From the NCBI GenBank assembly GCA_014728035.1, contig WJMJ01000059.1, positions 32,001 to 96,000 of the forward strand: a DNA stretch of 64,000 nucleotides, in the 5' to 3' direction. The translations under genes were made by a program, and so were the position numbers. This document shows, one piece after another, positions 1 to 64,000 of this stretch (positions are counted from its first letter, which is position 1; each line of letters opens with the position of its first letter). The notes beneath the pieces are model-generated. The model was not told where the DNA came from. It saw nothing but the letters and a program-made list of their open reading frames with translations, and made no database searches. This DNA comes from Promethearchaeota archaeon (lineage in GTDB: Archaea; Asgardarchaeota; Thorarchaeia; Thorarchaeales; Thorarchaeaceae).

Positions 1-261
1 CTGTCCGCTTTCAAAATTGATTCAAGTCGTGTCATTGTAAGTGGATCCACGATTATGTTCACTGGACGTATGATCGATTTGGAGGATGCTGAACAAGCTT
101 GGTACGAAATGTACGATAACACTCGTCTATTCTTGAATATGATTGATTGGTTGTCTGAAGAGTTTATTGACCCACCTAGTGCAATTACGAACATGCTAAT
201 CATATCTTCAGTTATCTTCTTAGTTGGTGTAGCGTATTATCTACTCAAGAAACGTCAATAG
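1..261 (+). CDS. 5'-truncated single-pass membrane protein with a GldG/IFT52/OST48-like (class I GATase-like) ectodomain
   Basis: Frame open from base 1: LSAFKIDSSRVIVSGSTIMF...DNTRLFLNMIDWL, then one hydrophobic helix and a KKRQ C-terminus. Confidence 0.55.
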   Translation: MSAFKIDSSRVIVSGSTIMFTGRMIDLEDAEQAWYEMYDNTRLFLNMIDWLSEEFIDPPSAITNMLIISSVIFLVGVAYYLLKKRQ

Positions 262-263
262 TT

Positions 264-878
264 TCACAGTTTTAGAGTGATTCCTCCATCCGCAAGAGAC
301 TCTTCAATGAGACTCTTCAGGGTGGAGATGTTTTTCTTTTTTGATGCAGAAATAGGAACGATTGTGGGTTCTCGTTCTACAACAGCCTCTCTAAGTTTGA
401 ATCTAAGATATTCTATTTCAGAAACAACCTCTCTTTTTCTAAGCTTGTCTCTTTTGTTAGCAACGACTATCACCCTTTTTGTTATCTCCGATAGAAAGGT
501 GTAGAACTCGATGTCAATAGGGATTTCTCCTCGCCCTTCCCATCTCTTCACCAATTCAGAAAATAGGGACAAGTCTACCACGAGAACTGCTAACATTATT
601 CTTTCAGCCCAATTTTCTAGGTTTTGAATTATTGATGTCTTTGTTTCTTCAATTTTCTGCTTGCTAGTTCCGGACATGAATCCGAACCCAGGAATGTCAA
701 CAATTGTAATTGGTCCAAAGTCTACCATATATTCTCTGGTTGTACTGCCAGGACTTTTTCCGATTCTTACTTTCTTACCTGTTAGAGCTCTAATTGTGCT
801 GCTTTTGCCAACATTGCTTCTGCCGGCAAATACTACGAGTGGTTTTTGTTTAGCCCCAAAATGGTCGTGTTCTGGCAT
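264..878 (-). CDS. engB: EngB/YihA-family GTPase
   Basis: GRSNVGKS (G1), PGST (G2), DIPGFG (G3), NKRD (G4), SA (G5). Confidence 0.9.
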   Translation of the reverse strand: MPEHDHFGAKQKPLVVFAGRSNVGKSSTIRALTGKKVRIGKSPGSTTREYMVDFGPITIVDIPGFGFMSGTSKQKIEETKTSIIQNLENWAERIMLAVLVVDLSLFSELVKRWEGRGEIPIDIEFYTFLSEITKRVIVVANKRDKLRKREVVSEIEYLRFKLREAVVEREPTIVPISASKKKNISTLKSLIEESLADGGITLKL

Positions 879-3693
879 ATTCTTGCTCTCCTTTTGCTAT
901 TGCCTTCAATAATGTATCTCTGTCATCCAGTCCTGGTTTGAGTATTCTTCCTGCTGTTGTCGGACCAATCCCTCTTCCAGCTAGAACAAGGAGGGCCTTC
1001 TTTCCATAAGTCGCAACCAAGTTTGCTGTTAGAGAACCTGCTAGAAACACTTTTTCTTCTTTCTTAGTAAGTGCTTCTGATGCTTTCCTTTTGCTCAAAA
1101 TCTTTTCAAAGTCTTTGTCTGATTGATGAAGGATTGCAATCATTGTCGAATCACACATGGGACAACTTATCCTATCATCCATTGTTGAGATTGTTCTGAT
1201 TGATGACCAATCTCCATTGACACAGATGAGTTTGAACCGCTTTGAGAGAAGTCTTTCTTCCATAACCCGTAGCACTTCTCCTTCTTCTGAAATCTCCCCC
1301 ATCACCTCAAACCTGGTTTTTTCTTCGATAACCAACCGAGCTAACGGGGATGGCTTTTCTGTTTTGGCAATTTCTATACGTAAAGTTCCTTCTGAGGCTT
1401 CATCAAATATCCGTTTTATTGTGTCTAAATCGAGTTTTTCTGTTAGAACCTCACGCATTGCTTCTTCATAGACCGGTGATTGTTCGTAATTATTAATTAT
1501 TCTTTTGAGAGGAAGCTCCTTCATTTTTGCATCACGACGAATGATATCCATACGTCTACCAACATGTACAAATCGAATTGCGAAGTTTTGTGTATGTTTA
1601 ATCGACTTTTGTAGAACGACGCTTATTTGGCTTGATTTGTATTCATATAGAATCTCTCTCAAATATGTGGGTTCGATTCTTGCTTGTGATGTGAATAGAA
1701 TTCTGTAGGGATCACGTTCAACCATGACATCGATGCCCAATCTTGTTGTAAGAAGTGCAGCTAATACTATGCCAAGTGTTTCATTTGCTTTAGTTCCTAT
1801 TGGAGCATGTAGAACTATCCCTTCCCCAAAGTCTTCAATAATGAATAGACTTTCTGTAGGAATATGTTTCAGGACTTTTTTGCTCTCTTGTATTTCATCA
1901 AATATGTGATTGAATGCATCTTGAGAAACACCATAGGATGATCTCAACCAATTAGCTCCTTCGATTTTGTTCTTAATGGCTAACTGCTTCCATACCTTTG
2001 CAACTTCTTGAGCGACTCTCAATGGGACCGGAATCATCTCCCCAATCCATCTAGGAGCCTCGATATTTGTTTCACTTGCTGGAGTACATAATATCTCTCC
2101 AGTGTCTTCATCAATTGCAACGACATGCCATGGACGCCCTTTAATCACAAAAACCGAGCCTTGCTCCATATCTGATAGCACGTAATCCTCGTCTAGCACT
2201 CCTATAGAAGACCGTGTTGACATGTCTATTGCATTGACTTTTTGTATGTCTGGAATCGTACTAAGATGATTGTAGTAGTATGATCGTGATCTCCGCCCTC
2301 TCTCAATGTATTCGTCAGTTATTTTTAGCAACTTTCTTTCCTGCATGAATGTAATTAGTTTGATGAATTCTTTTTCTGTGACTTCAATAAATGGAAATGG
2401 TTCTTTGATAAAATCATAAAGCTCGCTCTTTTCAATTCTGCCGAAATCCAGAAGGACACCAGCTATCTGATGATTCAGTACGTCCCATGCCTTTTGTGGT
2501 ATATCTGCATCTTCTACTTTGTTGACCTTAGACCTTCTAAGAATCACTCCTGATTCTGTAATGTCATCGACATTTGCGGTTGCAATGATTATACCTTTTG
2601 CAGTTCTTCCAAAACCATGCCCTGATCTTCCGATTCGTTGAAGTGCTCGTGATACCTCTCTTGGACTACTATATTGAATCACCAAATCGGTATCTCCTAT
2701 ATCTATGCCAAGCTCAAGACTTGATGTTGCGATAATTGCTTGCGATTGACCTGTTTTGAGTTTATTTTCTGCATCCAATCGAACTTCTTTCGATAACGAT
2801 CCATGATGAACATCGAAAACAAACTTAGGTCCCATAACCCTCATCTTAGATCCCAGCACTTCTGCAAAAGAACGTGTATTTGTGAATATTATGGTTGATT
2901 GGTGTGTATTTACTAATTCTATTATTCGTTCTAATCTTGCGGTAGAGTGTGGAGGATATGAAATCTTCTTTGCAGTTTTTTCATGCTGTTTTGTTGGTAG
3001 TGGCACTTCAACACTAATCTCCATCTCTCGCTTTTGATATCCTGCCCAAACTATTTTGGACGTCTTTGTTTTTCCAGAGAGCATTTTTGCAATCTCTTGG
3101 GGATTTCCCACTGTTGCGGATAGTCCAATTCTTTGGATTTTTTTACCAGTTAATCTTTCTAAACGTTCAAGGCCAAAACATAACTGAGTACCACGTTTAC
3201 TATCTGCTAACTCGTGAATTTCATCAATAATTACTGAAAACACGGTTCTAAGATGATAGCGCAGTCTTTTCCCGGGCAAAATGGCTTGAAGTGTTTCTGG
3301 TGTTGTTATTAGCAAATTTGGTGGTTTGATTGCTTGTTTCCGTCTTTGGTACTGAGTAGTATCTCCATGTCTTACATCCACTGTTAGTTCAAGATTGTGA
3401 CATATTTTTTGGATACGTTGAAAGACATCTCTGTTTAATGCTCGTAACGGCGTGACATAAATGATATAGAATCCAAAAATGTCCTTTTCTTCTCTTAGAA
3501 GTTCTATCTTTCGTAGTAGAGGAATTAATGCAGCTTCTGTTTTACCGCTACCAGTTGGAGCGAGAAGAAGAAAATTATCCGGCTGTTTCAAAATTTGTGG
3601 AATGGCCTTCTCTTGAATTGGTGTTGGTGTTGTTATTCCTTGATCATAAAGAATTTTTTCAATATTCTTTCCAAGTATCGAGAAAAAAGTCAT
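850..3693 (-). CDS. lhr: Lhr-family SF2 helicase
   Basis: APTGSGKT, TPLRALNRD, DEIH, SAT, HHGSL, SSLELGID, QRIGRSGH; C-terminal Cys motif and GRGIGP. Confidence 0.92.
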   Translation of the reverse strand: MTFFSILGKNIEKILYDQGITTPTPIQEKAIPQILKQPDNFLLLAPTGSGKTEAALIPLLRKIELLREEKDIFGFYIIYVTPLRALNRDVFQRIQKICHNLELTVDVRHGDTTQYQRRKQAIKPPNLLITTPETLQAILPGKRLRYHLRTVFSVIIDEIHELADSKRGTQLCFGLERLERLTGKKIQRIGLSATVGNPQEIAKMLSGKTKTSKIVWAGYQKREMEISVEVPLPTKQHEKTAKKISYPPHSTARLERIIELVNTHQSTIIFTNTRSFAEVLGSKMRVMGPKFVFDVHHGSLSKEVRLDAENKLKTGQSQAIIATSSLELGIDIGDTDLVIQYSSPREVSRALQRIGRSGHGFGRTAKGIIIATANVDDITESGVILRRSKVNKVEDADIPQKAWDVLNHQIAGVLLDFGRIEKSELYDFIKEPFPFIEVTEKEFIKLITFMQERKLLKITDEYIERGRRSRSYYYNHLSTIPDIQKVNAIDMSTRSSIGVLDEDYVLSDMEQGSVFVIKGRPWHVVAIDEDTGEILCTPASETNIEAPRWIGEMIPVPLRVAQEVAKVWKQLAIKNKIEGANWLRSSYGVSQDAFNHIFDEIQESKKVLKHIPTESLFIIEDFGEGIVLHAPIGTKANETLGIVLAALLTTRLGIDVMVERDPYRILFTSQARIEPTYLREILYEYKSSQISVVLQKSIKHTQNFAIRFVHVGRRMDIIRRDAKMKELPLKRIINNYEQSPVYEEAMREVLTEKLDLDTIKRIFDEASEGTLRIEIAKTEKPSPLARLVIEEKTRFEVMGEISEEGEVLRVMEERLLSKRFKLICVNGDWSSIRTISTMDDRISCPMCDSTMIAILHQSDKDFEKILSKRKASEALTKKEEKVFLAGSLTANLVATYGKKALLVLAGRGIGPTTAGRILKPGLDDRDTLLKAIAKGEQEYARTRPFWG

Positions 3694-3920
3694 TCCAAGA
3701 ACACCTTGTTTCTTAGATGTTTAAATTCACTAATCAAGATGCGTATATCAGTTTGGATTGTAATGTCCTTGTCTTTCTTTTCCTTTTCTAAAGCTTGGAT
3801 ATATCGGGAGGGTACTATTTCAGAACTCACCAATTGCTCTATTAGGTTCTTCATATATTCTAAATTCATTATATGTGGTGCAATGTTTTCAAAGGCTAGT
3901 CTAAGCAAGGATTCGTTCAT
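3690..3920 (-). CDS. Small hypothetical protein, translationally coupled to lhr
   Basis: ATGA overlap with the lhr start; ATG at 3920 is the more likely start (ORF track gives 3962) because an upstream micro-ORF ends at 3940. Confidence 0.6.
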   Translation of the reverse strand: MNESLLRLAFENIAPHIMNLEYMKNLIEQLVSSEIVPSRYIQALEKEKKDKDITIQTDIRILISEFKHLRNKVFLE

Positions 3921-3939
3921 GACGAAGTCCTTCTTACAG

Positions 3940-4059
3940 CTACTCCTCCTTTTCTTCGCCATACACCATATAGGCCATTACTAGGATTAGAGCTGATATC
4001 CCCATTACGTTGAACAATACAAACAGAATACTTTGAATGGTGTCAATGGTTTCTTGCAT
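3940..4059 (-). CDS. 39-aa single-TM micro-protein, OST4-like candidate (not in ORF track)
   Basis: Manual translation MQETIDTIQSILFVLFNVMGISALILVMAYMVYGEEKEE*; GAGGAG about 11 nt upstream; TTATAA at 4090-4095. Confidence 0.65.
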   Translation of the reverse strand: MQETIDTIQSILFVLFNVMGISALILVMAYMVYGEEKEE

Positions 4060-4120
4060 CTTTATCTTGACTCCTCGACCATGTGCTGCTTATAATCATT
4101 GCTAGTGTTCGGAAGCTGTA

Positions 4121-4375
4121 TTAGGCAACCTCAGCTTTCCGACGTTCGTAGAAGATATCAATGAATGATCCATAGACATCAACGGCTTCTGTTAGAGTAT
4201 TGACTTCTTCAATGCTTTCTTCAAGTCCGCATGAGCCACATTTTACCGTGGCAAACTCATTATCGCGATAGACTTCGATTTTGATTGAGGTGTTTCCACA
4301 CTCTGGACAGGGATATACATCTGGAATTCTGCTTTGTGGGCGTCGTCTTACTTTCTGTCTGCGTCTTCTTCCCAT
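4121..4375 (-). CDS. elf1: Transcription elongation factor Elf1
   Basis: Basic N-terminus MGRRRR, CPEC...CGSC zinc ribbon, EAVDVYGSFID. Confidence 0.88.
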   Translation of the reverse strand: MGRRRRQKVRRRPQSRIPDVYPCPECGNTSIKIEVYRDNEFATVKCGSCGLEESIEEVNTLTEAVDVYGSFIDIFYERRKAEVA

Positions 4376-4519
4376 CTTTCTTCACCTTAGCCTATTTCAC
4401 ACCAATCGAGCTTAGGCCCAAATAGAAATAGAGCAAGTTGCACCTCTTGTATGGAAATTTAAGGATTGCGTTCTAGTGGTAAGACAGAAGCTTTCTTATT
4501 GTGGTGTTTTTGTCTTAAC

Positions 4520-4756
4520 ATGATGACCGACCTATCACGAAATGCACAGTGTATTCTCAAAGTTCTTGAAGGTGTGGAATCACTAACCACTTCACAGATT
4601 CTTGAGAGAGCTAAGCAACCCGAATTTAAAGAAATATGTGTTGATTGTGCTGGTGGAGATGCATTCATCGTGGCTGCTAACCAGTTAGTTGAGAAAGGGA
4701 TGATAATTCGATCATTTGGAAAGGGTGGATATCGCTGGAAACTTGCTGGAGACTGA
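4520..4756 (+). CDS. Small winged-helix protein with CxxC
   Basis: wHTH-like pattern (LTTSQIL...NQLVEKGMI...GGYRW) with CVDC; ends 1 nt before the sufS start. Confidence 0.65.
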   Translation: MMTDLSRNAQCILKVLEGVESLTTSQILERAKQPEFKEICVDCAGGDAFIVAANQLVEKGMIIRSFGKGGYRWKLAGD

Positions 4757-4757
4757 T

Positions 4758-5993
4758 ATGATGCTCAATGTACGAGATGATTTTCCGGTTCTAAAACGAA
4801 TAATCAATGACAAACCAATTGTGTATCTTGATAGTGCATGTATGTCCCTAAAGCCTCGTCAAGTAGTTGAAGCAATGAATGAATATTATGTGCAGTATCC
4901 AGCATGTGGTGGAAGGAGTATTCACCGACTTGGAGAAGAAGCATCACATGCATATGAGGCATCCCGTGAGAAGTTTGCTAGATTTCTTAATGCTGCAGAA
5001 CCTGAAGAATGTATATGGACGCGGAATGCTACAGAGTCTCTTAATATTGTTGCAGCATCGGTCAGATTACCAAAAGATGCTAAACTTGTCACTACCACAT
5101 TGGAACATCATAGTGGGTCTCTACCATTCGTTGAAAGGGCTAAACGGGACAATCTTGAAATCGAGGTTGTTGAGGCAAAACCGGATGGAACATTTGATAT
5201 GGATGATTGGAAGAACGCGATTGATTCTAGAACCAAACTAGTATCTGTTGTTCACTCTTCAAATGTAACTGGCACTGTTGCACCACTAAAGGAAATCGTT
5301 GAGATTGCTCATGATCGAGGTGCACTCGTTATGGCTGATGATGCTCAATATGCACCCCATCATCCTCTTGATGTACAAGACTTTGATGTTGATTTTTCTG
5401 CTATTTCTGTTCACAAAATGTGCGGTCCCAGTGGTATGGGTGTGTTATATGGGAAACTCGACCTGCTAAAGGATATGGATATGTTTCTTGTTGGTGGCGA
5501 TACTGTTGCAGATGTGCGGTATGAGAACGGTCAAATAATTCCAGAATATCTCCCACCCCCTGAGAAATTTGAAGCAGGATTACAAAATTACGCGGGAGCT
5601 ATTGGAGCTGGAGCAGCAGCCGAATACCTTCAATCTCTTGGAATGCACGAGATTGAGAAACACGAACGCGCTCTTCTTGCACGTGCCATAAATGAACTAC
5701 AATCAATGGATGAAATCACCATTTTTGGTGGGGATAACATTGACATCAAAACTGGCCTTGTCGCTTTTCTGGTTTCCACAGTTGAAACTGCTCACGATGT
5801 AGCAACCTTTTTGAATGATAGCCATAACGTTATGGTTAGAAGTGGTGCGCATTGCGTTCACCCCTTTCATTACCAGCATGGTATTCCACCGAGTAAGGGG
5901 ACAAACCGTGCAAGTTTCTACCTGTATAATAATCAACACGATGTTGATACGTTCATCCAAGCTATGCGGGAATTAATCGCGGCTAGTAGTTGA
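4758..5993 (+). CDS. sufS: Cysteine desulfurase, SufS type (class V PLP enzyme)
   Basis: YLDSA, EHHS, SVHKMCGPSG (PLP Lys), RSGAHC (catalytic Cys), RASFYLYN. Confidence 0.9.
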   Translation: MMLNVRDDFPVLKRIINDKPIVYLDSACMSLKPRQVVEAMNEYYVQYPACGGRSIHRLGEEASHAYEASREKFARFLNAAEPEECIWTRNATESLNIVAASVRLPKDAKLVTTTLEHHSGSLPFVERAKRDNLEIEVVEAKPDGTFDMDDWKNAIDSRTKLVSVVHSSNVTGTVAPLKEIVEIAHDRGALVMADDAQYAPHHPLDVQDFDVDFSAISVHKMCGPSGMGVLYGKLDLLKDMDMFLVGGDTVADVRYENGQIIPEYLPPPEKFEAGLQNYAGAIGAGAAAEYLQSLGMHEIEKHERALLARAINELQSMDEITIFGGDNIDIKTGLVAFLVSTVETAHDVATFLNDSHNVMVRSGAHCVHPFHYQHGIPPSKGTNRASFYLYNNQHDVDTFIQAMRELIAASS

Positions 5994-6070
5994 AAATTAA
6001 AAATAGAACTGGATATATTGGTGACTAAAGGTGTAGATTTATACTAACACCTTATAGTCACTGATTTGTT

Positions 6071-7837
6071 TCAGCCTAATGATGCAATATCTTTTCGTAC
6101 CTTTCGTATTTCTTCGATTGGATCGGCAAATTCCAATTTACTAGTTGAGAGATCTAAAGAATCACGATATTTCGAGACCCTCCCTTGAATGGCAACATAT
6201 CTACCTAAAGCACGATCTGAATTTTGTTCAATTGGTGCAGTATCTCTTCCAGTCTTCTCAATGATGCGTTGTGCTTCTTCTGCAGATATTCCTAAAAGAT
6301 CTTCACCTGATTCTCCAAAAAGAGTAGCTCTAATACTGCCTGAACCGTCATCTATAGTTATTTTGAAGAGCATTCGATATTCTGGTTTCTTCACATCTCC
6401 ACAGACTGCACAGTTATATCTTCCATCTTCGAAATTGAGTTTTTTCCTGCAATCTGGACAAGATGGATATACTGGCTTGGATTGTGAGATGTTTACAATA
6501 ATTCCACAAATCTCAATGGTCTTGCCCTCAGTCGATGCATCGATGTCTCCAATCATATATCTATTTGCACTTACGGTGGGTCTGGTTGAAACTTCGGAGA
6601 TGTCAAGGTCTGCGATAGATGTATCTTTTGGATTGATGGTGATTTCAGCTTTTCTTCCAACCTGATATTCATACCCTCCACGAAAACCTTCTTTCACATA
6701 TCCATGAAGAACTCGGATAACATCCCCTTCTTCAATTCCTGTTATTTTATCAACATCATCATTCCAAAATGTTACTCTTATAGTTCCAGTGTCATCAGCG
6801 ACGATTATGTTCTGGACTCGACCTTCGGATCCTTCTCTATCGAAAGTGGTAATGTCAAAAATACGTACAACTTTCCCTTCCAAATCCACATCCCACATTC
6901 CTGTCGACAAATCCTCTATTTTCTTCATTCCGAGAGCTTCAGAACCTCCTGATGGTGCGGCATAATCAGCAATATCAATATCCATGTCAAGTGCTCTATC
7001 TATTTTGGATGACCGTCCGGCATGTACCTCTATCTCTCCACTTCTACCAGTTCTGGTGTATCCTCCAGTTAGCCGGATAATTTCACCCTCTTTGACTGAT
7101 TGCATTTCTTCTGCAAAATCATCCCAGAAGACCATTCGCGTACTACCCGACTCATCGGCAACAACGATACTCATTACTTTTCCTTCTTTTCCATCTGATT
7201 TTCTTGTAAAAGTGGAAAGTTTGAATATTCGCTGCACTTTCCCAAGTATCGTAATATCATACTCCCGGTCTTTTAGTTCACTGATCCTGTTGGGTTCTCT
7301 TTTACCTAAATCAATGTCCAAATCTTCCATTTCGTAGTCTTCAAGGACTCTGATTCCTCCCATCCTTCCCAAATTCAATTCCAAGGCATCTCGAAGCCCT
7401 TTCTTAACATATGCTCCTCTTATCTGCACTACTCCCCCAGCTTCAATTGCTCCCTCCGAAACAGCGGCGGTCTTCTCATCCCAGAGAGCTACACGAATAC
7501 TTCCAGTTTCATCTGCAACAATTATACTGGCAACTTTTCCTTCTCCTCCATCAGAACGTGAAAAGGTTCTTACTGGAGCAATTTGAACTACTTTTGCTGT
7601 GAGAGCTACACTTCGAGTTGACTCCGATATATCCTCTATTCTAAGACGTGCTTTTGGAGATAGTTGATGTGTATCAATTCCAAGTTCTCTTGCAACAATC
7701 ATCGCAGCAGATTCTTCATTAACTACCTCAGGTCCCAATTCATCTCTTTTTGCCTGAATCATTTCAACAATATCTTTCCGGTCATAATCCGGCAATTGTT
7801 TCAGAATTATTTCAATAGTTTCTTCAAGGGTGAGCAT
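6071..7837 (-). CDS. rpa: Replication protein A large subunit (three tandem OB folds plus a Zn-finger OB fold)
   Basis: Three repeats of G[KR]VxxI[IV]VAD[ED][TS]G..R...W; C-terminal YPSCPDC...CAVC and IDDGSG. Confidence 0.9.
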   Translation of the reverse strand: MLTLEETIEIILKQLPDYDRKDIVEMIQAKRDELGPEVVNEESAAMIVARELGIDTHQLSPKARLRIEDISESTRSVALTAKVVQIAPVRTFSRSDGGEGKVASIIVADETGSIRVALWDEKTAAVSEGAIEAGGVVQIRGAYVKKGLRDALELNLGRMGGIRVLEDYEMEDLDIDLGKREPNRISELKDREYDITILGKVQRIFKLSTFTRKSDGKEGKVMSIVVADESGSTRMVFWDDFAEEMQSVKEGEIIRLTGGYTRTGRSGEIEVHAGRSSKIDRALDMDIDIADYAAPSGGSEALGMKKIEDLSTGMWDVDLEGKVVRIFDITTFDREGSEGRVQNIIVADDTGTIRVTFWNDDVDKITGIEEGDVIRVLHGYVKEGFRGGYEYQVGRKAEITINPKDTSIADLDISEVSTRPTVSANRYMIGDIDASTEGKTIEICGIIVNISQSKPVYPSCPDCRKKLNFEDGRYNCAVCGDVKKPEYRMLFKITIDDGSGSIRATLFGESGEDLLGISAEEAQRIIEKTGRDTAPIEQNSDRALGRYVAIQGRVSKYRDSLDLSTSKLEFADPIEEIRKVRKDIASLG

Positions 7838-8039
7838 AATTATTTCCCATCCATACTTTAGATAGTGGTTTTGGCCGATTTATTGTTCTACTCATCCCCT
7901 TTAAAGTAGTATACTCTTAGTAGGCGAGCTGTAACTCAATTCATCTATGATATTTTTGAGATTTACCGCCTATTGAAGAATTGATTTGTTTTCAACGAAA
8001 GACAAAATAATCATTATCTGAAGAATCACTTGAATCATT

Positions 8040-11000
8040 GTGACCGAGCCCGATGCAGACCTACCTCTACCAGAACATAGTATTACTTACAAAGAATACT
8101 TCCACTCACTACAATCTGCAGTTACTGAAATTTACAAGGTAGCTGAGTCTGCGCGAGCAGTGGGATATGACCCTCAAAAAAGAGTAGAAATTCCACCTGC
8201 CCATGATGTTGCAGCTCGCGTGGAGGCAACACTTGAAGGACCAAAAGGAGTCGCAATAAGAATCCGCGAACTACAGGAAACATACTCACGTGAAGAAGTA
8301 GCATTTATTGTTGCTAAAGAAGTAGCTTTGGGAGAGCTTGGTGGGATTGAGGACTCTGAAAAAGCTGCAGATAAAGCGGTACGGGTTGCTCTTTCTATCC
8401 TTACCGAGAGTATCACAGCAGCACCTCTTGAGGGAATTTCAAAAGTTCGAATACGTGGATCTGGAACTGATCAATATCTAGCTCTATATCTTGCTGGTCC
8501 CATAAGAGCTGCTGGAGGAACAGAGGCAGCTGTAACCGTACTTGTCGCTGATCATGTGCGACAAGTATTGCAACTTCCTGCATATCGTGCAAGTGAAGAC
8601 GAAGTCGAGCGTGCTCTTGAAGAAATTGAATTATATGCGCGAAATGCTAATTTACAGTATACTTTGAAACCCGAACATATTCGTTTTGCTGCTTCCAAAT
8701 TACCAATTATGCTTACAGGTGATCCTACTGAACGTTATGAAGTATCAGGTAGTAGAGATTTAGACCGAATTGAATCCAACCGTGTTAGAGGTGGGTCTGT
8801 TCTTGTACTCAATGATGGTGTTGTTGGTCGTGCTGCCAAACTTGCAAAGATTGTAAATCGTGTCAAAATCCCCGGATGGGAGTGGCTTGATGAACTTGCA
8901 GCGAAGGTTTCTAAGGCAAAGACGACAAAAAGTGATGACTCTGAAACCAAAAAGCTAGCTCCAAAACCTGATTATCTTGCAGACGTTATTGGGGGGCGCC
9001 CAGTATTTTCACATCCTAGTAGAGTAGGTGGATTTCGCTTAAGATACGGACGTTCTAGAAATACCGGGCTTGCCGGTGTGGGTACCCACCCCGCAACAAT
9101 GTTTTTGGTTGAAGAATTTCTTGCGCCTGGTACTCATATTAGGACAGAACGTCCTGGAAAGGGATCCATTGTCGCTCCCGTAGATAGTATTGAAGGCCCA
9201 ATTGTATTGTTACGAAATGGTACTGTCCAGCAAGTGAATACAAGTAATGAGGCTCGAGAAATTCAAGGTCAAGTTGAGAGGATATTGTATCTTGGTGATA
9301 TTCTTATTGCACTAGGAGAGTTTCTTGAAAATAATCATCCTCTTGTTCCATCGGGGTATTGTGAAGAATGGTGGTCTCACGACCTTGACCAATTCTGTTC
9401 TAAACTGGATACAAAATCCCTTCAAACGAAATTATCAAAAATGAATCTTACAACAGACCAGATTGACAGATTTATTCAAGAACCTTTGAAATTTATTCCA
9501 ACTGCTCAACAGGCATTAACCATAGCAGAAGAATTGGGTGTTCCTCTTCATCCTCATTATTTGTACCGTTGGCTTTCTCTCACTCCCGAACAGACATTAG
9601 ATTTGAGAGAATGGGTCATCAAAAACCATACAATCGAATCGACTAAAAATGGTGATGTTCTTGTATTACCAAATGACGCAAAATACAAAGAACTTCTAGA
9701 ATTGCTTGGAGCAGAGCATACACTTCAGAAAAAACGCAGTGAAATTCATCTTTCTGATGAACCAATAATTGTTTTTTCTCAACTTGGTGATGTAGATTGT
9801 AGCCCTACTGGCGCTGATTCCCTGGAGCTGGTCAATTCTGTATCTCCTATAGAACTTCGGGACAAGCTTGGGTTTGCAATTGGTGCTAGAATGGGACGTC
9901 CTGAAAAAGCTTTAGCCAGAAAGATGCGTCCGCCTGTACAGTCACTTTTTCCAGTTGGCAGGACAAAATCCAGTGAAAGGCGAATTGAGAAGGTGGCTGA
10001 GTCAACTCAAGCAATTTCTACTTTGGATATGTTTGATGGAAGTGGAGGAGAAACTCCGGTTCATGGTGTAAACGTTGAGATGGTTTCACGAGTATGTCCC
10101 AATTGCGAAACTCACACCTTTGAGAGCTTTTGTCCGGAATGTAAAATTCACACAGAGCTTCAAAGATACTGTTCCCATGAAGAATGTGGCCTTCCCATTG
10201 ACGAATCTACTGGCTTCTGCCCCCGAAGTCACGATGTTAATCTTATTCGTGATACTCGTGACTATCAGCTTGATTTGTCCACTCTTTTAGATCGTGTTAA
10301 ACATGAAATTGAAGAACCTCATACCCATGGAATTAGAGGTGTATTAGGGCTAACCAGTGGCTTGAAGATACCTGAGTATCTTGGAAAAGGTATACTCCGT
10401 GCTAAGCATGACGTATACTGTTATCGTGATGGCACTGCGCGATTTGATGCTACCGATGCCCCTCTTACTCATTTCATTCCTCGAGAAATTGGGGTGTCTA
10501 TCCAAAAATTGAATCAGATTGGGTATAAAGTAGACATTGAAGGGAACCCTCTGGTTTCCGATGACCAAATAGTGGAATTGAAGGTCCAAGATATTATTGT
10601 TCCAGAGAATTGTGCTGACTATTTGATTCGTGTAGGCAAATTTGTGGATGATTGTCTTGAAAAGATCTATGGGATGAACAGATTCTATAATTTCTCAACT
10701 CAAACGGATATTGTCGGACAACTTGTCATTGGTCTTGCTCCTCATACATCAGCTGGCATAATTGGTAGAATTGTAGGTTTCACAAATGCAAGTCTATGTT
10801 ATGCTCATCCATATTGGCATGCTGCTAAACGGCGGAATTGTCTTGTTGGACATGAAGAAGTAGTGCTTCTTGACGATTTAGGAATTGTGCATACAAAACC
10901 TATTTCCAGTCTTGAGGGAGAGAATCTCAGCAAATTCAAGTTGCTTTCTATTGACGAAAAAGGTCGAATTTTGCCTCAACCAATCCAAGAGCTAGTTAAG

Positions 11001-12980
11001 CTACCTGCTCCAGAACTTCTTTATCGTATTCGGACCGAAACGGGGCGAGAAATGACCGTTACACCTGATCATAAAATGGTACGAAAAACTGATACTGGCA
11101 TTGAGTTTGTTGAAACCGAGCAGCTCTCGCCTGATGATATTCTTCTATCATTGAAAGACATGCCTTCTATAGAAAAACTCAAACACATTGATCTCATTGA
11201 ATACTATGCCAAAACCGATGCCGTATCCGACATGAGAATCCATGGTGTCAAAGAAATCCTACATTTGGAAATTGGAAGGTGGAATAGTTTTCCCGTTTCT
11301 ACAGATTCTTTATCGCTTGATATTTCATCCACCGTTCTTTGGGAATATATTTGCAAAGATTCAATCCCTCTTGATATATTTCTAGATTTACTTTCCCGTG
11401 AGAATTTGAATGTTGATTACTCCCAGCTAACAATAAGCTATAGAGAATCTACTAATCATATTCCAGTCCTTCTTGACTTGGACCGAGAGCTGGGTGAGCT
11501 TGCTGGGTTGTACCTATCTACTGGGTTTTCGTGTATTGATCTGTCTAGAGATAAAACGGATTACTCATATCGGACGATTTGGAATACATTGGAATCCGAG
11601 ATTGCAAAACAAATTGAATCCCATTGTAAATCTATTTTCGGTGTATCTCCTTCGATTGAAGAGAATGCTGATGGCAAGTACAGACTCACTATTAATGGAA
11701 AAGTATTCATGGAATTGTTCAGAGATATCCTTGGTCTTGGTAGTGATAATTGCGAACAAAGAGCTGACAGATGTATTTGCTTTTCAACTGAATTTCAAAA
11801 AGGACTCGTGAGTGTTTTGCTTGAAAACACCACGGCTATCAGCAATTCTGCAATAATAACTTCGGAAAATAGAAATCTACTGAATCATCTTGGACTCATT
11901 CTAATTCAATTTGGTATTTTTCCACATTATACAACTTTAACACGACCAACAGACGGTTGCGATAAGTTGCAAACATTTTATTCTCTTCAAATTTCTTCTG
12001 ATGACTTTGAATACTTAGAAGACATTCTATTCTCTGACTGCTCAGATCAAGTTGCAAAAAATTCAGCCTCCTGTGTTATCGAGAAAAAACAATACAGCGA
12101 GTTTGGGGACTTCTATGAAGTAGCAATAACTGAGATTGAAGTGATTAATAATCATTCTGAAGATTTTGTTTACGATTTCGTTATTGATGGTGAAAACAAA
12201 ACTTTCATCGGGGGTTTTGGTTCTCTTGCCACATATGATTGTGATGGGGATGAAGACGCTGTCATCTTGGTTATGGATGCACTGTTGAATTTTTCCAAGT
12301 CCTATCTCCCAGCTGGAAGAGGGGGTTTTATGGATGCACCGCTTGTTCTATCAGTAATTCTAAATCCCAATGAAGTTGATGATGAAGCACATAACATTGA
12401 GGTTTGCAGTCGCTATCCTGCAGAATTCTATAATCTTGTTTCTGAAGCTAAACATCCTAAAGCTGTGCAAAATCTTGTTGATATTATTGAGAACCGACTT
12501 AACTCTCCAATTCAGTATGAAGGATTCATGTATACTCACGGAACGACCTCTTTTGATGCAGGACCACGAAATACACGTTACAAAGTTCTAGGAAGTATGG
12601 TTGAAAAACTTGATGCGCAGCTACGATTGGCTAAATTGATTCGTGCTGTAGATGAACAGGATGTTGCTGCCCGTGTTCTCTCAAATCATTTCTTACGAGA
12701 TATCCGTGGGAATCTTAGAGCATATTCGACTCAAAAAATCCAGTGCCTGAAATGTCATCGAGTATATCGGCGAATTCCTCTATCTGGTCTTTGTAGATGC
12801 GGAGCTTCATTGTCACTTACAGTAAGAAAGAAGAATATATCCAAGTATCTTGAGGTTGCTGAGCGGATGATCGAGGAGCATGGATTGAGTGACTATCTTA
12901 GACAACGAATCCGCTTGGTAAATTCAGCTCTTGAATCCTTATTCTTCTCAGAGCAGACCGCATTGACAGATTATTTCTAA
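8040..12980 (+). CDS. polC: DNA polymerase D large subunit DP2, intein-containing
   Basis: AGPIRAAGGT, GGFRLRYGRSR, RMGRPEKA, LAPHTSAG, HAAKRRN/CDGDED catalytic motif split by an insertion, C-terminal Cys cluster. Confidence 0.97.
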   Translation: MTEPDADLPLPEHSITYKEYFHSLQSAVTEIYKVAESARAVGYDPQKRVEIPPAHDVAARVEATLEGPKGVAIRIRELQETYSREEVAFIVAKEVALGELGGIEDSEKAADKAVRVALSILTESITAAPLEGISKVRIRGSGTDQYLALYLAGPIRAAGGTEAAVTVLVADHVRQVLQLPAYRASEDEVERALEEIELYARNANLQYTLKPEHIRFAASKLPIMLTGDPTERYEVSGSRDLDRIESNRVRGGSVLVLNDGVVGRAAKLAKIVNRVKIPGWEWLDELAAKVSKAKTTKSDDSETKKLAPKPDYLADVIGGRPVFSHPSRVGGFRLRYGRSRNTGLAGVGTHPATMFLVEEFLAPGTHIRTERPGKGSIVAPVDSIEGPIVLLRNGTVQQVNTSNEAREIQGQVERILYLGDILIALGEFLENNHPLVPSGYCEEWWSHDLDQFCSKLDTKSLQTKLSKMNLTTDQIDRFIQEPLKFIPTAQQALTIAEELGVPLHPHYLYRWLSLTPEQTLDLREWVIKNHTIESTKNGDVLVLPNDAKYKELLELLGAEHTLQKKRSEIHLSDEPIIVFSQLGDVDCSPTGADSLELVNSVSPIELRDKLGFAIGARMGRPEKALARKMRPPVQSLFPVGRTKSSERRIEKVAESTQAISTLDMFDGSGGETPVHGVNVEMVSRVCPNCETHTFESFCPECKIHTELQRYCSHEECGLPIDESTGFCPRSHDVNLIRDTRDYQLDLSTLLDRVKHEIEEPHTHGIRGVLGLTSGLKIPEYLGKGILRAKHDVYCYRDGTARFDATDAPLTHFIPREIGVSIQKLNQIGYKVDIEGNPLVSDDQIVELKVQDIIVPENCADYLIRVGKFVDDCLEKIYGMNRFYNFSTQTDIVGQLVIGLAPHTSAGIIGRIVGFTNASLCYAHPYWHAAKRRNCLVGHEEVVLLDDLGIVHTKPISSLEGENLSKFKLLSIDEKGRILPQPIQELVKLPAPELLYRIRTETGREMTVTPDHKMVRKTDTGIEFVETEQLSPDDILLSLKDMPSIEKLKHIDLIEYYAKTDAVSDMRIHGVKEILHLEIGRWNSFPVSTDSLSLDISSTVLWEYICKDSIPLDIFLDLLSRENLNVDYSQLTISYRESTNHIPVLLDLDRELGELAGLYLSTGFSCIDLSRDKTDYSYRTIWNTLESEIAKQIESHCKSIFGVSPSIEENADGKYRLTINGKVFMELFRDILGLGSDNCEQRADRCICFSTEFQKGLVSVLLENTTAISNSAIITSENRNLLNHLGLILIQFGIFPHYTTLTRPTDGCDKLQTFYSLQISSDDFEYLEDILFSDCSDQVAKNSASCVIEKKQYSEFGDFYEVAITEIEVINNHSEDFVYDFVIDGENKTFIGGFGSLATYDCDGDEDAVILVMDALLNFSKSYLPAGRGGFMDAPLVLSVILNPNEVDDEAHNIEVCSRYPAEFYNLVSEAKHPKAVQNLVDIIENRLNSPIQYEGFMYTHGTTSFDAGPRNTRYKVLGSMVEKLDAQLRLAKLIRAVDEQDVAARVLSNHFLRDIRGNLRAYSTQKIQCLKCHRVYRRIPLSGLCRCGASLSLTVRKKNISKYLEVAERMIEEHGLSDYLRQRIRLVNSALESLFFSEQTALTDYF
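10839..12239 (+). mobile_element. 467-aa intein in DP2 with a degenerate LAGLIDADG domain
   Basis: In-frame insert between KRRN and CDGDED; starts CLVGHE (block A), TPDH (block B), VYDF (block F), ends ATYD; +1 residue is Cys. Confidence 0.92.
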
Positions 12981-12983
12981 TAT

Positions 12984-13832
12984 TCATAAATGTTCTACAG
13001 CAAGTCTAAGAAGTTCTCTATCTTCAATCATTCCAATCAGATGTCCTGTAGCAGACATTACTGGTGCTTGATCTATATCGTTCTTTCTAAGTACTCTGAC
13101 ACATTCAGCAAGTGAAGTTACTTCACTCACATTGATGATATTCTTGGTCATTACTTCTTTTACTGGAACATTGGGTAACTTGAGAAGTCTTTTTGTTACA
13201 ATCAAAAAGTCCTTTGAAGTCCAGCCCCATTCGACTGCACTCTCAGTACCACTGTGTGTTGCAGATACACTGTCTTCAACTGTGACTTCAGAAAGCTGAA
13301 TGTAATCACTTACAGAAATCATTCCGGTAATTCCGCCGCTTGCATTTAATACAACTATCGCATTTTTGTTTGCCATCTCCATTATCAAATAGGTCAGTGG
13401 AAGAGGAGTTTCTTCCCAAGTTGACGTGATTTCCTTTGAAACATATGGACTAACATCTCTCTCTTTGAATTCTTCATTCTGAAGTACTGCCCCCAAGATA
13501 TCTGGTATTGTTATCATTCCTACTAGCTCTTCATCATCAATCACAGGTAATCTCCGAAAGTTCTGTTCGAGCATGGTTTTAGCTGCTGTTTTCAACATGG
13601 TTCTGGGAGTCACCGTTTCAGGATCCCTAACCATCAAAAGTGCTAATTGATTTTCATCTGCTTTTCGCAACAAATCCGTCCTTGTAACTATTCCCACAAG
13701 TTTTTTTGACCCTTTTTTGACTACTGGTAATCCATTAATCTGTTTTTCAGCCATGATTTGTAGGACATCTTCTCTTGTTCCTGGGACTGCGACATAAACC
13801 ACATCAGATTGCATAAATTCGGATACCTTCAC
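12984..13832 (-). CDS. Four-CBS-domain protein
   Basis: Repeated CBS motifs GLPVV..LVGIVT, RLPVI..LVGMIT, QAPV..LIGMI. Confidence 0.88.
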   Translation of the reverse strand: MKVSEFMQSDVVYVAVPGTREDVLQIMAEKQINGLPVVKKGSKKLVGIVTRTDLLRKADENQLALLMVRDPETVTPRTMLKTAAKTMLEQNFRRLPVIDDEELVGMITIPDILGAVLQNEEFKERDVSPYVSKEITSTWEETPLPLTYLIMEMANKNAIVVLNASGGITGMISVSDYIQLSEVTVEDSVSATHSGTESAVEWGWTSKDFLIVTKRLLKLPNVPVKEVMTKNIINVSEVTSLAECVRVLRKNDIDQAPVMSATGHLIGMIEDRELLRLAVEHL

Positions 13833-13959
13833 TGTTTTGTTCCACTCCAGTATGCTCTATGACTACTCTCTCCAGCAAACACATCTGAAACTGATTCGTT
13901 TCAGACAGAACAAGAATAGGAACTTATTGAACCTTTTATGTGTACCGTTCCGATTTTCA

Positions 13960-14520
13960 TTACCAAGGATGTTTCTTTAGTCCAAGTAGATATCCCAACG
14001 CATTGCTAATCCAATGGATTGCAAGTGTGAAGGAAACTAATATCATGACATAGATTGGAGCTGGTTGGATAATTGGACTGGCAAAAAGCAAAGCAAGTAT
14101 GATGAATCCTAGCTGATCCATTACAGGAGATGGATTTCCACTCTTGATATCTATCCTCCTTTTCAAAAAGGAACCAATCAGGTCTCCGGTCAAAGCTCCA
14201 ATTGACATCAAAACTGCGATGGGAATCGTCATAAAGAGGACTGTTTCCATGTCACTTGTTATTAGTACAAATTCACTTAGAACATCCGGAATCAGTGGTG
14301 CAACAAAACTTTGGGCAGTACCTGCCAATGTACCAAATATCACACCCACAACAAAACCTCTGATGGTTTTGCCATCACCTAGAATTCTATGTCCATCTCT
14401 TAGCACCCTACCTCCATCGATGGGTGGTCCACCTCCAAGTAATACTGGTGTTGCATTAGCTATCCATGCTGGAAGTCCGAACCATAGTGATAACTCTATC
14501 AATGCGATTATTTCGTACAT
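13960..14520 (-). CDS. carS: CDP-archaeol synthase
   Basis: PAWIANATP, PIDGG, GDGKTIRG, GDLIGSFLKRR, DQL, C-terminal KKHPW. Confidence 0.93.
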   Translation of the reverse strand: MYEIIALIELSLWFGLPAWIANATPVLLGGGPPIDGGRVLRDGHRILGDGKTIRGFVVGVIFGTLAGTAQSFVAPLIPDVLSEFVLITSDMETVLFMTIPIAVLMSIGALTGDLIGSFLKRRIDIKSGNPSPVMDQLGFIILALLFASPIIQPAPIYVMILVSFTLAIHWISNALGYLLGLKKHPW

Positions 14521-14529
14521 GATGGAACC

Positions 14530-15234
14530 CTACCTTGCAGATTCGTGTTGGTCTTTATCTTCTGGATGTGTACTAAGACCTTTCGGCGTAAGATATAGCA
14601 CCTGTGGACTAGGACCACCTTCCGGATGAACTAGTTCGAGAAGGCGTTCCCCTCTTTTAACTCTTAAGTCCATCTTTACAACAAAATCACTCCAATATTC
14701 CATGATATTATCAGCCACTGGTTCAAACTCATCAGAACTATCAATTGCAGCACGAACTTGATTTAACAGAAGAATTGCAACATCTTTTCTCCTTGCTAAC
14801 CCCTTCAGCAAGCCGGACTGTCTGTTAAGTTCTCTGTGGGCAGCATATGTTGTTCTCTTGTCTCCCAAGGAATTTCTGTAGAGTTTTGTGAATGTGTCAA
14901 TTACTATTAGTTTTGTTTCAGGTCTTAGGTATAGTTGTAAGTCTTCAATGAGAATCCCTTGTTCAGTGAATTTTTTTGGTATCATTATCTGTATTGATTG
15001 TTCAAATGTATCATATTTTCTCCCCATTATTTGCTCCAATCTCTCAATTGGTGAACTACTTTCCGTATTGATGTAAATTGTATGGAAGCCAAGATTTATT
15101 GTAGCATAAACGAATTGCAATGCAAGTGTTGTTTTTCCTGAAGCTGCTTTCCCATATACCTGTGTGAAACACCCTGTAGCGATACCTCCTTCTAGAGCCC
15201 GGTCAATTTTGAAAATACCTGATGGAATTATCAC
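14530..15234 (-). CDS. radB: RadB (RecA/RadA paralog)
   Basis: GKAASGKT Walker A, LIVID Walker B, NQV; no N-terminal HhH domain. Confidence 0.8.
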   Translation of the reverse strand: MIIPSGIFKIDRALEGGIATGCFTQVYGKAASGKTTLALQFVYATINLGFHTIYINTESSSPIERLEQIMGRKYDTFEQSIQIMIPKKFTEQGILIEDLQLYLRPETKLIVIDTFTKLYRNSLGDKRTTYAAHRELNRQSGLLKGLARRKDVAILLLNQVRAAIDSSDEFEPVADNIMEYWSDFVVKMDLRVKRGERLLELVHPEGGPSPQVLYLTPKGLSTHPEDKDQHESAR

Positions 15235-15338
15235 TTTTCGTCACATCTATTTTGAATTTGTTACCAAACAAGTGATAAGGATAGCTAATTTGGATACTAT
15301 CACTTAAAATCGGTATCTTTGATTTAGAAGGGATATCT

Positions 15339-16103
15339 TTGGTAAAATACAGAGTTGCAATCGCTACAAGAGATCCACGTACTCTCTATCATGCAATTCG
15401 TCTTATGGAATCATTAGAAATTCCGTTTGTCATCTGTGAACCTGAAGATGTTAAGTGTTCCCTTGCAAGAGTAGTAATCACTTCGAAAGATGATGCTGAT
15501 AAAATTAATTCTACTCGTCTTCTTATTCTTAATGAGGAATTTGATTTTACATCCATTACCTTTGATTTTATGAAAGAGTTTTATCAGCTGAACAAGCCAG
15601 TTTCTTTAACCATTGGTATTGATCCAGGCATGCGGTACGGCTTAGCTTTGCTTCTAGATGACAATCCGATTCTTACCCAGGAAGCCGATTCTCCTTTTGG
15701 AGCTGCTAAACTAACAAGTGAATGGATTGCCCTTGCTAGTGATAGATTGCCTCTTGACCCCCTAATACGGGTGGGAGATGGCTCTAGATTGTATATGGCA
15801 CTGTATTTGAGAGCTCTTCGTGAAATAACTTCCTATCCGATGATAGAACTAGTGGACGAACATCATACTACTATGAAGGGGGGGTCAAACAAATCATCTG
15901 CCGTACTAATTGCAACCCGTTCTGGCAGAAATATTACCGAGTCCGATTATCTTCTGGACTCAAAGACTGGGTATATCAAGTCTCTAAAAAAACTAATTCG
16001 AAGATTGAATGATGGGAAACATAAACTCTCTACCCACGAAGCAATTGCAATATTATCTGGTAACAGATCTGTTCAGGATTTCATTAAATCTGAGGTCTTG
16101 TGA
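15339..16103 (+). CDS. Hypothetical protein with RNase H-like (YqgF/RuvC-like) fold
   Basis: IGIDPG..YGLA, IRVGDG and LVDE motifs. Confidence 0.55.
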   Translation: MVKYRVAIATRDPRTLYHAIRLMESLEIPFVICEPEDVKCSLARVVITSKDDADKINSTRLLILNEEFDFTSITFDFMKEFYQLNKPVSLTIGIDPGMRYGLALLLDDNPILTQEADSPFGAAKLTSEWIALASDRLPLDPLIRVGDGSRLYMALYLRALREITSYPMIELVDEHHTTMKGGSNKSSAVLIATRSGRNITESDYLLDSKTGYIKSLKKLIRRLNDGKHKLSTHEAIAILSGNRSVQDFIKSEVL

Positions 16104-18030
16104 AGAATGCATCTAGTTGTTCAGCTATGATTGATGGATTATCTGGTACTATTTGGGTTATTTCTGTTAACCATGACGGCAAAAATCGTTTCAAATATGG
16201 TGTGCCAAAACGTTGATCTAACATGATTATTGCCCCTCTGTCATCAAGTTTCCTTACTGGTCGTCCAGCAGCTTGAATCGCTCTTGTCATTGCTGGGAGT
16301 ACATATGCATAATCCCTTCCTCTTCCGTTGAATCGCACATCAAAATAGTCAATCAATGCTTGAATTCGGGGAGTAGGTCTTGCGTATGGCACCCCAACAA
16401 CAACTACACTCTCCATATCACTGCCTGGGAAATCTCCACCCTCTGAGTTCCTTCCACCTTGAACTCCCAACAAAACGGCTCCCTGATTTTCTCCGTGTCT
16501 TTTGAAAGCTTCTACTAATTCGTCATTTTCGCTTCCTTTCATACCCTGTTTCTCTAAGAACAATGGCTTCTTGAGCTTTTCACTGAGCCCCGCATTGATG
16601 AGGGATTGTGCGATGTAGTAGCTTGTTGTAAAAATACCTGTATTACTAGGAGTGGCATGCGCCACGGCTACACAATGGTCTACCATTCGACTGAAAAGTC
16701 CTCTACTCCGGTTCTTATATGATGTGTCAATTCCATCTATAATGAAACAGAGACGGTTTTGTCGAGCAAATGGACTCTTGAAGACCTGATTGATGGATTG
16801 GCCTGAGAACCCTAACATCTCTGAATACGCATAGATGGGAGAAATAGTACCTGAAACGGCAACTGAGCTATGAATCATTTTCAGTACATTTCCTGTTATT
16901 GTAGTCGGGTCCAAAGCTACAATTTCCAAAGCTACTCTTTTTGCCCTCCTTCCATAAACCATAGAACTCAGAATGAATGTATAGTCCTCTCTTTTTGATA
17001 GATGTATCCATCTTTGTAGAAATGTTGCAACTTTGAAAATAGCAGAGCGTGGAAACTTTCCTGCTTTTAATTGGCTCTTTCGAATCTTCTTTCCGAGGTC
17101 TTCCATATGATGGAGCGGCATCACCTCTTCGTCTATCTCTGACGTTTTCAAAGCTGACTCGTAGATTCCATTTGGACTGACTACTTTTTCATCTTCATCA
17201 GACAAATCCACCGAATTATCCAAAATAGTTTCTGCTAAACCTTTGCAGAATTTCTGGGTAATCTTATCATGATAGCTTGCAGCTTCTCGCATTGCTTGTC
17301 GAATTGTTCCCATTGTCAATGCATCACTGGCCGAGTCTAAAGCAGTGGTGGGTACATTGTGTGCTTCATCTTGTACAAGAATAACTCGTTTCATTGCGGT
17401 ATCAATTTCAGGCATGAATGATTCAAGTATGAATGGGTCAAATACATAAAGATATGACAACGCAACAACATCAACAACTTTCACAAGCTTCTTGGCCATC
17501 TCATAGGGACACATTCCTCTTGCTCGTGCTACATTCACGATCTCTATTGCAGTAAACACCCTCTTAGGTAGGTTTTCAAGAAGTTGTTCTGGGTCCTTTA
17601 TTTTTTGTAGATTTTCATAGTACGGACATCTTCCATTGGTCTTAAGCTCACCACAAACCTCACTGACACTTGCTACATAGTCTGCATTCTCTAGAACGAA
17701 CTCATTAAGGCACATATGGCTTCGTCCACGAAATGATATTCCAGAAACTTCCGTATTTCTCTCTGAAATAACATTGAGCTCCTCTACAACCCTGTCCAAT
17801 TGTCTGTGAGTTCTTGCGCAGTAGAGAATTTTACCTTGGTTTTCTTTAATCCATGGCAGTGTCCCACATAAGGTTGTACAGGTTTTTCCAAATCCGTTCG
17901 GTGCTTCAATACAGATATCTTTTCCATCACGAACTGCTTCCTCAATTACGCCCATCATTTCTTTTTGTCCTTCTCTTGAAGATGGATACGGGAAAAAATC
18001 CTCGTGCCTTGGTGAATGTGATGATTTCAT
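16084..18030 (-). CDS. xpd: XPD/Rad3 Fe-S DNA helicase
   Basis: EAPNGFGKT, RTHRQ, four Cys (MCLN, VC, CPYY, CPY), DEAHN, SGT, SEGGDF, QAAGRPVR; start placed at ATG 18030 (ORF track gives 18105). Confidence 0.92.
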   Translation of the reverse strand: MKSSHSPRHEDFFPYPSSREGQKEMMGVIEEAVRDGKDICIEAPNGFGKTCTTLCGTLPWIKENQGKILYCARTHRQLDRVVEELNVISERNTEVSGISFRGRSHMCLNEFVLENADYVASVSEVCGELKTNGRCPYYENLQKIKDPEQLLENLPKRVFTAIEIVNVARARGMCPYEMAKKLVKVVDVVALSYLYVFDPFILESFMPEIDTAMKRVILVQDEAHNVPTTALDSASDALTMGTIRQAMREAASYHDKITQKFCKGLAETILDNSVDLSDEDEKVVSPNGIYESALKTSEIDEEVMPLHHMEDLGKKIRKSQLKAGKFPRSAIFKVATFLQRWIHLSKREDYTFILSSMVYGRRAKRVALEIVALDPTTITGNVLKMIHSSVAVSGTISPIYAYSEMLGFSGQSINQVFKSPFARQNRLCFIIDGIDTSYKNRSRGLFSRMVDHCVAVAHATPSNTGIFTTSYYIAQSLINAGLSEKLKKPLFLEKQGMKGSENDELVEAFKRHGENQGAVLLGVQGGRNSEGGDFPGSDMESVVVVGVPYARPTPRIQALIDYFDVRFNGRGRDYAYVLPAMTRAIQAAGRPVRKLDDRGAIIMLDQRFGTPYLKRFLPSWLTEITQIVPDNPSIIAEQLDAFFTRPQI

Positions 18031-18132
18031 GATATATGACTCACAATTTTGACTTGAAATTGTCTTGATAACCCTGTTGTTATCAAGTCGGTATACATTT
18101 AACATGCACCATTTTTCCTAATGTGAGTTTAA

Positions 18133-18477
18133 ATGACAAAAGAAGAAATCAACGATATTTCTGTTGAGATTTCTAGTGGAACACTCTATATCAGAATCAT
18201 GGACCTGGAAAATGGAATGCTGATATTACTTTCCGATTCTTTGAAATTTCGATTAGGCGTTTCCGTCATTGCGATGCCAGGCACGGATGTACATCGCAGA
18301 CCATTATCTCGAGGGATTTTTGCTTATGATGGGAATACTTCCCTTCTTCGCAGTCTCTCTGAGCAAATAGCAAGGCTTTCTGGACGTTCTTGTATGCTGG
18401 TATCTTCAGTTAAAGAATTAGACCAAGCAAAGCTGATAGAGATAATGGCTGTATTCAAAGGGATTTTATTGTCCTGA
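18133..18477 (+). CDS. Proteasome assembly chaperone PAC4-like protein
   Basis: 114 aa; pattern of beta strands, LGVSVIAMP, and LSEQIARLSGRSCML resembles PAC3/PAC4. Confidence 0.5.
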   Translation: MTKEEINDISVEISSGTLYIRIMDLENGMLILLSDSLKFRLGVSVIAMPGTDVHRRPLSRGIFAYDGNTSLLRSLSEQIARLSGRSCMLVSSVKELDQAKLIEIMAVFKGILLS

Positions 18478-18673
18478 AGTACTCGATTAATTCTTTGACC
18501 CACTTTCCTGTTTCTTTTCTTTCTTCAACCTCAATAAGATATTCTATCCAGCTAATTGGTAGTGCTTTTTTCCATTCCTCGTAAGAACTATACAGATTCG
18601 AATTTGCTTCATCGTGGTATTTGCAGTATTCACCATTTTCTATGATAGGTCGTCCACAAACAGGGCAATCCAA
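18455..18673 (-). CDS. Small Zn-binding hypothetical protein downstream of topA
   Basis: CPVC...YCKYH; TTG start 2 nt after the topA stop. Confidence 0.7.
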   Translation of the reverse strand: MDCPVCGRPIIENGEYCKYHDEANSNLYSSYEEWKKALPISWIEYLIEVEERKETGKWVKELIEYFRTIKSL

Positions 18674-18675
18674 TC

Positions 18676-20796
18676 TTAGCTTTCCTCCTTTGTGCGGGCT
18701 TTTTTCTTTTTTCTCCTCTTCTCTAATTTTGCTATATCCTCCTTTCTTCCTGGGCAGTCAGTCCAATTGACGCATGTTTCCCAATTTCTTCTACCTGACT
18801 GTACTTTATACATTGAAAATCCACAATGTGGGCATTTTTTATCAAGTGGTGTGATTTTCCCCTTTTGGGGTAAGGGAAATGTCTGATCACATTTCGTTGC
18901 TTTGTAATTAGTGCATCCAACAAATCGTTTACCTGTTTTTGGTGATCGGATGATTATGAGCGTGCCATCTCCACATTTCGGACAAACGCCTAATTCTTGT
19001 TTCTCTTTCCAATATCTTTGCAATCCCTCTACTAGTGTTTGTCCGATTTCTTGTTCTTGTTGTTGGAATTCTTCTAATAATATGTTCAATTCTCGTTTAG
19101 CTCTTTCAAGAACATCTTTGTGATCTTTCTTTTCCTGTTGAATTTCCATCATTTCTTCTTCAAGCTGTCTTGTAAATTCGACAGACAATACCTGAGGCAC
19201 ATATGTTTCAAGTGTGTCCAGAGCCGCATAGCCCAATGTTGAAATCTCAAACGAATCATTCAAAGTATATCCTCTTGATTTAAGGGAGTCTACAATCCCA
19301 GAACGTGTTGACTTTGTACCTAGATTCTTTCGTTCAAGCACTTTTAGTAGACTTGATGGGTTGTATCTCGCTGGAGGAGATGTGAATTTGTCTTCTCGTT
19401 CCACTGTTGTTAGAGCGATTTCATCTCCCTTCTTAATGGGTGGCAAGGTCTTTTCTTTTGTGGATGCATATGGCTCATAGTATTTCATCCACCCACGTTT
19501 AACAATTCGCAAACCTCGAAGATACAGATTATGACTTCCCGAAACTAAGTTCGCCCTTATGCTTTGTTTTAGAGCAGGTTCTCCAAATAGAGCAAAAAAT
19601 CGTTTAATAACTAAATCGTAAAGTTTGCTTTCACTCGGTGTCAGCCTTGTGCTTGGTTTATTCCCTGTTGGATGAATCGCTGGATGTGCTGGGTCTTTTT
19701 TCTCGCCTTGTTGTGGAGTTAGTTTCCCAATTTCGAGTATTTCTTTTGCAGTCTTTGCATACTTCCTCCTATCTTGCAAATCCTTCAAAATCTGTTTAAT
19801 ATCGATGCTCTCAGGAATTTTTTGGCTATTTGTTCGAGGATATGAGATTAGCGCGTCAAGGTATAGTTTTTGTGCTAGAACAAGTGTTCTACTTGGCTTA
19901 AATCCGAAGTGTCGATATGCCTCTGATTGTAATCCGCTCAAGTTAAAGGGAACTGGTGGTGTTTGAGTGCGTTTTCTTTTGTCAATACTGTCAACTTCAG
20001 CAATTGAATTCTTTAGGTCATTTACAATTTGTGTTGCATCTGTGATTGTGTCGATTCGTTTTTCTCCATATTCAACATCAAATTCTGACCCTTGAAATGT
20101 ACCTTTTACTATAATCTTCCAATAGGGGTTTGGAACATATACATTGATGGCACAATCCCTCTCTGCAACAAATGTAAGTGTTGGACCTTGCACTCTTCCT
20201 GTTGATACAATTTTGAACCATCCAGTCACGTTCTTTATTGCAAGTGTTAGTGCTCTAGTCAGATTTATTCCGTAGAGCCAGTCAACCTTGTGTCTAACTT
20301 GACCAGCATCAATCATTGGAAAATCAAGCACTGAAAGATTTTCGTATGCCTTTGTAATGTCTGTTTTAGTCAGAGTTGAAAAAACCATTCTTTTTGCTTT
20401 ACTTGGGTCTGCTTTACAGGCATATACAAGGGACAGATATCCAATAAGACTCCCCTCAATATCATAATCTGTTGCTACTATGAAATGATCGATATTCTTT
20501 GCAAGTTTTTTCATTAGCGCTATTAGTGGCTTTGAGATTTTGTCTTTCTTGGATGCTTTATATTTTGGAACCCACTCTATTTCTGTTCTTGGATATTTCC
20601 AACCAGGTTCTGTCTGCTTCAATTCAAATAGATGTCCAATCGCATAGACAACAAAAAGAGTATCTTTACCTCTATCACATTCATAGTACGATACTTTTCG
20701 TTTCTTGATTTCTTTTGGTGGATTATTTTCTGAGAGTGCATGTGCAATCTTTTTTGCCGCTGTTGGCTTCTCTGTAATCACCATGATGTTGCTCAT
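18676..20796 (-). CDS. topA: Type IA DNA topoisomerase
   Basis: TEKP TOPRIM, ATDYDIEG, GRVQGPTL, ISYPRT catalytic Tyr, C-terminal Zn ribbons. Confidence 0.95.
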   Translation of the reverse strand: MSNIMVITEKPTAAKKIAHALSENNPPKEIKKRKVSYYECDRGKDTLFVVYAIGHLFELKQTEPGWKYPRTEIEWVPKYKASKKDKISKPLIALMKKLAKNIDHFIVATDYDIEGSLIGYLSLVYACKADPSKAKRMVFSTLTKTDITKAYENLSVLDFPMIDAGQVRHKVDWLYGINLTRALTLAIKNVTGWFKIVSTGRVQGPTLTFVAERDCAINVYVPNPYWKIIVKGTFQGSEFDVEYGEKRIDTITDATQIVNDLKNSIAEVDSIDKRKRTQTPPVPFNLSGLQSEAYRHFGFKPSRTLVLAQKLYLDALISYPRTNSQKIPESIDIKQILKDLQDRRKYAKTAKEILEIGKLTPQQGEKKDPAHPAIHPTGNKPSTRLTPSESKLYDLVIKRFFALFGEPALKQSIRANLVSGSHNLYLRGLRIVKRGWMKYYEPYASTKEKTLPPIKKGDEIALTTVEREDKFTSPPARYNPSSLLKVLERKNLGTKSTRSGIVDSLKSRGYTLNDSFEISTLGYAALDTLETYVPQVLSVEFTRQLEEEMMEIQQEKKDHKDVLERAKRELNILLEEFQQQEQEIGQTLVEGLQRYWKEKQELGVCPKCGDGTLIIIRSPKTGKRFVGCTNYKATKCDQTFPLPQKGKITPLDKKCPHCGFSMYKVQSGRRNWETCVNWTDCPGRKEDIAKLEKRRKKKKARTKEES

Positions 20797-20933
20797 ACTA
20801 ATCCGCCTTCTGAAATTCGTAGGAGGATTCTGTTCGCTAACTTAAAATTTTATATGTTTTGAGTTGGTACATTTTTGCACCTCGCGATAGTCTTAAAAGA
20901 GACCTCTTGTCCTGCTCGATTGAGGTCTAGAAT

Positions 20934-21356
20934 ATGACTGATAAGTGGCTCAGAATAATTGTCAAACCACAGGTGCGAATTGCAAGACCCCGATTTGGGG
21001 CTCCAACTCGGCCTCCAGCTATACTTTTGTTTGGAGTGGTCTTCATTACGGTCCTCTTCATTCTGGGCGGAAATATATACTCACTAGTCAATACACCTCC
21101 TCCAATTGCTAGTGGCTCCGATGGCTCTCCCATTTTAATTGCTCCTTCTATAGATGTTCAATTAGGAGTTGAAGGAATAGCTGCTTCAGTAATTCTTCTA
21201 GTAGGTGTGCTTGGTTTAGGCCTGATATTTTACGCTTCTAGATATGTATTCCAACCGGGGATGGCATGGCGTTTCATGGTATTAGGTATGATTATGTCCG
21301 GAGTAGCATATCTCTCAATTACCTATCTCTATTTGTTTAAGATTGGTCAATTGTAA
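20934..21356 (+). CDS. OSTC/DC2-like (OST3/OST6 family) oligosaccharyltransferase accessory subunit
   Basis: Three TM helices; FILGGNIY...PP, Q..VEGIAAS and G.LG motifs parallel to DC2; no thioredoxin domain. Confidence 0.8.
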   Translation: MTDKWLRIIVKPQVRIARPRFGAPTRPPAILLFGVVFITVLFILGGNIYSLVNTPPPIASGSDGSPILIAPSIDVQLGVEGIAASVILLVGVLGLGLIFYASRYVFQPGMAWRFMVLGMIMSGVAYLSITYLYLFKIGQL

Positions 21357-21364
21357 CACATTTC

Positions 21365-21388
21365 AAGCGTCGTTTGAAAGCGGCGCTT
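21365..21388. terminator. Hairpin between convergent genes
   Basis: AAGCGTCGTTT/AAGCGGCGCTT inverted repeat. Confidence 0.45.
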
Positions 21389-22093
21389 TCAACTCATTTT
21401 TACTATTTTCACTCCCTTTTTTATTTCGAGATATTCAATTAGGGATTTTGCTATTCTTAGCTTTTTCTGCTTTCTCGGACTTGCAGGGAAATGCATTTCG
21501 TGTTCTGGTTTTGACCATTTTCCCACCATTTTCCCAAAGTCCATTCCCAATAAGATGATTTTTTCTGGATTGTAGTGAGCAGCTATAAAGCAAGCTCTGT
21601 CACCATCGGTAAACCCACCCCATAATTGTACATTCTCAGTAGGCTTCACCTGTGTACTACCGAGCACTCGAGTGAATTCCGGAACATGTTTTTTAATAGT
21701 GGATATATTATCTCCGTGTGCATGTACGATTGGAATCGCCCCATTTTTTACCATTCTAGAAATCATTGTCACATCCCCATCTAAATCGGTAACAATGACA
21801 TCACACTGAATTTGATTGTCATAAAGGGCGGTAGTTGCTCCATCTGCAGAGATTATTATCACATCTTCCCTGTTTGGCATTTGCTCAAGATGCTTTTCAA
21901 GTGATGGTCCTGCACCACATACTGCGATTATTTTGCCGTTCAAAAGATCATCAAGGTTTTGCAACAGTGACTTGGAATCATGAATTCGAAGTAATTCGTC
22001 CAATATAGTGGTCGCTTGGAAATCCTGTTTGGGGTCAAGATTTAGTTGACTAACGATATCACAATAGATTGGTTTCCAGACACTCCATTTCAT
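21389..22093 (-). CDS. mptE: 6-hydroxymethyl-7,8-dihydropterin pyrophosphokinase MptE
   Basis: GAGPSL, ADGA, VTDLDG, HAHGDN, GGFTDGDRA; downstream of folP. Confidence 0.92.
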   Translation of the reverse strand: MKWSVWKPIYCDIVSQLNLDPKQDFQATTILDELLRIHDSKSLLQNLDDLLNGKIIAVCGAGPSLEKHLEQMPNREDVIIISADGATTALYDNQIQCDVIVTDLDGDVTMISRMVKNGAIPIVHAHGDNISTIKKHVPEFTRVLGSTQVKPTENVQLWGGFTDGDRACFIAAHYNPEKIILLGMDFGKMVGKWSKPEHEMHFPASPRKQKKLRIAKSLIEYLEIKKGVKIVKMS

Positions 22094-22105
22094 ATTTTCA
22101 CTTCG

Positions 22106-23311
22106 CTATAGGTTTCTGATTTCTAGTAGGGTTTGAATTGAGGAACCTATCTTTTCCAGACCAAAATACCTCATTTTCTTGATTTTTCCAGCTAGTTTTT
22201 TCATATGCAAGAGAGTTCCCATTAGAATCACATCAGTACGATCTATTTTCGAATCAATTGTGTCATGATGATATGCAGCATCTCCTCCGAGTGCAAGCAT
22301 TTCTTGTTTGAGTATCAGTGCTCCTGGAATACTCACTTGTCTGATATGAATAGAAATATGAATCATTTTCTTAGCAAGTGCTTTGATTATCCCTTTTCCC
22401 GTCCCGACATATTCGAGTAATATTTTTGCTTTGTATTTATCATGAATCTCCAATATTTGGGCGTCATTGTGAGATATGGTTGTTTGATGCCGCATTCCAA
22501 ATCCAATCTTACTTGCCTGAAATGCTTCGAGAACATCATGCGCACGTATTACATCCGCTCCGTTAGCGACAGCAATGGATGTTGCAGCAATTGTACCAAT
22601 CAGTCGCTCCTCTGGGTCTGGTTGGTCTAAAATGGTACCGATGAATGCTTTCCGTGATACTCCAACAAGTAGTGGATGGCCTAACATCTTGAATGTATCC
22701 AGATTTTTAAGCAATGTAATATCAAAATCCATGGGTTTTCCAAATCCAATACCTGGATCTATAATTATTTTTCCAGAATCAACATTTTCTCGTGTAGCGA
22801 TTTCCAAGCTTCTTTTTATTTGGTTAAGAGTATTTGCCAAGCTTTGTTTTCCTGTTGATGGATTTGCCATTAATACGACGGGAACATCGTATTCCGCAAC
22901 AAGTTTCGCCATTCTTGGATCTCCTTGAAATCCTGAAACGTCGTTTACAATATCTATTCCATAATCAAGAGCTACCTCAACTACTTCTGCTGAAGTTGTA
23001 TCTATTGAAACTGGAATATCTGTTACACTTTTGATAACTTCCAGTCCTTGAGCAATTCTTTTAGATTCTTTTTCAATTTCTACTTTTGAGGTACCATAGA
23101 TTTCTTTTGGTGCGGTGGAGGCTCCTCCAACATCGATTATAGCGACTTGCTCTTTGATCATCTCTTCAACTCTTCTTATCAGATGTGTTTCGTCTTTCTC
23201 TACAGATTGTTGATAGAATGACTCTGGCGAGAGATTGATTACTCCCATTACTTTAGGTTCGTTTTCTCCTCCGACCGCAATTTGTCCAATTTTGACCTCA
23301 TTAGACCTCAT
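22106..23311 (-). CDS. folP: Dihydropteroate synthase with an extra C-terminal domain
   Basis: MGVINLSPESF, SIDT, NDVSG, DPGIGFGK, SRKAF, RAHDV; about 120 additional residues containing ILKQEMLALGGDAA. Confidence 0.93.
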   Translation of the reverse strand: MRSNEVKIGQIAVGGENEPKVMGVINLSPESFYQQSVEKDETHLIRRVEEMIKEQVAIIDVGGASTAPKEIYGTSKVEIEKESKRIAQGLEVIKSVTDIPVSIDTTSAEVVEVALDYGIDIVNDVSGFQGDPRMAKLVAEYDVPVVLMANPSTGKQSLANTLNQIKRSLEIATRENVDSGKIIIDPGIGFGKPMDFDITLLKNLDTFKMLGHPLLVGVSRKAFIGTILDQPDPEERLIGTIAATSIAVANGADVIRAHDVLEAFQASKIGFGMRHQTTISHNDAQILEIHDKYKAKILLEYVGTGKGIIKALAKKMIHISIHIRQVSIPGALILKQEMLALGGDAAYHHDTIDSKIDRTDVILMGTLLHMKKLAGKIKKMRYFGLEKIGSSIQTLLEIRNL

Positions 23312-23397
23312 TTTATTTCACCTGATATTTAGGTTGAATGGAAGAACATAAAACATAGCGTATTTGTTTCAACACGCGTCTATTGTGGTGAATACCT

Positions 23398-24543
23398 ATG
23401 AGCAATAACCTAGAGCGAACTCATCTTTATGATTGGCACAACCAAAATGGCAGTGTAGTTCCTTTTGCTGGATGGGAGATGCCAGTCCGATACTCTGACA
23501 TTCGTGAAGAACATATGGCTGTACGTGAAAATGTTGGTATCTTTGATACCACTCATATGTTTCGTTTCTTTATCAGCGGTCCCGATGCTGTTGCTTTTCT
23601 ACAGTTTCTGACAACTAACAATGTACGAAAACTCGAAGTAAATGATGGTCACTACTCCACATGTTTGAATGAAGACGGGGGCACTCTTGATGACCTTATG
23701 CTTTATCGCGTTGGAGAGCAAGAATTCATCTGGGTTACAAATGCTGCAAATGGCCCGAAAATTTTCAAACATATGAAGTCTCATGCTGATAAATATGATG
23801 TGACTGTTGAAGACCGTTCCAGAAATGTTGTTATGATAGCGGTTCAGGGTCCCAAGGCCTTATCCTTACTAAATAAAATAACATCCGTTGATGCAACCCA
23901 ATATTCGCGTTTTACCTGTAATCCAGTTTCTATAGGTGATTATAGATGTTATCTCTGCCGAACTGGCTACACTGGTGAAGATGGTGGTGAGATCCTTCTA
24001 TTAGACACCCCATTTGATGAATCTGGAAAGAAACGAGCTACCGAGTTTTGGGAGATGCTTCTTGAGGAAGGAAAAGAATATGGCGTACAACCCTGTGGTC
24101 TTGGCGCGCGTGATTCAACACGACTTGAGGCAGGCTTTGTTCTATATGGGCACGAACTTGATGAAGAAACTTCTCCGATAGAAGCAAAAATTCCTTATGC
24201 TGTGAAATTCAAAGTAGATCCCCATTATATAGGGTATGATGTTGTCAAGTCACATAAGAAAGAAGGGGTTTCTAAGACACGAATAGGACTAGTGATGATT
24301 GATCGTGGAATTCCCCGAGAAAATTATCCAGTTTTACTTAATGATACCGAGATTGGAATAACTACAAGTGGTGGTTTTTCACCAGTACTCGAAAAAGGCA
24401 TTGCGTTGGCATATGTACCTCCTGATGTGGTGGAAATCGGGGATACCGTCCATATCAAAATTAGAGGAAGATCTAGAAAAGCTGAAGTTGTAAGTTGGCC
24501 ATTTTACGATCCTGATAAATATGGTTCCACTAGAAAAGAGTAG
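23398..24543 (+). CDS. gcvT: Glycine cleavage system T protein
   Basis: FAGWEMP, RTGYTGEDG, GLGARDSTRLEAG. Confidence 0.95.
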   Translation: MSNNLERTHLYDWHNQNGSVVPFAGWEMPVRYSDIREEHMAVRENVGIFDTTHMFRFFISGPDAVAFLQFLTTNNVRKLEVNDGHYSTCLNEDGGTLDDLMLYRVGEQEFIWVTNAANGPKIFKHMKSHADKYDVTVEDRSRNVVMIAVQGPKALSLLNKITSVDATQYSRFTCNPVSIGDYRCYLCRTGYTGEDGGEILLLDTPFDESGKKRATEFWEMLLEEGKEYGVQPCGLGARDSTRLEAGFVLYGHELDEETSPIEAKIPYAVKFKVDPHYIGYDVVKSHKKEGVSKTRIGLVMIDRGIPRENYPVLLNDTEIGITTSGGFSPVLEKGIALAYVPPDVVEIGDTVHIKIRGRSRKAEVVSWPFYDPDKYGSTRKE

Positions 24544-24596
24544 AATGGAAACTGTTTAATTGATGTACTTGATATGAAAGACGACGGTAGATAGCA

Positions 24597-24992
24597 ATGA
24601 CCGAATCAAAGGTTTTAGACGGATTGCGCTATAGCAAAGAACACGAATGGGCAAAAGAGGAGAATGGTCTGATTGTGGTCGGAATATCCGATTATGCTCA
24701 GGAATCTATCCATGAGATTACTTTTATTGAAGTGTCTGAAGAAGGCACTGTGGTTGATGCAGGAGGCGAATGTGGATTAATTGAATCCATGAAGGCATCT
24801 TCCAGTATTTACTCTCCAGTCGCTGGTGAAATTGTTGAGGTTAATGAAGAGCTCGAAGTAGCTCCTGAGATAGTCAATGAAGATCCTTATGGAAAAGGAT
24901 GGCTTTACAAAATCAAACCATCAAACAAGGATGCTGACCTTGAAGCTCTAATGAACAGTGATGAGTACACCTCATACATTGAGTCGTTGTAA
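24597..24992 (+). CDS. gcvH: Glycine cleavage system H protein
   Basis: HEW, GISDYAQ, ESMKA lipoyl-Lys, NEDPYGKGW. Confidence 0.95.
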   Translation: MTESKVLDGLRYSKEHEWAKEENGLIVVGISDYAQESIHEITFIEVSEEGTVVDAGGECGLIESMKASSSIYSPVAGEIVEVNEELEVAPEIVNEDPYGKGWLYKIKPSNKDADLEALMNSDEYTSYIESL

Positions 24993-24999
24993 ATTTAGG

Positions 25000-25033
25000 A
25001 AGGGGAGTTCCATCCCCTTTTTGTTTTCTTTTT
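25000..25033 (+). terminator. Hairpin plus T-tract after gcvH
   Basis: AAGGGGA/TCCCCTT stem followed by T runs. Confidence 0.6.
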
Positions 25034-25142
25034 CATCAAATTCATTTATTCTGATAGGTCTCTTATACAACTAACGGCAACCTTTAAAGCACATCTAAGA
25101 TTGAACCGCTTGCATTCGAAGTCCGAATGGAGAGAACACTAT

Positions 25143-27905
25143 ATGTCAGGCTTCAATAAGTTCAAGAGATCATCTGAAAGATTCCTACGAAAGGTTTTCC
25201 ACAAACCGAAAGCAGAGATATCCCGCGGCTCGATTCTATTAGTGTTGGCACTCTCGATTATCTTCTTTGCAGCTCTGGGTCTTCGAGTATTCTCGTTATT
25301 AGACTCGCAGCCAATCGTGCGCGCGTTTGACCCATGGTTTCAATTGAAGGTTACAGAATATGTGTCCGACAATGGATTTGCCGCATTTTTCACATGGTAT
25401 GATGACACCACTTGGGTTCCATATGGTAGAGATATTGCTAGAACTACCTATATTGGTGTACCTTTTACAACTGCAGCATTCTATACATTGCTAAGTGGAC
25501 TCGGAATAAGTGTTGATATCATCACTGTTGCACTAGTTGTTCCTGCAGTTATGGGCGCTATGACCGTTTTTGTGGCATTCTTATTGGGTCGAGAGGCTTA
25601 CAACAATTCAGTAGGGTTACTAAGTGCTTTGTTTCTAGCTTTCATGCCTGCTTTCCTTCAGAGAACAATCGCTGGATTCTATGATAATGAATTCATTGGG
25701 GTCTTTGCAATTACTCTTTCATTATACTTCTTTATTAGAAGTATCAAGCGAGGATCACTTCCATCCGCAGTTGCAGCTGGATTGTCAGTTGCTTATCTTC
25801 AAGTATCATGGGGTGCTTCTGATTTCCTTACAGCTCTATTTGCTTTGTATGCGTTCTTCATGCTCATCTCTGGGAAATACAATACTCGTGTTCTTACTGC
25901 ATATCTTCCCACTCTCGCAATTGGGATGTTTGTTGGTGGATTAATTCCCCGGAATGGATTTGGAGACCTCACATCTTTCTCAACATTAGCTCCTATTGGA
26001 GTGGCTGGATTACTCGTGTTTTATGAAATTTGGATGCGGGTTCAGACACAAAGAGAAGCAACTGCGGTTGCTCTTGCTCCATACATGCGTCCGCTTCTTG
26101 CCGGAATAATTACACCTGTGATTGGCGTAGGTGCATATATGGCATATAGCAGTAGTAATGAGCTATCAATTGCCACTTCTAATCCCAACCCATTCTTGAC
26201 TATTGGTGGTAAATTCCTTACTGTTGTGAATCCATTCTATCGTTTAGACCAACGGATATTTGCATCTGTTGCCGAGCATCTTCCAAGCCCATGGGGAAGT
26301 TTCTATTACACACTACTTCTTCTAATCTTCTTCTTCCCACTTGGAATGTATTTTGCATTTCGTAGGGGCCGTGATGAAGATTGGTTGTTATTACTTTACG
26401 GTGTAGTTGCAGTGTACTTCACGGGCAGTATGATCCGACTAAGTTTGGTACTAGCACCTGGTGTAGCAATTCTTGCAGCTATTGCAGTAAACGGAATTCT
26501 CCAACCATTTGCTAAGGTTGTTACTGAGAATACTGTCTTTGAACGAAGAAGATTTAGAATGAGTGCATCTCTTACATCTGAACATGCTCTTGCTGCATTC
26601 TTCTTCATAGGTATTTTGCTTTCTGTTAACGTCTATATGGGAGCTCAATATGCTACTCAAGGTGTAAATCAACCTGAATTTGCACTTGCCCCACTATCAA
26701 GTCCAGGACAGGTTACTGATTGGCAGACAGCTATGACATATGTTCGTAACGTTCTTCCCGAAACTGCTGTAATTGGAAGCTGGTGGGATTATGGTTATTG
26801 GATAAATGGTGCTGGTGGAAAGGATACCATTGTAGATAATGCGACGTTTAATCAAACGCAAATTGCATTGATGGGGTACGCATTGATGGCTCTTAATCTG
26901 ACCGAGTCTCTTAAGACCTTTAGTCAGTGGAATACCACACATGTTCTTGTTTATTGGGGTCACCGCTTGAATTACTTTGGTGGTGACGAAGGTAAATGGC
27001 CATGGATGGTTAGAATTGCAGAAGATAGACTCGGCACAAGTGTGATAGATGATGCCACCTATCTTGGTGACGATCCAGACACACCTCAAGAAGAAACCGA
27101 GGCTGCACAAGAGGCATTCTACCAGTCTACTCTATACAAGTTGCTAACATATGGTGAACCAGTATCGGCCGAACAGGCTCAAAGTATGGGTCTTCCTGAC
27201 GGAAGAGTTTCAGTAGATACTGCAGATGGAAGCTATCTATCCGATCCTGATTGGACTTCCCATATTCCGAGAAGTCTCTATGGTGCGTTCAAGGGTCCAT
27301 ACTATAGTTCTTCATATGGTATAGTGAAAATCTATGAAATTGATTATACCATGTACTATCAGTACCTTAACAAGACCAAGGCTGATTACACACCCCTCAG
27401 AGGATCTCTGGAAGATGTGAATTTGGATGGGAACCTATCAGAAACAGAACAGAGTTATGATAGCTTTGATGTAGTCTTTGGTGGAGGTTACGATGCTACA
27501 GTATATTCCCAGTCAAATGGAACCCATATGTATTATGGAATCAAAATGGATAACTATACAGTGGGAGATGACTCAATCGGATTTCAATTTGCTCCCGCTG
27601 ACTCCAAAACCAGAACGGATCTCCGAATTGTAGATTATGCTGGTGAAGACTACTACGATGGCTACACTGACTATACTGGTGATTGGAATACAGACTCAAC
27701 TGGATCCAATCCTGAAGAAGTAGCGAAAAGCGATGGATTCATTGAGTATCTTATACCTTTGGATTCTGACGAGTCACAGGACCAAAACATGGAACCCGGA
27801 ATGAACTATCAGCTTCGTCTTCTCTTTTGGAACAACAGGAACAGTGGAGAACCGACTTATGCCTCAAACTGGGGTACTATTTGGATTCCAGTAATCCTCT
27901 ACTAA
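25143..27905 (+). CDS. aglB: Oligosaccharyltransferase catalytic subunit AglB/STT3
   Basis: FDPWF, DNE, SVAEH, WWDYG, DNATFNQT, DEGKWPWMVRI; multiple TM helices; start at ATG 25143. Confidence 0.96.
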   Translation: MSGFNKFKRSSERFLRKVFHKPKAEISRGSILLVLALSIIFFAALGLRVFSLLDSQPIVRAFDPWFQLKVTEYVSDNGFAAFFTWYDDTTWVPYGRDIARTTYIGVPFTTAAFYTLLSGLGISVDIITVALVVPAVMGAMTVFVAFLLGREAYNNSVGLLSALFLAFMPAFLQRTIAGFYDNEFIGVFAITLSLYFFIRSIKRGSLPSAVAAGLSVAYLQVSWGASDFLTALFALYAFFMLISGKYNTRVLTAYLPTLAIGMFVGGLIPRNGFGDLTSFSTLAPIGVAGLLVFYEIWMRVQTQREATAVALAPYMRPLLAGIITPVIGVGAYMAYSSSNELSIATSNPNPFLTIGGKFLTVVNPFYRLDQRIFASVAEHLPSPWGSFYYTLLLLIFFFPLGMYFAFRRGRDEDWLLLLYGVVAVYFTGSMIRLSLVLAPGVAILAAIAVNGILQPFAKVVTENTVFERRRFRMSASLTSEHALAAFFFIGILLSVNVYMGAQYATQGVNQPEFALAPLSSPGQVTDWQTAMTYVRNVLPETAVIGSWWDYGYWINGAGGKDTIVDNATFNQTQIALMGYALMALNLTESLKTFSQWNTTHVLVYWGHRLNYFGGDEGKWPWMVRIAEDRLGTSVIDDATYLGDDPDTPQEETEAAQEAFYQSTLYKLLTYGEPVSAEQAQSMGLPDGRVSVDTADGSYLSDPDWTSHIPRSLYGAFKGPYYSSSYGIVKIYEIDYTMYYQYLNKTKADYTPLRGSLEDVNLDGNLSETEQSYDSFDVVFGGGYDATVYSQSNGTHMYYGIKMDNYTVGDDSIGFQFAPADSKTRTDLRIVDYAGEDYYDGYTDYTGDWNTDSTGSNPEEVAKSDGFIEYLIPLDSDESQDQNMEPGMNYQLRLLFWNNRNSGEPTYASNWGTIWIPVILY

Positions 27906-27914
27906 ATATGATTG

Positions 27915-27952
27915 GACGAGTGGATTGAATCCATTCGTCATTCTCTTTTTTA
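27915..27952 (+). terminator. Hairpin plus T-tract after aglB
   Basis: GACGAGTGGATT/AATCCATTCGTC then TTCTCTTTTTT. Confidence 0.6.
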
Positions 27953-28065
27953 ATTATCTTAGAATGTCTGTGAGTTAGATATGACTATAATCATTAAAAA
28001 ACGGGTTAAACTGTTTCAAACCACACAGACACAATTTCTGTAAATGATGTTTATCTGACTTTTTG

Positions 28066-28248
28066 TCATTTGGAATGAATTCGTGCCTTCTTTTTGGCTT
28101 TGCGTCGATATTTCCCGTATTTATCTTCTGGGCTATATTTAGGTGGTGTTGGATCGCCTACTTTGCCTCCACATTTCGGGCACTCTTTATCTTCTAAGGT
28201 ATATGTACTACATTTTACACATTTATGAAGCTGATTCATACTCGTCAA
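28066..28248 (-). CDS. nop10: H/ACA RNP protein Nop10
   Basis: CVKC..YTL...CPKCG, PPKYSPEDKYGKYRR; follows aIF2a. Confidence 0.93.
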   Translation of the reverse strand: MTSMNQLHKCVKCSTYTLEDKECPKCGGKVGDPTPPKYSPEDKYGKYRRKAKKKARIHSK

Positions 28249-29051
28249 TCCTTTCTCTCAAAATTAGCTTTGCCACCTTCTTTTTCTACTAATGTGGTGA
28301 CTTCTTCGCGAATTGCAGAGAGTAAATCTTCTCCATCTTTGTAATCTGGACTTGTAATTCTGATTTTGTATCTTGGAGCTCCAAGTGTGTATATTTCAAC
28401 AGATGATTTATCGTCTTTTTTTCCAATTTCAAGGCCTTTGGTAAGGGCTTCTCTAATAACTTCAACGCCTCTCGACCCAGGGACTTGGATGGTGAAATCG
28501 CCATCAATCTCTACTGAGGGTATTTCAATGCGAGATTCTGCTAATTCGGAGATCTTTTCTTTTAGTTTCTTGTCAGCATCAATTTCATCAAGTGCGGAAA
28601 TACCAATATCAGCGATACGCTCCAATCCTGTATAGATTTCTCCAAAGTAGTCTTCCATTGGCCAACCTATTGCTTCATACACCTCTTCCAGAGACATATC
28701 ACTATCTTTTGCAATAAGCTCCAATAGCTTCTCTGCTTTTTGAGATCGTTTCCATTCGTTATTCTTAGCTTTTTTGGCTTCTGCTGATACTCTTCTTAGT
28801 GAACAGTCAATATGTTCCTTATAGCTATCCACCTTGAGAACTCTAACAACTATTCTTTGATTCTCTTGGATGTGATTTCTGATGTTCCTTACCCACGTGC
28901 TGCTGACCTCGGAGATGTGAATGAATCCCTCTTTATCTCCGTATTCTGGTAACATCACATATGCTCCATATGGAGTAACTTTGGATGCTACTGCTACAAC
29001 ATATTCGTCTGGATTGGGCCATTCTGCACGTTTCAAGACCATTCTTTTCAT
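28245..29051 (-). CDS. eif2a: Translation initiation factor 2 alpha
   Basis: S1 domain EGFIHISEVSSTWVRNI, GAPRY. Confidence 0.95.
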   Translation of the reverse strand: MKRMVLKRAEWPNPDEYVVAVASKVTPYGAYVMLPEYGDKEGFIHISEVSSTWVRNIRNHIQENQRIVVRVLKVDSYKEHIDCSLRRVSAEAKKAKNNEWKRSQKAEKLLELIAKDSDMSLEEVYEAIGWPMEDYFGEIYTGLERIADIGISALDEIDADKKLKEKISELAESRIEIPSVEIDGDFTIQVPGSRGVEVIREALTKGLEIGKKDDKSSVEIYTLGAPRYKIRITSPDYKDGEDLLSAIREEVTTLVEKEGGKANFERKD

Positions 29052-29081
29052 TTGCCTCCAATTATCTGTTACTTAGTTTTC

Positions 29082-29282
29082 TCATGAAAACTGTTCTAGC
29101 TCTCTGGCAATGGGCATTAATCTTGCTTTTCCACCCCGAGGTTTGGCAAGAACTTTATCACATTTCAAACATTTTACTTCTGTACTAACACTACCAAATA
29201 TTATCTGTTCATTTTCGCAGTCAAGGCATTGGACCTTGATGAATTTGGATCGTGGTTGTTGAACTATTTCACCTTTCGTCAA
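29082..29282 (-). CDS. rps27e: Ribosomal protein eS27
   Basis: PRSKFIKVQCLDCENEQIIF...CLKC...PRGGKA. Confidence 0.95.
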   Translation of the reverse strand: MTKGEIVQQPRSKFIKVQCLDCENEQIIFGSVSTEVKCLKCDKVLAKPRGGKARLMPIARELEQFS

Positions 29283-29455
29283 TCAGATCACCAATCAGAT
29301 TATAATTTTGACTGTATATTGCTTAAAGATGCCCCAATGACGGGGTTCATATCGTCGAGGCTGGAATTCATTATAACTCTTTGGTAACGTTCACAGTCAC
29401 ATAACCTTATTCAAAGATTCACTCAATCAAATTTGATTTCAGTAATATGAATCTT

Positions 29456-29740
29456 CTATACCAGCTCTACTTTTTTCAGTCTGATACCCTTCTTTTGGGT
29501 GACGTATCCACATTCTCTGCATTTGTATTTGAGTACAGTCTTCTTGGTAGTTTTAGCGAATCTCTTTTGAATCGGTTTTGGGAAAGATCCATAACCTCTA
29601 GTTAATCTTGCTTGTCGGCGAGCACCCTCAGTCCTTGTTCGATTCTTTCCTTTTTTGTAAATGCTCACACTTTGTGTGGTGTATGTGTTGCATTTAGGAC
29701 AATATTTTCGCATCTCTTTCTTTACCTTCATGAGAATCAC
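29456..29740 (-). CDS. rpl44e: Ribosomal protein eL42 (L44e)
   Basis: YCPKC, RGYGS, AKTTKK, CREC. Confidence 0.95.
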   Translation of the reverse strand: MILMKVKKEMRKYCPKCNTYTTQSVSIYKKGKNRTRTEGARRQARLTRGYGSFPKPIQKRFAKTTKKTVLKYKCRECGYVTQKKGIRLKKVELV

Positions 29741-29798
29741 CGATTTGCGCCTGCGAACCCTTCTTGAAATCCTTATAATCCTTAGGACGTGGTACGTT

Positions 29799-30005
29799 TC
29801 ATGCTTGAATTAGCGCATTGATGTGTGCAATTACAATAGCTACAACTAGCATTGCTGCAAACACGAGTACGACAGTCGGGCCAACCTTGATTCCTGGTGT
29901 TTCATCTTCAAAGAATCGAATTAGTCCTGCTCCACCCGTCATTCCGCCACCGTCGCTTTTTGACGATCGCTTCTTCTTTTTCTTTCCGCTTTTCTTTTTG
30001 ACCAT
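29799..30005 (-). CDS. secG: Preprotein translocase subunit Sec61beta
   Basis: AGLIRFFEDETPGIKVGP followed by one TM helix. Confidence 0.92.
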   Translation of the reverse strand: MVKKKSGKKKKKRSSKSDGGGMTGGAGLIRFFEDETPGIKVGPTVVLVFAAMLVVAIVIAHINALIQA

Positions 30006-30532
30006 CTCATTTCACCTAAGAGGGTTCAATTAAATTTGATTCAGATTGGTTTTTAATCCTTTTGAATGAACGAGCTTTGGCGGTGTTTGTTTCTCCACTT
30101 ATGAGCTAGCTATCATACCAATGTGGTCATTTGTAAACATGTTGCGTATTGGTCCTAGCATTCCCAGTGAGATTTGTAGTATAAACTCAGATAGATATTT
30201 CCAGCTCACTCTATTAAACACCTATCGAATCAACAGATGTGAAGTGGATTTTTGTCATTTAATGAGTTCTAGTTTAGCATTTTTCTTCATTACACATCAA
30301 ACAGAGGAAATCGATACTATCGTCTGGTGTATAATATGAATAAGACAAATGACTTCCCCCCTCGTGGGTCTGATGGCCCCTGGTAAGAACAAGCCTGTGA
30401 ATACCCGCAAATACAACATTTGACATATACTTGAGTCTGGTTTTTTGGTTTTCAAGTTTGGTGTCTATTGATAATCCACAGTTGACAGAGTATCAAAATA
30501 CAGATTCTCTGCAACTGTGTGCCTCTACCATT

Positions 30533-30829
30533 TTATGGTTCGTTTTCACATTCACAAGGAGATTCTTCACAGCGTGAACAGGTATTTCGATATTTGTTCG
30601 CAAGTGCCTCTCCAATGTCAATATCAATTATGTTTGCTATCGAGCATAACCAAGCAAATACATCTGCAAGTTCATTTGCAATGTCTTTGTCTGGCAGTTC
30701 TTTCTGAATTGCTTCACTTAATTCTCCCAATTCTTGAAAAGTTCGCAATATTGTTCGGTCCAACCCTCTTTCTTTGTCTCTCTCAAGATATATCCGTTTC
30801 ATCATTTCTTGAGCATCTTTGGTGTCCAT
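30533..30829 (-). CDS. MazG-like nucleotide pyrophosphohydrolase
   Basis: ELGELSEA, ELADVFAWL, C-terminal CxxC-PCxC. Confidence 0.88.
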   Translation of the reverse strand: MDTKDAQEMMKRIYLERDKERGLDRTILRTFQELGELSEAIQKELPDKDIANELADVFAWLCSIANIIDIDIGEALANKYRNTCSRCEESPCECENEP

Positions 30830-30869
30830 TTAGAAAAAGCCCCCTGGGGGACCTGCGTATCGCAGGCCC

Positions 30870-32192
30870 TTACATGAATCGGAGGTGTTTATATGCATCA
30901 GTTTCTGTGTCAAACGCGTAGTGGACTTTTTGAAAGTCTTTTCTAAAGTCTTCCACATCTGCAGCTACTTTCTTGACATCTTCGCCTTTCACAACGACAC
31001 GATGCATAAATTCTGCAATAGCATCCATCTCTGACTCTTTCATTCCGAGACGGGTCATCTCGCTAGTTCCAAGTCTGATGCCGCCTGGCTTAATATAATC
31101 ACGTCCCATCTTTTTATCCCAAGGCAGAAGATTTCTGTTTATGACAATATTTGCTTTTTCTAGTTCTTCCTCGACCTTGCGACCATTCTTCATTGGGGTC
31201 TCAGATACATCTACTAGTACTTGATGTGATTCAGTGAAGCCTTTGTGTTCAGCAATGACACCCCATCCTCTACCATGGAGTGCTTCAGCTAGTGCTTTTG
31301 CATTCTTCAGTATCTGGGTCATATATGCTTCACCGAATTCCTGTAGCTCAGCTAAGACCACTGCCAAACCTGCTACATTGTGAAGATGATGATTACTCAT
31401 AAGACCTGGAAATGCTGCTCGTTTTATTTCGTCTGCATATTCGTTCTTTGAGAGCACTATGCCATGTTGTGGCCCAGGCATTGTTTTATGGGTTGAAGCG
31501 GTCATGATATCTGCACCTTCTCTTAGTGGGTCTTGGAATTTTCCTGCAGCTATCAGTCCTGAAACATGAGCCGAGTCATATCCTATCTTCATGTCGTATT
31601 CCTGAGCTATATCTACGAACTCTTCAACTGGATGTGGGAATGGAAATACACTTCCGCCAAATAAGAGAAATTCTACATCTTTCCCCTCTTCATACAGGCT
31701 TCTGATCTGCTTCTTGCTAGCGTCCACATCAATATTGAACTCCTCCTCGTCAAAGTCCCAGGTTCTTACCTTGTGTCCTCGTACAGCCCCTGCAGTCCCA
31801 CCTATGCTTCTTCTTGCATGAGAGATGTGCCCACCATGTGCTATGGCCATTGCCATCATTCGGTCCAAGGGCTTCATGAACGTTGTGTACATCATAAGGT
31901 TAGCAACAACACCCGATATTGGACGTACATCTGCGAATTCTGCTCGGAAAAGTTTCTGAGCTAGATCAATACAGATTTTCTCCACCTCGTCGATGTAGAC
32001 ACAACCTGCATACACTCTCTCACCAGGCCACCCCTCTGCATATCGGTCTCTAAAGTCACTCACAATAGCGGACCGTACAGCCGGTGACGAGATGTTTTCT
32101 GAGGCAATGAGATTTATCGTCTTACTCATCCAATTATCATGTTTTTCCAACAGGTCAAAAACCTGATCGTAAAGCTTCTTGTGATCGCTCAA
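30870..32192 (-). CDS. glyA: Serine hydroxymethyltransferase
   Basis: LIASEN, YAEG, GGHISH, STHKTMPGPQ, GIRLGT. Confidence 0.96.
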   Translation of the reverse strand: MSDHKKLYDQVFDLLEKHDNWMSKTINLIASENISSPAVRSAIVSDFRDRYAEGWPGERVYAGCVYIDEVEKICIDLAQKLFRAEFADVRPISGVVANLMMYTTFMKPLDRMMAMAIAHGGHISHARRSIGGTAGAVRGHKVRTWDFDEEEFNIDVDASKKQIRSLYEEGKDVEFLLFGGSVFPFPHPVEEFVDIAQEYDMKIGYDSAHVSGLIAAGKFQDPLREGADIMTASTHKTMPGPQHGIVLSKNEYADEIKRAAFPGLMSNHHLHNVAGLAVVLAELQEFGEAYMTQILKNAKALAEALHGRGWGVIAEHKGFTESHQVLVDVSETPMKNGRKVEEELEKANIVINRNLLPWDKKMGRDYIKPGGIRLGTSEMTRLGMKESEMDAIAEFMHRVVVKGEDVKKVAADVEDFRKDFQKVHYAFDTETDAYKHLRFM

Positions 32193-32380
32193 TGTCGCAC
32201 TTCCTATGCTGGATGTCTGATGTCAGCTATAGTGACCTTCGTTATATCATTTCCGTCATGAATATAATATCAGAAAGATTAGTAGTATGGATTGTTTTTT
32301 GAATAACTTTCATCGTAGTATTACCACAATCTCTATAAACACAAAATGAGTCCACACGTTTTGACTACTATGTCTTCATT

Positions 32381-32514
32381 GGGCTAGTGGCTAAGCCAGG
32401 CATAGCGACAGGCTCTTATTCCACTCAGCGTCCGTTGAGGTGCAGAGAGACTTGTTGGTCGTGGGTTCAAACGCTATGAGATTTCCTCGGGCGGAACGTA
32501 TCCCACCTAGCCCG
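32381..32514 (+). tRNA. tRNA-Lys(CTT) with two introns: 37/38 at 32419-32449 and T-loop 58/59 at 32471-32499
   Basis: Acceptor GGGCTAG/CTAGCCC, D stem GCTA/TAGC, anticodon stem ACAGG/CTTGT, T stem GTGGG/CCCAC; BHB central helices CTCT/AGAG and GTTC/GAAC. Confidence 0.9.
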
Positions 32515-32676
32515 CCTTTCATACTTGTTTTTGGAACTGTAGTCAAGATGCTGATTCTGAAATCATCATGATGGTATAAAATCGGCAAGTACCGAAATTA
32601 TGTTCGTTACCAAATGAAAGTATATATTGTGCGCTTCCACACCATATGAAAATATCAATGAGAACTTTGAGGTGAC

Positions 32677-34311
32677 ATGATGAGTACTATTATTACAAGT
32701 AACAAATACTTTGTTTCAGTATTAATCATAACGATAATCTTTGCTGGTCTTACCTTTGGAAATCTTCCGAGTCCGGGAGTTTCAGCAGGAAGCCAAACAA
32801 TTGATGGTGTTACATACAATTTTGCAGACTATGGCCAATTGAGCCATGAACAACTTGCTCTATTCAATTACTTGGATACTATTGTCAGTTCAAAGTACCA
32901 AGGTTATGGAGAATGGGATGGATGGAATGCTGAAGATTTCCATGGTCTACACCACTATGTCATTGCCTTCATGAGTTATGCTGTTGCATCTATGTTCGAA
33001 ACGACTCCAGGATATCGTACATCATACTATCAGAATTTTGCGTATGACTTGGTCAAGAAGATGAATACCACAATTGACGATTGGGGCAATTCTTCAATCG
33101 AATATAAAGAGTGGGCTCATCCCGACTTTGATTTTACAGAGTATTACTATCCCAACGTCACCAATCCTGATGGAGATGACATCTATACAGGTGGATTTCG
33201 TGGTCCTGCAAACATTATGTGGACTGGTCATTATGCCTTGATGGAAACCTTGTATGAACGAAACTTCAACACTGGAGAGTTTGTTGATGAGATATCTTGG
33301 TTCATAAATGACTGGAATATCTCTCTTCTAACTGATGGGTTCGGTAATCCAAAAGAAGGTGGTATCTGGGGGGTTGGAATTATCCCTTGTGAACCCTACA
33401 TTGTCTTTTCACAATGCAATTCTATACCGATGGTTGCAACTGGGTTGTATGATAATCTCTATGCGACTGACTATCTACCAATGTGGGATTATGGCCTCAA
33501 CTTCATAAACACAGTGATGCAAGATGAGAACGATCTATATACTGATGGATATTTCATTCAAGAGCCTTTAGGATTCGTCTATGCTTCAACTGGAACCCCA
33601 CAAGAGTTTCCTGGACCTTCACTTGATCCATCTGCTGGATTACCTAAGGTGTCTTCATATGGAATTTCATGGGCATTAGCTTTCTTGGATTATTTCCAAC
33701 CAGAAGTTACTATAAATGAGTATCCTATCTTTTTAGAGAAATTCGGGCAAGAGATCTCTGGCAATCTGATGTATATGATGGACTCGTATCATCATCCCAC
33801 TGATTTTGGCACATACGAGCTTCTTGGTTCACTTTTCACAATGCTTCTGGCAAATCAGGTTCAAGATTATTCCACTCGTAACAGACTGATGAATTTCCTA
33901 TATGACTTGTACAATAAGATATGGTCTCCCGATGGTAGAACAATGTACTTTGACACAAGCTCACTTGAACCATTTCTCCAGTCGGTATTGGCTTTTGGAT
34001 ACATCTGGGCAAATAATGAGGTTTCCATCAGAGATTTGGTGGATTCCAGACAAAACGAGTTTTGGGACTACCCGTATATTAGCGAAGCGGATGACTCTCA
34101 TATTTGGGTCTATCAGGCTGAATGGGATGAATCCAAATCTGGCTTCATACTAAATCTTCGTGTAGACCAAACAGCGACATTGACTTTTGCCAATTTCGAC
34201 CATGCTCCTCATGCTTTCTTGGGTGGTAATATATTTTCAGAGCTTTCAGCCACATCCCAAGGGTACGAGCTAACATTGAATCCCGGATTATATAATCTGG
34301 TGATAGTATAG
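32677..34311 (+). CDS. Secreted or membrane-anchored linalool dehydratase/isomerase-like protein
   Basis: N-terminal hydrophobic segment; YVIAFMSYA, NIMWTGH and CEPYIVFSQCN...YDNLYATDY match LinD motifs as recalled (NIMYKGH, CEPDNYFVQCN...YDRLHGTDY). Confidence 0.8.
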   Translation: MMSTIITSNKYFVSVLIITIIFAGLTFGNLPSPGVSAGSQTIDGVTYNFADYGQLSHEQLALFNYLDTIVSSKYQGYGEWDGWNAEDFHGLHHYVIAFMSYAVASMFETTPGYRTSYYQNFAYDLVKKMNTTIDDWGNSSIEYKEWAHPDFDFTEYYYPNVTNPDGDDIYTGGFRGPANIMWTGHYALMETLYERNFNTGEFVDEISWFINDWNISLLTDGFGNPKEGGIWGVGIIPCEPYIVFSQCNSIPMVATGLYDNLYATDYLPMWDYGLNFINTVMQDENDLYTDGYFIQEPLGFVYASTGTPQEFPGPSLDPSAGLPKVSSYGISWALAFLDYFQPEVTINEYPIFLEKFGQEISGNLMYMMDSYHHPTDFGTYELLGSLFTMLLANQVQDYSTRNRLMNFLYDLYNKIWSPDGRTMYFDTSSLEPFLQSVLAFGYIWANNEVSIRDLVDSRQNEFWDYPYISEADDSHIWVYQAEWDESKSGFILNLRVDQTATLTFANFDHAPHAFLGGNIFSELSATSQGYELTLNPGLYNLVIV

Positions 34312-34322
34312 GCGGTGTAACT

Positions 34323-34940
34323 ATGTCTGAAACTCAAACAAAACAAAATGAAGAAACTAGTGATTCACCTTTCATTGAACGTTTTCACATAGAAAGTATT
34401 GAGATGCTTTCATTGACTATCTTATTTGGTCTGATTGGCTCGATATTGGTGTTTCTCTTAACATTGATTCCTTTCCCATATCAGACGATTTCTCTGTTCA
34501 AATTGGGTTTTGTATTTTCCTTGGCACTTATTGCGGTGATTGGTTCAATAAGAGGTCCTATCGCGGGTTTTCTATCTGGATATTTGGGTTTGATTCTCAA
34601 CGATTTCTTCATTGCTGGCACAATAGTCGGTCTGACCCTCCCAGCTGCATCTTATGGAGTTCTCGGATTTATTGTTGGGTTGGGAGTCTATGACTTCGAA
34701 AAAGGAAAATCGCTTGCAAAATTATCCATCATGTCTGCAATTGGTTTGGTATTTACTCTTTTGCTGATACTTCTTCTTGCATTGAGTTTACAGAGTTATT
34801 CTCTATTAGCTGCAATTGGATTTGTGATATTACCAATCGTAACTACTGGATTCCCTTCTGTAATTCTATTACCTCCGATTCTGGCAAGATTATGGCTTCT
34901 ATTCATGAATCGTTTCCTGCCTGATTTTGCGCCTGACTAA
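34323..34940 (+). CDS. ECF transporter S-component-like membrane protein
   Basis: About 200 aa, 5-6 TM helices, GSIRGPIAGFLSGYLG..LND signature. Confidence 0.7.
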   Translation: MSETQTKQNEETSDSPFIERFHIESIEMLSLTILFGLIGSILVFLLTLIPFPYQTISLFKLGFVFSLALIAVIGSIRGPIAGFLSGYLGLILNDFFIAGTIVGLTLPAASYGVLGFIVGLGVYDFEKGKSLAKLSIMSAIGLVFTLLLILLLALSLQSYSLLAAIGFVILPIVTTGFPSVILLPPILARLWLLFMNRFLPDFAPD

Positions 34941-34945
34941 TATTA

Positions 34946-34972
34946 GAGGGCCTTTTGGTCCTCACTTTTTTT
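34946..34972 (+). terminator. Hairpin plus T7
   Basis: GAGGGCC-TTTT-GGTCCTC then ACTTTTTTT. Confidence 0.65.
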
Positions 34973-35121
34973 GAATTTTAATCCAAAACAAAAGATTAAT
35001 TAACAATAGTTACTAGAAGTACGTTGAGATTGAGGTGTCATCGCAAATTTTGATGAATCTTATAGAATCTCAGACAATTATGAAATGATGCAGTTGCATC
35101 AGATGTAGAGGAGTCATAGAA

Positions 35122-35772
35122 ATGGAAACAGTAGAGGAACATAAACGAATGCTTCTGATTGGAGAACAGGTCCCCGATTTTGAAACCAATACCACCCATG
35201 GCCACATCAAATTCTCAGAGTGGGCCAAGGATAGCTGGGTGATTCTTTTCTCCCATCCTGCTGATTTTACTCCGGTTTGTACTACTGAGTTTATTGGATT
35301 CAGTGAGATTCATCCGGAACTGAAAAAACGAAACGTCAAACTCATTGGATTAAGTATAGATAGTGTATATTCACATATTGCTTGGGTTCGAACAATTAAA
35401 GAAAAAATGGGTGTAGATATACCCTTCCCAATAATTGAAGATTTGAGCATGGATGTTGCAAAGAAATACGGAATGCTTCATCCCGCACAGAGCTCAACTT
35501 CTGCTGTGCGTGCAGTCTTCTTTATTGACCCCGAGTTTAAACTTCGTGCACTGATCTATTATCCTTTGAGTAATGGTAGAAGTATGAGTGAAATTCTAAG
35601 AATCATTGATGCTTTTCAAACTTCTGACAAGCATGGCGTTGCGACGCCCGCAAATTGGGAACCTGGAAAAGAAGTAATAGTACCTCCTCCAAAAACCCAA
35701 GAAGCAGCGGAAAAACGCTTGGCAGAAGGATATGATTGCAAAGACTGGTTCTTTTGCAAGAAGAAACTATAA
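35122..35772 (+). CDS. Peroxiredoxin (Prx6/archaeal thioredoxin peroxidase type)
   Basis: HPADFTPVCTTE; C-terminal CKDWFFC. Confidence 0.95.
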   Translation: METVEEHKRMLLIGEQVPDFETNTTHGHIKFSEWAKDSWVILFSHPADFTPVCTTEFIGFSEIHPELKKRNVKLIGLSIDSVYSHIAWVRTIKEKMGVDIPFPIIEDLSMDVAKKYGMLHPAQSSTSAVRAVFFIDPEFKLRALIYYPLSNGRSMSEILRIIDAFQTSDKHGVATPANWEPGKEVIVPPPKTQEAAEKRLAEGYDCKDWFFCKKKL

Positions 35773-35887
35773 TCAAATAGGGGCGCAATGCCCACTTTCT
35801 TTTTTTATGAATCAATTATCTGAAAAGTAGCCAGACTTATAGGTAGCAATTTATCAGATTATTCCAATAGTCTTGGAGTGTCTTAGA

Positions 35888-36691
35888 ATGATATTCAATC
35901 CATTGGGTTCTGATCTTCAGATATTATGGGATTTTATTGCAACTTTTCTGTCCTTCTTGCTTGTACTTATTGTTGTTCAAATCAATGGTGCAATTCAGAA
36001 GAGCGGGAAATTATCAGCTGATATAACTCGAAAAATTGTACATATCTTTGCAGCACCTGTGTATCTAGTTAGCTGGATGCTATTCTCCGGTGGCTCCTTG
36101 AGTAGGTTCTTTGCAATGATTGTGCCTTTGCTATTCGTTATTCTTTTCGTTTCTATTGGTACTGGAAAGGTAGTAAATGAGGCATTTGTAGGTTCGATGT
36201 CTCGTTCTGGAAACCCTCGAGAGTTACTTGGTGGTACTCTCTATTACGCACTGATGCTTGTAATCGTAACTGTTCTTTGGTTCTATGTTCCATCTGATGC
36301 CCTTGGTAATCCAACTCCAATAGCTTTCATTGTCTTTGGATGCGTAGCTGGCGGCGATGGGTTGGCTGATGTTATAGGACGAAAATATGGTGGTGAGAAG
36401 AAATTTGGAATTGGTGGAGCTGAACGTACAGTAATCGGATCAATTGCCATGTTTATTGGATCTTTTCTATTCAGTTTCCTCTTAATTGCAATATTTTCAC
36501 TAGAGGTTGGATTTTCTATTACACTCATGATTCTTCCCGTTCTTATTCTTAGTATCGTTGCTACGATTACTGAGGCTCTGTCTCCAAAGGGGCTGGATAA
36601 TTGGACAGTACCAATTGTATTGGTTATTGTGATTGTAATTATGGGCTTATTCCTACCTACACTCTGGCCATATCCACTATTAACTATCTAA
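35888..36691 (+). CDS. CTP-dependent phytol/farnesol/dolichol kinase family protein
   Basis: TRKIVHI, MSRSG..RELLGGTLYY, GDGLADVIGRKYG, DNWTVP; multi-TM. Confidence 0.85.
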   Translation: MIFNPLGSDLQILWDFIATFLSFLLVLIVVQINGAIQKSGKLSADITRKIVHIFAAPVYLVSWMLFSGGSLSRFFAMIVPLLFVILFVSIGTGKVVNEAFVGSMSRSGNPRELLGGTLYYALMLVIVTVLWFYVPSDALGNPTPIAFIVFGCVAGGDGLADVIGRKYGGEKKFGIGGAERTVIGSIAMFIGSFLFSFLLIAIFSLEVGFSITLMILPVLILSIVATITEALSPKGLDNWTVPIVLVIVIVIMGLFLPTLWPYPLLTI

Positions 36692-36706
36692 TGAGGTTCC
36701 AACTTC

Positions 36707-37525
36707 ATGAGCTCTCACTTGACTGTCTTGAAACTTGGTGGCTCTTTGCTTACCGATAAATCCCATCCATATGTAGTCCGAGAAGACATCATTGCTTCAG
36801 TATCCAAAGAAATCAGGGAATGTATGGATTCAGGACTCATTCAGTTTCTTGTATTAGTTCATGGAGTTGGCTCCTATGGACACCCTCCTGTTCTTGAACA
36901 TAAACTGCACAAGGGATTTCTCGGAACTGAACAATTACTTCCGATTTCAAAGACTCAAGCGATAGTTGGCGAATTTCGAGCCCTGCTTGTGAAACATCTT
37001 CAAGAAGCAGAGATTCCCGTTTGCCTGATGTATCCTTCGTCTATGATAATTGCTGAGAAGATGAAGATAATTGATTTCTATCTAGAGCCCCTCAAAGCTT
37101 GGTTGAAGATGGGTACGGTTCCCCTTTTAGGCGGAGATATGCTTGTTGATACTGCTATGGGCTGGTCTGTAGGTAGTGGTGACCAAATGGCAGTAATCTT
37201 GAGTAAAGAATTGTGTGCCAAACGTCTTATCTTCGCGTCGGATGTTTCAGGAATCTATGAATCAGAACCAAAAGAAAACCCAGATGCTCAAATCATCCAT
37301 GAAATAAATTTGAATGAAGTTGACTCTATACTTGAGAGACTCAGCAAATCGGGTACAAAAGATGCAAGTGGTGCAATGAAAGGAAAACTACATTCAATAC
37401 TTCCTGCAAAAGACTTGATTGAGAATGGGCTTGATGTTACCATAATGTCGATGATGAAATATGGCACTCTAACAAAACTACTAGAAAATGAAGAAGATAT
37501 TGGTACGAAAATTGTTTCCAAGTAG
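36707..37525 (+). CDS. ipk: Isopentenyl phosphate kinase
   Basis: LKLGGSLLTDK, VHGVGSYGH (IPK His), SGD, DASGAMKGK. Confidence 0.88.
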   Translation: MSSHLTVLKLGGSLLTDKSHPYVVREDIIASVSKEIRECMDSGLIQFLVLVHGVGSYGHPPVLEHKLHKGFLGTEQLLPISKTQAIVGEFRALLVKHLQEAEIPVCLMYPSSMIIAEKMKIIDFYLEPLKAWLKMGTVPLLGGDMLVDTAMGWSVGSGDQMAVILSKELCAKRLIFASDVSGIYESEPKENPDAQIIHEINLNEVDSILERLSKSGTKDASGAMKGKLHSILPAKDLIENGLDVTIMSMMKYGTLTKLLENEEDIGTKIVSK

Positions 37526-37566
37526 TAAAAATAATCTGTTCTTGCTTATCTTCTCTCATTGAGGAG

Positions 37567-38640
37567 TTGTATTTGTCTGTACCAACACGATCTCAGCAAA
37601 ATTATCGAGACCGTGATATATTTAGAGACGCGAAAGATCGAATCTATGTCACACTTGGTCATATTCAACCAAAAGACGGAATCATCTCAACTTTGAAGTA
37701 TGTACCTGATAGGAAAGGGAAATGGCAGTCACAGGGAATCCGTTATCGAAGGGTATTTTCAAATAATGTGGAAAGTGTTACGGGTGGTCAAGGGATTTTG
37801 CCAGATGACTATTATGATGATAGCCATTTTGGTATTCCATTACTAAAGTTTCCAAAACATGAGGTCACTCAATATTACTCTCCTGAGAAACGTCTAGAAT
37901 CTCTTCTAGAAACTGGATGTAATGATCCGTTAGAACAGACTGCTGTTGAATTATCGCAAATTCTTCATGATAATTTGGATATTCCCTTCAATCATTTGGG
38001 TGTAACTGGTAGTATTGCATGGCATGCTCACAATCCCGGCTTCTCAGATATCAACTTAAACATTCATGGATATGAGTGGAGTTGGATATTAGAACAAGGC
38101 TATTCTGAACTGGTTGAGGAAAATACTGAATTACAGATGAAAAAAGGAAATCTTTGGGATGACTCAATAGCACGTGCCGCTAAACGGATTCCTGTTCTTC
38201 GTTCTAGTGCATTAAAGAGGCTTTTCACTCGACGTACGCAACTAATGTATAATGGACATGGAGTTACTATTATGCCAGTCCTGTACTCTTCCGAATCTCC
38301 AATTAGATATGGTTCTGAGAAGTATTATACTCTTGATTTAGTCATATCTGATTTTAAAATCAAATCTTCAAGGTATGGTATTTTCTTCCCTGCAATCTAT
38401 GATGTCACTGGAGAAGTCCAATATGAAACACAAATTCTGTCAATTAATCGGCTCTTAATCTATGATGGTACCTTTCGAGGCTTATTTCATCCAGAAGACC
38501 AAATTCAAGTATGTGGCACTCTTCAAAGAGTGGAATCATCTGAACAAAAATCACCTTTTCATCAGATTATGATTGGCACTAAATCTGGTAGCGGCAGAGA
38601 ATTCATCAAATTAACTAGACCATCACAGTCATATCTGTAA
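37567..38640 (+). CDS. Archaeal nucleotidyltransferase-domain protein (COG1665-like)
   Basis: RDRD, LKYVP, GVTGS...SDINL Pol-beta-like motif, C-terminal OB-like domain. Confidence 0.7.
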   Translation: MYLSVPTRSQQNYRDRDIFRDAKDRIYVTLGHIQPKDGIISTLKYVPDRKGKWQSQGIRYRRVFSNNVESVTGGQGILPDDYYDDSHFGIPLLKFPKHEVTQYYSPEKRLESLLETGCNDPLEQTAVELSQILHDNLDIPFNHLGVTGSIAWHAHNPGFSDINLNIHGYEWSWILEQGYSELVEENTELQMKKGNLWDDSIARAAKRIPVLRSSALKRLFTRRTQLMYNGHGVTIMPVLYSSESPIRYGSEKYYTLDLVISDFKIKSSRYGIFFPAIYDVTGEVQYETQILSINRLLIYDGTFRGLFHPEDQIQVCGTLQRVESSEQKSPFHQIMIGTKSGSGREFIKLTRPSQSYL

Positions 38641-38685
38641 ATCTTGAGTTTGATATTAATTAATCAGAAAAGGACCTTGCTATAT

Positions 38686-39747
38686 ATGAGTTCGAAAAAG
38701 CCCTCCATATCTGTCCCTATTTCCTTTGGAGAGAACACTCGGAAGGCCCTTTTGGAAGCAGACCTTTTGGACATTTCATTTAAAATCCGTTCAGTGAATG
38801 GCACTTTGCTTCTTCCTTTGACCAAAGAACTTACCGAGAATGAATTATTTCGTTTACTTGGGCATGATGAGTTTCAAATAGAACATGAAGAATTCGAATC
38901 TATTCCCTCAAGTCCCCGAACTCTTGCAGAAGTAATGTCTGATGAGTTATCTCCTAGTGAACTAGAACTTTTACCTCGCGCATATGATTTGATTGGTGAT
39001 ATAGCTATTCTCGAGATTCCTGAAGAATTGATTCAGTATAAAGATAAAATTGGTGAAGCATTCCGATCTCTTCACAAGAACGTATCCGTTGTATTAGCAA
39101 AGCAGGGTGCAATTTCTGGAACTACACGAATACGTGATTATGATTTGATTGCTGGTGAGCATCGGACCAATACGACTCATATCGAGTATGGTTGTAGAAT
39201 TGCAGTTGATTTGGCAAAGGCATACTTCAGCCCTCGTTTGTTAGAGGAACATAATCGGATAGCAAAACAAGTCACTCCTGGTGAAACTATCATTGACATG
39301 TTCACTGGAGTAGGTCCTTTTCCACTGCACATAGCTAAAGAAACGGACGCGATAGTCTTTGCTATCGATATTAATCCTGATGCAATCTCACTCCTGAAAA
39401 AAAGTATGAAATTAAACAAATTTGTAGGTCGAATCACTCCAATTATTGCGGATGCGGAGTTATATGTGACAGAAAATTTCGACAGTAATGCTGACCGAGT
39501 GATAATGAATCATCCTTCTGGTGCTAGCTCATTTGTCAAAGCAGCATGTATAGCATTGAAACCCGACGGTATAATGCACTACTATGATTTCGTGGGTGGT
39601 GATGACCCTGAAGCATTAATGATTTCGCGTTTGAAAAGTTTAATCAAATCTGCTGGATATAGCATTGATCAAGTATTGCATGTTAGACGGGTTCGAGATA
39701 GTGCTCCGTATGAGTATCAGATGGCTGTAGATGTAGTTATTCAATAA
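38686..39747 (+). CDS. trm5: tRNA m1G37 methyltransferase Trm5 family
   Basis: YDLIGDIA, YFSPRL, DMFTGVGPF, DINP, RVIMNHP. Confidence 0.9.
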   Translation: MSSKKPSISVPISFGENTRKALLEADLLDISFKIRSVNGTLLLPLTKELTENELFRLLGHDEFQIEHEEFESIPSSPRTLAEVMSDELSPSELELLPRAYDLIGDIAILEIPEELIQYKDKIGEAFRSLHKNVSVVLAKQGAISGTTRIRDYDLIAGEHRTNTTHIEYGCRIAVDLAKAYFSPRLLEEHNRIAKQVTPGETIIDMFTGVGPFPLHIAKETDAIVFAIDINPDAISLLKKSMKLNKFVGRITPIIADAELYVTENFDSNADRVIMNHPSGASSFVKAACIALKPDGIMHYYDFVGGDDPEALMISRLKSLIKSAGYSIDQVLHVRRVRDSAPYEYQMAVDVVIQ

Positions 39748-40162
39748 TGAATTCTAATGTACAATGAACTATCTGATTCGGATTTTTTGCTAATTCTACA
39801 AATTCTCTATCCAAGTCAATTGATGCTTTGTCTGCTTTTATCATCAGAGTTCTATCACATTCAAAATTGCTCTTACGTATCACCATACTAATTCCATTAG
39901 TATAAGTCAGTCCATTCCCCCCACTTCCTTTGATTACTTCGGATTTCCCTCCAATTTGCATTCGTAGAATTATTTTTGTGTCACTGTGCTTTGCTATTTG
40001 TTTTATTTCATCAGAAAGATCTCTTAGAGTAAGATTTGCTTTTGTTCCTATAATACAATTTCCACGTTTTGTTAGTGTTCTTTCTGAAGTCAATTCTAAT
40101 GTGCTTCTATGAGTAGCCATAACATTTTCATGACCATATACACTGAATTTTACATTAGTCAT
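39737..40162 (-). CDS. DUF371 family protein
   Basis: GHENVMATHRSTLE, LTKRGNCIIG, SMVIRKS. Confidence 0.88.
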   Translation of the reverse strand: MTNVKFSVYGHENVMATHRSTLELTSERTLTKRGNCIIGTKANLTLRDLSDEIKQIAKHSDTKIILRMQIGGKSEVIKGSGGNGLTYTNGISMVIRKSNFECDRTLMIKADKASIDLDREFVELAKNPNQIVHCTLEFIIE

Positions 40163-40219
40163 ACAAAATCCATGTCATTAAGCCTTTAAGATTGCATATA
40201 TTTAGTATATCTGATTTCA

Positions 40220-40897
40220 ATGTCAACTGATGATTTGTTACAGAAGAAGGACTCTTTGATTGCTCGATTAAAAGCGAAAGGCTATTTGAAGAGTGAAACT
40301 GTAGAAAGGGCAGTTAGAAAAGTACCACGCGAAGAATTTGTTCCGACAAAAGTTCTCAATCAATCTTATGTTGACAGGCCTCTATCGATCCATCATGGAC
40401 AAACAATTTCCGCTCCGCATATGTGTGTGATAATGTGTGAGACAATGAAGTTAGAGGAGGGGCATTCTGTTCTTGAAATTGGTGCTGGTTCTGGGTATCA
40501 TGCTGCATTATGTGCTGAAATTGTAGCTCCTGAAAAATCATCAAATCCTGGGCATATTTACACTATTGAAATTGTTGAATCACTAATCAAATATGCAGAA
40601 AAAAATCTGGAGCGTTCAGGATACTCAGATAGAGTTACTCTGATTCATGGCGATGGCGGCAAGGGATATTCTGAGAGAGCACCGTATGATCGGGTCCTGG
40701 TGACTGCTGCAGCTCCAGAAATACCAAAGCCATTAATCGAACAATTGGCACCTAATGGTATTATGGCAATCCCTGTTGGATCCAGAGGATGGTACCAAGA
40801 ACTAAAAATTGTTCACAAAGACTCGGACGGAAAAATTAAGATTGACCGTTGGGGCGGTGTTGCTTTCGTTCCTCTTACTGGTGAGTTTGGTCATTAA
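40220..40897 (+). CDS. pcm: Protein-L-isoaspartate O-methyltransferase
   Basis: QTISAPHM, LEIGAGSGY, APYD, FVPL. Confidence 0.95.
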   Translation: MSTDDLLQKKDSLIARLKAKGYLKSETVERAVRKVPREEFVPTKVLNQSYVDRPLSIHHGQTISAPHMCVIMCETMKLEEGHSVLEIGAGSGYHAALCAEIVAPEKSSNPGHIYTIEIVESLIKYAEKNLERSGYSDRVTLIHGDGGKGYSERAPYDRVLVTAAAPEIPKPLIEQLAPNGIMAIPVGSRGWYQELKIVHKDSDGKIKIDRWGGVAFVPLTGEFGH

Positions 40898-41574
40898 GTT
40901 CTCAAGTGTAAGGGGATTATTGAGAGCTTGACTTCGTCATGGTTGGCTATTTTCAATTCCTCTCTGATATTTACAGGTGCGATGATTTCCAATATATTTT
41001 GACTATGATGTGTTCTTTGTGCGATGACTATAGCAGCTTCAATTTTGTCATTAACTCTCACTCTGTAACAGATAACATCACCAAAGGTTCTACCATCATG
41101 ACTGAAACCTTGTACGATTAGTGGTGGAGTGTGTTTCATTCTACTGATTGCTTTCCTAGAAACTTCGTTGTTTATTTTTACATTAAGAGTGCCTGCATAT
41201 GGTTTAAAGCCTAGAACTTCTGTGAATTTCTCCGAATAGACTTCGACATAATATGCCCCTTCACCTATACCTTCAACAACCTCTCCTCGAATTACAATCT
41301 TATCACTAGGAGGTGCCATGGCAATTTCTAGATTGTTGTATACCCTATCGAGTTCCTTTAGTCCTCTCGGAGTAATTTTTAGAATCATTCCACTGGCTGT
41401 ATGCGCCCGTGTAACTAGACCTTCATCTACACAATCGGTTATTCTCCTTGAAGCAGTCTGCTGACTCAGTTCAAGTGCGTTACCCAACTCTCTTGTAGTC
41501 ATAGTCACATTTCGATGGATTGCACCTTTACAGGCCAATGTATACAATGTAAACCATGTATCTGGTGAAGTCAT
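40894..41574 (-). CDS. rbkR: HTH-fused CTP-dependent riboflavin kinase
   Basis: SQQTASR HTH, GIGEGAYY, PYAGTLN, LEIIAP. Confidence 0.92.
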   Translation of the reverse strand: MTSPDTWFTLYTLACKGAIHRNVTMTTRELGNALELSQQTASRRITDCVDEGLVTRAHTASGMILKITPRGLKELDRVYNNLEIAMAPPSDKIVIRGEVVEGIGEGAYYVEVYSEKFTEVLGFKPYAGTLNVKINNEVSRKAISRMKHTPPLIVQGFSHDGRTFGDVICYRVRVNDKIEAAIVIAQRTHHSQNILEIIAPVNIREELKIANHDEVKLSIIPLHLRT

Positions 41575-41635
41575 TGTGTTTCGAACTCGCTTTCATCTTA
41601 TGAATAATCGGATATGTGCGGCAGAAAACTCTTTC

Positions 41636-42265
41636 TTAATCTTGTAATTTTCTTTCAAAACGTTCTAGTTTGCTGATCAATCGTTCTTGTGTCACAGTAC
41701 TAGTAATGTCTCCTCTTGTTCGTTCAATAATTCCTCTTGCAATATCACATTTTCTTCGTAATTCTGGGATAAGTGCATTAGGAAAGTCAAGTGTGTGTAA
41801 CTCACTGAGGATTTCCTCCATCTGTTCTAAATACGATTCCGAATTTTCCAGCTTGTTTTTTCTAAGATTATCTAGAACCGCTCTACGTAATTCGCCCACT
41901 GTGTCGGCTAATCCTGTCATATATGGTCGGCCAGGAATATCGTAATCCTCTGGAAGAATAAATTCGCCTTTTGTAATCAATGAAAGAAAATTGGCAGCCT
42001 CCGAAAGTTCTTGATAAGCAGTATTTAGAATACGTGTTTTAGATAAAAACGCACTCTGTGAAATTTGTTTTTGAGCTTTCACTATGAGGCTATTTGCTTC
42101 ACTAAGAAACTGCTTTGCTTTCTCAAATTCTCCTCGATGCGTACTTTTTATTGATTGACTACATTTTCGAATTGCATCTCGTGTCAATGGAAGTGCCTTC
42201 TCTCGTATTATATCATCACTTTCGATTTCTTCCCTAATCGAATTGATGATTTTTGTAAGACTCAT
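41636..42265 (-). CDS. Translin/TRAX-family protein
   Basis: QELSEA, GLADTVGELRR, LRRKCD. Confidence 0.9.
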   Translation of the reverse strand: MSLTKIINSIREEIESDDIIREKALPLTRDAIRKCSQSIKSTHRGEFEKAKQFLSEANSLIVKAQKQISQSAFLSKTRILNTAYQELSEAANFLSLITKGEFILPEDYDIPGRPYMTGLADTVGELRRAVLDNLRKNKLENSESYLEQMEEILSELHTLDFPNALIPELRRKCDIARGIIERTRGDITSTVTQERLISKLERFERKLQD

Positions 42266-42270
42266 TTGAA

Positions 42271-43245
42271 TTACTCGCCACCTTTTAGTTTCTCTATCTT
42301 CTTCTTTCGTGATAATAATACAACTCTGCTTTCAATTTGTTCATCAAGAACATGATACCCAGTAAAATCCGCTAATTTTTCTGAAAAGCTTTGAATTGTT
42401 CTATGTGATGGAGCATTTCTATGGGATAGTCTATCTCTTGAGGCTCCTAAAAACATATACCCTTTTACTTCAACAAAATCCGGATTCCCCTTAAGAATCA
42501 TCTCTGCATAGGCCTTCGGATTGTGCATATTAAGACCTTCAACCATTGTCAGTCGATTTACTGTTCTTGTGTTAATTGTAGCCAGAATCTCTTGTGACTC
42601 ATTTAGCGAGTCCCATCCATGTCTTATTAGTGGTCTACATAATTTCCCGTATGTTTCTTCATCTGGTGCTGCTAAGGTGATATATAATTGAGTTGGCGGA
42701 GGGATTTCAGCAAGGACTTTTGGTTGAGTGCCATTACTGACAAGAAATGAAGTCATTCCCTTCTCTTTTATTCTTTCAATGAACTCTCCAAGAAACGGAT
42801 ATAATGTTGGTTCTCCTGAAAGTGAGATTGCAACATGACGGGGGTTTCTCGCCTCTTTGTATTTTTCCAGCTCCACTCTAGCTCCCGCCTCTGGATTATA
42901 CCCTCCCAATGATTGGAGATTAGCTCGGTAAACCAACTTGAGTAACTCTTCAGGTGGAAGCACATCCTCTTTTTTCAAATGTGTCTGATCCCAATTAGTT
43001 TTGATATCACTTGGAGTCACTCTCCAACAAAATCTACAATCTTGGGTGCATTTGTCAACAACGGGTGTCATCTGAAGACATCGATGTGATTGAATTCCAT
43101 AGAATCTCTGTTTATAACACGTATCTCCATCAAGAAGACTTCTTTTTTGCCACTGACAAGCTTTGAATGCACCTCTATTTCCAAGTAAGTGATATCCCTG
43201 TGTTTTGAGTTTATCTCGAAGTTGTGGAGGCATTTCAGAACTCAA
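42271..43245 (-). CDS. taw1: 4-demethylwyosine synthase (radical SAM)
   Basis: CYKQRFYGIQSHRC, CTQDCRFCWR, SLSGEPT, EVKGY. Confidence 0.93.
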   Translation of the reverse strand: MSSEMPPQLRDKLKTQGYHLLGNRGAFKACQWQKRSLLDGDTCYKQRFYGIQSHRCLQMTPVVDKCTQDCRFCWRVTPSDIKTNWDQTHLKKEDVLPPEELLKLVYRANLQSLGGYNPEAGARVELEKYKEARNPRHVAISLSGEPTLYPFLGEFIERIKEKGMTSFLVSNGTQPKVLAEIPPPTQLYITLAAPDEETYGKLCRPLIRHGWDSLNESQEILATINTRTVNRLTMVEGLNMHNPKAYAEMILKGNPDFVEVKGYMFLGASRDRLSHRNAPSHRTIQSFSEKLADFTGYHVLDEQIESRVVLLSRKKKIEKLKGGE

Positions 43246-43279
43246 TGCTTATTCATTAAAATTCCTGACGAGTCTCTTA

Positions 43280-44545
43280 TCAGCCTTTAGCAATGTCCTT
43301 TCTACTTCGAGCTGCAAGGTCCATAGCAATTTTTTCTTGATTACCCCACGATCCAGTCACCATGCCTTTTCTCGCTAAGGTTCCAAGATGTCTGCGAGTA
43401 TCATCAGTAAGAATTCCTAGTGTTTCATTTTCATAGAAGCTACCTGGCAATGGCATGAATATGTGTGCATGAACCGATGCCCCCATCTCTATCAGTTCAT
43501 AACAGAGATCAATGGTTAGTTTTTGATCTTTTGGTGTTTCAGATGGGAATCCGAAAATCATGTCGATATTTGGTTTAAATCCACAATCCAATGCTATGAT
43601 TGCTGCTGAAATCCCCTCCTCGACCGAGTGGTGTCGATTTACCTCTTGAAGAATTCGATCGCTGCCGGACTGTATTCCGATTTGAAGGGTTTGATTTGCT
43701 ACATGTTGTCGAAGCATAGTGAGAGCCTGTCTATTGACAAACTCTGGTCTCACTTCTGAAGGGAATGATCCGAAATATATCTCATCTAACCCCTGAATCG
43801 AGGTGGCTTGCTGTAATAGATTTTCTAGTTTTGTCAATTCAGCTTTACGCCCTCTTCCTCCATATGATAATGCATTAGGCGACAAAAACCAAGCTCTATC
43901 GAATCCACTTTGTTGAACAGCTCGTTTTAGCCATTTGACAATACAATCCACTGACCTATGTCGAACAATACTTCCAGTAAGAAACGGGGTTGAGCAAAAT
44001 CTACAACTGAATGGGCACCCTCTTGTCACTTCAATAGGTCCTAGAATATTTCTTTCAAGGGCAAATGGAGCATAATCGTCAAGATTAACAATCTCAAACT
44101 CTTTTGGTTTTGGATACTCTTCTTGTTTGGTTGTGATTATCCCACCTAATTCAGATGGGTCTTTGTCATGCATGAGATAATGAAGCAGTTCAGTGAATTT
44201 TCTTTCGCCCTCTCCAATTACAACGTAATCGAATCCTGCATCAATTAATTCTCCAGGACGGATACTTGCATGTGGCCCGCCTCCTACTATTTTGACTTCG
44301 CTAAACTGATCTCGAATTTTCTTTACATTATTGTACACTCGTTTGGTTTGAGTACTCATAACTGAGTGTGCAACTAATACTTCACCCCTTCTAGCATAGC
44401 GTTCAATTAGATTCATTGAGGGACGAAACGGAGCTTCTATAATTAGGTCTGAAAGTCTTGAATCTGATTCAATTGCACCTAACAATGCAGCTAGACTATA
44501 TCTCGAAACGGAATGTGTTTGAAATATAAGAGCGTCTAACCCCAC
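43280..44545 (-). CDS. B12-binding radical SAM protein (TIGR04013-like)
   Basis: GGPHAS, GEGE, IEVTRGCPFSCRFCSTP, GSFPSEVRP, HIFMPLPG. Confidence 0.88.
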   Translation of the reverse strand: MGLDALIFQTHSVSRYSLAALLGAIESDSRLSDLIIEAPFRPSMNLIERYARRGEVLVAHSVMSTQTKRVYNNVKKIRDQFSEVKIVGGGPHASIRPGELIDAGFDYVVIGEGERKFTELLHYLMHDKDPSELGGIITTKQEEYPKPKEFEIVNLDDYAPFALERNILGPIEVTRGCPFSCRFCSTPFLTGSIVRHRSVDCIVKWLKRAVQQSGFDRAWFLSPNALSYGGRGRKAELTKLENLLQQATSIQGLDEIYFGSFPSEVRPEFVNRQALTMLRQHVANQTLQIGIQSGSDRILQEVNRHHSVEEGISAAIIALDCGFKPNIDMIFGFPSETPKDQKLTIDLCYELIEMGASVHAHIFMPLPGSFYENETLGILTDDTRRHLGTLARKGMVTGSWGNQEKIAMDLAARSRKDIAKG

Positions 44546-44560
44546 TGGATTGCACTCGCA

Positions 44561-45154
44561 TTAGTTTTCATGAACTGATTCTGTCACACCGTCTTTGGTG
44601 ACTGTCATAACTCGGATTGGCCCACCTGATTGAACATCGCGAGCAATTCCTGTCTTTACAGCTTTAATTGCGATTTTCTCTGCTTCTTTTACAGTTAAAT
44701 CAGAATGGTATTCATTTTCAAGAACTCCATAGGCTGTCCTAACCCCAGTACCTGTTGCTGTGTAATCATCAGGAATAAGTGAACCTCCCATATCCAGTGA
44801 ATAGAGTGCAGGCCCATCAGAATCAACTCCGACAATTACTGTTTGAACGTATAATGGGGAAGCTCGTCGGTTGCGTAATGTACTAGCTAACATTTTTGTA
44901 ATAGCTTTGACCGACAATGGACGACCTTCATCAAGTTCAAATAATTTAATTCTAGCCTTAGTCAGATTTACCAGCATTTGATAATCCGATGTCAATCCTG
45001 CAGAGGCAAGTACAACATTCTCTTTTAATTTGAAAGCTTTTATTCCAGTTTCGCTGAGCACCATGGTGCCCCATGTAATCATCGAGTCAGTGGCAACCAC
45101 CGTTCCATCTTTGCATTTTATACCTACAACGGTAGCTCCTGTTGGTAGTGACAT
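44561..45154 (-). CDS. psmB: 20S proteasome beta subunit, probably non-catalytic
   Basis: TGATVVGIKCKDG, AGLTSD, ATGTG, RDVQSG. Confidence 0.92.
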   Translation of the reverse strand: MSLPTGATVVGIKCKDGTVVATDSMITWGTMVLSETGIKAFKLKENVVLASAGLTSDYQMLVNLTKARIKLFELDEGRPLSVKAITKMLASTLRNRRASPLYVQTVIVGVDSDGPALYSLDMGGSLIPDDYTATGTGVRTAYGVLENEYHSDLTVKEAEKIAIKAVKTGIARDVQSGGPIRVMTVTKDGVTESVHEN

Positions 45155-45292
45155 TGATACTTTTGCCTCCTGTTATGAAGATATTTTCAATATGGTCAAT
45201 TGAGGTTCTTTATAAAACGTTTTTGAAGTGTTCTTTATGTGCCTATATGTGTAGCTTCAAAACACATTAGGTTGATGAAATGAGGAATACAA

Positions 45293-46369
45293 ATGCACAA
45301 ACTTAATCCTTACGCAAACATACCAACAATAATGACGGCAGAGGAGATTATCGAGTTTGCGCATATTCGTTCTACAAAAGCGGGTACAAAGAGCTCAAAA
45401 CGGATTCCAAAATTACAGCGTGTTAGACTACGAGAAATATCTAGGCTCAAAGAGTTTTCACGACAAGTGAAGACAAAATTGAAAGAAGCGGTAGAAAAAT
45501 ATCCAACTCTTGAAAAGCTTCATCCATTCTATCTTGAACTGACAGAAATTCTTGTGGGTATTGATAAACTCAAGCAAGCTCTTGGTGCGGTTTATAACTG
45601 CGTTCCTGTGATAAATCAAATAACGAATAACCATTTGGAAGCAATGAAGCTATCTGAAGACCACAGACAATTGAAACGATCCCGTAGTGCTGCTAAGGGT
45701 CGTATAGCGTCTTTGTTACGTTCTACGTCAGAAAATCTTGAATTCCTCATCGAAGCAAAGAGGACAATGTCAAAACTACCCGGGATAATTCCTAATTCTC
45801 CTACTATGGTGTGTGCTGGATTTCCAAATGTGGGAAAATCTACTCTCGTTAAGGTAGTATCTACAGCTGAGCCGGAAGTAGCATATTATCCTTTTACAAC
45901 ACGAAAAGTGATTGTTGGCCATCTAAAAATAGATAATCAAAGTGTTCAGATTGTTGATACTCCTGGAATTCTTGATCGTCCGATGTCTGAAAGAAATGAG
46001 ATTGAACAGGAGGCTATAGCTGCTCTCAAATATCTGGCTCATGTTATACTTTTTATGATGGACCCATCTGAAGCGTGTGGATGGCCTCTCGACGACCAGA
46101 TAAAACTCTATCAAGAAGTACGTCGTATGTTTCCCCTGAACCCCCTTTTAGTAATTTTAAACAAGGTTGACATAACACCACCAGAGTATCTACAAATTGC
46201 TCGAGAGAAAATGCCTAATGCCTATGAGATTGTAGCTATTGAAGGGACTGGTGTTGAGGAGTTGATGCATGAGGCAATGGATTATATAGACCTCGATTCG
46301 TTAGATGATTTGATTCGTGAATACGTCGGAGATTTATCACGACAAAGGGCCGATTCCATGGACTCGTAG
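45293..46369 (+). CDS. NOG1-family GTPase
   Basis: LHPFY, GFPNVGKS, YPFTT, DTPGILDRP..ERN.IE, NKVD. Confidence 0.92.
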   Translation: MHKLNPYANIPTIMTAEEIIEFAHIRSTKAGTKSSKRIPKLQRVRLREISRLKEFSRQVKTKLKEAVEKYPTLEKLHPFYLELTEILVGIDKLKQALGAVYNCVPVINQITNNHLEAMKLSEDHRQLKRSRSAAKGRIASLLRSTSENLEFLIEAKRTMSKLPGIIPNSPTMVCAGFPNVGKSTLVKVVSTAEPEVAYYPFTTRKVIVGHLKIDNQSVQIVDTPGILDRPMSERNEIEQEAIAALKYLAHVILFMMDPSEACGWPLDDQIKLYQEVRRMFPLNPLLVILNKVDITPPEYLQIAREKMPNAYEIVAIEGTGVEELMHEAMDYIDLDSLDDLIREYVGDLSRQRADSMDS

Positions 46370-47398
46370 TTCTCCTGATTCTCCTATTTTCCCATCCAGC
46401 TCTATTTCAACACCTAAAATTCTTTGAGCAACCCAGATGTTTGTTTCAAGATGACTTGTAATTTCAGTGATGCCTACCTTACTTGTTCCTTCTGCGAGAG
46501 CTAGATATGGTACTAGCATATCAGCAAGATGTGAATCAACAGCTTTTCTGGTTGATAGTTCGGTAAGCAACTTATTGGCAGCTTCTTTACCTACTTTTTC
46601 AGCAGGTTTACCTTTAGCTCCCAGTGCATCTGCACCAATTCTACATTCTTTATCAGATTCCGCCCAAAGGACGATACCACTACCAGCACCTAAGTGTGGG
46701 TCTTGCCCCTTTTTATAACTTTCAATATTGATGGACACTTTGTCAAACCCCTCACTTAATAAAACCGATTTTGCTGATCTTGCTTGTCTCTCTGCCACAT
46801 GTGAGGGTAGTCTAACACAGTGAGAAATCCCTTTAATTTCAGTGATTTCTCCAAAATTTGCACATTCTATAGGGCTGATTGTTGATACTGGCCGAATTGT
46901 AGTTTTTACAACTCCCCCTCCTTTTGGATAGTGTCCTCTTTTATTCTGGTTGACAGAAATTTCTACTCCTAATTTTTCAATTATTGGAATGAATACATGT
47001 TGTATGTAGTTGATTGGAGGACTCCATGAAACATCTGTCCCTCCTCTTAAATCCAATTCTACTCGTTCTGGTGCTAAAATTGCTACTGGCAGTACAGCCT
47101 GTAGTAATAGAGAAATCGAACCAGCTGTCCCAATATCATAGCTAATAAGACCGCCTTTTCGTGTAGTGGGAACAAACTCAATCGTTTTACTACCAACTTT
47201 GAGCCCTTTTACTTCGGCATCGACCAATCTTGAGATTATTTCTATTCCCGCCATATGCTGTCGACGTAATCCGGGTTTTGAGCGTCCGCTACGTATGTTT
47301 GTTATTCTTACTGGATTCATTGTCAGTGATGCGAGTGCGACAGAAGAACGCAATATCTGTCCTCCTCCTTCCCCATAAGATCCATTTATCTCAATCAT
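46337..47398 (-). CDS. rtcA: RNA 3'-terminal phosphate cyclase
   Basis: EGGGQILR, GGTDV, RGHYPKGGG, HLADML, SHLETN. Confidence 0.95.
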   Translation of the reverse strand: MIEINGSYGEGGGQILRSSVALASLTMNPVRITNIRSGRSKPGLRRQHMAGIEIISRLVDAEVKGLKVGSKTIEFVPTTRKGGLISYDIGTAGSISLLLQAVLPVAILAPERVELDLRGGTDVSWSPPINYIQHVFIPIIEKLGVEISVNQNKRGHYPKGGGVVKTTIRPVSTISPIECANFGEITEIKGISHCVRLPSHVAERQARSAKSVLLSEGFDKVSINIESYKKGQDPHLGAGSGIVLWAESDKECRIGADALGAKGKPAEKVGKEAANKLLTELSTRKAVDSHLADMLVPYLALAEGTSKVGITEITSHLETNIWVAQRILGVEIELDGKIGESGELRVHGIGPLS

Positions 47399-47503
47399 TT
47401 TTGTTAGCCTGTTCTATTGAATGGATTGGCCTGTTATGAATCTGGTTCTTGAAACAACACTCAATGCTTATCTATGATACAGCTTATTCCTTACAGGATA
47501 CAA

Positions 47504-48028
47504 ATGCGTTCTCTGTTTGTCGGGCGATTTCAGCCCGTTCATAAAGGACATATCTTTACAATAAAACAAATTCTTGAAACTGGTGAAGATTTAGTAATAG
47601 GTGTTGGAAGCGCTCAGTATTCACATACACCTGATAATCCACTTACTGGTGGAGAGCGTGTGATGCTTCTCAAACGTGCACTGCTTGCAGAGAATCTTCC
47701 TGTTGAGCGAATTGATATTATTCCAATCCCAGATATTCACATTCATCCGTTATGGGTTGCTCACGTTAAGTCACTGACTCCATATTTCGACAAAGCCTAT
47801 ACGCACAATCCTATTGTATCGAGTTTATTGTCTGATGCAGGAGTTCATGTTGACTCAACTGAATTGTTAGAACGTAGTCGTTATAGTGCAAGCCACATTC
47901 GAGATTTAATCCGTTGGAAAAATTCTGATTGGGAGGATTTAGTTCCCACTGCGGTTGCAAAGATGATTAAAGCATATAACATCGATAAACGCATTCAAGC
48001 GATAGGCGAAACAACCCTCAAAAAATAA
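47504..48028 (+). CDS. nadM: Nicotinamide-nucleotide adenylyltransferase
   Basis: GRFQPVHKGH, GSAQYSH..NP.TGGER. Confidence 0.93.
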   Translation: MRSLFVGRFQPVHKGHIFTIKQILETGEDLVIGVGSAQYSHTPDNPLTGGERVMLLKRALLAENLPVERIDIIPIPDIHIHPLWVAHVKSLTPYFDKAYTHNPIVSSLLSDAGVHVDSTELLERSRYSASHIRDLIRWKNSDWEDLVPTAVAKMIKAYNIDKRIQAIGETTLKK

Positions 48029-48176
48029 CTCTTGTATGATAGAGTTTAAATGTCAACATCATAGACAAAACTGTGGTGAACGATATGCTAGGTGAATACG
48101 TTCCACACGAATAGTAGACTGCTTTTCTGTTCTAGCCAGTTCTCCGTTTTCAGTATTTACACGGAAGGAATACATC

Positions 48177-49661
48177 ATGAATAAGAGTGAAAAAAAGAGT
48201 GATAGCAAGCAGGCCATCTTCGATATTAGCAAGGAAGAAAACTTTCCTGATTGGTACACGGAAATCTGTAAGGTGGCTGAATTAGCAGACATACGATATG
48301 GTGTAAAAGGATTCACGCCTTTTCTGCCTTGGAGTGTCATGTCGATGGAAATCATGTTCGACTTTCTTGAAGAAGCACTTCATAGAAAGGGCCATCTCCC
48401 CATGATTTTTCCAACCGTGATTCCTGAAAGTAATCTCACCAAAGAGGCAGACCACGTTGATGGATTCACACCTCAAGTGTTCTGGATAAAGGATTATGGA
48501 GCAGATGGAGAGCTTGAGGAAAGATTAGCTTTGCGTCCCACTAGTGAAACCGCTTTATATCCTATGTATTCACTGTGGATTCGAAGTTGGCGCGACCTCC
48601 CCCTCAAAAGATATCAAAGAGCTTCAATCTTTCGCTCAGAAGTAAAGAGCACTCGTCCATTTTTGCGAGGACGTGAATTTCTCTGGATTGAAAGTCACAA
48701 TGTCTTTGCTTCTCATGATGAGGCAAAAGACCAAGTCATGGAAGACCTTGAAACCACAAAGGAAATTGTTACTGGTATCTATGGTGTGCCTGTTATGGTT
48801 TTTAAGAGAACACAATGGGATAAGTTTCCTGGGGGTCTTAATACGTACGCTGCTGACACTCTGATGCCTGATGGTAAGGTAATTCAATTACCATCTACTC
48901 ATGACCTTGGTGATAACTTCGCAAGAGCATTTGATATTCAATATCTTGATGAGAATAACGAAACTAGATATGCATATCAGACCTGTTATGGGCCGGCCAT
49001 CTCAAGAATCTATGGTGCGATGATCTCAGTACATGGTGATGATAAAGGGCTAAGATTACCATATACAGTTGCTCCATATCAGGTTATCATTGTTCCAATA
49101 TACAAATCAAAGAACGAAGCAGAAGTTATGGAATTTGCCAGAAAGATAGAATCTGAATTACATGAGGCTGGAATACGTGTCTATCTCGATGCACGAGATA
49201 CTACTCCAGGATGGAAGTATAATTTCTGGGAGATGAAAGGTGCACCAATTCGGGTTCATATTGGGCCCAGAGAAGTCCGAGATGACAAGGTTATGCTTTT
49301 CCGTCGTGATCTTATGAAACGCGAACCTGTTTCATCCACTGGCCTGATAGAAGAAATCAAGCAGCTTGGTGAAGCAATTGACAAGACCCTTCTTGAACAA
49401 GCCGAATCCAAGTTTGAAGGTCTTGTTGTAGATGCTGATTCAATTGGCACCATTATTGATGCATTGGACAAAGGTAAGATAGCTCGTGTAGAGTTCTGTT
49501 CGACCGATATGGATGGATATGATTGTGCTGGACGAATTGAAGAACGTACTAGTGGAGAAATTCGTGGTACAAGAATTGATACAGATGAATCACCCCAAGG
49601 CGTTTGTGTGATATGTGGGAAAGTTGCTAAAGAGATCGTATACATTGCTAGGTCGTACTAA
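48177..49661 (+). CDS. proS: Prolyl-tRNA synthetase (archaeal/eukaryotic type)
   Basis: LRPTSET, FLRGREFLW, HGDDKGL, C-terminal ARSY. Confidence 0.97.
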   Translation: MNKSEKKSDSKQAIFDISKEENFPDWYTEICKVAELADIRYGVKGFTPFLPWSVMSMEIMFDFLEEALHRKGHLPMIFPTVIPESNLTKEADHVDGFTPQVFWIKDYGADGELEERLALRPTSETALYPMYSLWIRSWRDLPLKRYQRASIFRSEVKSTRPFLRGREFLWIESHNVFASHDEAKDQVMEDLETTKEIVTGIYGVPVMVFKRTQWDKFPGGLNTYAADTLMPDGKVIQLPSTHDLGDNFARAFDIQYLDENNETRYAYQTCYGPAISRIYGAMISVHGDDKGLRLPYTVAPYQVIIVPIYKSKNEAEVMEFARKIESELHEAGIRVYLDARDTTPGWKYNFWEMKGAPIRVHIGPREVRDDKVMLFRRDLMKREPVSSTGLIEEIKQLGEAIDKTLLEQAESKFEGLVVDADSIGTIIDALDKGKIARVEFCSTDMDGYDCAGRIEERTSGEIRGTRIDTDESPQGVCVICGKVAKEIVYIARSY

Positions 49662-49667
49662 ACTGAA

Positions 49668-49707
49668 AAAATCATGGTCATTGTACCATGATTTTGCTTT
49701 TTCTTTC
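49668..49707 (+). terminator. Hairpin plus T-tract after proS
   Basis: Perfect 11-bp inverted repeat AAAATCATGGT/ACCATGATTTT then GCTTTTTCTTTC. Confidence 0.6.
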
Positions 49708-49761
49708 AATCAGCTATCTTAAGTGCAGGAATGGTTGCATTATATGGTGGCGGTTATTGGA

Positions 49762-50748
49762 ATGATGAAAGTGTTAGTGCCATACGATGATGAAGAATTG
49801 CTTGAAATAATGCATGAAATTCTCGATGGGCACGCAGAAATCATCCAATCTTCTCGTGATATAGACTCTATGCTAGAAGCTGGAAGTGATGTAGAAATAG
49901 TAACTTCTGGTAGAGTTCATGGCGAATTCATTCGCAAGTCACCTCATCTAAGACTAATCCACTCTTTTGGTGCAGGAGTGAATAATATTGATGCAAGTGC
50001 GGTTTTAGAACAGGATGACCTTATCGTATGTAATTGCCATGTGAATGCAGTTGAGGTCGCAGAATATGCTATTATGCTCTTGCTTTCTGTTGCAAAGAAT
50101 ATCATTATCAACGATAGAACACTGCGTCGTGGTGATTGGACCTATGGGTGGGCAGGACCACGTCCAAATATCGAGATTAGAAACAAGGTCTGCCTAATCA
50201 TTGGGCTAGGAAACATTGGTTCTGAGATAGCCAAGAGATTGAGTTGTTTCAATTTGACATTAATTGGCGTCACACATAGTGGAAACAGCTCACATGACCA
50301 TCTGGTCAATCAAGTAGTATCAATTAACGACCTCTCTCCTCACTTAGAGGAAGCTGATTTTGTTATATTATCTCTCCCTCTTACTAAAGAAACTCGCAAT
50401 CTAGTTGATACGGACTTCATATCCAAGATGAAATCTTCAAGTATCTTGATTAATATTTCTCGGGGTGGGATTGTAGATGAATCAGCTCTCTATAAAGCTC
50501 TTGATAGTGGTGCCATATTTGGAGCTGGAATTGACGTCTGGTGGGAGTATCCATCAAAAAGAGGTGGCACTGCTTATCCTTCAAACACTCCATTTCACGA
50601 ATTAGATTCTGTAGTTATGTCTCCTCATCGAGCTGCTTATTCTGAAAATATTCAGGAAGACCAGATTCGATTTGTTGCTGAGAATGTTCTTCGTTTCATA
50701 AAAGGTGAATCACCTCATAATATCGTTGATATGACAAAAGGCTACTGA
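49762..50748 (+). CDS. D-isomer-specific 2-hydroxyacid dehydrogenase
   Basis: VAEYA, GLGNIG, INISRG, DVWW, SPH. Confidence 0.9.
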   Translation: MMKVLVPYDDEELLEIMHEILDGHAEIIQSSRDIDSMLEAGSDVEIVTSGRVHGEFIRKSPHLRLIHSFGAGVNNIDASAVLEQDDLIVCNCHVNAVEVAEYAIMLLLSVAKNIIINDRTLRRGDWTYGWAGPRPNIEIRNKVCLIIGLGNIGSEIAKRLSCFNLTLIGVTHSGNSSHDHLVNQVVSINDLSPHLEEADFVILSLPLTKETRNLVDTDFISKMKSSSILINISRGGIVDESALYKALDSGAIFGAGIDVWWEYPSKRGGTAYPSNTPFHELDSVVMSPHRAAYSENIQEDQIRFVAENVLRFIKGESPHNIVDMTKGY

Positions 50749-50900
50749 CTCGTAGTAAAACGCGCCAAGTTGCTAATGGAGATAGTAGTTTATGTATACA
50801 TTGCAACTAAATTGTTGATGCGGCGATAAAATGAAGTCTTTGAAATTGGCAGTGCAGACTCATTTTTCACGAGAGTCAACGTTTAAAGGCAGATTGTGAA

Positions 50901-53123
50901 GTGAGCAGCGAAAGCCGCGATTCAGAGGAATCGAGAGTGAGTATAACAAATCTTTCCGAAATTCCTGGTGTTGGAGATAAGATCCAACAACTACTGGTTG
51001 ACCACTTTGGTAGTGAAACAGTAGCATTGAAAGTAGTATTAGATTCAAGAGTAGATTTAGTTGCAGCAGCCCCCGGAATCGGGGATAAACAAGCTATCAA
51101 TATAGTTAAAGCTGCATATGAGTATCAGTTCGGAGTAACTTCGAATCTGATTTTACGCAGCACAGATTCTCGGAAAATCTTTGAACAGACCCTAGATATT
51201 TTGCGTGGATATGCGAATACTCCATATGCAAAAGATAAGCTGATACTCTATTTCCCTCTACCTCCTGAGAAGATTGATGAGATTCACTCAAGGCAGGAGT
51301 ATTTCGCAGATGCTACTGAGATTGCTAGAAGTCTATCTGATGAACAGAGACATGTCATGAAGCAAAATCTTAGTCATATTCGTGGTCTATATCGACGCAT
51401 CAAACCCCGCCGCATCGAAGGAAGAGTCATTCTAACAAACGACGAGAATGTGTTTGACACACTGATTTCTGAAGGCATCGACAAGTGGTGTCCGGTTTAT
51501 GTTCTTAGTGAAGGTGAAAGAGCTATTGATTATGCACAAGGGTATGATTTGGTTATATTCATCTCTCCCTTAGGAATTTATGACGAATCAATAGATATGC
51601 TGGATAATGTCGAAGTGTTTGGAAAAGATTGGTCTCTTGGTGATGTATTGCCAGAGATGACTGTTGGTTTTTATGCACGTAACTATCGTGTGATTGATGC
51701 ATCCTGCAAACTTGCCGAAGTATTTTCAGAGCTAAAACTGAACAAATCTATGAAGACTTTTATTGACGGATTGGACTTTGAAAAGCTCTCTAGAGTTGGA
51801 GAAATTCTGGAGAATCTTAATGAGGATGGTGAAATTGCCCAAGGGGTTGATTCAACTCTTGACCGTTTTAGAAAAGCAGTAAAAGCATATCCAACCGCAA
51901 TTGCTGAGGTTGAAGCCTGGTTAAATGAGGAGATAACTACACGGATATCTCAGAGTCAGGTGACACTAGGTGGACAACAAATCATCACAATTCTTCAATC
52001 TGCAGATGCCGAAGGTGCTGAAACTGGGAGTCTTCGTAACATGCTGCCTGCTGATATTGTTGAAACCTTCAGTAGTACTGTTTCAGAAGCAGAAGATAAG
52101 CTAGTTCAGATGTTGGGATTAACACCACGAGAAGCCGACTGGGTTACAGGTATTATCAGCGAAGAGATAACCCTTCCCGTTAACTTGATTCCTCTTCAGA
52201 TGAATAATCTTGAAGATCGTCTAAGGCGTAAATTTGCAGATCGTCAATTTCTGTTGAGCAAAAAATTCGCTGGCGAATTGGAAGGTCTAAGAGATATCGT
52301 CACTGTTGCTGTTCAGACCTTGCTAGAATTCGACTTATTTCTATCTGTTGGCCTATTTGCAAGGGATTTCAATCTACAAAAACCTGATATTTCTCTTGAG
52401 TATCAGGGCATCGGAATCCAGAATGCGACAAATCTATTCCTCGCAGAAAGTATGATGAAGGGCAAACATGGGACAGTGCAACCCATTGATTATGCAATTG
52501 GTACAAGTCCTTTTATGCCCCAAGGCACCAATGGAGAGAATTGTGCTATCTTATCAGGTGCTAACAGTGGTGGTAAAACCACTACCATTCAGACCATTGC
52601 TCAGATAGTTACTCTAGCTCAAGCTGGATTTCCTGTTCCAGCTGAAGTCGCATATCTTCCCGTTTTTGAAGAGATTTATTTCTTCTATAAGAGTCGTGGA
52701 ATGGTAAGTGCAGGTGCATTTGAAACCACACTCAAACAGTTTGCAGAGATTGTGATATCTGATAAATCAAAATTAGCACTTTTTGACGAGATTGAGGCAA
52801 TAACTGAACCTGGTAGTGCAGCTAATGTTATTGCTGGGCTTATAGAAATACTACAGGAAGATCCCCGAAGTTCAACTATCCTCTGTAGTCATCTTGCACG
52901 AGAGATTCGTGAGGTGACAAAAGTACCTGTTCGTATAGATGGTATTGAAGCTAGAGGACTGGATGAGGACTTAGAGCTAATTGTTGACCGTACACCTCGT
53001 TTTGGTCATCTGGCAAGAAGTACCCCTGAACTTATTGTTGAAAGGTTGGCAAAGAAATCCCGCGGAAAGAAACAAGAAGTGTACATGAAAATCCTTGAAA
53101 ATTTAGGTGACTCCCGACATTAA
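50901..53123 (+). CDS. MutS-family ATPase-domain protein with N-terminal HhH (archaeal MutS5-like)
   Basis: IPGVG and PGIG HhH motifs; SGANSGGKTT, AGAFE, DEIEAITEP, SH. Confidence 0.85.
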   Translation: MSSESRDSEESRVSITNLSEIPGVGDKIQQLLVDHFGSETVALKVVLDSRVDLVAAAPGIGDKQAINIVKAAYEYQFGVTSNLILRSTDSRKIFEQTLDILRGYANTPYAKDKLILYFPLPPEKIDEIHSRQEYFADATEIARSLSDEQRHVMKQNLSHIRGLYRRIKPRRIEGRVILTNDENVFDTLISEGIDKWCPVYVLSEGERAIDYAQGYDLVIFISPLGIYDESIDMLDNVEVFGKDWSLGDVLPEMTVGFYARNYRVIDASCKLAEVFSELKLNKSMKTFIDGLDFEKLSRVGEILENLNEDGEIAQGVDSTLDRFRKAVKAYPTAIAEVEAWLNEEITTRISQSQVTLGGQQIITILQSADAEGAETGSLRNMLPADIVETFSSTVSEAEDKLVQMLGLTPREADWVTGIISEEITLPVNLIPLQMNNLEDRLRRKFADRQFLLSKKFAGELEGLRDIVTVAVQTLLEFDLFLSVGLFARDFNLQKPDISLEYQGIGIQNATNLFLAESMMKGKHGTVQPIDYAIGTSPFMPQGTNGENCAILSGANSGGKTTTIQTIAQIVTLAQAGFPVPAEVAYLPVFEEIYFFYKSRGMVSAGAFETTLKQFAEIVISDKSKLALFDEIEAITEPGSAANVIAGLIEILQEDPRSSTILCSHLAREIREVTKVPVRIDGIEARGLDEDLELIVDRTPRFGHLARSTPELIVERLAKKSRGKKQEVYMKILENLGDSRH

Positions 53124-53152
53124 GGAAACATCTGTTAATAAGAGGGAAATAC

Positions 53153-53725
53153 ATGCAGCGAGTACTTGTATTTGGTGACACACACATCCCCACAAGAAAA
53201 AAATCTATCCCTCTCAAGTTCTATAGGCATATTGAGAAAACTGAATATGATATGGCATTAGTGACAGGTGATATTGTTAGAGAAAGTGACCTTCTCAAGG
53301 TCATTCCTCCATTGCCCCGTTCATACATTGTGAAAGGTAACATGGATTATGCTTATGGTCGAAATTTTCATGAAACGATACAGATTGACGAGTTCAAGTT
53401 CTTGTTACTCCATGGTACTCAATTAAGTCCTCGCGGAAACATCAAACAACTCAATGATATCTTGGATAATGTTGGTGGGGATATCGCAGTCCATGGACAT
53501 ACTCATATTGCTGCAATAGATCGATATCAAAATAAGTTGTTTTTGAATCCGGGTACTCTCTCAGGTGCTGCTGGTATATCCTCTGGAAAAACAGAAGCAA
53601 GTTTTTTAGAGCTAGAAGTTGAAAATTCACAACTCACGGTGATTTTACATCGAACTGATTCAGATTTACCAGAATTATCAAAACTACGGTTTTTTAAGGA
53701 GGACGGACAAATTGTTCCAGGATAG
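53153..53725 (+). CDS. Vps29/MJ0936-family metallophosphoesterase
   Basis: GDTHIP, TGD, GNMD, HG, GHTH, NPG. Confidence 0.88.
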   Translation: MQRVLVFGDTHIPTRKKSIPLKFYRHIEKTEYDMALVTGDIVRESDLLKVIPPLPRSYIVKGNMDYAYGRNFHETIQIDEFKFLLLHGTQLSPRGNIKQLNDILDNVGGDIAVHGHTHIAAIDRYQNKLFLNPGTLSGAAGISSGKTEASFLELEVENSQLTVILHRTDSDLPELSKLRFFKEDGQIVPG

Positions 53726-53726
53726 A

Positions 53727-54329
53727 TTATTTGGTTCCCCATGGGTCCGGGCTTAAGAGATACATGAGGAGTCTTTTCAAAACATTGTTACTTTTCTCCA
53801 ATGCTTTTTCTGCAAGTTCTTCTTTGTCGAATTTCTTAGTATCTTCCGATTTTTTAAACCTTCCAAGAAACCCTGATGCGTCCGAATCACTTTCAATATT
53901 TTTAGGCATCACTCTTTGAATCTCTTCTATTGGATAGATATCTCTGGTGAATTTGAGACTCTTGAAAAATGCGTAGACTGTTGATTTAATGATTTTTTCT
54001 TCCTGCGTGTCTGAAGACATCTTTTTGATTATACTGTACGATCTTTGTCTTAATGCTTCAGCAACAACTGATTGTACAGTTTCTGCGAGTGTTCTATTTT
54101 GACCACATGAAACTCCAATTTTAATCATTAACATTCTAATACGATCTAATATTACTCCTACTCTGATTCCGACAAACGGCTTTCCTCTCATCGATGCTCT
54201 CCAGTCATCATATGCATCGTTGATTCGATGGAGGTCTCCAAGATAGTTCTTTACTTGTTTGTAGTCAGCTGGAGGTATGAGTGGGCACCAAACATCCATT
54301 GGTATTTTGTCACCGTCCCGAGATGGCAT
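53727..54329 (-). CDS. Hypothetical protein
   Basis: 200-aa ORF with normal composition, abutting the convergent gene; no recognised motif. Confidence 0.7.
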   Translation of the reverse strand: MPSRDGDKIPMDVWCPLIPPADYKQVKNYLGDLHRINDAYDDWRASMRGKPFVGIRVGVILDRIRMLMIKIGVSCGQNRTLAETVQSVVAEALRQRSYSIIKKMSSDTQEEKIIKSTVYAFFKSLKFTRDIYPIEEIQRVMPKNIESDSDASGFLGRFKKSEDTKKFDKEELAEKALEKSNNVLKRLLMYLLSPDPWGTK

Positions 54330-54435
54330 AGTTGTTCTCTTGTGTCATCTTGTTTTGAGTATTATCAGTCTGTACCTCCCTTTGCTCTATTCGCTTGTTT
54401 TAAACATCTCTTTATCATATTCATATCTGATTAGT

Positions 54436-54702
54436 ATGACTTGGAAAGTAAAGATTGAAATTGTTGATATACTTGGTTCTGGAAAATGTTCTGTTAGACA
54501 ACAGGTTGGAGACGTGTTCTATTATCCCGAAGACCGGGGGAATATCTGTCCCAGTGCGTTTCACATCCTCTATCCTTGGATTTTGGTCATGCAGTCTGGA
54601 GGTAATCTCTATGTTGATGATGAAGATAGTATTTCCTTAGGCTGTGCAGATTTCAAACATCAAGTGGTATTCCGGCTGACTAGAACTCTTATTAATGACT
54701 GA
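54436..54702 (+). CDS. TIGR04076-like three-Cys small protein
   Basis: GKC...VGD, ICPSAF..LYP, CAD...VVFRL; start at ATG 54436. Confidence 0.75.
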   Translation: MTWKVKIEIVDILGSGKCSVRQQVGDVFYYPEDRGNICPSAFHILYPWILVMQSGGNLYVDDEDSISLGCADFKHQVVFRLTRTLIND

Positions 54703-54969
54703 TTCTGTAAAAGTTGACTATTTGAACACGTGTTCCAACAATCAGTCTATTCTAACAGGATTTTTTATTCCTCAGTGTGAATTACATGTCATAGGAAATG
54801 AAATCAGCAGTTTGATTCCTCTTGGTATTCATTCTTTTGTTGTAATTCTTGTCTTAGCGAAATATGGTCTTACTTTCTTGGAGATGAAAGAAAAGATATC
54901 CCCATCCTCAACTCTCTAAGTTCCAATCGCAATGTTAATATTGCTATCGTACCGCACCCTCGTTACAGT

Positions 54970-55100
54970 GCCATCGTGGCTCAGTCGGTAGATGTTGTTC
55001 TGAGAACAACAACCGAAAGCGACAGCCTGTTATCTTTCGATCGGCTGGTCGAGAGCCAGACAGTTGTTGGTCGGAGGTTCGAGCCCTCCCGATGGCGCCA
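54970..55100 (+). tRNA. tRNA-Asn(GTT) with two introns: D-arm 22/23 at 54992-55017 and 37/38 at 55033-55061; CCA encoded
   Basis: Acceptor GCCATCG/CGATGGC, anticodon stem ACAGC/GTTGT, T arm GGAGG-TTCGAGC-CCTCC; BHB-like junctions. Confidence 0.9.
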
Positions 55101-55150
55101 CTACTTATCAAGTATTTTATATTGCTTATACCAGGTGCGGTTGAATGCGA

Positions 55151-56161
55151 TTAAGAATCCACTCTGTTTCCTTGTGATATTTGTGTGATAATACAATCTA
55201 CTACATCAAATGTTAGCTCCGGATAGTCCTTACAAAATGTTTTGCTAAAGACGGTATTAGAGGTCATTACTTTCCTATGACTCTTTTCAACTAAGCTGGC
55301 TAACAATTCTTCACCCCCATCTCTAATTGGGGTGACATGAAGCACAACAAAACCTACGTCAACCGCTCCTTGATCTTTCAGCATCTTCCCTGCTCTAAGG
55401 AGAGTTGTTCCACTCTTTGTTAGATCGTCAATGACAATGACATTTTTTCCTCTTACATCTAGGTTTCCGCACATCTCGATAGTGAACGAGTCTGATCTAC
55501 GTTTACTAAGCCCCGGAACTCCAAATCGTTTCTGTGCTCCTTCATCTGGTGCAGTCAATACATACTCATCGAACCCAAATACTTGGGCTGCTTTTTCTAC
55601 AATCTCTGAGGTGAATGTGATGATTTTGTATTTACCGTGTTTTGCTAACCTATCGACCCAGTCTATACCTTTGTTCACTACGGGTTCTACAACCCAAAGC
55701 TTGTTGCATCTCTCTGCTATTCCGTACATTGCTGATTTACTTGAAATTGCTTCTCCCGTACTAAATGCTTTATCTTGTAGAGCGAAAGGCTGGAATGTTA
55801 ATACAACTTCAATACTCTTTGGAGGTGTAATTGGATTAGTCTTGTATTGTTTATGTCCGATTTTCTCGACTTTAGTGGGTTGTTTCAGCATATCCAGAAT
55901 AAGGATGAGTTCTTGTAGTCTATCTGCCGTAGAAAAGAATTCTTTTTCTGCTGGAGATGAACCTGTTCCGTTCTGTATCACTATGACTCGTTTATCCGAA
56001 AGTTTCTCTACCTGTGAAACTTTAACATAGAGGTCTGAATTTGGGAAGAATCTCTTCCCATCAAAATTTGGTTCTAAGCAGAAGACCGGAATGCCTTTGG
56101 AATCGAATTGTTCTGTAAGATGTTCAGCTCCACTAGCTAAAATTACTTTGAAGTCATCCAT
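55151..56161 (-). CDS. Divergent ribose-phosphate pyrophosphokinase-like protein
   Basis: FPNSDLYVK, PFALQDK..GEAIS, APDEGA, VIVIDDLTKSGTTL. Confidence 0.75.
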   Translation of the reverse strand: MDDFKVILASGAEHLTEQFDSKGIPVFCLEPNFDGKRFFPNSDLYVKVSQVEKLSDKRVIVIQNGTGSSPAEKEFFSTADRLQELILILDMLKQPTKVEKIGHKQYKTNPITPPKSIEVVLTFQPFALQDKAFSTGEAISSKSAMYGIAERCNKLWVVEPVVNKGIDWVDRLAKHGKYKIITFTSEIVEKAAQVFGFDEYVLTAPDEGAQKRFGVPGLSKRRSDSFTIEMCGNLDVRGKNVIVIDDLTKSGTTLLRAGKMLKDQGAVDVGFVVLHVTPIRDGGEELLASLVEKSHRKVMTSNTVFSKTFCKDYPELTFDVVDCIITQISQGNRVDS

Positions 56162-56270
56162 GATACTCGTATGTCTGTTCTTCTACAATTCTTATCTCTG
56201 TTCTGGTTTCTTTTCTCCTCTAGGAAAAGATACTTTTAGAAATATAGAACGATACCCATGGAGATACACA

Positions 56271-56777
56271 TTGAATACCAGAGAATCTAGCTTTTCCTGG
56301 AAGGGGTTTGCAGTCCTTGTTTTTATCTTGCTTATTGTGAGTGTAGTTGCCTTCATCATCTCGAGTATTGAAGGTTTCATAACAGGGGTGATTGCAGTAT
56401 TCATCGGATTTCTTCTCAGTTTCTTTAGGGATGATATCAAACGATTAGTGGGTATTTCCAATGATTCCTCTTCCGAGGTAGATGAGAGTCGTCCACTCGA
56501 ACCAAGTGAAATCAAACACCTTGCTCAACTTGAGAAGTATGTAGCAAAAGGACGCGTAAAACTCGAAAAAAGCATCTCAAAATTCGAATCCAAAGAAAAA
56601 CCCAAGAAGCGCCGGAAACTTGCTCGGGAAATTGTTGAAGGAGCTACTTCTTTAATCAGTCTAATAGATCAAATCAAATCCCGTGCAATTCTCCTCCATC
56701 GACCAAAAGTAGCTGAGCACTATTCTCATATTGCGGAAGAGATCGAGTCTATCCGAAAGAAATATTCACAGATTTAA
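56271..56777 (+). CDS. Hypothetical membrane protein (two TM helices plus a helical domain)
   Basis: Two hydrophobic segments then a basic helical region; start uncertain. Confidence 0.6.
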   Translation: MNTRESSFSWKGFAVLVFILLIVSVVAFIISSIEGFITGVIAVFIGFLLSFFRDDIKRLVGISNDSSSEVDESRPLEPSEIKHLAQLEKYVAKGRVKLEKSISKFESKEKPKKRRKLAREIVEGATSLISLIDQIKSRAILLHRPKVAEHYSHIAEEIESIRKKYSQI

Positions 56778-56823
56778 CGAATCATATGCTGTTACATAGT
56801 TATCATATTATAATCATTTCAAG

Positions 56824-57150
56824 ATGGAGTTTCTAGTTATGAGTAAGCGGATAAAGCGTCTTCGTCTAATGGCAGAATACAAGTCTACTGGAATTTTTGT
56901 AGAATCGCCTCGACCTCTTATTGGGGAAATATCTCACGACCATCTTAATATCAGTCCAGAATTATCTGAAGCTATATTCAGGTGGATTGACGAGTTTGAT
57001 AGTTGGCTAAATTGGGATGATCCTATGAATTCACCTTCAGTTCCTGAGAAAGAAATTAACCGATTCAATAAACAAGGTGAAGAATTGATGAAACAACTAC
57101 AGAAGGAATTAGGTCCAAGCATAAAAGTTCGATATGTTCCAACAAAGTAA
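56824..57150 (+). CDS. Hypothetical protein
   Basis: 108-aa ORF with LMAEY, W..EFD..LNWDDP and LQKELG. Confidence 0.65.
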   Translation: MEFLVMSKRIKRLRLMAEYKSTGIFVESPRPLIGEISHDHLNISPELSEAIFRWIDEFDSWLNWDDPMNSPSVPEKEINRFNKQGEELMKQLQKELGPSIKVRYVPTK

Positions 57151-57167
57151 CTTCTTTTTGAAAAAGA

Positions 57168-57241
57168 TGGGCCCGAGGGGACTTGAACCCCTGACCGGCA
57201 GGTTATGAGCCTGACGCTCTACCAAGCTGAGCTACGGGCCC
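57168..57241 (-). tRNA. tRNA with CAT anticodon, probably tRNA-Ile2
   Basis: GGGCCCGTAGCTCAGCTTGGTAGAGCGTCAGGCTCATAACCTGCCGGTCAGGGGTTCAAGTCCCCTCGGGCCCA; the GGG acceptor start fits Ile rather than Met. Confidence 0.88.
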
Positions 57242-57384
57242 TTGATCACTTCTTAGGCAATCAAAGGCTATTCTATCTTGATATTAAGCTTACGACTTCA
57301 CCGTAAAGCCTCTATTAACTGCTTGTGAAGTATCTATAAAATCTATCCGGGTTTATATTGAATGATACAAACTATTGAAGGACT

Positions 57385-57744
57385 GTGGTGATCATCATAA
57401 TTCTCTTATTCACATCCACCCATTGTACTTGGTGTGAAGTAGTTCGAGGGATGATTGAAGAGCAACTAAGTGAATTGAATCTAAATATAGTACTTTATGA
57501 AATCAATATTGATGAGAATATGAATATTGCACAAGTATATGGAATACTTGAAGTTCCCACCGTTATCTCTAGAACAAAACGACTTTCCGGGCTTCCTAGT
57601 TTTGCTGACCTTCGGTCTTTGCTATTTCAGTCAATTATGGGAAGAATACAAGAACATAACTTCAGTATTATTTTGAGTCAGCCGAAATCATCAGATCGTT
57701 CTCCCGAGTCAAAAGAATCTGTGCTTGAACACATTCCAACTTAG
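57385..57744 (+). CDS. Thioredoxin-family protein
   Basis: CTWC motif, YGILEVPT cis-Pro loop. Confidence 0.75.
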   Translation: MVIIIILLFTSTHCTWCEVVRGMIEEQLSELNLNIVLYEINIDENMNIAQVYGILEVPTVISRTKRLSGLPSFADLRSLLFQSIMGRIQEHNFSIILSQPKSSDRSPESKESVLEHIPT

Positions 57745-57925
57745 CCTTGAAGAGCATTCCTTCTAATACTGTTTTGAATTCCAAGTTATATTGATATTCT
57801 ATCTCCTCATTACCGAACAATTGTCTTAGCTCTCTTAGTCTATCTTCAGTTTGCTGTATTGCATTCTCTAAAAAACTAACAAGTTTATCGGTTCCATCTT
57901 CTTGTCTATCTTTCATTGATTTCAC
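57668..57925 (-). CDS. Possible small helical protein
   Basis: Coiled-coil-like composition; overlaps the tail of the thioredoxin ORF convergently. Confidence 0.4.
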   Translation of the reverse strand: MKSMKDRQEDGTDKLVSFLENAIQQTEDRLRELRQLFGNEEIEYQYNLEFKTVLEGMLFKAKLECVQAQILLTRENDLMISADSK

Positions 57926-58126
57926 AGAGCTTTGTCATGTCCTAAATAAAAAAGGACCACACTTTTTTAAAAAACCTGAGAATGTATAAATTAATGTAAA
58001 CATATTCTTTGTTCAATAGTAGAAATCAGTAGTCGATACATAACTTTAATAACAGAATATTCTTGCCAGCCAATACACTCACTCTTGTTGGCTCTTCATT
58101 AAAGTCATCAGGATTATCAACTAATA

Positions 58127-58234
58127 GCCCCGGTAGTGTAGCCCGGCCCAGCATCCCGGATTTTCGAATCCGGAGACTTGCGCTCAGGGTAAAACCATCC
58201 GGCGACCCGGGTTCGAATCCCGGCCGGGGCACCA
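58127..58234 (+). tRNA. tRNA-Glu(TTC) with 37/38 intron (58167-58196); CCA encoded
   Basis: Acceptor GCCCCGG/CCGGGGC, anticodon stem CCGGA/TCCGG, T arm CCGGG-TTCGAAT-CCCGG; BHB central helix TTTT/AAAA. Confidence 0.9.
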
Positions 58235-58311
58235 TCTCAATCTTTTTGCTTTTCTATCTTAGTGAAATGAATCTCTTTCGATTAGTTTGCTCGTCTGAAG
58301 AAAACCATATC

Positions 58312-58830
58312 TTAGACCCATGGAGTAACATGAAAATATAGAAGAATAGGTGCAAACATGAGGGATCTTACTATCAGCGACTGACCACGCGATTTCAAAT
58401 CATCTGAGGAGGGGGTGAAATATAGAATTGCTCCTGTAAGACAACAGATTGCAGCAATTATGTCCCCGAATACTACGAGTATGTAGAAAAGCTCACTATC
58501 GGACATACCAAGTACTCGTAACCATTCTAGTTTAGCAACCTCCATGGATATCATCTCAAATCCTGCAGCTTGAGCAAAGAGGTTAGCAATGAATGGGCCA
58601 ACAATGTATAGGAAAATACCCGTGATTACAAGGAATTTACCAAATCCATCGGACAGACCTGTCACATATACCATGAATCCAATAATAACCAGTATTAGAT
58701 AGCCCCGAACAGCAAGGGCGAAAAGTACTCGTAATGCAATTTCCAGCGAGTCGAAAAAGGGAGGGTATTGGAGGTCAACAGGAATTTGCAATAAGATTTG
58801 TATAATGAATGGGGATATCACCTTACTCAC
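58312..58830 (-). CDS. Hypothetical four-TM membrane protein
   Basis: Two similar TM hairpins. Confidence 0.7.
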   Translation of the reverse strand: MSKVISPFIIQILLQIPVDLQYPPFFDSLEIALRVLFALAVRGYLILVIIGFMVYVTGLSDGFGKFLVITGIFLYIVGPFIANLFAQAAGFEMISMEVAKLEWLRVLGMSDSELFYILVVFGDIIAAICCLTGAILYFTPSSDDLKSRGQSLIVRSLMFAPILLYFHVTPWV

Positions 58831-58862
58831 AAATTGGAGTCCGTATCAGGCAATATAATCAC

Positions 58863-59417
58863 CTAGATATTCAATTCAGTTTTAAGAATGGCAAAATCTG
58901 CCATCATAATGTCTCGAAATTTAGGGAATCGTAATGCAGCTGCTGGATGATAAGTCATGAAATATTTCTGTCCTTTTCCCTCGTAAAACTTGCCATGAGC
59001 TTCAGATAGTTTCCACGGGCCTATGATTGAAGAGATGGCCACACCTCCTAGAAGAACAATTATTTCAGGTTTTATCAGGTTAATTTGGCGTTCAAGAAAA
59101 GGAAAACATGCCTCGATTTCGCTCTTCTTTGGACTTCTATTTTTTGGAGGTCTCGATTTCAAAATTGATGTTATGTATACATCTTCACGGCTTAATCCAA
59201 TATTTTCTAGAAGCGAAACAAGTAATTTCCCAGAACGCCCTACAAAAGGCAGTCCAGTTCGATCTTCTGTGGCACCTGGAGCTTCACCGACAAACATTAG
59301 CCTTGCATTATCTGGTCCTTCACCAGGGACCGCGTTTTTTCGAGTCTTATGAAGGGGACACTTTGTACACTTTTGAATCTCGCTAACAATTTTTGAGAGG
59401 GAATCATTATCACTCAT
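58863..59417 (-). CDS. udg: Family 4 uracil-DNA glycosylase
   Basis: CTKCPL, GEAPG..ED..G.PFVG, YHPAA. Confidence 0.93.
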   Translation of the reverse strand: MSDNDSLSKIVSEIQKCTKCPLHKTRKNAVPGEGPDNARLMFVGEAPGATEDRTGLPFVGRSGKLLVSLLENIGLSREDVYITSILKSRPPKNRSPKKSEIEACFPFLERQINLIKPEIIVLLGGVAISSIIGPWKLSEAHGKFYEGKGQKYFMTYHPAAALRFPKFRDIMMADFAILKTELNI

Positions 59418-59455
59418 TATTTTATCATACCTTGCGAGGCGTCATAAAGACATTG

Positions 59456-61258
59456 CTAAATTTCGGGTGTGATGAAGCCAGCCTCTGTAAGCTCATTGAA
59501 CAGAGATTGAAATTCCCGTTCCATTTTAGTTTCAATTTTATCCATTGTGGATTCATACGAGTCCCAAGGTGCTATTTTCATTCTTGCAATGTTATCCAAA
59601 ACACTGAATTCAAGAATTCTTCGTACATTAACACCAAGTTTTACAGCTTGAGCCATCTTACGAGTAAATCGAATGATGATTCTGAGCATTCGATAGGTCT
59701 TCCCAATGGGGCAGAAAGTATCTATTTCATGCAAAGCGCTCTGTGTTAGGAAATCCTCTTTAATCATTCGCGCAGCTTCAAGTATAGCACGTTCTGATTC
59801 TGGCAGTGCATCCGGACCAACAAGTTGTACAATTTCTCGTAGTTCTTGATCTTTTTGAAGTAATGCCATTGCCTCAGTAACTAGGTCAGGCCAATCCTCT
59901 CCAAGATGCTCACGATGCCACTTCTCTAATGTATTATGGTAGAGAGAGTAGCTTGTAAGAGTGTTGATTGCAGGAAAGAACCTACGGGCTGCCAAGTCTT
60001 TATCTAGCGCCCAGAAGACCTTGACGATTCGTAATGTGGCTTGGGTAACTGGTTCGGAGAAATCACCCCCTGGTGGTGATACCGCACCACATAGGGTAAT
60101 TGATCCAATACGGTCTTCAGAACCTAGTGCAATTACTCTTCCACCACGTTCATAGAATTGAGCTAGTCTTGAACCAAGATATGCAGGATATCCCTCTTCA
60201 GAAGGAAGTTGTCCAAGTCTGCCAGAAATCTCTCGTAGTGCCTCAGCCCACCGAGATGTGGAATCAGCCATCAATGCAACATCGAGACCTTGGTCTCGAA
60301 AGTACTCTGCAAGTGTGACTGCAACGTAAATTGAAGCCTCTCTTGCTGCAACTGGCATATTTGAAGTGTTGGCAATCAGAACGGTACGTTCCATGAGAGG
60401 TCGTCCGGACTGTGGGTCTTTCAGACTTGGCCATTCTTCAAGTGCTTCAGTCATCTCATTCCCACGTTCTCCACATCCTACATATACAACAACTTGTGCA
60501 TCGGCCCATTTTGCAAATTGGTGTAACGTCACAGTTTTTCCAGTTCCAAATCCCCCTGGAATTGCACCCGTTCCTCCTTTCGCTTGAGGCATGAAGGTAT
60601 CAATTACACGTTGCCCAGTAATCAAGGGCGTATTCATTGATACTCGCTCCTTGAAGGGCCGTCCTGTTCGCACGGGTGTACGTTGCATCATTATAACATC
60701 ATGAATGTCGCCGTAAGAATCCTTTACTTTGCAGATTGTTTCAATAACCGTGTATTCACCCTTCGATGCAATTTCGACAATTTCTCCTTTTACACCAAGA
60801 GGTATCATTATTTTTGATGTGATAATTCCAGTTTCTGGAACTTCTCCAATGATTGTCCCAGGCTCAACAGAGTCCCCTTTTTTCAACATAGGAATAAATG
60901 TCCATTTCTTCTCTTTATCAAGTCCTTCAACAGTTAGACCACGTGAAATGAAATCACCAGACATCTCTTTTAGTTCTGGAAGGGGTCTCTGAATTCCATC
61001 ATATATAGATCCAATTAACCCTGGACCAAGTTCAACTGAGAGCGCATCTCCTGTTGCAACAACAGGTTCGCCAGGAGCCAGTCCAGAAGTTTCTTCATAA
61101 CATTGGACCGTACAGATTTCATCTCCCACCTCTATTACTTCACCAATGAGTTGTTCATTGCCAACTCGAACGACTTCATACATTCTTACACTATCTAAAC
61201 CTCTTGCTTTAACAACTGGTCCAGAAATGCTTTCAATTTGTCCGGTCTCGTGTGTCAT
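59456..61258 (-). CDS. atpA: A/V-type ATP synthase subunit A
   Basis: [42 protein letters not shown]. Confidence 0.97.
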
Positions 61259-61279
61259 TTCTAATCGCTCCTGAAAGAG

Positions 61280-61603
61280 CTATACATGAATTTCAATACC
61301 TACTGCCCGACGAATGAGCTCCTTTAGAACAGACTCATATGCACCTGTTGCACCTTGTCGGTCAGGAATTAAGAGAATTACAGGAATTGGGGCCTCTGAG
61401 AGCTCAAGGATGGTATCCTCTACCTCCACGGCAAGAGGCTCGGTGATAATAATTAGACCCATTCTGGGATCTCTAAAGTAGTGAATCAAACTATTGCGGG
61501 TTTCCTCAGGATTCTTTGGTGTGCTGATATCTGTAACTCCAGCCATCTGGAATCCAGTAACTGTATCTCTATCACCAATAACCGCAATTTTATCACTGGA
61601 CAT
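61280..61603 (-). CDS. atpF: A/V-type ATP synthase subunit F
   Basis: IAVIGDRDTVTGFQMAG, LIRRAVG. Confidence 0.93.
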   Translation of the reverse strand: MSSDKIAVIGDRDTVTGFQMAGVTDISTPKNPEETRNSLIHYFRDPRMGLIIITEPLAVEVEDTILELSEAPIPVILLIPDRQGATGAYESVLKELIRRAVGIEIHV

Positions 61604-61675
61604 GAAGCATCCCACAATAGGTAGACGGGCAAGATTCTAGTATTATGCTAAAAACTGTTTCCAAAGCGTCCAATG

Positions 61676-62158
61676 CTAGTCAACAATTTGGGCAACAATA
61701 TCTTCTTCTTCAATATGATTCCAACAATATAGACATTTCAATCGAATGGGTCGCTGTGACACAACCTGATACTTTGCGTGAATTGGTTCACGTTCTTTAT
61801 TGGTCACACATCGACTATTAGGACAACGGACAACATCGGTAATTGTGCTAGGTAACTGAACGCGAGTCTTTTTCACAACCTTATATTCTTCAATAACATT
61901 GATTGTGGCATCAGGAGCAACCAATGCAATTCTTGCTACTTCCTCGTCCTCAAGGATTCTGTCTTCGACTTTGACAATGTCCTTCCGTTCTATTCGTGAG
62001 CTACTGATATTCATTGCAATAGTGAGAACATTGCCTTCTTTTCCAGTAAGTCCTATTATTCCTAGCACTTCTAGTGCATGTCCCGCACTGATATGGTCGA
62101 TAACAGTACCATCTTTGATTTTTACAATGCGAATCTTGCTGGCATCTTTCACACTCAT
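61676..62158 (-). CDS. pyrI: Aspartate carbamoyltransferase regulatory subunit
   Basis: GTVIDHI, KDIVKVE, CPNSRC..N, CLYC; start at ATG 62158. Confidence 0.94.
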   Translation of the reverse strand: MSVKDASKIRIVKIKDGTVIDHISAGHALEVLGIIGLTGKEGNVLTIAMNISSSRIERKDIVKVEDRILEDEEVARIALVAPDATINVIEEYKVVKKTRVQLPSTITDVVRCPNSRCVTNKEREPIHAKYQVVSQRPIRLKCLYCWNHIEEEDIVAQIVD

Positions 62159-62271
62159 ATCACTCACTGTTATTTCAAGTAGCAATCCTGTTTTATTCCT
62201 TGTCGTTGTAATATTCGTAAAACCGAAGGTTGATATGGATTCACAAAAGAACCATCTAATTGGTGAAGCAA

Positions 62272-63615
62272 GTGGTACTAGAAGGTCTTGGTAAATCTCT
62301 AAATTCCGCATTGAAAAAACTCTTCGGAGCTAGTGTAATTGATGAAACGCTAGTAAAAGAACTAGTAAAAGATCTTCAGAGAGCATTGCTTGTTGCTGAT
62401 GTTGATGTCGGTCTTGTTATGGCAATTACCGAGCGGGTTGAAAAGCAAGCGTTAGATGAGAACCTGCCAAGAGGGATTTCTCGTCGGGAGCACATCATAA
62501 AAGTGGTATGGGATACACTCGCATACTTTTTAGGTGAAAAAACGGTTCCATTGAAAATTCAACCTGGAAAGCAGAATCTTGTCATGATGATTGGCATCCA
62601 AGGCTCCGGTAAAACAACTACAATTGGCAAACTTGCCAGATATTATCAAAAAAGAGGAATTAAGACTGGCGTAATCTGTGCGGACAACTTCAGGCCAGGA
62701 GCATTTAGTCAGCTAAAACAATTAGCAGAACGTTCTGGTGTCCCATTTTATGGGGATGAGAAAGAAAAAGATGCGGTAAAGCTTGCAAAACGTGGCTTCA
62801 AAGAGATGAAAGATAGGGGAATAGAATTAATTCTTCTCGACACTTCTGGCCGTCACAGAGAGGAATCTGGCTTGCTTAAGGAAATGAAAGATATAGCAAA
62901 GTCAGTAAAACCACAAGAAATAGTTCTCGTCATTGATGGAACTCTTGGACAACAAGCAGGAGTACAAGCAGCTGCATTTAGAGAAGCAACTGATGTTGGT
63001 TCAATTATTATTACAAAGTTAGATGGTAGTGCAAAAGGAGGAGGTGCCCTATCAGCAGTAGCAGCTACACAAGCACCAATAAAATTCATTGGTACGGGTG
63101 AATCGATGGATGCAATAGAGCCATTTAACCCAACTAAGTTTGCCGGCCGATTGCTAGGAATGTCCGACATTAAGGGCCTTGTGGAAAAGGTTCGGGAAGC
63201 CCAAATCGATCTGGACGAAGACGCGGCAATGAGAATGATGAAAGGGCAATTCTCACTGACCGATATGATGAATCAACTACGACAGCTGAAGAAAATGGGA
63301 CCTATTGGAAAAGTTATGGAGATGCTTGGTCTGAAGTATAAACTCCCTGAAGATATCGCAGAAGTCCAAGAGGAGAATATGCATCGTTGGGAAGTTATTA
63401 TGAATTCGATGACACGCGATGAACTTGATGAGCCAAAGATACTCAAGTCTTCCCGAATAAAAAGGATTGCAAAAGGTTCTGGCACAAGTACCGCAGAGGT
63501 TCGTGCTCTACTGAAACAATATGAACAAATGAAGAAGATGATGAAGAAGTTTGGAAAAACAAGAAGGGGAAGACGTGGTGGAGTGCCAGGAATTCCCGGA
63601 TTGCCAGGAATGTGA
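62272..63615 (+). CDS. srp54: Signal recognition particle protein SRP54
   Basis: GIQGSGKTT, DTSGR, TKLDG.AKGGG, Met-rich M domain; GTG start at 62272. Confidence 0.97.
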   Translation: MVLEGLGKSLNSALKKLFGASVIDETLVKELVKDLQRALLVADVDVGLVMAITERVEKQALDENLPRGISRREHIIKVVWDTLAYFLGEKTVPLKIQPGKQNLVMMIGIQGSGKTTTIGKLARYYQKRGIKTGVICADNFRPGAFSQLKQLAERSGVPFYGDEKEKDAVKLAKRGFKEMKDRGIELILLDTSGRHREESGLLKEMKDIAKSVKPQEIVLVIDGTLGQQAGVQAAAFREATDVGSIIITKLDGSAKGGGALSAVAATQAPIKFIGTGESMDAIEPFNPTKFAGRLLGMSDIKGLVEKVREAQIDLDEDAAMRMMKGQFSLTDMMNQLRQLKKMGPIGKVMEMLGLKYKLPEDIAEVQEENMHRWEVIMNSMTRDELDEPKILKSSRIKRIAKGSGTSTAEVRALLKQYEQMKKMMKKFGKTRRGRRGGVPGIPGLPGM

Positions 63616-63628
63616 AATCCAGTTGGAT

Positions 63629-64000
63629 ATGTCAAAAACAACTGATATTAGTAGACATTTCATGGTATTCTTTGACAACTTTCCAATCAGCAAAAGCACA
63701 GTTCGAACAGGGAATAATTCTTCTGAGGTAGTTACTGCATGCAGATCAATCAATGTGGGATTGTTTCTATCTGGAAACCTACGAAGAAACACTTCTGTTA
63801 GTATCGCATACCCGTGTGAGGAAAATATTGCGTGTATCACCTTTCCAGGAAATACACTACGAAGAGTATCTCCTGATGAAAGGTCCATCTCCTTCTTTCT
63901 ACTCAAAGCGCAAAAAAGTTTAGGCGATTTCAAAGACGGTTATAGAATCATGGACAATGGTATAATCCTGATGCACTCTCCATTTGATGTCGTGTTAAAT
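63629..64000 (+). CDS. 3'-truncated TrmY-like (pseudouridine-54 N1-methyltransferase, SPOUT) protein
   Basis: Manual translation MSKTTDISRHF...CRSINVGLFLSGNLRRN...GNTLRRVSPDERS, open to the window end. Confidence 0.7.
   Translation, partial: MSKTTDISRHFMVFFDNFPISKSTVRTGNNSSEVVTACRSINVGLFLSGNLRRNTSVSIAYPCEENIACITFPGNTLRRVSPDERSISFFLLKAQKSLGDFKDGYRIMDNGIILMHSPFDVVLN

Follow-up and report, generated by a model that had tools for sequence, protein, structure and literature searches.

The closest described relative, in form, of the protein reported here is OST4, a very small component of the eukaryotic N-glycosylation enzyme. OST4 is described as Nout-Cin, with its transmembrane (TM) helix at residues 10-28, and mutation of conserved residues toward its cytosolic end breaks the Stt3-Ost4-Ost3 subcomplex (PMC3687696). 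In the yeast protein, introducing charge at positions 18-24 is reported to break the same subcomplex; Ost4 occupies a site between TMH1 and TMH13 of Stt3 and supports Ost3/6 incorporation, and solved OST4 entries include 1RKL, 2LAT, 6EZN, 6C26 and 6S7O (PMC7226087). For Asgard archaea, Eme et al. (2023; PMC10307638) report Ost4 and Ost5 homologues "in most Asgard archaeal classes", found by profile-profile methods. The remark in an earlier note on the DNA studied here, that no OST4 was known to be established in these archaea, is thus out of date, and because a claim from homology searches is in print already (Eme et al. 2023, PMC10307638), an Asgard Ost4 as such adds little that is new. The accessions are given in Supplementary Table 3 of that paper, and the Thorarchaeia Ost4 reported there may be the gene described below. 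The two distributions are alike: most Asgard classes there, and most sampled Asgard families here.

We analyzed 64,000 nt of contig WJMJ01000059.1 from a genome of the Thorarchaeia, and the window refers to this whole stretch. Within it, a 39-aa frame had been proposed as a prokaryotic OST4 homologue. The features of the locus are:

850..3693, minus strand: Lhr-type helicase (Pfam DEAD, DEAD_assoc, Helicase_C and WH_Lhr)
3690..3920, minus strand: conserved 76-aa protein without a Pfam family, the downstream neighbor, starting 19 nt past the micro-ORF stop (tblastn)
3940..4059, minus strand: micro-protein gene, 39 aa, stop codon included (ORF, orthologues and codon statistics)
4071-4076, minus strand: GAGGAG, Shine-Dalgarno-like, -17 to -12 of the ATG
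4090-4095, minus strand: TTATAA, TATA-like box and putative promoter, -36 to -31 of the ATG
4121..4375, minus strand: Elf1-type zinc-ribbon protein, 84 aa, the upstream neighbor (Pfam Zn_ribbon_Elf1, E 2.3e-17)

The frame at 3940-4059 on the minus strand starts with ATG, stops with TAG and encodes MQETIDTIQSILFVLFNVMGISALILVMAYMVYGEEKEE. The product has a single hydrophobic stretch (mean Kyte-Doolittle value of 2.26 over residues 10-30) followed by an acidic tail; the predicted layout is a short acidic N-terminus, one TM helix and an acidic tail. The ORF with its GAGGAG and TTATAA, the one helix and the charged tail, as described in the earlier note, can all be read in the sequence.

Judged by comparative sequence evidence, 3940-4059 is a real gene. 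A six-frame search with the single protein identified orthologues in all 24 further genomes of its family; this search gave matches at E up to 10 in 28 of 41 genomes, those beyond the family and order being noise in long ORFs. A profile built from 20 Thorarchaeota orthologues (A1) recovers the micro-ORF in 26/26 sampled genomes of the family. The conservation of the ORF that the OST4 proposal called for is thus found. All 20 extracted orthologues have a Met-Gln start (ATG followed by CAA or CAG) and an open frame of 33-41 aa. Pairwise comparison of a 22-codon core counts 1641 differences at the first, 786 at the second and 2841 at the third codon position, which places third-position differences 3.6-fold above second-position differences, and the orthologue in the nearest genome is separated from the window gene by 11 synonymous versus 5 non-synonymous codon changes.

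The suggestion that such a gene stays hidden from gene callers holds for the exact 39-aa peptide, which is absent from a 15-billion-protein collection, but not for its close relatives, at least 187 of which (E 0.01 or better, some of them with the label Thorarchaeota) have been called as proteins in public sets. When 1.84 billion representatives were searched exhaustively with a profile, only 20 matched at E 0.001 or better, 18 of them 29-54 aa long. The remaining two are P0121, a 2175-aa protein without an aligned stretch, and P0135, an 88-aa repeat protein; this search therefore yielded no fusion of the micro-protein to a larger protein. Alignment A4 omits P0121, P0135 and P0136.

A promoter of its own and a short leader are very probable for this gene, because a TATA-like hexamer occurs at a fixed distance, at -36/-37 (one at -38), in 20/20 orthologous Thorarchaeota loci. 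The hexamer is embedded in a conserved cagcaatgaTTATAAg context in these loci, and conservation of the TTATAA box is far above chance; a promoter function is what this constancy of position points to. The GAGGAG is kept only loosely among the orthologous loci, as a purine-rich stretch. If the TATA box is used, transcription probably starts downstream of the GAGGAG.

Elf1, the micro-ORF, the 76-aa gene and Lhr are all on the minus strand, and the 76-aa and Lhr genes overlap by 4 nt. Among 43 Thorarchaeota loci drawn from 32 genomes, the micro-ORF is accompanied by elf1 in 43, by the 76-aa gene in 40 (tblastn) and by Lhr in 41. A 90-aa form of the 76-aa protein, which has no Pfam match, overlaps the micro-ORF; the conserved start is the second ATG, giving 76 aa. 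Several Thorarchaeota loci (L003, L008, L009, L010, L011 and L017) carry a short inverted repeat of the cggga...tcccg type directly before the ATG of the gene downstream of the micro-ORF. This repeat might gate translation of that gene. In the window, the corresponding interval (3921-3939) has only GAAG...CTTC in its place.

Beyond the Thorarchaeota, profile and context comparisons identify the window protein as one member of an Asgard-wide family of one-helix proteins of 31-52 aa, whose lineages are joined by profile matches and by shared neighbors. The A1 profile gave weak matches to recurring small ORFs in other Asgard families (labelled f2, f3 and so on below). A broader profile, A3, had matches at E 0.05 or better in 79 of the 151 Asgard genomes sampled, including 3/3 genomes of f13, 4/4 of f15, 4/5 of f16, 5/6 of f19 and 7/7 of f22; elsewhere it matched single small ORFs. 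When alignments were compared directly with hhalign, the Thorarchaeota and f12 groups matched at 82% probability (E 1e-5) and f12 and f9 at 86% (E 4.6e-6), while Thorarchaeota and f9 reached only 35%. Tyr is the sole invariant residue across 30 family representatives. The shared pattern, by which we define the family, runs from a small residue through nine others to the Tyr and, a few residues on, ends in an acidic tail.

In most lineages the neighbors are an unnamed small gene and genes of the Lhr helicase, phosphoesterase and RPA types; AglB is never adjacent. The micro-ORF lies directly after the unnamed gene (110-150 aa) in f2, f3, f6, f12, f13, f19 and f21, adjoins Lhr in f8, f15, f16 and f18, and adjoins an RPA-like gene in f5 and f13; a Metallophos phosphoesterase is near it in several lineages. 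One example of each of the Lhr, RPA-like and phosphoesterase neighbors was confirmed by Pfam. In f12, the micro-ORF starts 28-76 nt past the end of the unnamed-gene match in 18/19 genomes. The unnamed protein itself is present in 19/19 f12 and 26/26 f9 genomes (for example, L111:2511-2957 and L106:2584-2982). By eye it suggested a SWIM-type zinc finger, an assignment we dropped as two members gave no Pfam match at E 0.001 or better. In f9, no micro-ORF follows the unnamed gene at the 25 loci read (of 26 genomes), and seven genomes carry a related ORF beside a gene for a YchF/Obg-like GTPase. There the micro-ORF is convergent to the GTPase gene and not near Lhr. In f22, the micro-ORF is near ribosomal genes.

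Comparison with OST4 relied on the Pfam Ost4 model (PF10215; cut-off 25 bits), applied only to single natural sequences. The model stood in for the human sequence to which the earlier note had aligned the protein without gaps (7 of 19 identical). The window protein has no match to this model at E up to 10, nor do any of the 20 Thorarchaeota genome orthologues match (0/20). Six-frame translation of the window protein's own genome gave no match (40 candidates scored), and none of 151 Asgard genomes translated in six frames exceeded the cut-off. Noise-level six-frame matches at E up to 1 occur in 89 of the 151 genomes and likewise in 7/14 control genomes. Most of the six-frame matches centre on Tyr-His. 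Of all matches at E up to 1 in the Asgard genomes, only two fall on the micro-ORF, both in f16. Two other small ORFs look OST4-like. L029 (G129 C541:3-56, truncated by the contig end), so judged by eye, has one of the better six-frame Ost4 scores (16.7 bits) and is unrelated to the f9 family; L091 (genome G100) is a singleton and was dropped.

Within the family, matches to Ost4 are weak and recurrent. Among 133 database relatives of the window protein, 3 match Ost4 (best E 0.019, P0125). Both f16 members have Ost4 as their top match (E 0.0055 and 0.0073), the single f8 member has it as its only match (E 0.17), and in f12 it is the commonest match (4/16, best E 0.21). Scores in the wider family peak at 17 bits, below the cut-off of 25. 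No Ost4 match was found in f2, f3, f5, f6, f9 (0/7 genes), f13, f15, f19, f21 or f22, so that 4 of the 14 lineages scanned (Thorarchaeota, f16, f8 and f12) show one; L103 (f17) and L110 (f20) are doubtful members left out of the 14, and L104 (f18) was outside the scan. Searches of a 5.8-billion-sequence database for true OST4 proteins list no relatives at 15 bits, given the E-values that apply at that size.

In the four alignments with coordinates, the family Tyr falls on position 25 of the Ost4 model and a Gly or Ser ten residues earlier on position 15, which is the register that the earlier note had proposed. The control consisted of 150 natural membrane segments of 37 aa, the first of 218 identified in long ORFs of the window protein's genome. 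These segments matched 72 Pfam families, and Ost4 is not among the 25 listed, so that Ost4 has no match up to E 0.025 and no more than one overall. The Ost4 signal in the family thus exceeds generic hydrophobicity, yet it is far from significance.

Likeness to OST4 extends to size and residue pattern. Both OST4 (yeast Ost4p included) and the window protein have about 36-39 aa, one TM helix and a short acidic N-terminal flank, and 128/133 relatives are 36-41 aa long, an OST4-like size with a single helix. The N-terminus of the window protein is five residues longer. Strongest conservation is at the C-terminal end of the helix, as in OST4, the most conserved stretch here being residues 23-30. 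Gly20, Tyr30 and Gly34 are invariant in 133/133 Thorarchaeota-type relatives, the alignment anchor itself having required Tyr and Gly34, and Ala23 is present in 130/133. The small residue and the Tyr ten apart in the relatives are the pair that falls on model positions 15 and 25. Provided that model positions track yeast numbering, positions 18-24 of yeast Ost4 would correspond to residues 23-29 here. Of the Asn, Gly and Tyr that the earlier note had stressed, Gly20 and Tyr30 proved constant but Asn did not: Asn occurs in 27/133 relatives and Ala in 65/133.

In OST4, a Tyr-His pair is conserved where the helix nears the cytosol. In the Thorarchaeota-type relatives, the residue after Tyr30 is Met, Thr, Ser, Ala or Ile in 133/133 and never His, a difference from OST4. 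A Tyr-His is present in f5, and in f12 [Tyr/Phe]-His occurs in 16/16 aligned members, with the His invariant. Membership of Pfam Ost4 fails for the Thorarchaeota proteins on two counts, a score under the model cut-off and the lacking His.

The tail is another difference. Mean net charge in Thorarchaeota is -1.1 for the N-terminal flank and -4.8 for the C-terminal flank and tail, whereas mammalian OST4 is described as fitting the positive-inside rule (PMC3687696). With so acidic a tail, the topology of the Thorarchaeota proteins is not readable from charge, and the rule gives no support. Several other lineages have a Lys or Arg just past the helix. In f9, 5/7 genes (L096, L177, L178, L179 and L181) encode an extra N-terminal hydrophobic segment after Lys/Arg. 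The segment resembles a signal peptide or a second helix. Its signal-like character suggests that the N-terminal flank lies outside.

Genes for partner subunits of OST4 are present in the same genome, a further likeness, and STT3, OST3_OST6 and Ost5 all score above their Pfam cut-offs. Two of them are in the window:

20934..21356, plus strand: Ost3/Ost6 (DC2-like) membrane-domain protein, 140 aa (PF04756, 30.8 bits, cut-off 27)
25101..27905, plus strand: AglB/STT3, the only STT3 match of the genome and the proposed partner (PF02516, 179.6 bits, match at 25236-26477)

The PF04756 match covers model positions 185-288 (window 21030-21341). The third, Ost5 (TMEM258), is a 67-aa ORF on another contig (G000 C94:45743-45925) that scores 30 bits, over the cut-off. 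Unlike Ost4, this Ost5-like subunit is detected directly by its curated Pfam model. A search for Ribophorin_I is uninformative, as it gave no match in the genome and the control was silent too. In 6/6 Thorarchaeota genomes, 18-21 kb separate the micro-ORF from AglB (21 kb in the window). Five genomes from other families have AglB on a different contig or at a distance of 108-404 kb; the nearness in Thorarchaeota reflects lineage synteny and not clustering of the genes.

Taken as a whole, the best single explanation, though not a proven one, is that the micro-protein is an archaeal counterpart of eukaryotic OST4, for which we see roughly an even chance. The link is drawn from sequence statistics, which are suggestive without establishing homology. 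For the proposal of a prokaryotic OST4 homologue, the weak matches in four lineages and the clean control speak in favor, but all matches are below the cut-off and none is on the window protein; in addition, and as a difference from OST4, the window gene sits among DNA-repair genes. Were the micro-protein an OST4 counterpart, its N-terminus would be outside and its acidic tail in the cytoplasm. A conserved face consisting of Gly20, Ala23, Leu24, Ala/Gly29, Tyr30 and Gly34 would pack on the catalytic AglB/STT3, with the helix occupying the OST4 site of AglB, between TMH1 and TMH13. The micro-protein could then stabilize AglB and help to hold the Ost3-like subunit. We infer each of these points: that the micro-protein descends from or is equivalent to OST4, that it has this topology and that it binds AglB.

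A serious competitor, which we consider possible at somewhat below an even chance, is an Asgard-specific one-helix micro-protein without common descent from OST4, serving as an accessory subunit or regulator of another membrane complex. The resemblance to OST4 would then have arisen by convergence of tightly packing short helices. Every Ost4 score being under threshold is in line with this, as is the strength of other families on many members, where DUF4500 (65 of the 133 relatives), Sarcolamban (E 0.0021), FeoB_associated (E 0.0053) and DUF3285 (E 0.00098) equal or beat Ost4. Weak matches to COX7a (27) and UL73 (11) were also seen among the 133. Searches of solved structures point the same way: the best match is helix 3 of MrpC (E 0.3-0.5), and no solved OST4 chain was retrieved at E up to 10 with profiles A1, A3 and A5 or with three single members. 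Neighbors of a homologue in the ESM Atlas are clusters of YldA and MgtS-like bacterial small proteins (scores <0.85), with no Ost4 among them, and the tail is acidic. Sarcolamban/phospholamban-type, MgtS-like and YldA proteins share the size class, the single helix and weak Pfam or Atlas matches with the micro-protein; however, these matches are not recurrent across lineages and none is significant. Against descent independent of OST4, no other Pfam family recurs in as many lineages as Ost4 (four, in one register), the control segments gave no Ost4 match at E 0.025 or better, and gene context suggests no alternative partner complex.

Two of the matches just named were considered as relatives in their own right. 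DUF4500, the commonest weak match in Thorarchaeota, was rejected because its matches cover residues 14-37 only, have E about 0.1 and do not recur in other lineages. Helix 3 of MrpC/NuoK (E 0.3-0.8) was read as a chance match.

It is improbable, in our estimate, that the micro-protein is instead an ancient Asgard membrane partner of the neighboring nucleic-acid genes and not an OST subunit, tethering or regulating an Lhr helicase/phosphoesterase/RPA module and co-transcribed with the 76-aa gene and Lhr. The only conserved gene context is of this kind: the Thorarchaeota order is kept in about 41-43 of 43 loci, and unnamed-gene, Lhr or RPA-like neighbors are found in f2, f3, f5, f6, f8, f12, f13, f15, f16, f18, f19 and f21. 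However, the peptide has unrelated neighbors in f9 and f22 (the YchF/Obg-like GTPase and ribosomal genes, respectively), and a shared promoter need not imply a shared function. We know of no Lhr, MPE or RPA system that requires a membrane peptide. If the partnership were true, it would imply a membrane-tethered machine for nucleic-acid repair or RNA processing.

Least probable by far, and already close to refuted, is the reading that no gene exists here and that the frame is open by chance or acts purely as a regulatory leader of the Lhr operon. The shortness of the frame and the absence of the exact peptide from the protein collection speak for it. Against it are the ATG-CAA/CAG start and open frame in 20/20 loci, the 3.6-fold third-position excess, the synonymous bias of the closest pair (11 versus 5), residues invariant across 133 relatives and homologues in many Asgard families.

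Returning to the micro-protein as a candidate OST4 counterpart, what this locus adds to the published claim is a well-defined gene, a conserved putative promoter and a residue-level picture of the family. It also adds a caution, as sequence alone is no proof of the OST4 link and the faithful neighbors are DNA-repair genes. If the micro-protein binds AglB as OST4 binds Stt3, the Stt3-Ost4-Ost3 core of the eukaryotic N-glycosylation enzyme would have been pre-assembled in Asgard archaea, which, if true, would bear on the origin of the eukaryotic secretory machinery.

Follow-up and report, generated by a model that had tools for sequence, protein, structure and literature searches.

Do four co-oriented genes between positions 32677 and 37525 of a Thorarchaeota contig form one pathway, or two pairs with separate roles? 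A sequence-only reading had taken them as a single scavenging system, in which an exported enzyme makes primary prenols from environmental terpenes or tertiary prenols (e.g. isophytol or phytadienes), an S component imports them, and two kinases turn them into the diphosphates needed for ether lipids or dolichol. The genes and their surroundings in the window (the whole 64,000-nucleotide stretch that was analysed) are as follows.

32677–34311, + strand: gene of a LinD/Ldi-like enzyme (544 aa; PF18566)
34323–34940, + strand: gene of an ECF S-component-like membrane protein (S-like protein, 205 aa), after an 11-nt spacer
34946–34972, + strand: terminator-like hairpin (34946–34963) with a T-run to 34972, closing the LinD-S transcription unit
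35122–35772, + strand: gene of a 1-Cys peroxiredoxin (PF00578, PF10417; NF009668 at 313 bits)
35781–35803, + strand: terminator-like hairpin (35781–35793) with a T-rich tail to 35803, 3' of the peroxiredoxin gene
35888–36691, + strand: gene of a membrane protein assigned to the polyprenol kinase family (kinase-A, 267 aa) by motifs, source names and atlas neighbours
36707–37525, + strand: gene of an isopentenyl phosphate kinase (IPK) paralog (IPK-A, 272 aa; NF040647), 15 nt 3' of kinase-A
13963–14508, - strand: carS
25236–26477, + strand: AglB/STT3
G000:C9:185200-185967, elsewhere in the genome: second IPK, housekeeping-type

Gene order and distribution of the two pairs

The four genes and the interrupting peroxiredoxin gene were recovered as open reading frames at exactly the positions given in the sequence-only reading; the 11-nt spacer agrees with the open reading frame coordinates, and carS and aglB are both present in the window, as it had said. 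The terminator at 34946, from which it had concluded that the genes are not one operon, corresponds to a hairpin with a T-run, and a second such hairpin is found at 35781–35793. These terminator-like sites and the unrelated peroxiredoxin gene separate the two pairs. The peroxiredoxin gene is part of the syntenic backbone and a member of neither pair; in the loci of relatives it comes and goes independently of both. The open frame of kinase-A starts at TTG 35873, the database cluster at ATG 35888 (267 aa), which is probably the true start.

Among 76 genomes of the same family, 33 carry both the LinD-like gene and kinase-A, nine only the former, 25 only the latter and nine neither (odds ratio 1.32, Fisher p 0.79). 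The patchily distributed LinD-S pair (42 of 76 genomes) occurs without kinase-A in nine of them, six at least 90% complete; four of those checked contain the housekeeping IPK only. In 18 of the 34 family genomes with both pairs, approximately 3 kb or less lies between them; these 18 come from six genera. They are never neighbours outside this one family: in f13 and f22, the other two families with LinD-S, they are over 100 kb distant or fall on separate contigs. The kinase-IPK operon is found without a LinD-like gene upstream in Loki-, Bathy-, Hod- and Hermodarchaeota, Methanomassiliicoccales and Chloroflexota, and it is common in lineages that lack LinD homologues altogether. Synteny and co-occurrence had been set beforehand as the check on a single system, and the pairs proved to be largely neither linked nor co-distributed in other genomes.

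A four-gene route is chemically coherent: the step from isophytol to phytol parallels that from linalool to geraniol. Isoprenoid alcohols are plausible substrates of both units, and the smaller residues in the pocket columns of IPK-A compared with the housekeeping type would suit such a route, as would the proximity in 18 genomes. Against it stand the independent presence and absence of the pairs, their separation in f13 and f22, the operons of other phyla, the terminator-like sites with the peroxiredoxin gene, and the equal synteny of unrelated housekeeping genes (SHMT, Trm5b, PCMT) in the family. The route is therefore considered improbable: of the sequence-only reading, the two pairs are supported, but a single four-gene pathway is not. 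With moderate confidence, the locus is best explained as two independent, separately transcribed two-gene units, a LinD-S complex (unit 1) and a probable prenol-salvage operon (unit 2), side by side in a syntenic Thorarchaeota block. A facultative functional link may exist, since roughly every second family genome with both units has them side by side.

The LinD-like enzyme and its membrane partner

The assignment of the first gene product to the LinD family was confirmed by family match, fold and active site. It scores 53.5 bits against the Pfam family Ldi (PF18566; cut-off 26.1), matches LinD in PDB 5g1u (E 6e-10) and aligns with a bacterial LinD representative in hhalign (probability 99%, E 6.6e-18). 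An N-terminal membrane helix (residues ~10–27) is followed by an (alpha/alpha)6 barrel (~57–455) and an extra C-terminal beta-sandwich (~467–543); four N-x-S/T sequons are present. The top 27 Foldseek matches of the AF2 model (pLDDT 88) are LinD chains (TM 0.78, E 1e-14), in line with the structure comparison that had been proposed. In 24 homologues, M181, H185, C238, C247 and Y94 are invariant, equivalent to LinD M125, H129, C171, C180 and Y66; the equivalent of Y45 is mostly conserved. No conserved equivalent was found in the LinD-like proteins for D39', which LinD receives from the neighbouring protomer; the active site of the oligomer may thus be different.

The next-best fold matches (GH76, GH127, YteR and epimerases) might point to an (alpha/alpha)6 enzyme acting on glycans at the cell surface instead of an alkenol enzyme, the more so as the protein is exported, its beta-sandwich tail resembles that of many glycoside hydrolases, and AglB is encoded in the window. 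However, LinD scores better than any of these by ten orders of magnitude, the Met, His and Cys-Cys residues specific to LinD never vary, and no recurrent carbohydrate genes are found near the LinD-S pairs. A glycan substrate is thus very unlikely.

To our knowledge, catabolic activation is the sole physiological role demonstrated for the LinD family. Unit 1 might accordingly serve the O2-free activation of isoprenoid alkenes or alkenols for uptake and oxidation as carbon and energy source, as in Castellaniella defragrans, with no biosynthetic role. Oxidative genes are indeed found near distant homologues: two Zn-alcohol dehydrogenases and an aldehyde:ferredoxin oxidoreductase within 5 kb of one with 30% identity and an S-like partner; acyl-CoA dehydrogenase, enoyl-CoA hydratase, aldehyde dehydrogenase and Fe-ADH genes around one with 27%; and an acyl-CoA dehydrogenase gene near one with 35%. 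On the other hand, the strands of these neighbours are mixed, their presence may be coincidental, and no oxidative gene recurs beside the Thorarchaeota LinD-S pairs, whose neighbours outside the backbone encode ArsR, GNAT, HAD, ABC ATPase and HEAT-repeat NTPase proteins. A catabolic role is doubtful on this evidence, with a real chance of being correct.

The S-like protein has about six helices and a GP..G...G...G motif. Its description as S-component-like is supported by its fold neighbours (the top 25 Foldseek matches are all ECF S components, but at E 0.012 or weaker) and by 12 of 15 orthologues that match PF07155 (best 3.8e-8), while its own score remains below threshold (21.5 versus 26.7 bits). 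The S-like gene is located directly 3' of the LinD-like gene in all 15 loci from genomes of relatives, including one at 33% identity (spacers -4 to +60 nt), in 21 further loci and in two distant metagenome loci (35% and 30% identity). The modelled LinD-S complex reached an ipSAE of 0.78, compared to 0.00 for the best of three controls, a mark that 58 of 80 solved complexes attain, against 2 of 110 mismatched pairs; these counts apply only roughly here, as custom alignments were used. Runs share at least 94% of contacts, with a pLDDT of the S-like partner of at least 83. In the predicted interface, the N-terminal helix of the enzyme packs on helices of the S-like protein, and barrel loops contact its loop 50–63. 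Judging from the invariable gene order and the modelled contact, the S-like protein is an obligatory partner of the LinD-like enzyme and functionally tied to it.

ECF transporters work by toppling, and a membrane helix locked onto the S-like protein, as modelled, would hinder transport by this mechanism. Furthermore, dedicated EcfAA'T genes were not found beside the pair in any locus examined. Both points would suit a unit that remodels isoprenoids in the membrane of the cell itself, for instance through hydration or isomerisation of a quinone tail, a polyprenol or an unsaturated lipid, with the S-like protein as a static, lipid-presenting subunit and not a transporter. Yet the genome encodes two stand-alone EcfA-A'-T modules, which could energise an orphan S component; the patchy distribution within one family argues against a core lipid function, and the group is not known to have a modified lipid. 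Remodelling is consequently regarded as distinctly unlikely.

For the LinD-S complex, the pairing, the fold, the conserved active site and the predicted contact are documented. As to chemistry, substrate and direction, we infer that a membrane-anchored, outward-facing LinD-type (alpha/alpha)6 enzyme, seated on the ECF S-component-like membrane protein, most likely acts at the outer membrane face by hydration, dehydration or isomerisation of an allylic isoprenoid alkenol or alkene, which it would pass to or receive from its partner.

Kinase-A and its linked IPK

Kinase-A itself matches no Pfam or NCBIfam family; PF01148 is weakly matched by six of 19 relatives, and the family profile matches CdsA (4q2e) weakly (E 0.003). 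The motifs RKxxH, GGDGLADVIGRKYG and E..P..DN are present, and R48, K49, H52, G156, D157, G158, E229, D237 and N238 are invariant in the family. Source annotations of relatives read dolichol kinase, phytol kinase or polyprenol kinase, and the atlas neighbours agree with the polyprenol kinase family. The earlier comparison with phytol and farnesol kinases thus holds for motifs, names, atlas neighbours and the weak CdsA match, but finds no counterpart among curated families; motifs and source names suggest a kinase rather than a cytidylyltransferase. The RKxxH clamp kept in kinase-A has been described for the Plasmodium prenol kinase (PMC10849223).

The identification of IPK-A as an isopentenyl phosphate kinase was verified with NF040647 (176 bits, cut-off 120) and PDB IPKs (E 1e-33). 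Its gene directly follows kinase-A in 17 of 17 family orthologues and in seven further Asgard families; the operon is present in 77 of 80 public loci from Thor-, Loki- (including the cultured MK-D1), Hod-, Hermod- and Bathyarchaeota, Methanomassiliicoccales and Chloroflexota. Both genes co-occur in 17 genomes, IPK-A alone in one, kinase-A alone in none and neither in seven. The pairing of membrane kinase and IPK is real and conserved, in keeping with two phosphorylations in succession. A DUF92/VTE6-like gene is located elsewhere in the genome, and its product could equally well perform the second phosphorylation.

Alternatively, kinase-A might be the dolichol kinase and IPK-A the IPK of the mevalonate pathway, together merely for co-regulation of isoprenoid synthesis. 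JGI names many kinase-A orthologues 'dolichol kinase', both IPKs of the genome score equally well on the IPK model, and IPKs that occur singly in other Asgard families share slightly more identity with IPK-A than with IPK-B of this family. In contrast, a maximum-likelihood tree of 49 sequences groups single-copy IPKs with IPK-B: all 28 kinase-adjacent IPKs form one clade (support 100/96), split from single-copy and second-copy IPKs (98/94). As the tree is unrooted, IPK-A is called an accessory paralog on the ground of its distribution, not of polarity. Of the 76 family genomes, 18 yielded no such unit and, where checked, contain only the other IPK type; a second IPK accompanies the operon in other archaea, including MK-D1, and a near-universal second polyprenol-kinase-family paralog could be the dolichol kinase. 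A housekeeping role for unit 2 is hence rather unlikely.

Compared with the other IPKs, the IPK-A clade carries smaller residues at four columns (T/A vs I/T, V vs M, V vs I, G/C vs L/I/V), two of which are positions altered in engineered M. alvus IPK structures. The pocket columns are taken to control chain length, partly after what Dellas & Noel (2010) reportedly found. The obligatory pairing, the paralog status and these clade-specific changes are documented, whereas both activities and the chain length are our inference: a membrane protein of the CTP-type polyprenol kinase family most likely phosphorylates a free isoprenoid alcohol to the monophosphate, from which the dedicated IPK would make the diphosphate, and the other IPK would serve the mevalonate pathway.

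Comparison with known systems

The LinD-like protein shares with LinD (Ldi) of C. defragrans (PDB 5G1U, 5HLR, 5I3T) the barrel, the motifs NIM..GH and CEP....QC, the Y66 and Y45 equivalents and a location outside the cytoplasm. It differs in its archaeal host, ~20% identity, the retained N-terminal helix (LinD has a cleaved signal peptide), the C-terminal beta-sandwich, the obligatory partner and the lack of a conserved D39' equivalent. The S-like protein resembles ECF S components (RibU, ThiT, FolT; PF07155/PF12822) as a small six-helix membrane protein with the glycine motif, nearest in fold to solved S components and with stand-alone EcfAA'T modules in the genome, but is sub-threshold for the family and never encoded beside ECF genes, always beside an exo-enzyme predicted to dock on it. 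The S components known to us bind vitamins or metals, not enzymes.

With the archaeal mevalonate-pathway IPKs (PDB 3K4O, 3LL9, 8U0K), IPK-A has fold, family score and the catalytic GS.GH histidine in common; it differs by its separate clade, constant linkage to a membrane kinase, pocket residues near the substrate tail and co-existence with a second IPK. Kinase-A would belong with plant VTE5 (phytol kinase), FOLK and Plasmodium PolK in a family of CTP-type polytopic kinases with RKxxH clamp and GDG.A...G...G motif. As in VTE5/VTE6 salvage, a second kinase follows that would make the diphosphate, here an IPK paralog of amino-acid-kinase fold instead of the DUF92/VTE6 protein (phytyl-phosphate kinase), in a two-gene operon of archaeal or Chloroflexota hosts. 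Salvage enzymes outside plants were described as still unidentified (PMC10849223). The claim that no such route had been described in archaea has to be revised, since a 1996 study already reports enzyme activities for two successive phosphorylations of free prenol in an archaeon (PMID 8830051); a review and a paper citing it give no archaeal genes for them. Kinase-A and IPK-A would share this two-step scheme and may correspond to those activities.

Gene order in the locus

The host genome bin (4.3 Mb, 173 contigs) carries five genes in one orientation between positions 32677 and 37525 of the window:

32677–34311, + strand: LinD-like gene, first of the five, 544 aa; Pfam Ldi PF18566, 53.5 bits against a cut-off of 26.1
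34323–34940, + strand: gene of an ECF S-component-like protein (S-like), 11 bases downstream of the LinD-like gene, 205 aa, polytopic; PF07155 (riboflavin-type ECF S component), 21.5 bits against a threshold of 26.7
Third gene, between the two pairs, + strand: 1-Cys peroxiredoxin
35888–36691, + strand: kinase-A, fourth gene, a membrane protein of the polyprenol kinase family, 267–272 aa, polytopic; without Pfam or NCBIfam match
36707–37525, + strand: isopentenyl phosphate kinase IPK-A, 15 bases downstream of kinase-A; NF040647, 176 bits against a cut-off of 120

Terminator-like hairpins with T-runs follow the S-like gene and the peroxiredoxin gene. Upstream of the five genes and still inside the window, carS (18 kb) and AglB (6 kb) are encoded. 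Since the five co-oriented genes, the hairpins, carS and AglB were all located, the arrangement described in the sequence-only reading is confirmed. No tRNA was found by ARAGORN between the SHMT gene and the LinD-like gene (window 32150–32700). Directly 3' of IPK-A, a conserved ORF of 357 aa is located (37567–38640, + strand), which always precedes Trm5b in the syntenic block. Searches with it against Pfam, NCBIfam and PDB sequences gave no match.

The kinase-A/IPK operon and a second IPK

Kinase-A had been labelled a phytol/farnesol kinase, and this label is carried by family motifs rather than by any family-model score. No Pfam or NCBIfam match was obtained even at E 10; among its relatives, 6 of 19 match PF01148 (E 0.0017 or weaker), and the profile of the family matches CdsA (4q2e) with an E-value of 0.003. 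The motifs RKxxH, GGDG.A...G...G and E..P..DN are invariant, including R48, K49, H52, G156, D157, G158 and G164 in 19 sequences, and RKxxH is the “charged clamp” of the Plasmodium prenol kinase PfPolK (PMC10849223). In databases, relatives of kinase-A are named dolichol, phytol or polyprenol kinase, and neighbours in the atlas are concordant. A second polyprenol kinase family paralog of the host genome (G000:C94:68808-69536, 31% identity) is near-universal among the genomes of the host's family; possibly, this paralog is the true dolichol kinase. The neighbours of this paralog (Rpb5-Mrr fusions, MoCF, HD and TatD) are uninformative.

An IPK gene directly follows kinase-A in all 17 orthologues of the family, likewise in seven other Asgard families, and in 77 of 80 public loci. 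The latter include the cultured Lokiarchaeon Promethearchaeum syntrophicum MK-D1 (locus L154, NZ_CP042905.2 2725215-2732018, with the operon at about 2,728,215–2,729,853), Hod-, Hermod- and Bathyarchaeota, Methanomassiliicoccales and several Chloroflexota bacteria, among them four MAGs (L188, L190, L191 and L193) with the operon at 48–53% identity. The presence of the operon in both MK-D1 and Chloroflexota suggests a transfer between domains. Kinase-A and IPK-A also coincide in presence (both in 17 genomes, IPK-A only in 1, neither in 7). At three loci (L037 on contig C22 of genome G012, L137 and L185), a short N-terminal IPK fragment stands alone after kinase-A. In G012, the same strand encodes a full IPK-A approx. 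3.3 kb further along, pointing to either an insertion or a broken copy.

Besides IPK-A, the genome harbors a second IPK (IPK-B, G000:C9:185200-185967) with an equal family score and 27% identity to the window's copy. It adjoins ribosomal protein S10 and GlmS, an uninformative context, and clusters with the IPKs that other Asgard families carry in single copy. A contamination was rejected as the source of this gene, because almost every genome of the family has an orthologue. The catalytic histidine of IPK-A in the GS.GH motif (H59) is invariant in 49 sequences. In an unrooted maximum likelihood tree of 49 sequences, one clade (100/96) contains all 28 kinase-adjacent IPKs; single-copy IPKs and second copies fall on the other side of a split (98/94). 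At four columns close to the substrate tail the clades differ, with the smaller residue always in the kinase-linked clade; engineered M. alvus IPK structures of the PDB are altered at two of these four. The second IPK type is also encoded in MK-D1, one Bathyarchaeota MAG and one Methanomassiliicoccales MAG. Genomes lacking the kinase-A/IPK-A pair keep only this other type, and a single Chloroflexia genome that was checked contains only the kinase-linked type. Judged by sequence, the host genome carries two IPKs, of which the window's copy is a distinct paralog. Literature searches returned no paper on IPK paralogs in Asgard archaea and none linking IPK paralogs to a membrane kinase.

We infer that the operon of kinase-A and the IPK paralog probably serves prenol salvage in two steps, with the diphosphate formed by the IPK paralog. 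As an alternative, the second phosphorylation might be performed not by IPK-A but by a DUF92/VTE6-like membrane protein, the gene of which is present in the genome (G000:C37:70168-70953, 225 bits). Band 7 and NfeD, encoded next to this gene, are uninformative neighbours. With IPK-A as the second kinase, the operon provides two concrete candidate genes for prenol salvage, the IPK paralog being a candidate polyprenyl-phosphate kinase.

The LinD-like protein and its S-component-like partner

The family-model match of the LinD-like protein is significant. By hhalign, it was aligned to a representative of the bacterial LinD with a probability of 99% (E 6.6e-18, 301 columns), and a phmmer search against the PDB returned LinD chains only (E 6e-10). 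NIMWTGH of the window protein aligns with NIMYKGH of LinD (M125 and H129), and CEPYIVFSQC with CEPDNYFVQC (C171 and C180). The catalytic residues M125, H129, C171, C180, Y45 and Y66 of LinD correspond to M181, H185, C238, C247, Y74 and Y94; in an alignment of 24 homologues M181, H185, C238, C247 and Y94 are invariant, and Y74 is the majority residue. Variants C171A, C171S, C180A and M125A are among the LinD entries of the PDB. The column of D39', contributed by the adjacent protomer of the LinD pentamer, is occupied by D67 in the window protein, but is not conserved across the family. In the AlphaFold model (AF2, pLDDT 88), a membrane helix at the N-terminus precedes an (alpha/alpha)6 barrel, and an extra beta-sandwich follows at the C-terminus. 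The top 27 Foldseek matches of this model are LinD chains (TM 0.75–0.79, E 1e-14 to 1e-12), followed by GH76, YteR and GH127 with E-values above 2e-4. The predicted (alpha/alpha)6 fold, with a TM of about 0.78, bears out the likeness to LinD that had been read from the sequence.

The LinD-like gene was found in 42 of the 76 genomes of the own family and in two other families (2 of 3 and 4 of 21 genomes), and was not detected in approx. 200 genomes of 27 further families of the phylum. The LinD family is very small (58 clusters among 1.8 billion representatives), and no paper linking LinD to archaea was found in literature searches; the Thorarchaeota proteins would extend it into this domain. 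Genes of distant homologues adjoin those of alcohol dehydrogenases, aldehyde:ferredoxin oxidoreductase, acyl-CoA dehydrogenase, enoyl-CoA hydratase and aldehyde dehydrogenase, neighbours that might hint at a catabolic role as in Castellaniella.

The S-like gene directly follows the LinD-like gene in all 15 loci of relatives, one of them at 33% identity. Metagenome loci with identities of 35% and 30% retain this adjacency, and at 27% the pairing is gone. The S-like protein is a candidate S component. Of the orthologues, 12 of 15 match PF07155 at E-values up to 0.1 (best 3.8e-8), and for the partner of the 30%-identity relative a precomputed match of E 1e-5 or better is available, but the window protein stays below the threshold. 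The top 25 Foldseek matches of the S-like model are all S components (TM by target 0.45–0.67), but with E-values of 0.012 or weaker, and the profile of the S-like family gave no match to PDB sequences at E 10. The genome encodes two stand-alone EcfA-A'-T modules (contigs C103 and C51), which make a true ECF role of the S-like protein possible, and CbiMNQO (contig C34); none of them adjoins the LinD-like/S-like pair (LinD-S). Among the neighbours of 13 LinD-S loci, no ECF operon was detected, and clustering of these neighbours with a Pfam scan of the non-backbone ones revealed no consistent third partner (ArsR, LiaF-like, GNAT, HAD, nucleotidyltransferase, a generic ABC ATPase and a HEAT-repeat NTPase were found).

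A complex model of the LinD-like and S-like proteins scored 0.78, compared to 0.00 for the best of three controls. Of 80 solved complexes, 58 came up to this mark, as did 2 of 110 mismatched pairs, counts which apply only roughly here, since our own alignments were used. The runs agreed in at least 94% of the contacts, and the S-like partner had a pLDDT of at least 83. Contacts are predicted between the membrane helix of the LinD-like protein and helices of the S-like protein, and between barrel loops and the first loop of the S-like protein. We know of no comparable complex, so that the score is unlikely to reflect memory of the model. The prediction supports binding of the two proteins, as a model and not as proof. 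Docking of an exo-enzyme on an S-component-like protein, as predicted here, would put this transporter fold to a new use.

Relation of the two pairs and comparison with known prenol salvage

According to the sequence-only reading, the LinD-like enzyme, the S component, the kinase and the IPK form one isoprenoid-alcohol scavenging route. The chemistry of such a four-gene pathway is coherent, and in about half of the genomes with both pairs (18 of 34) they are located within approx. 3 kb. In the remaining 16 of 34 they are on different contigs, and in the two other families with LinD-S the pairs are more than 100 kb apart or likewise on different contigs. Among the 76 genomes of the family, both pairs are present in 33, LinD-S only in 9 (six of which are at least 90% complete), the kinase only in 25 and neither in 9. 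Presence and absence are therefore independent (odds ratio 1.32, Fisher p 0.79), with the kinship of the genomes, if anything, overstating the association. Moreover, the syntenic block also keeps the order of SHMT, peroxiredoxin, the conserved ORF, Trm5b, DUF371 and PCMT, and since unrelated genes are included, adjacency of the pairs within one family says little on function. Each pair is essentially never split, while the link between the pairs is often broken. Given the independent distribution, the frequent separation and the shared block synteny, the four genes are unlikely to form one pathway; of the earlier interpretation, the pairing of kinase with IPK and of the LinD-like with the S-like protein is retained. 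Treating the pairs as independent units keeps later work off a four-gene pathway that lacks comparative-genomic support.

In two relatives (G179:C16:214668-219949 and G299:C361:7845-11883), the kinase-IPK pair is immediately preceded by two tandem copies of the LinD-like gene. In genome G021, for which the search detected no LinD-like gene, a short stretch similar to the C-terminal end of the S-like gene lies between the peroxiredoxin and kinase genes (locus L040, contig C90, approx. 2395–2563) and may be a relic of a lost LinD-S pair.

A far-reaching scheme combines both units. The IPK paralog would be the long-missing polyprenyl-phosphate kinase and form, together with the PolK-like kinase, a complete salvage operon common to Chloroflexota and several phyla of archaea. 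Its supply in Thorarchaeota would come from a novel type of machinery, a LinD-type enzyme outside the cell that is docked on an ECF S-component, turning sedimentary isoprenoids (phytadienes, isophytol-type alcohols) into importable primary prenols for lipid synthesis. As a whole, this scheme is speculative and quite improbable.

Plants, animals, parasites and archaea are known to salvage free farnesol and geranylgeraniol with two kinases, and phosphorylation of prenols in two steps has been described for plants (VTE5/VTE6, FOLK) and Plasmodium (PolK). The gene of the second step is known only from plants (VTE6; PMC10849223, PMC9782597). For Sulfolobus, prenol phosphorylation activities date from 1996 (PMID 8830051; cited in PMC9385802, PMC9782597 and PMC10849223), and PMC10849223 and PMC9782597 cite them without genes. 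In view of these enzyme activities, the earlier statement that no such route has been described in archaea is not quite right. The engineered isopentenol utilisation pathway would find a counterpart in nature in the kinase-A/IPK operon.
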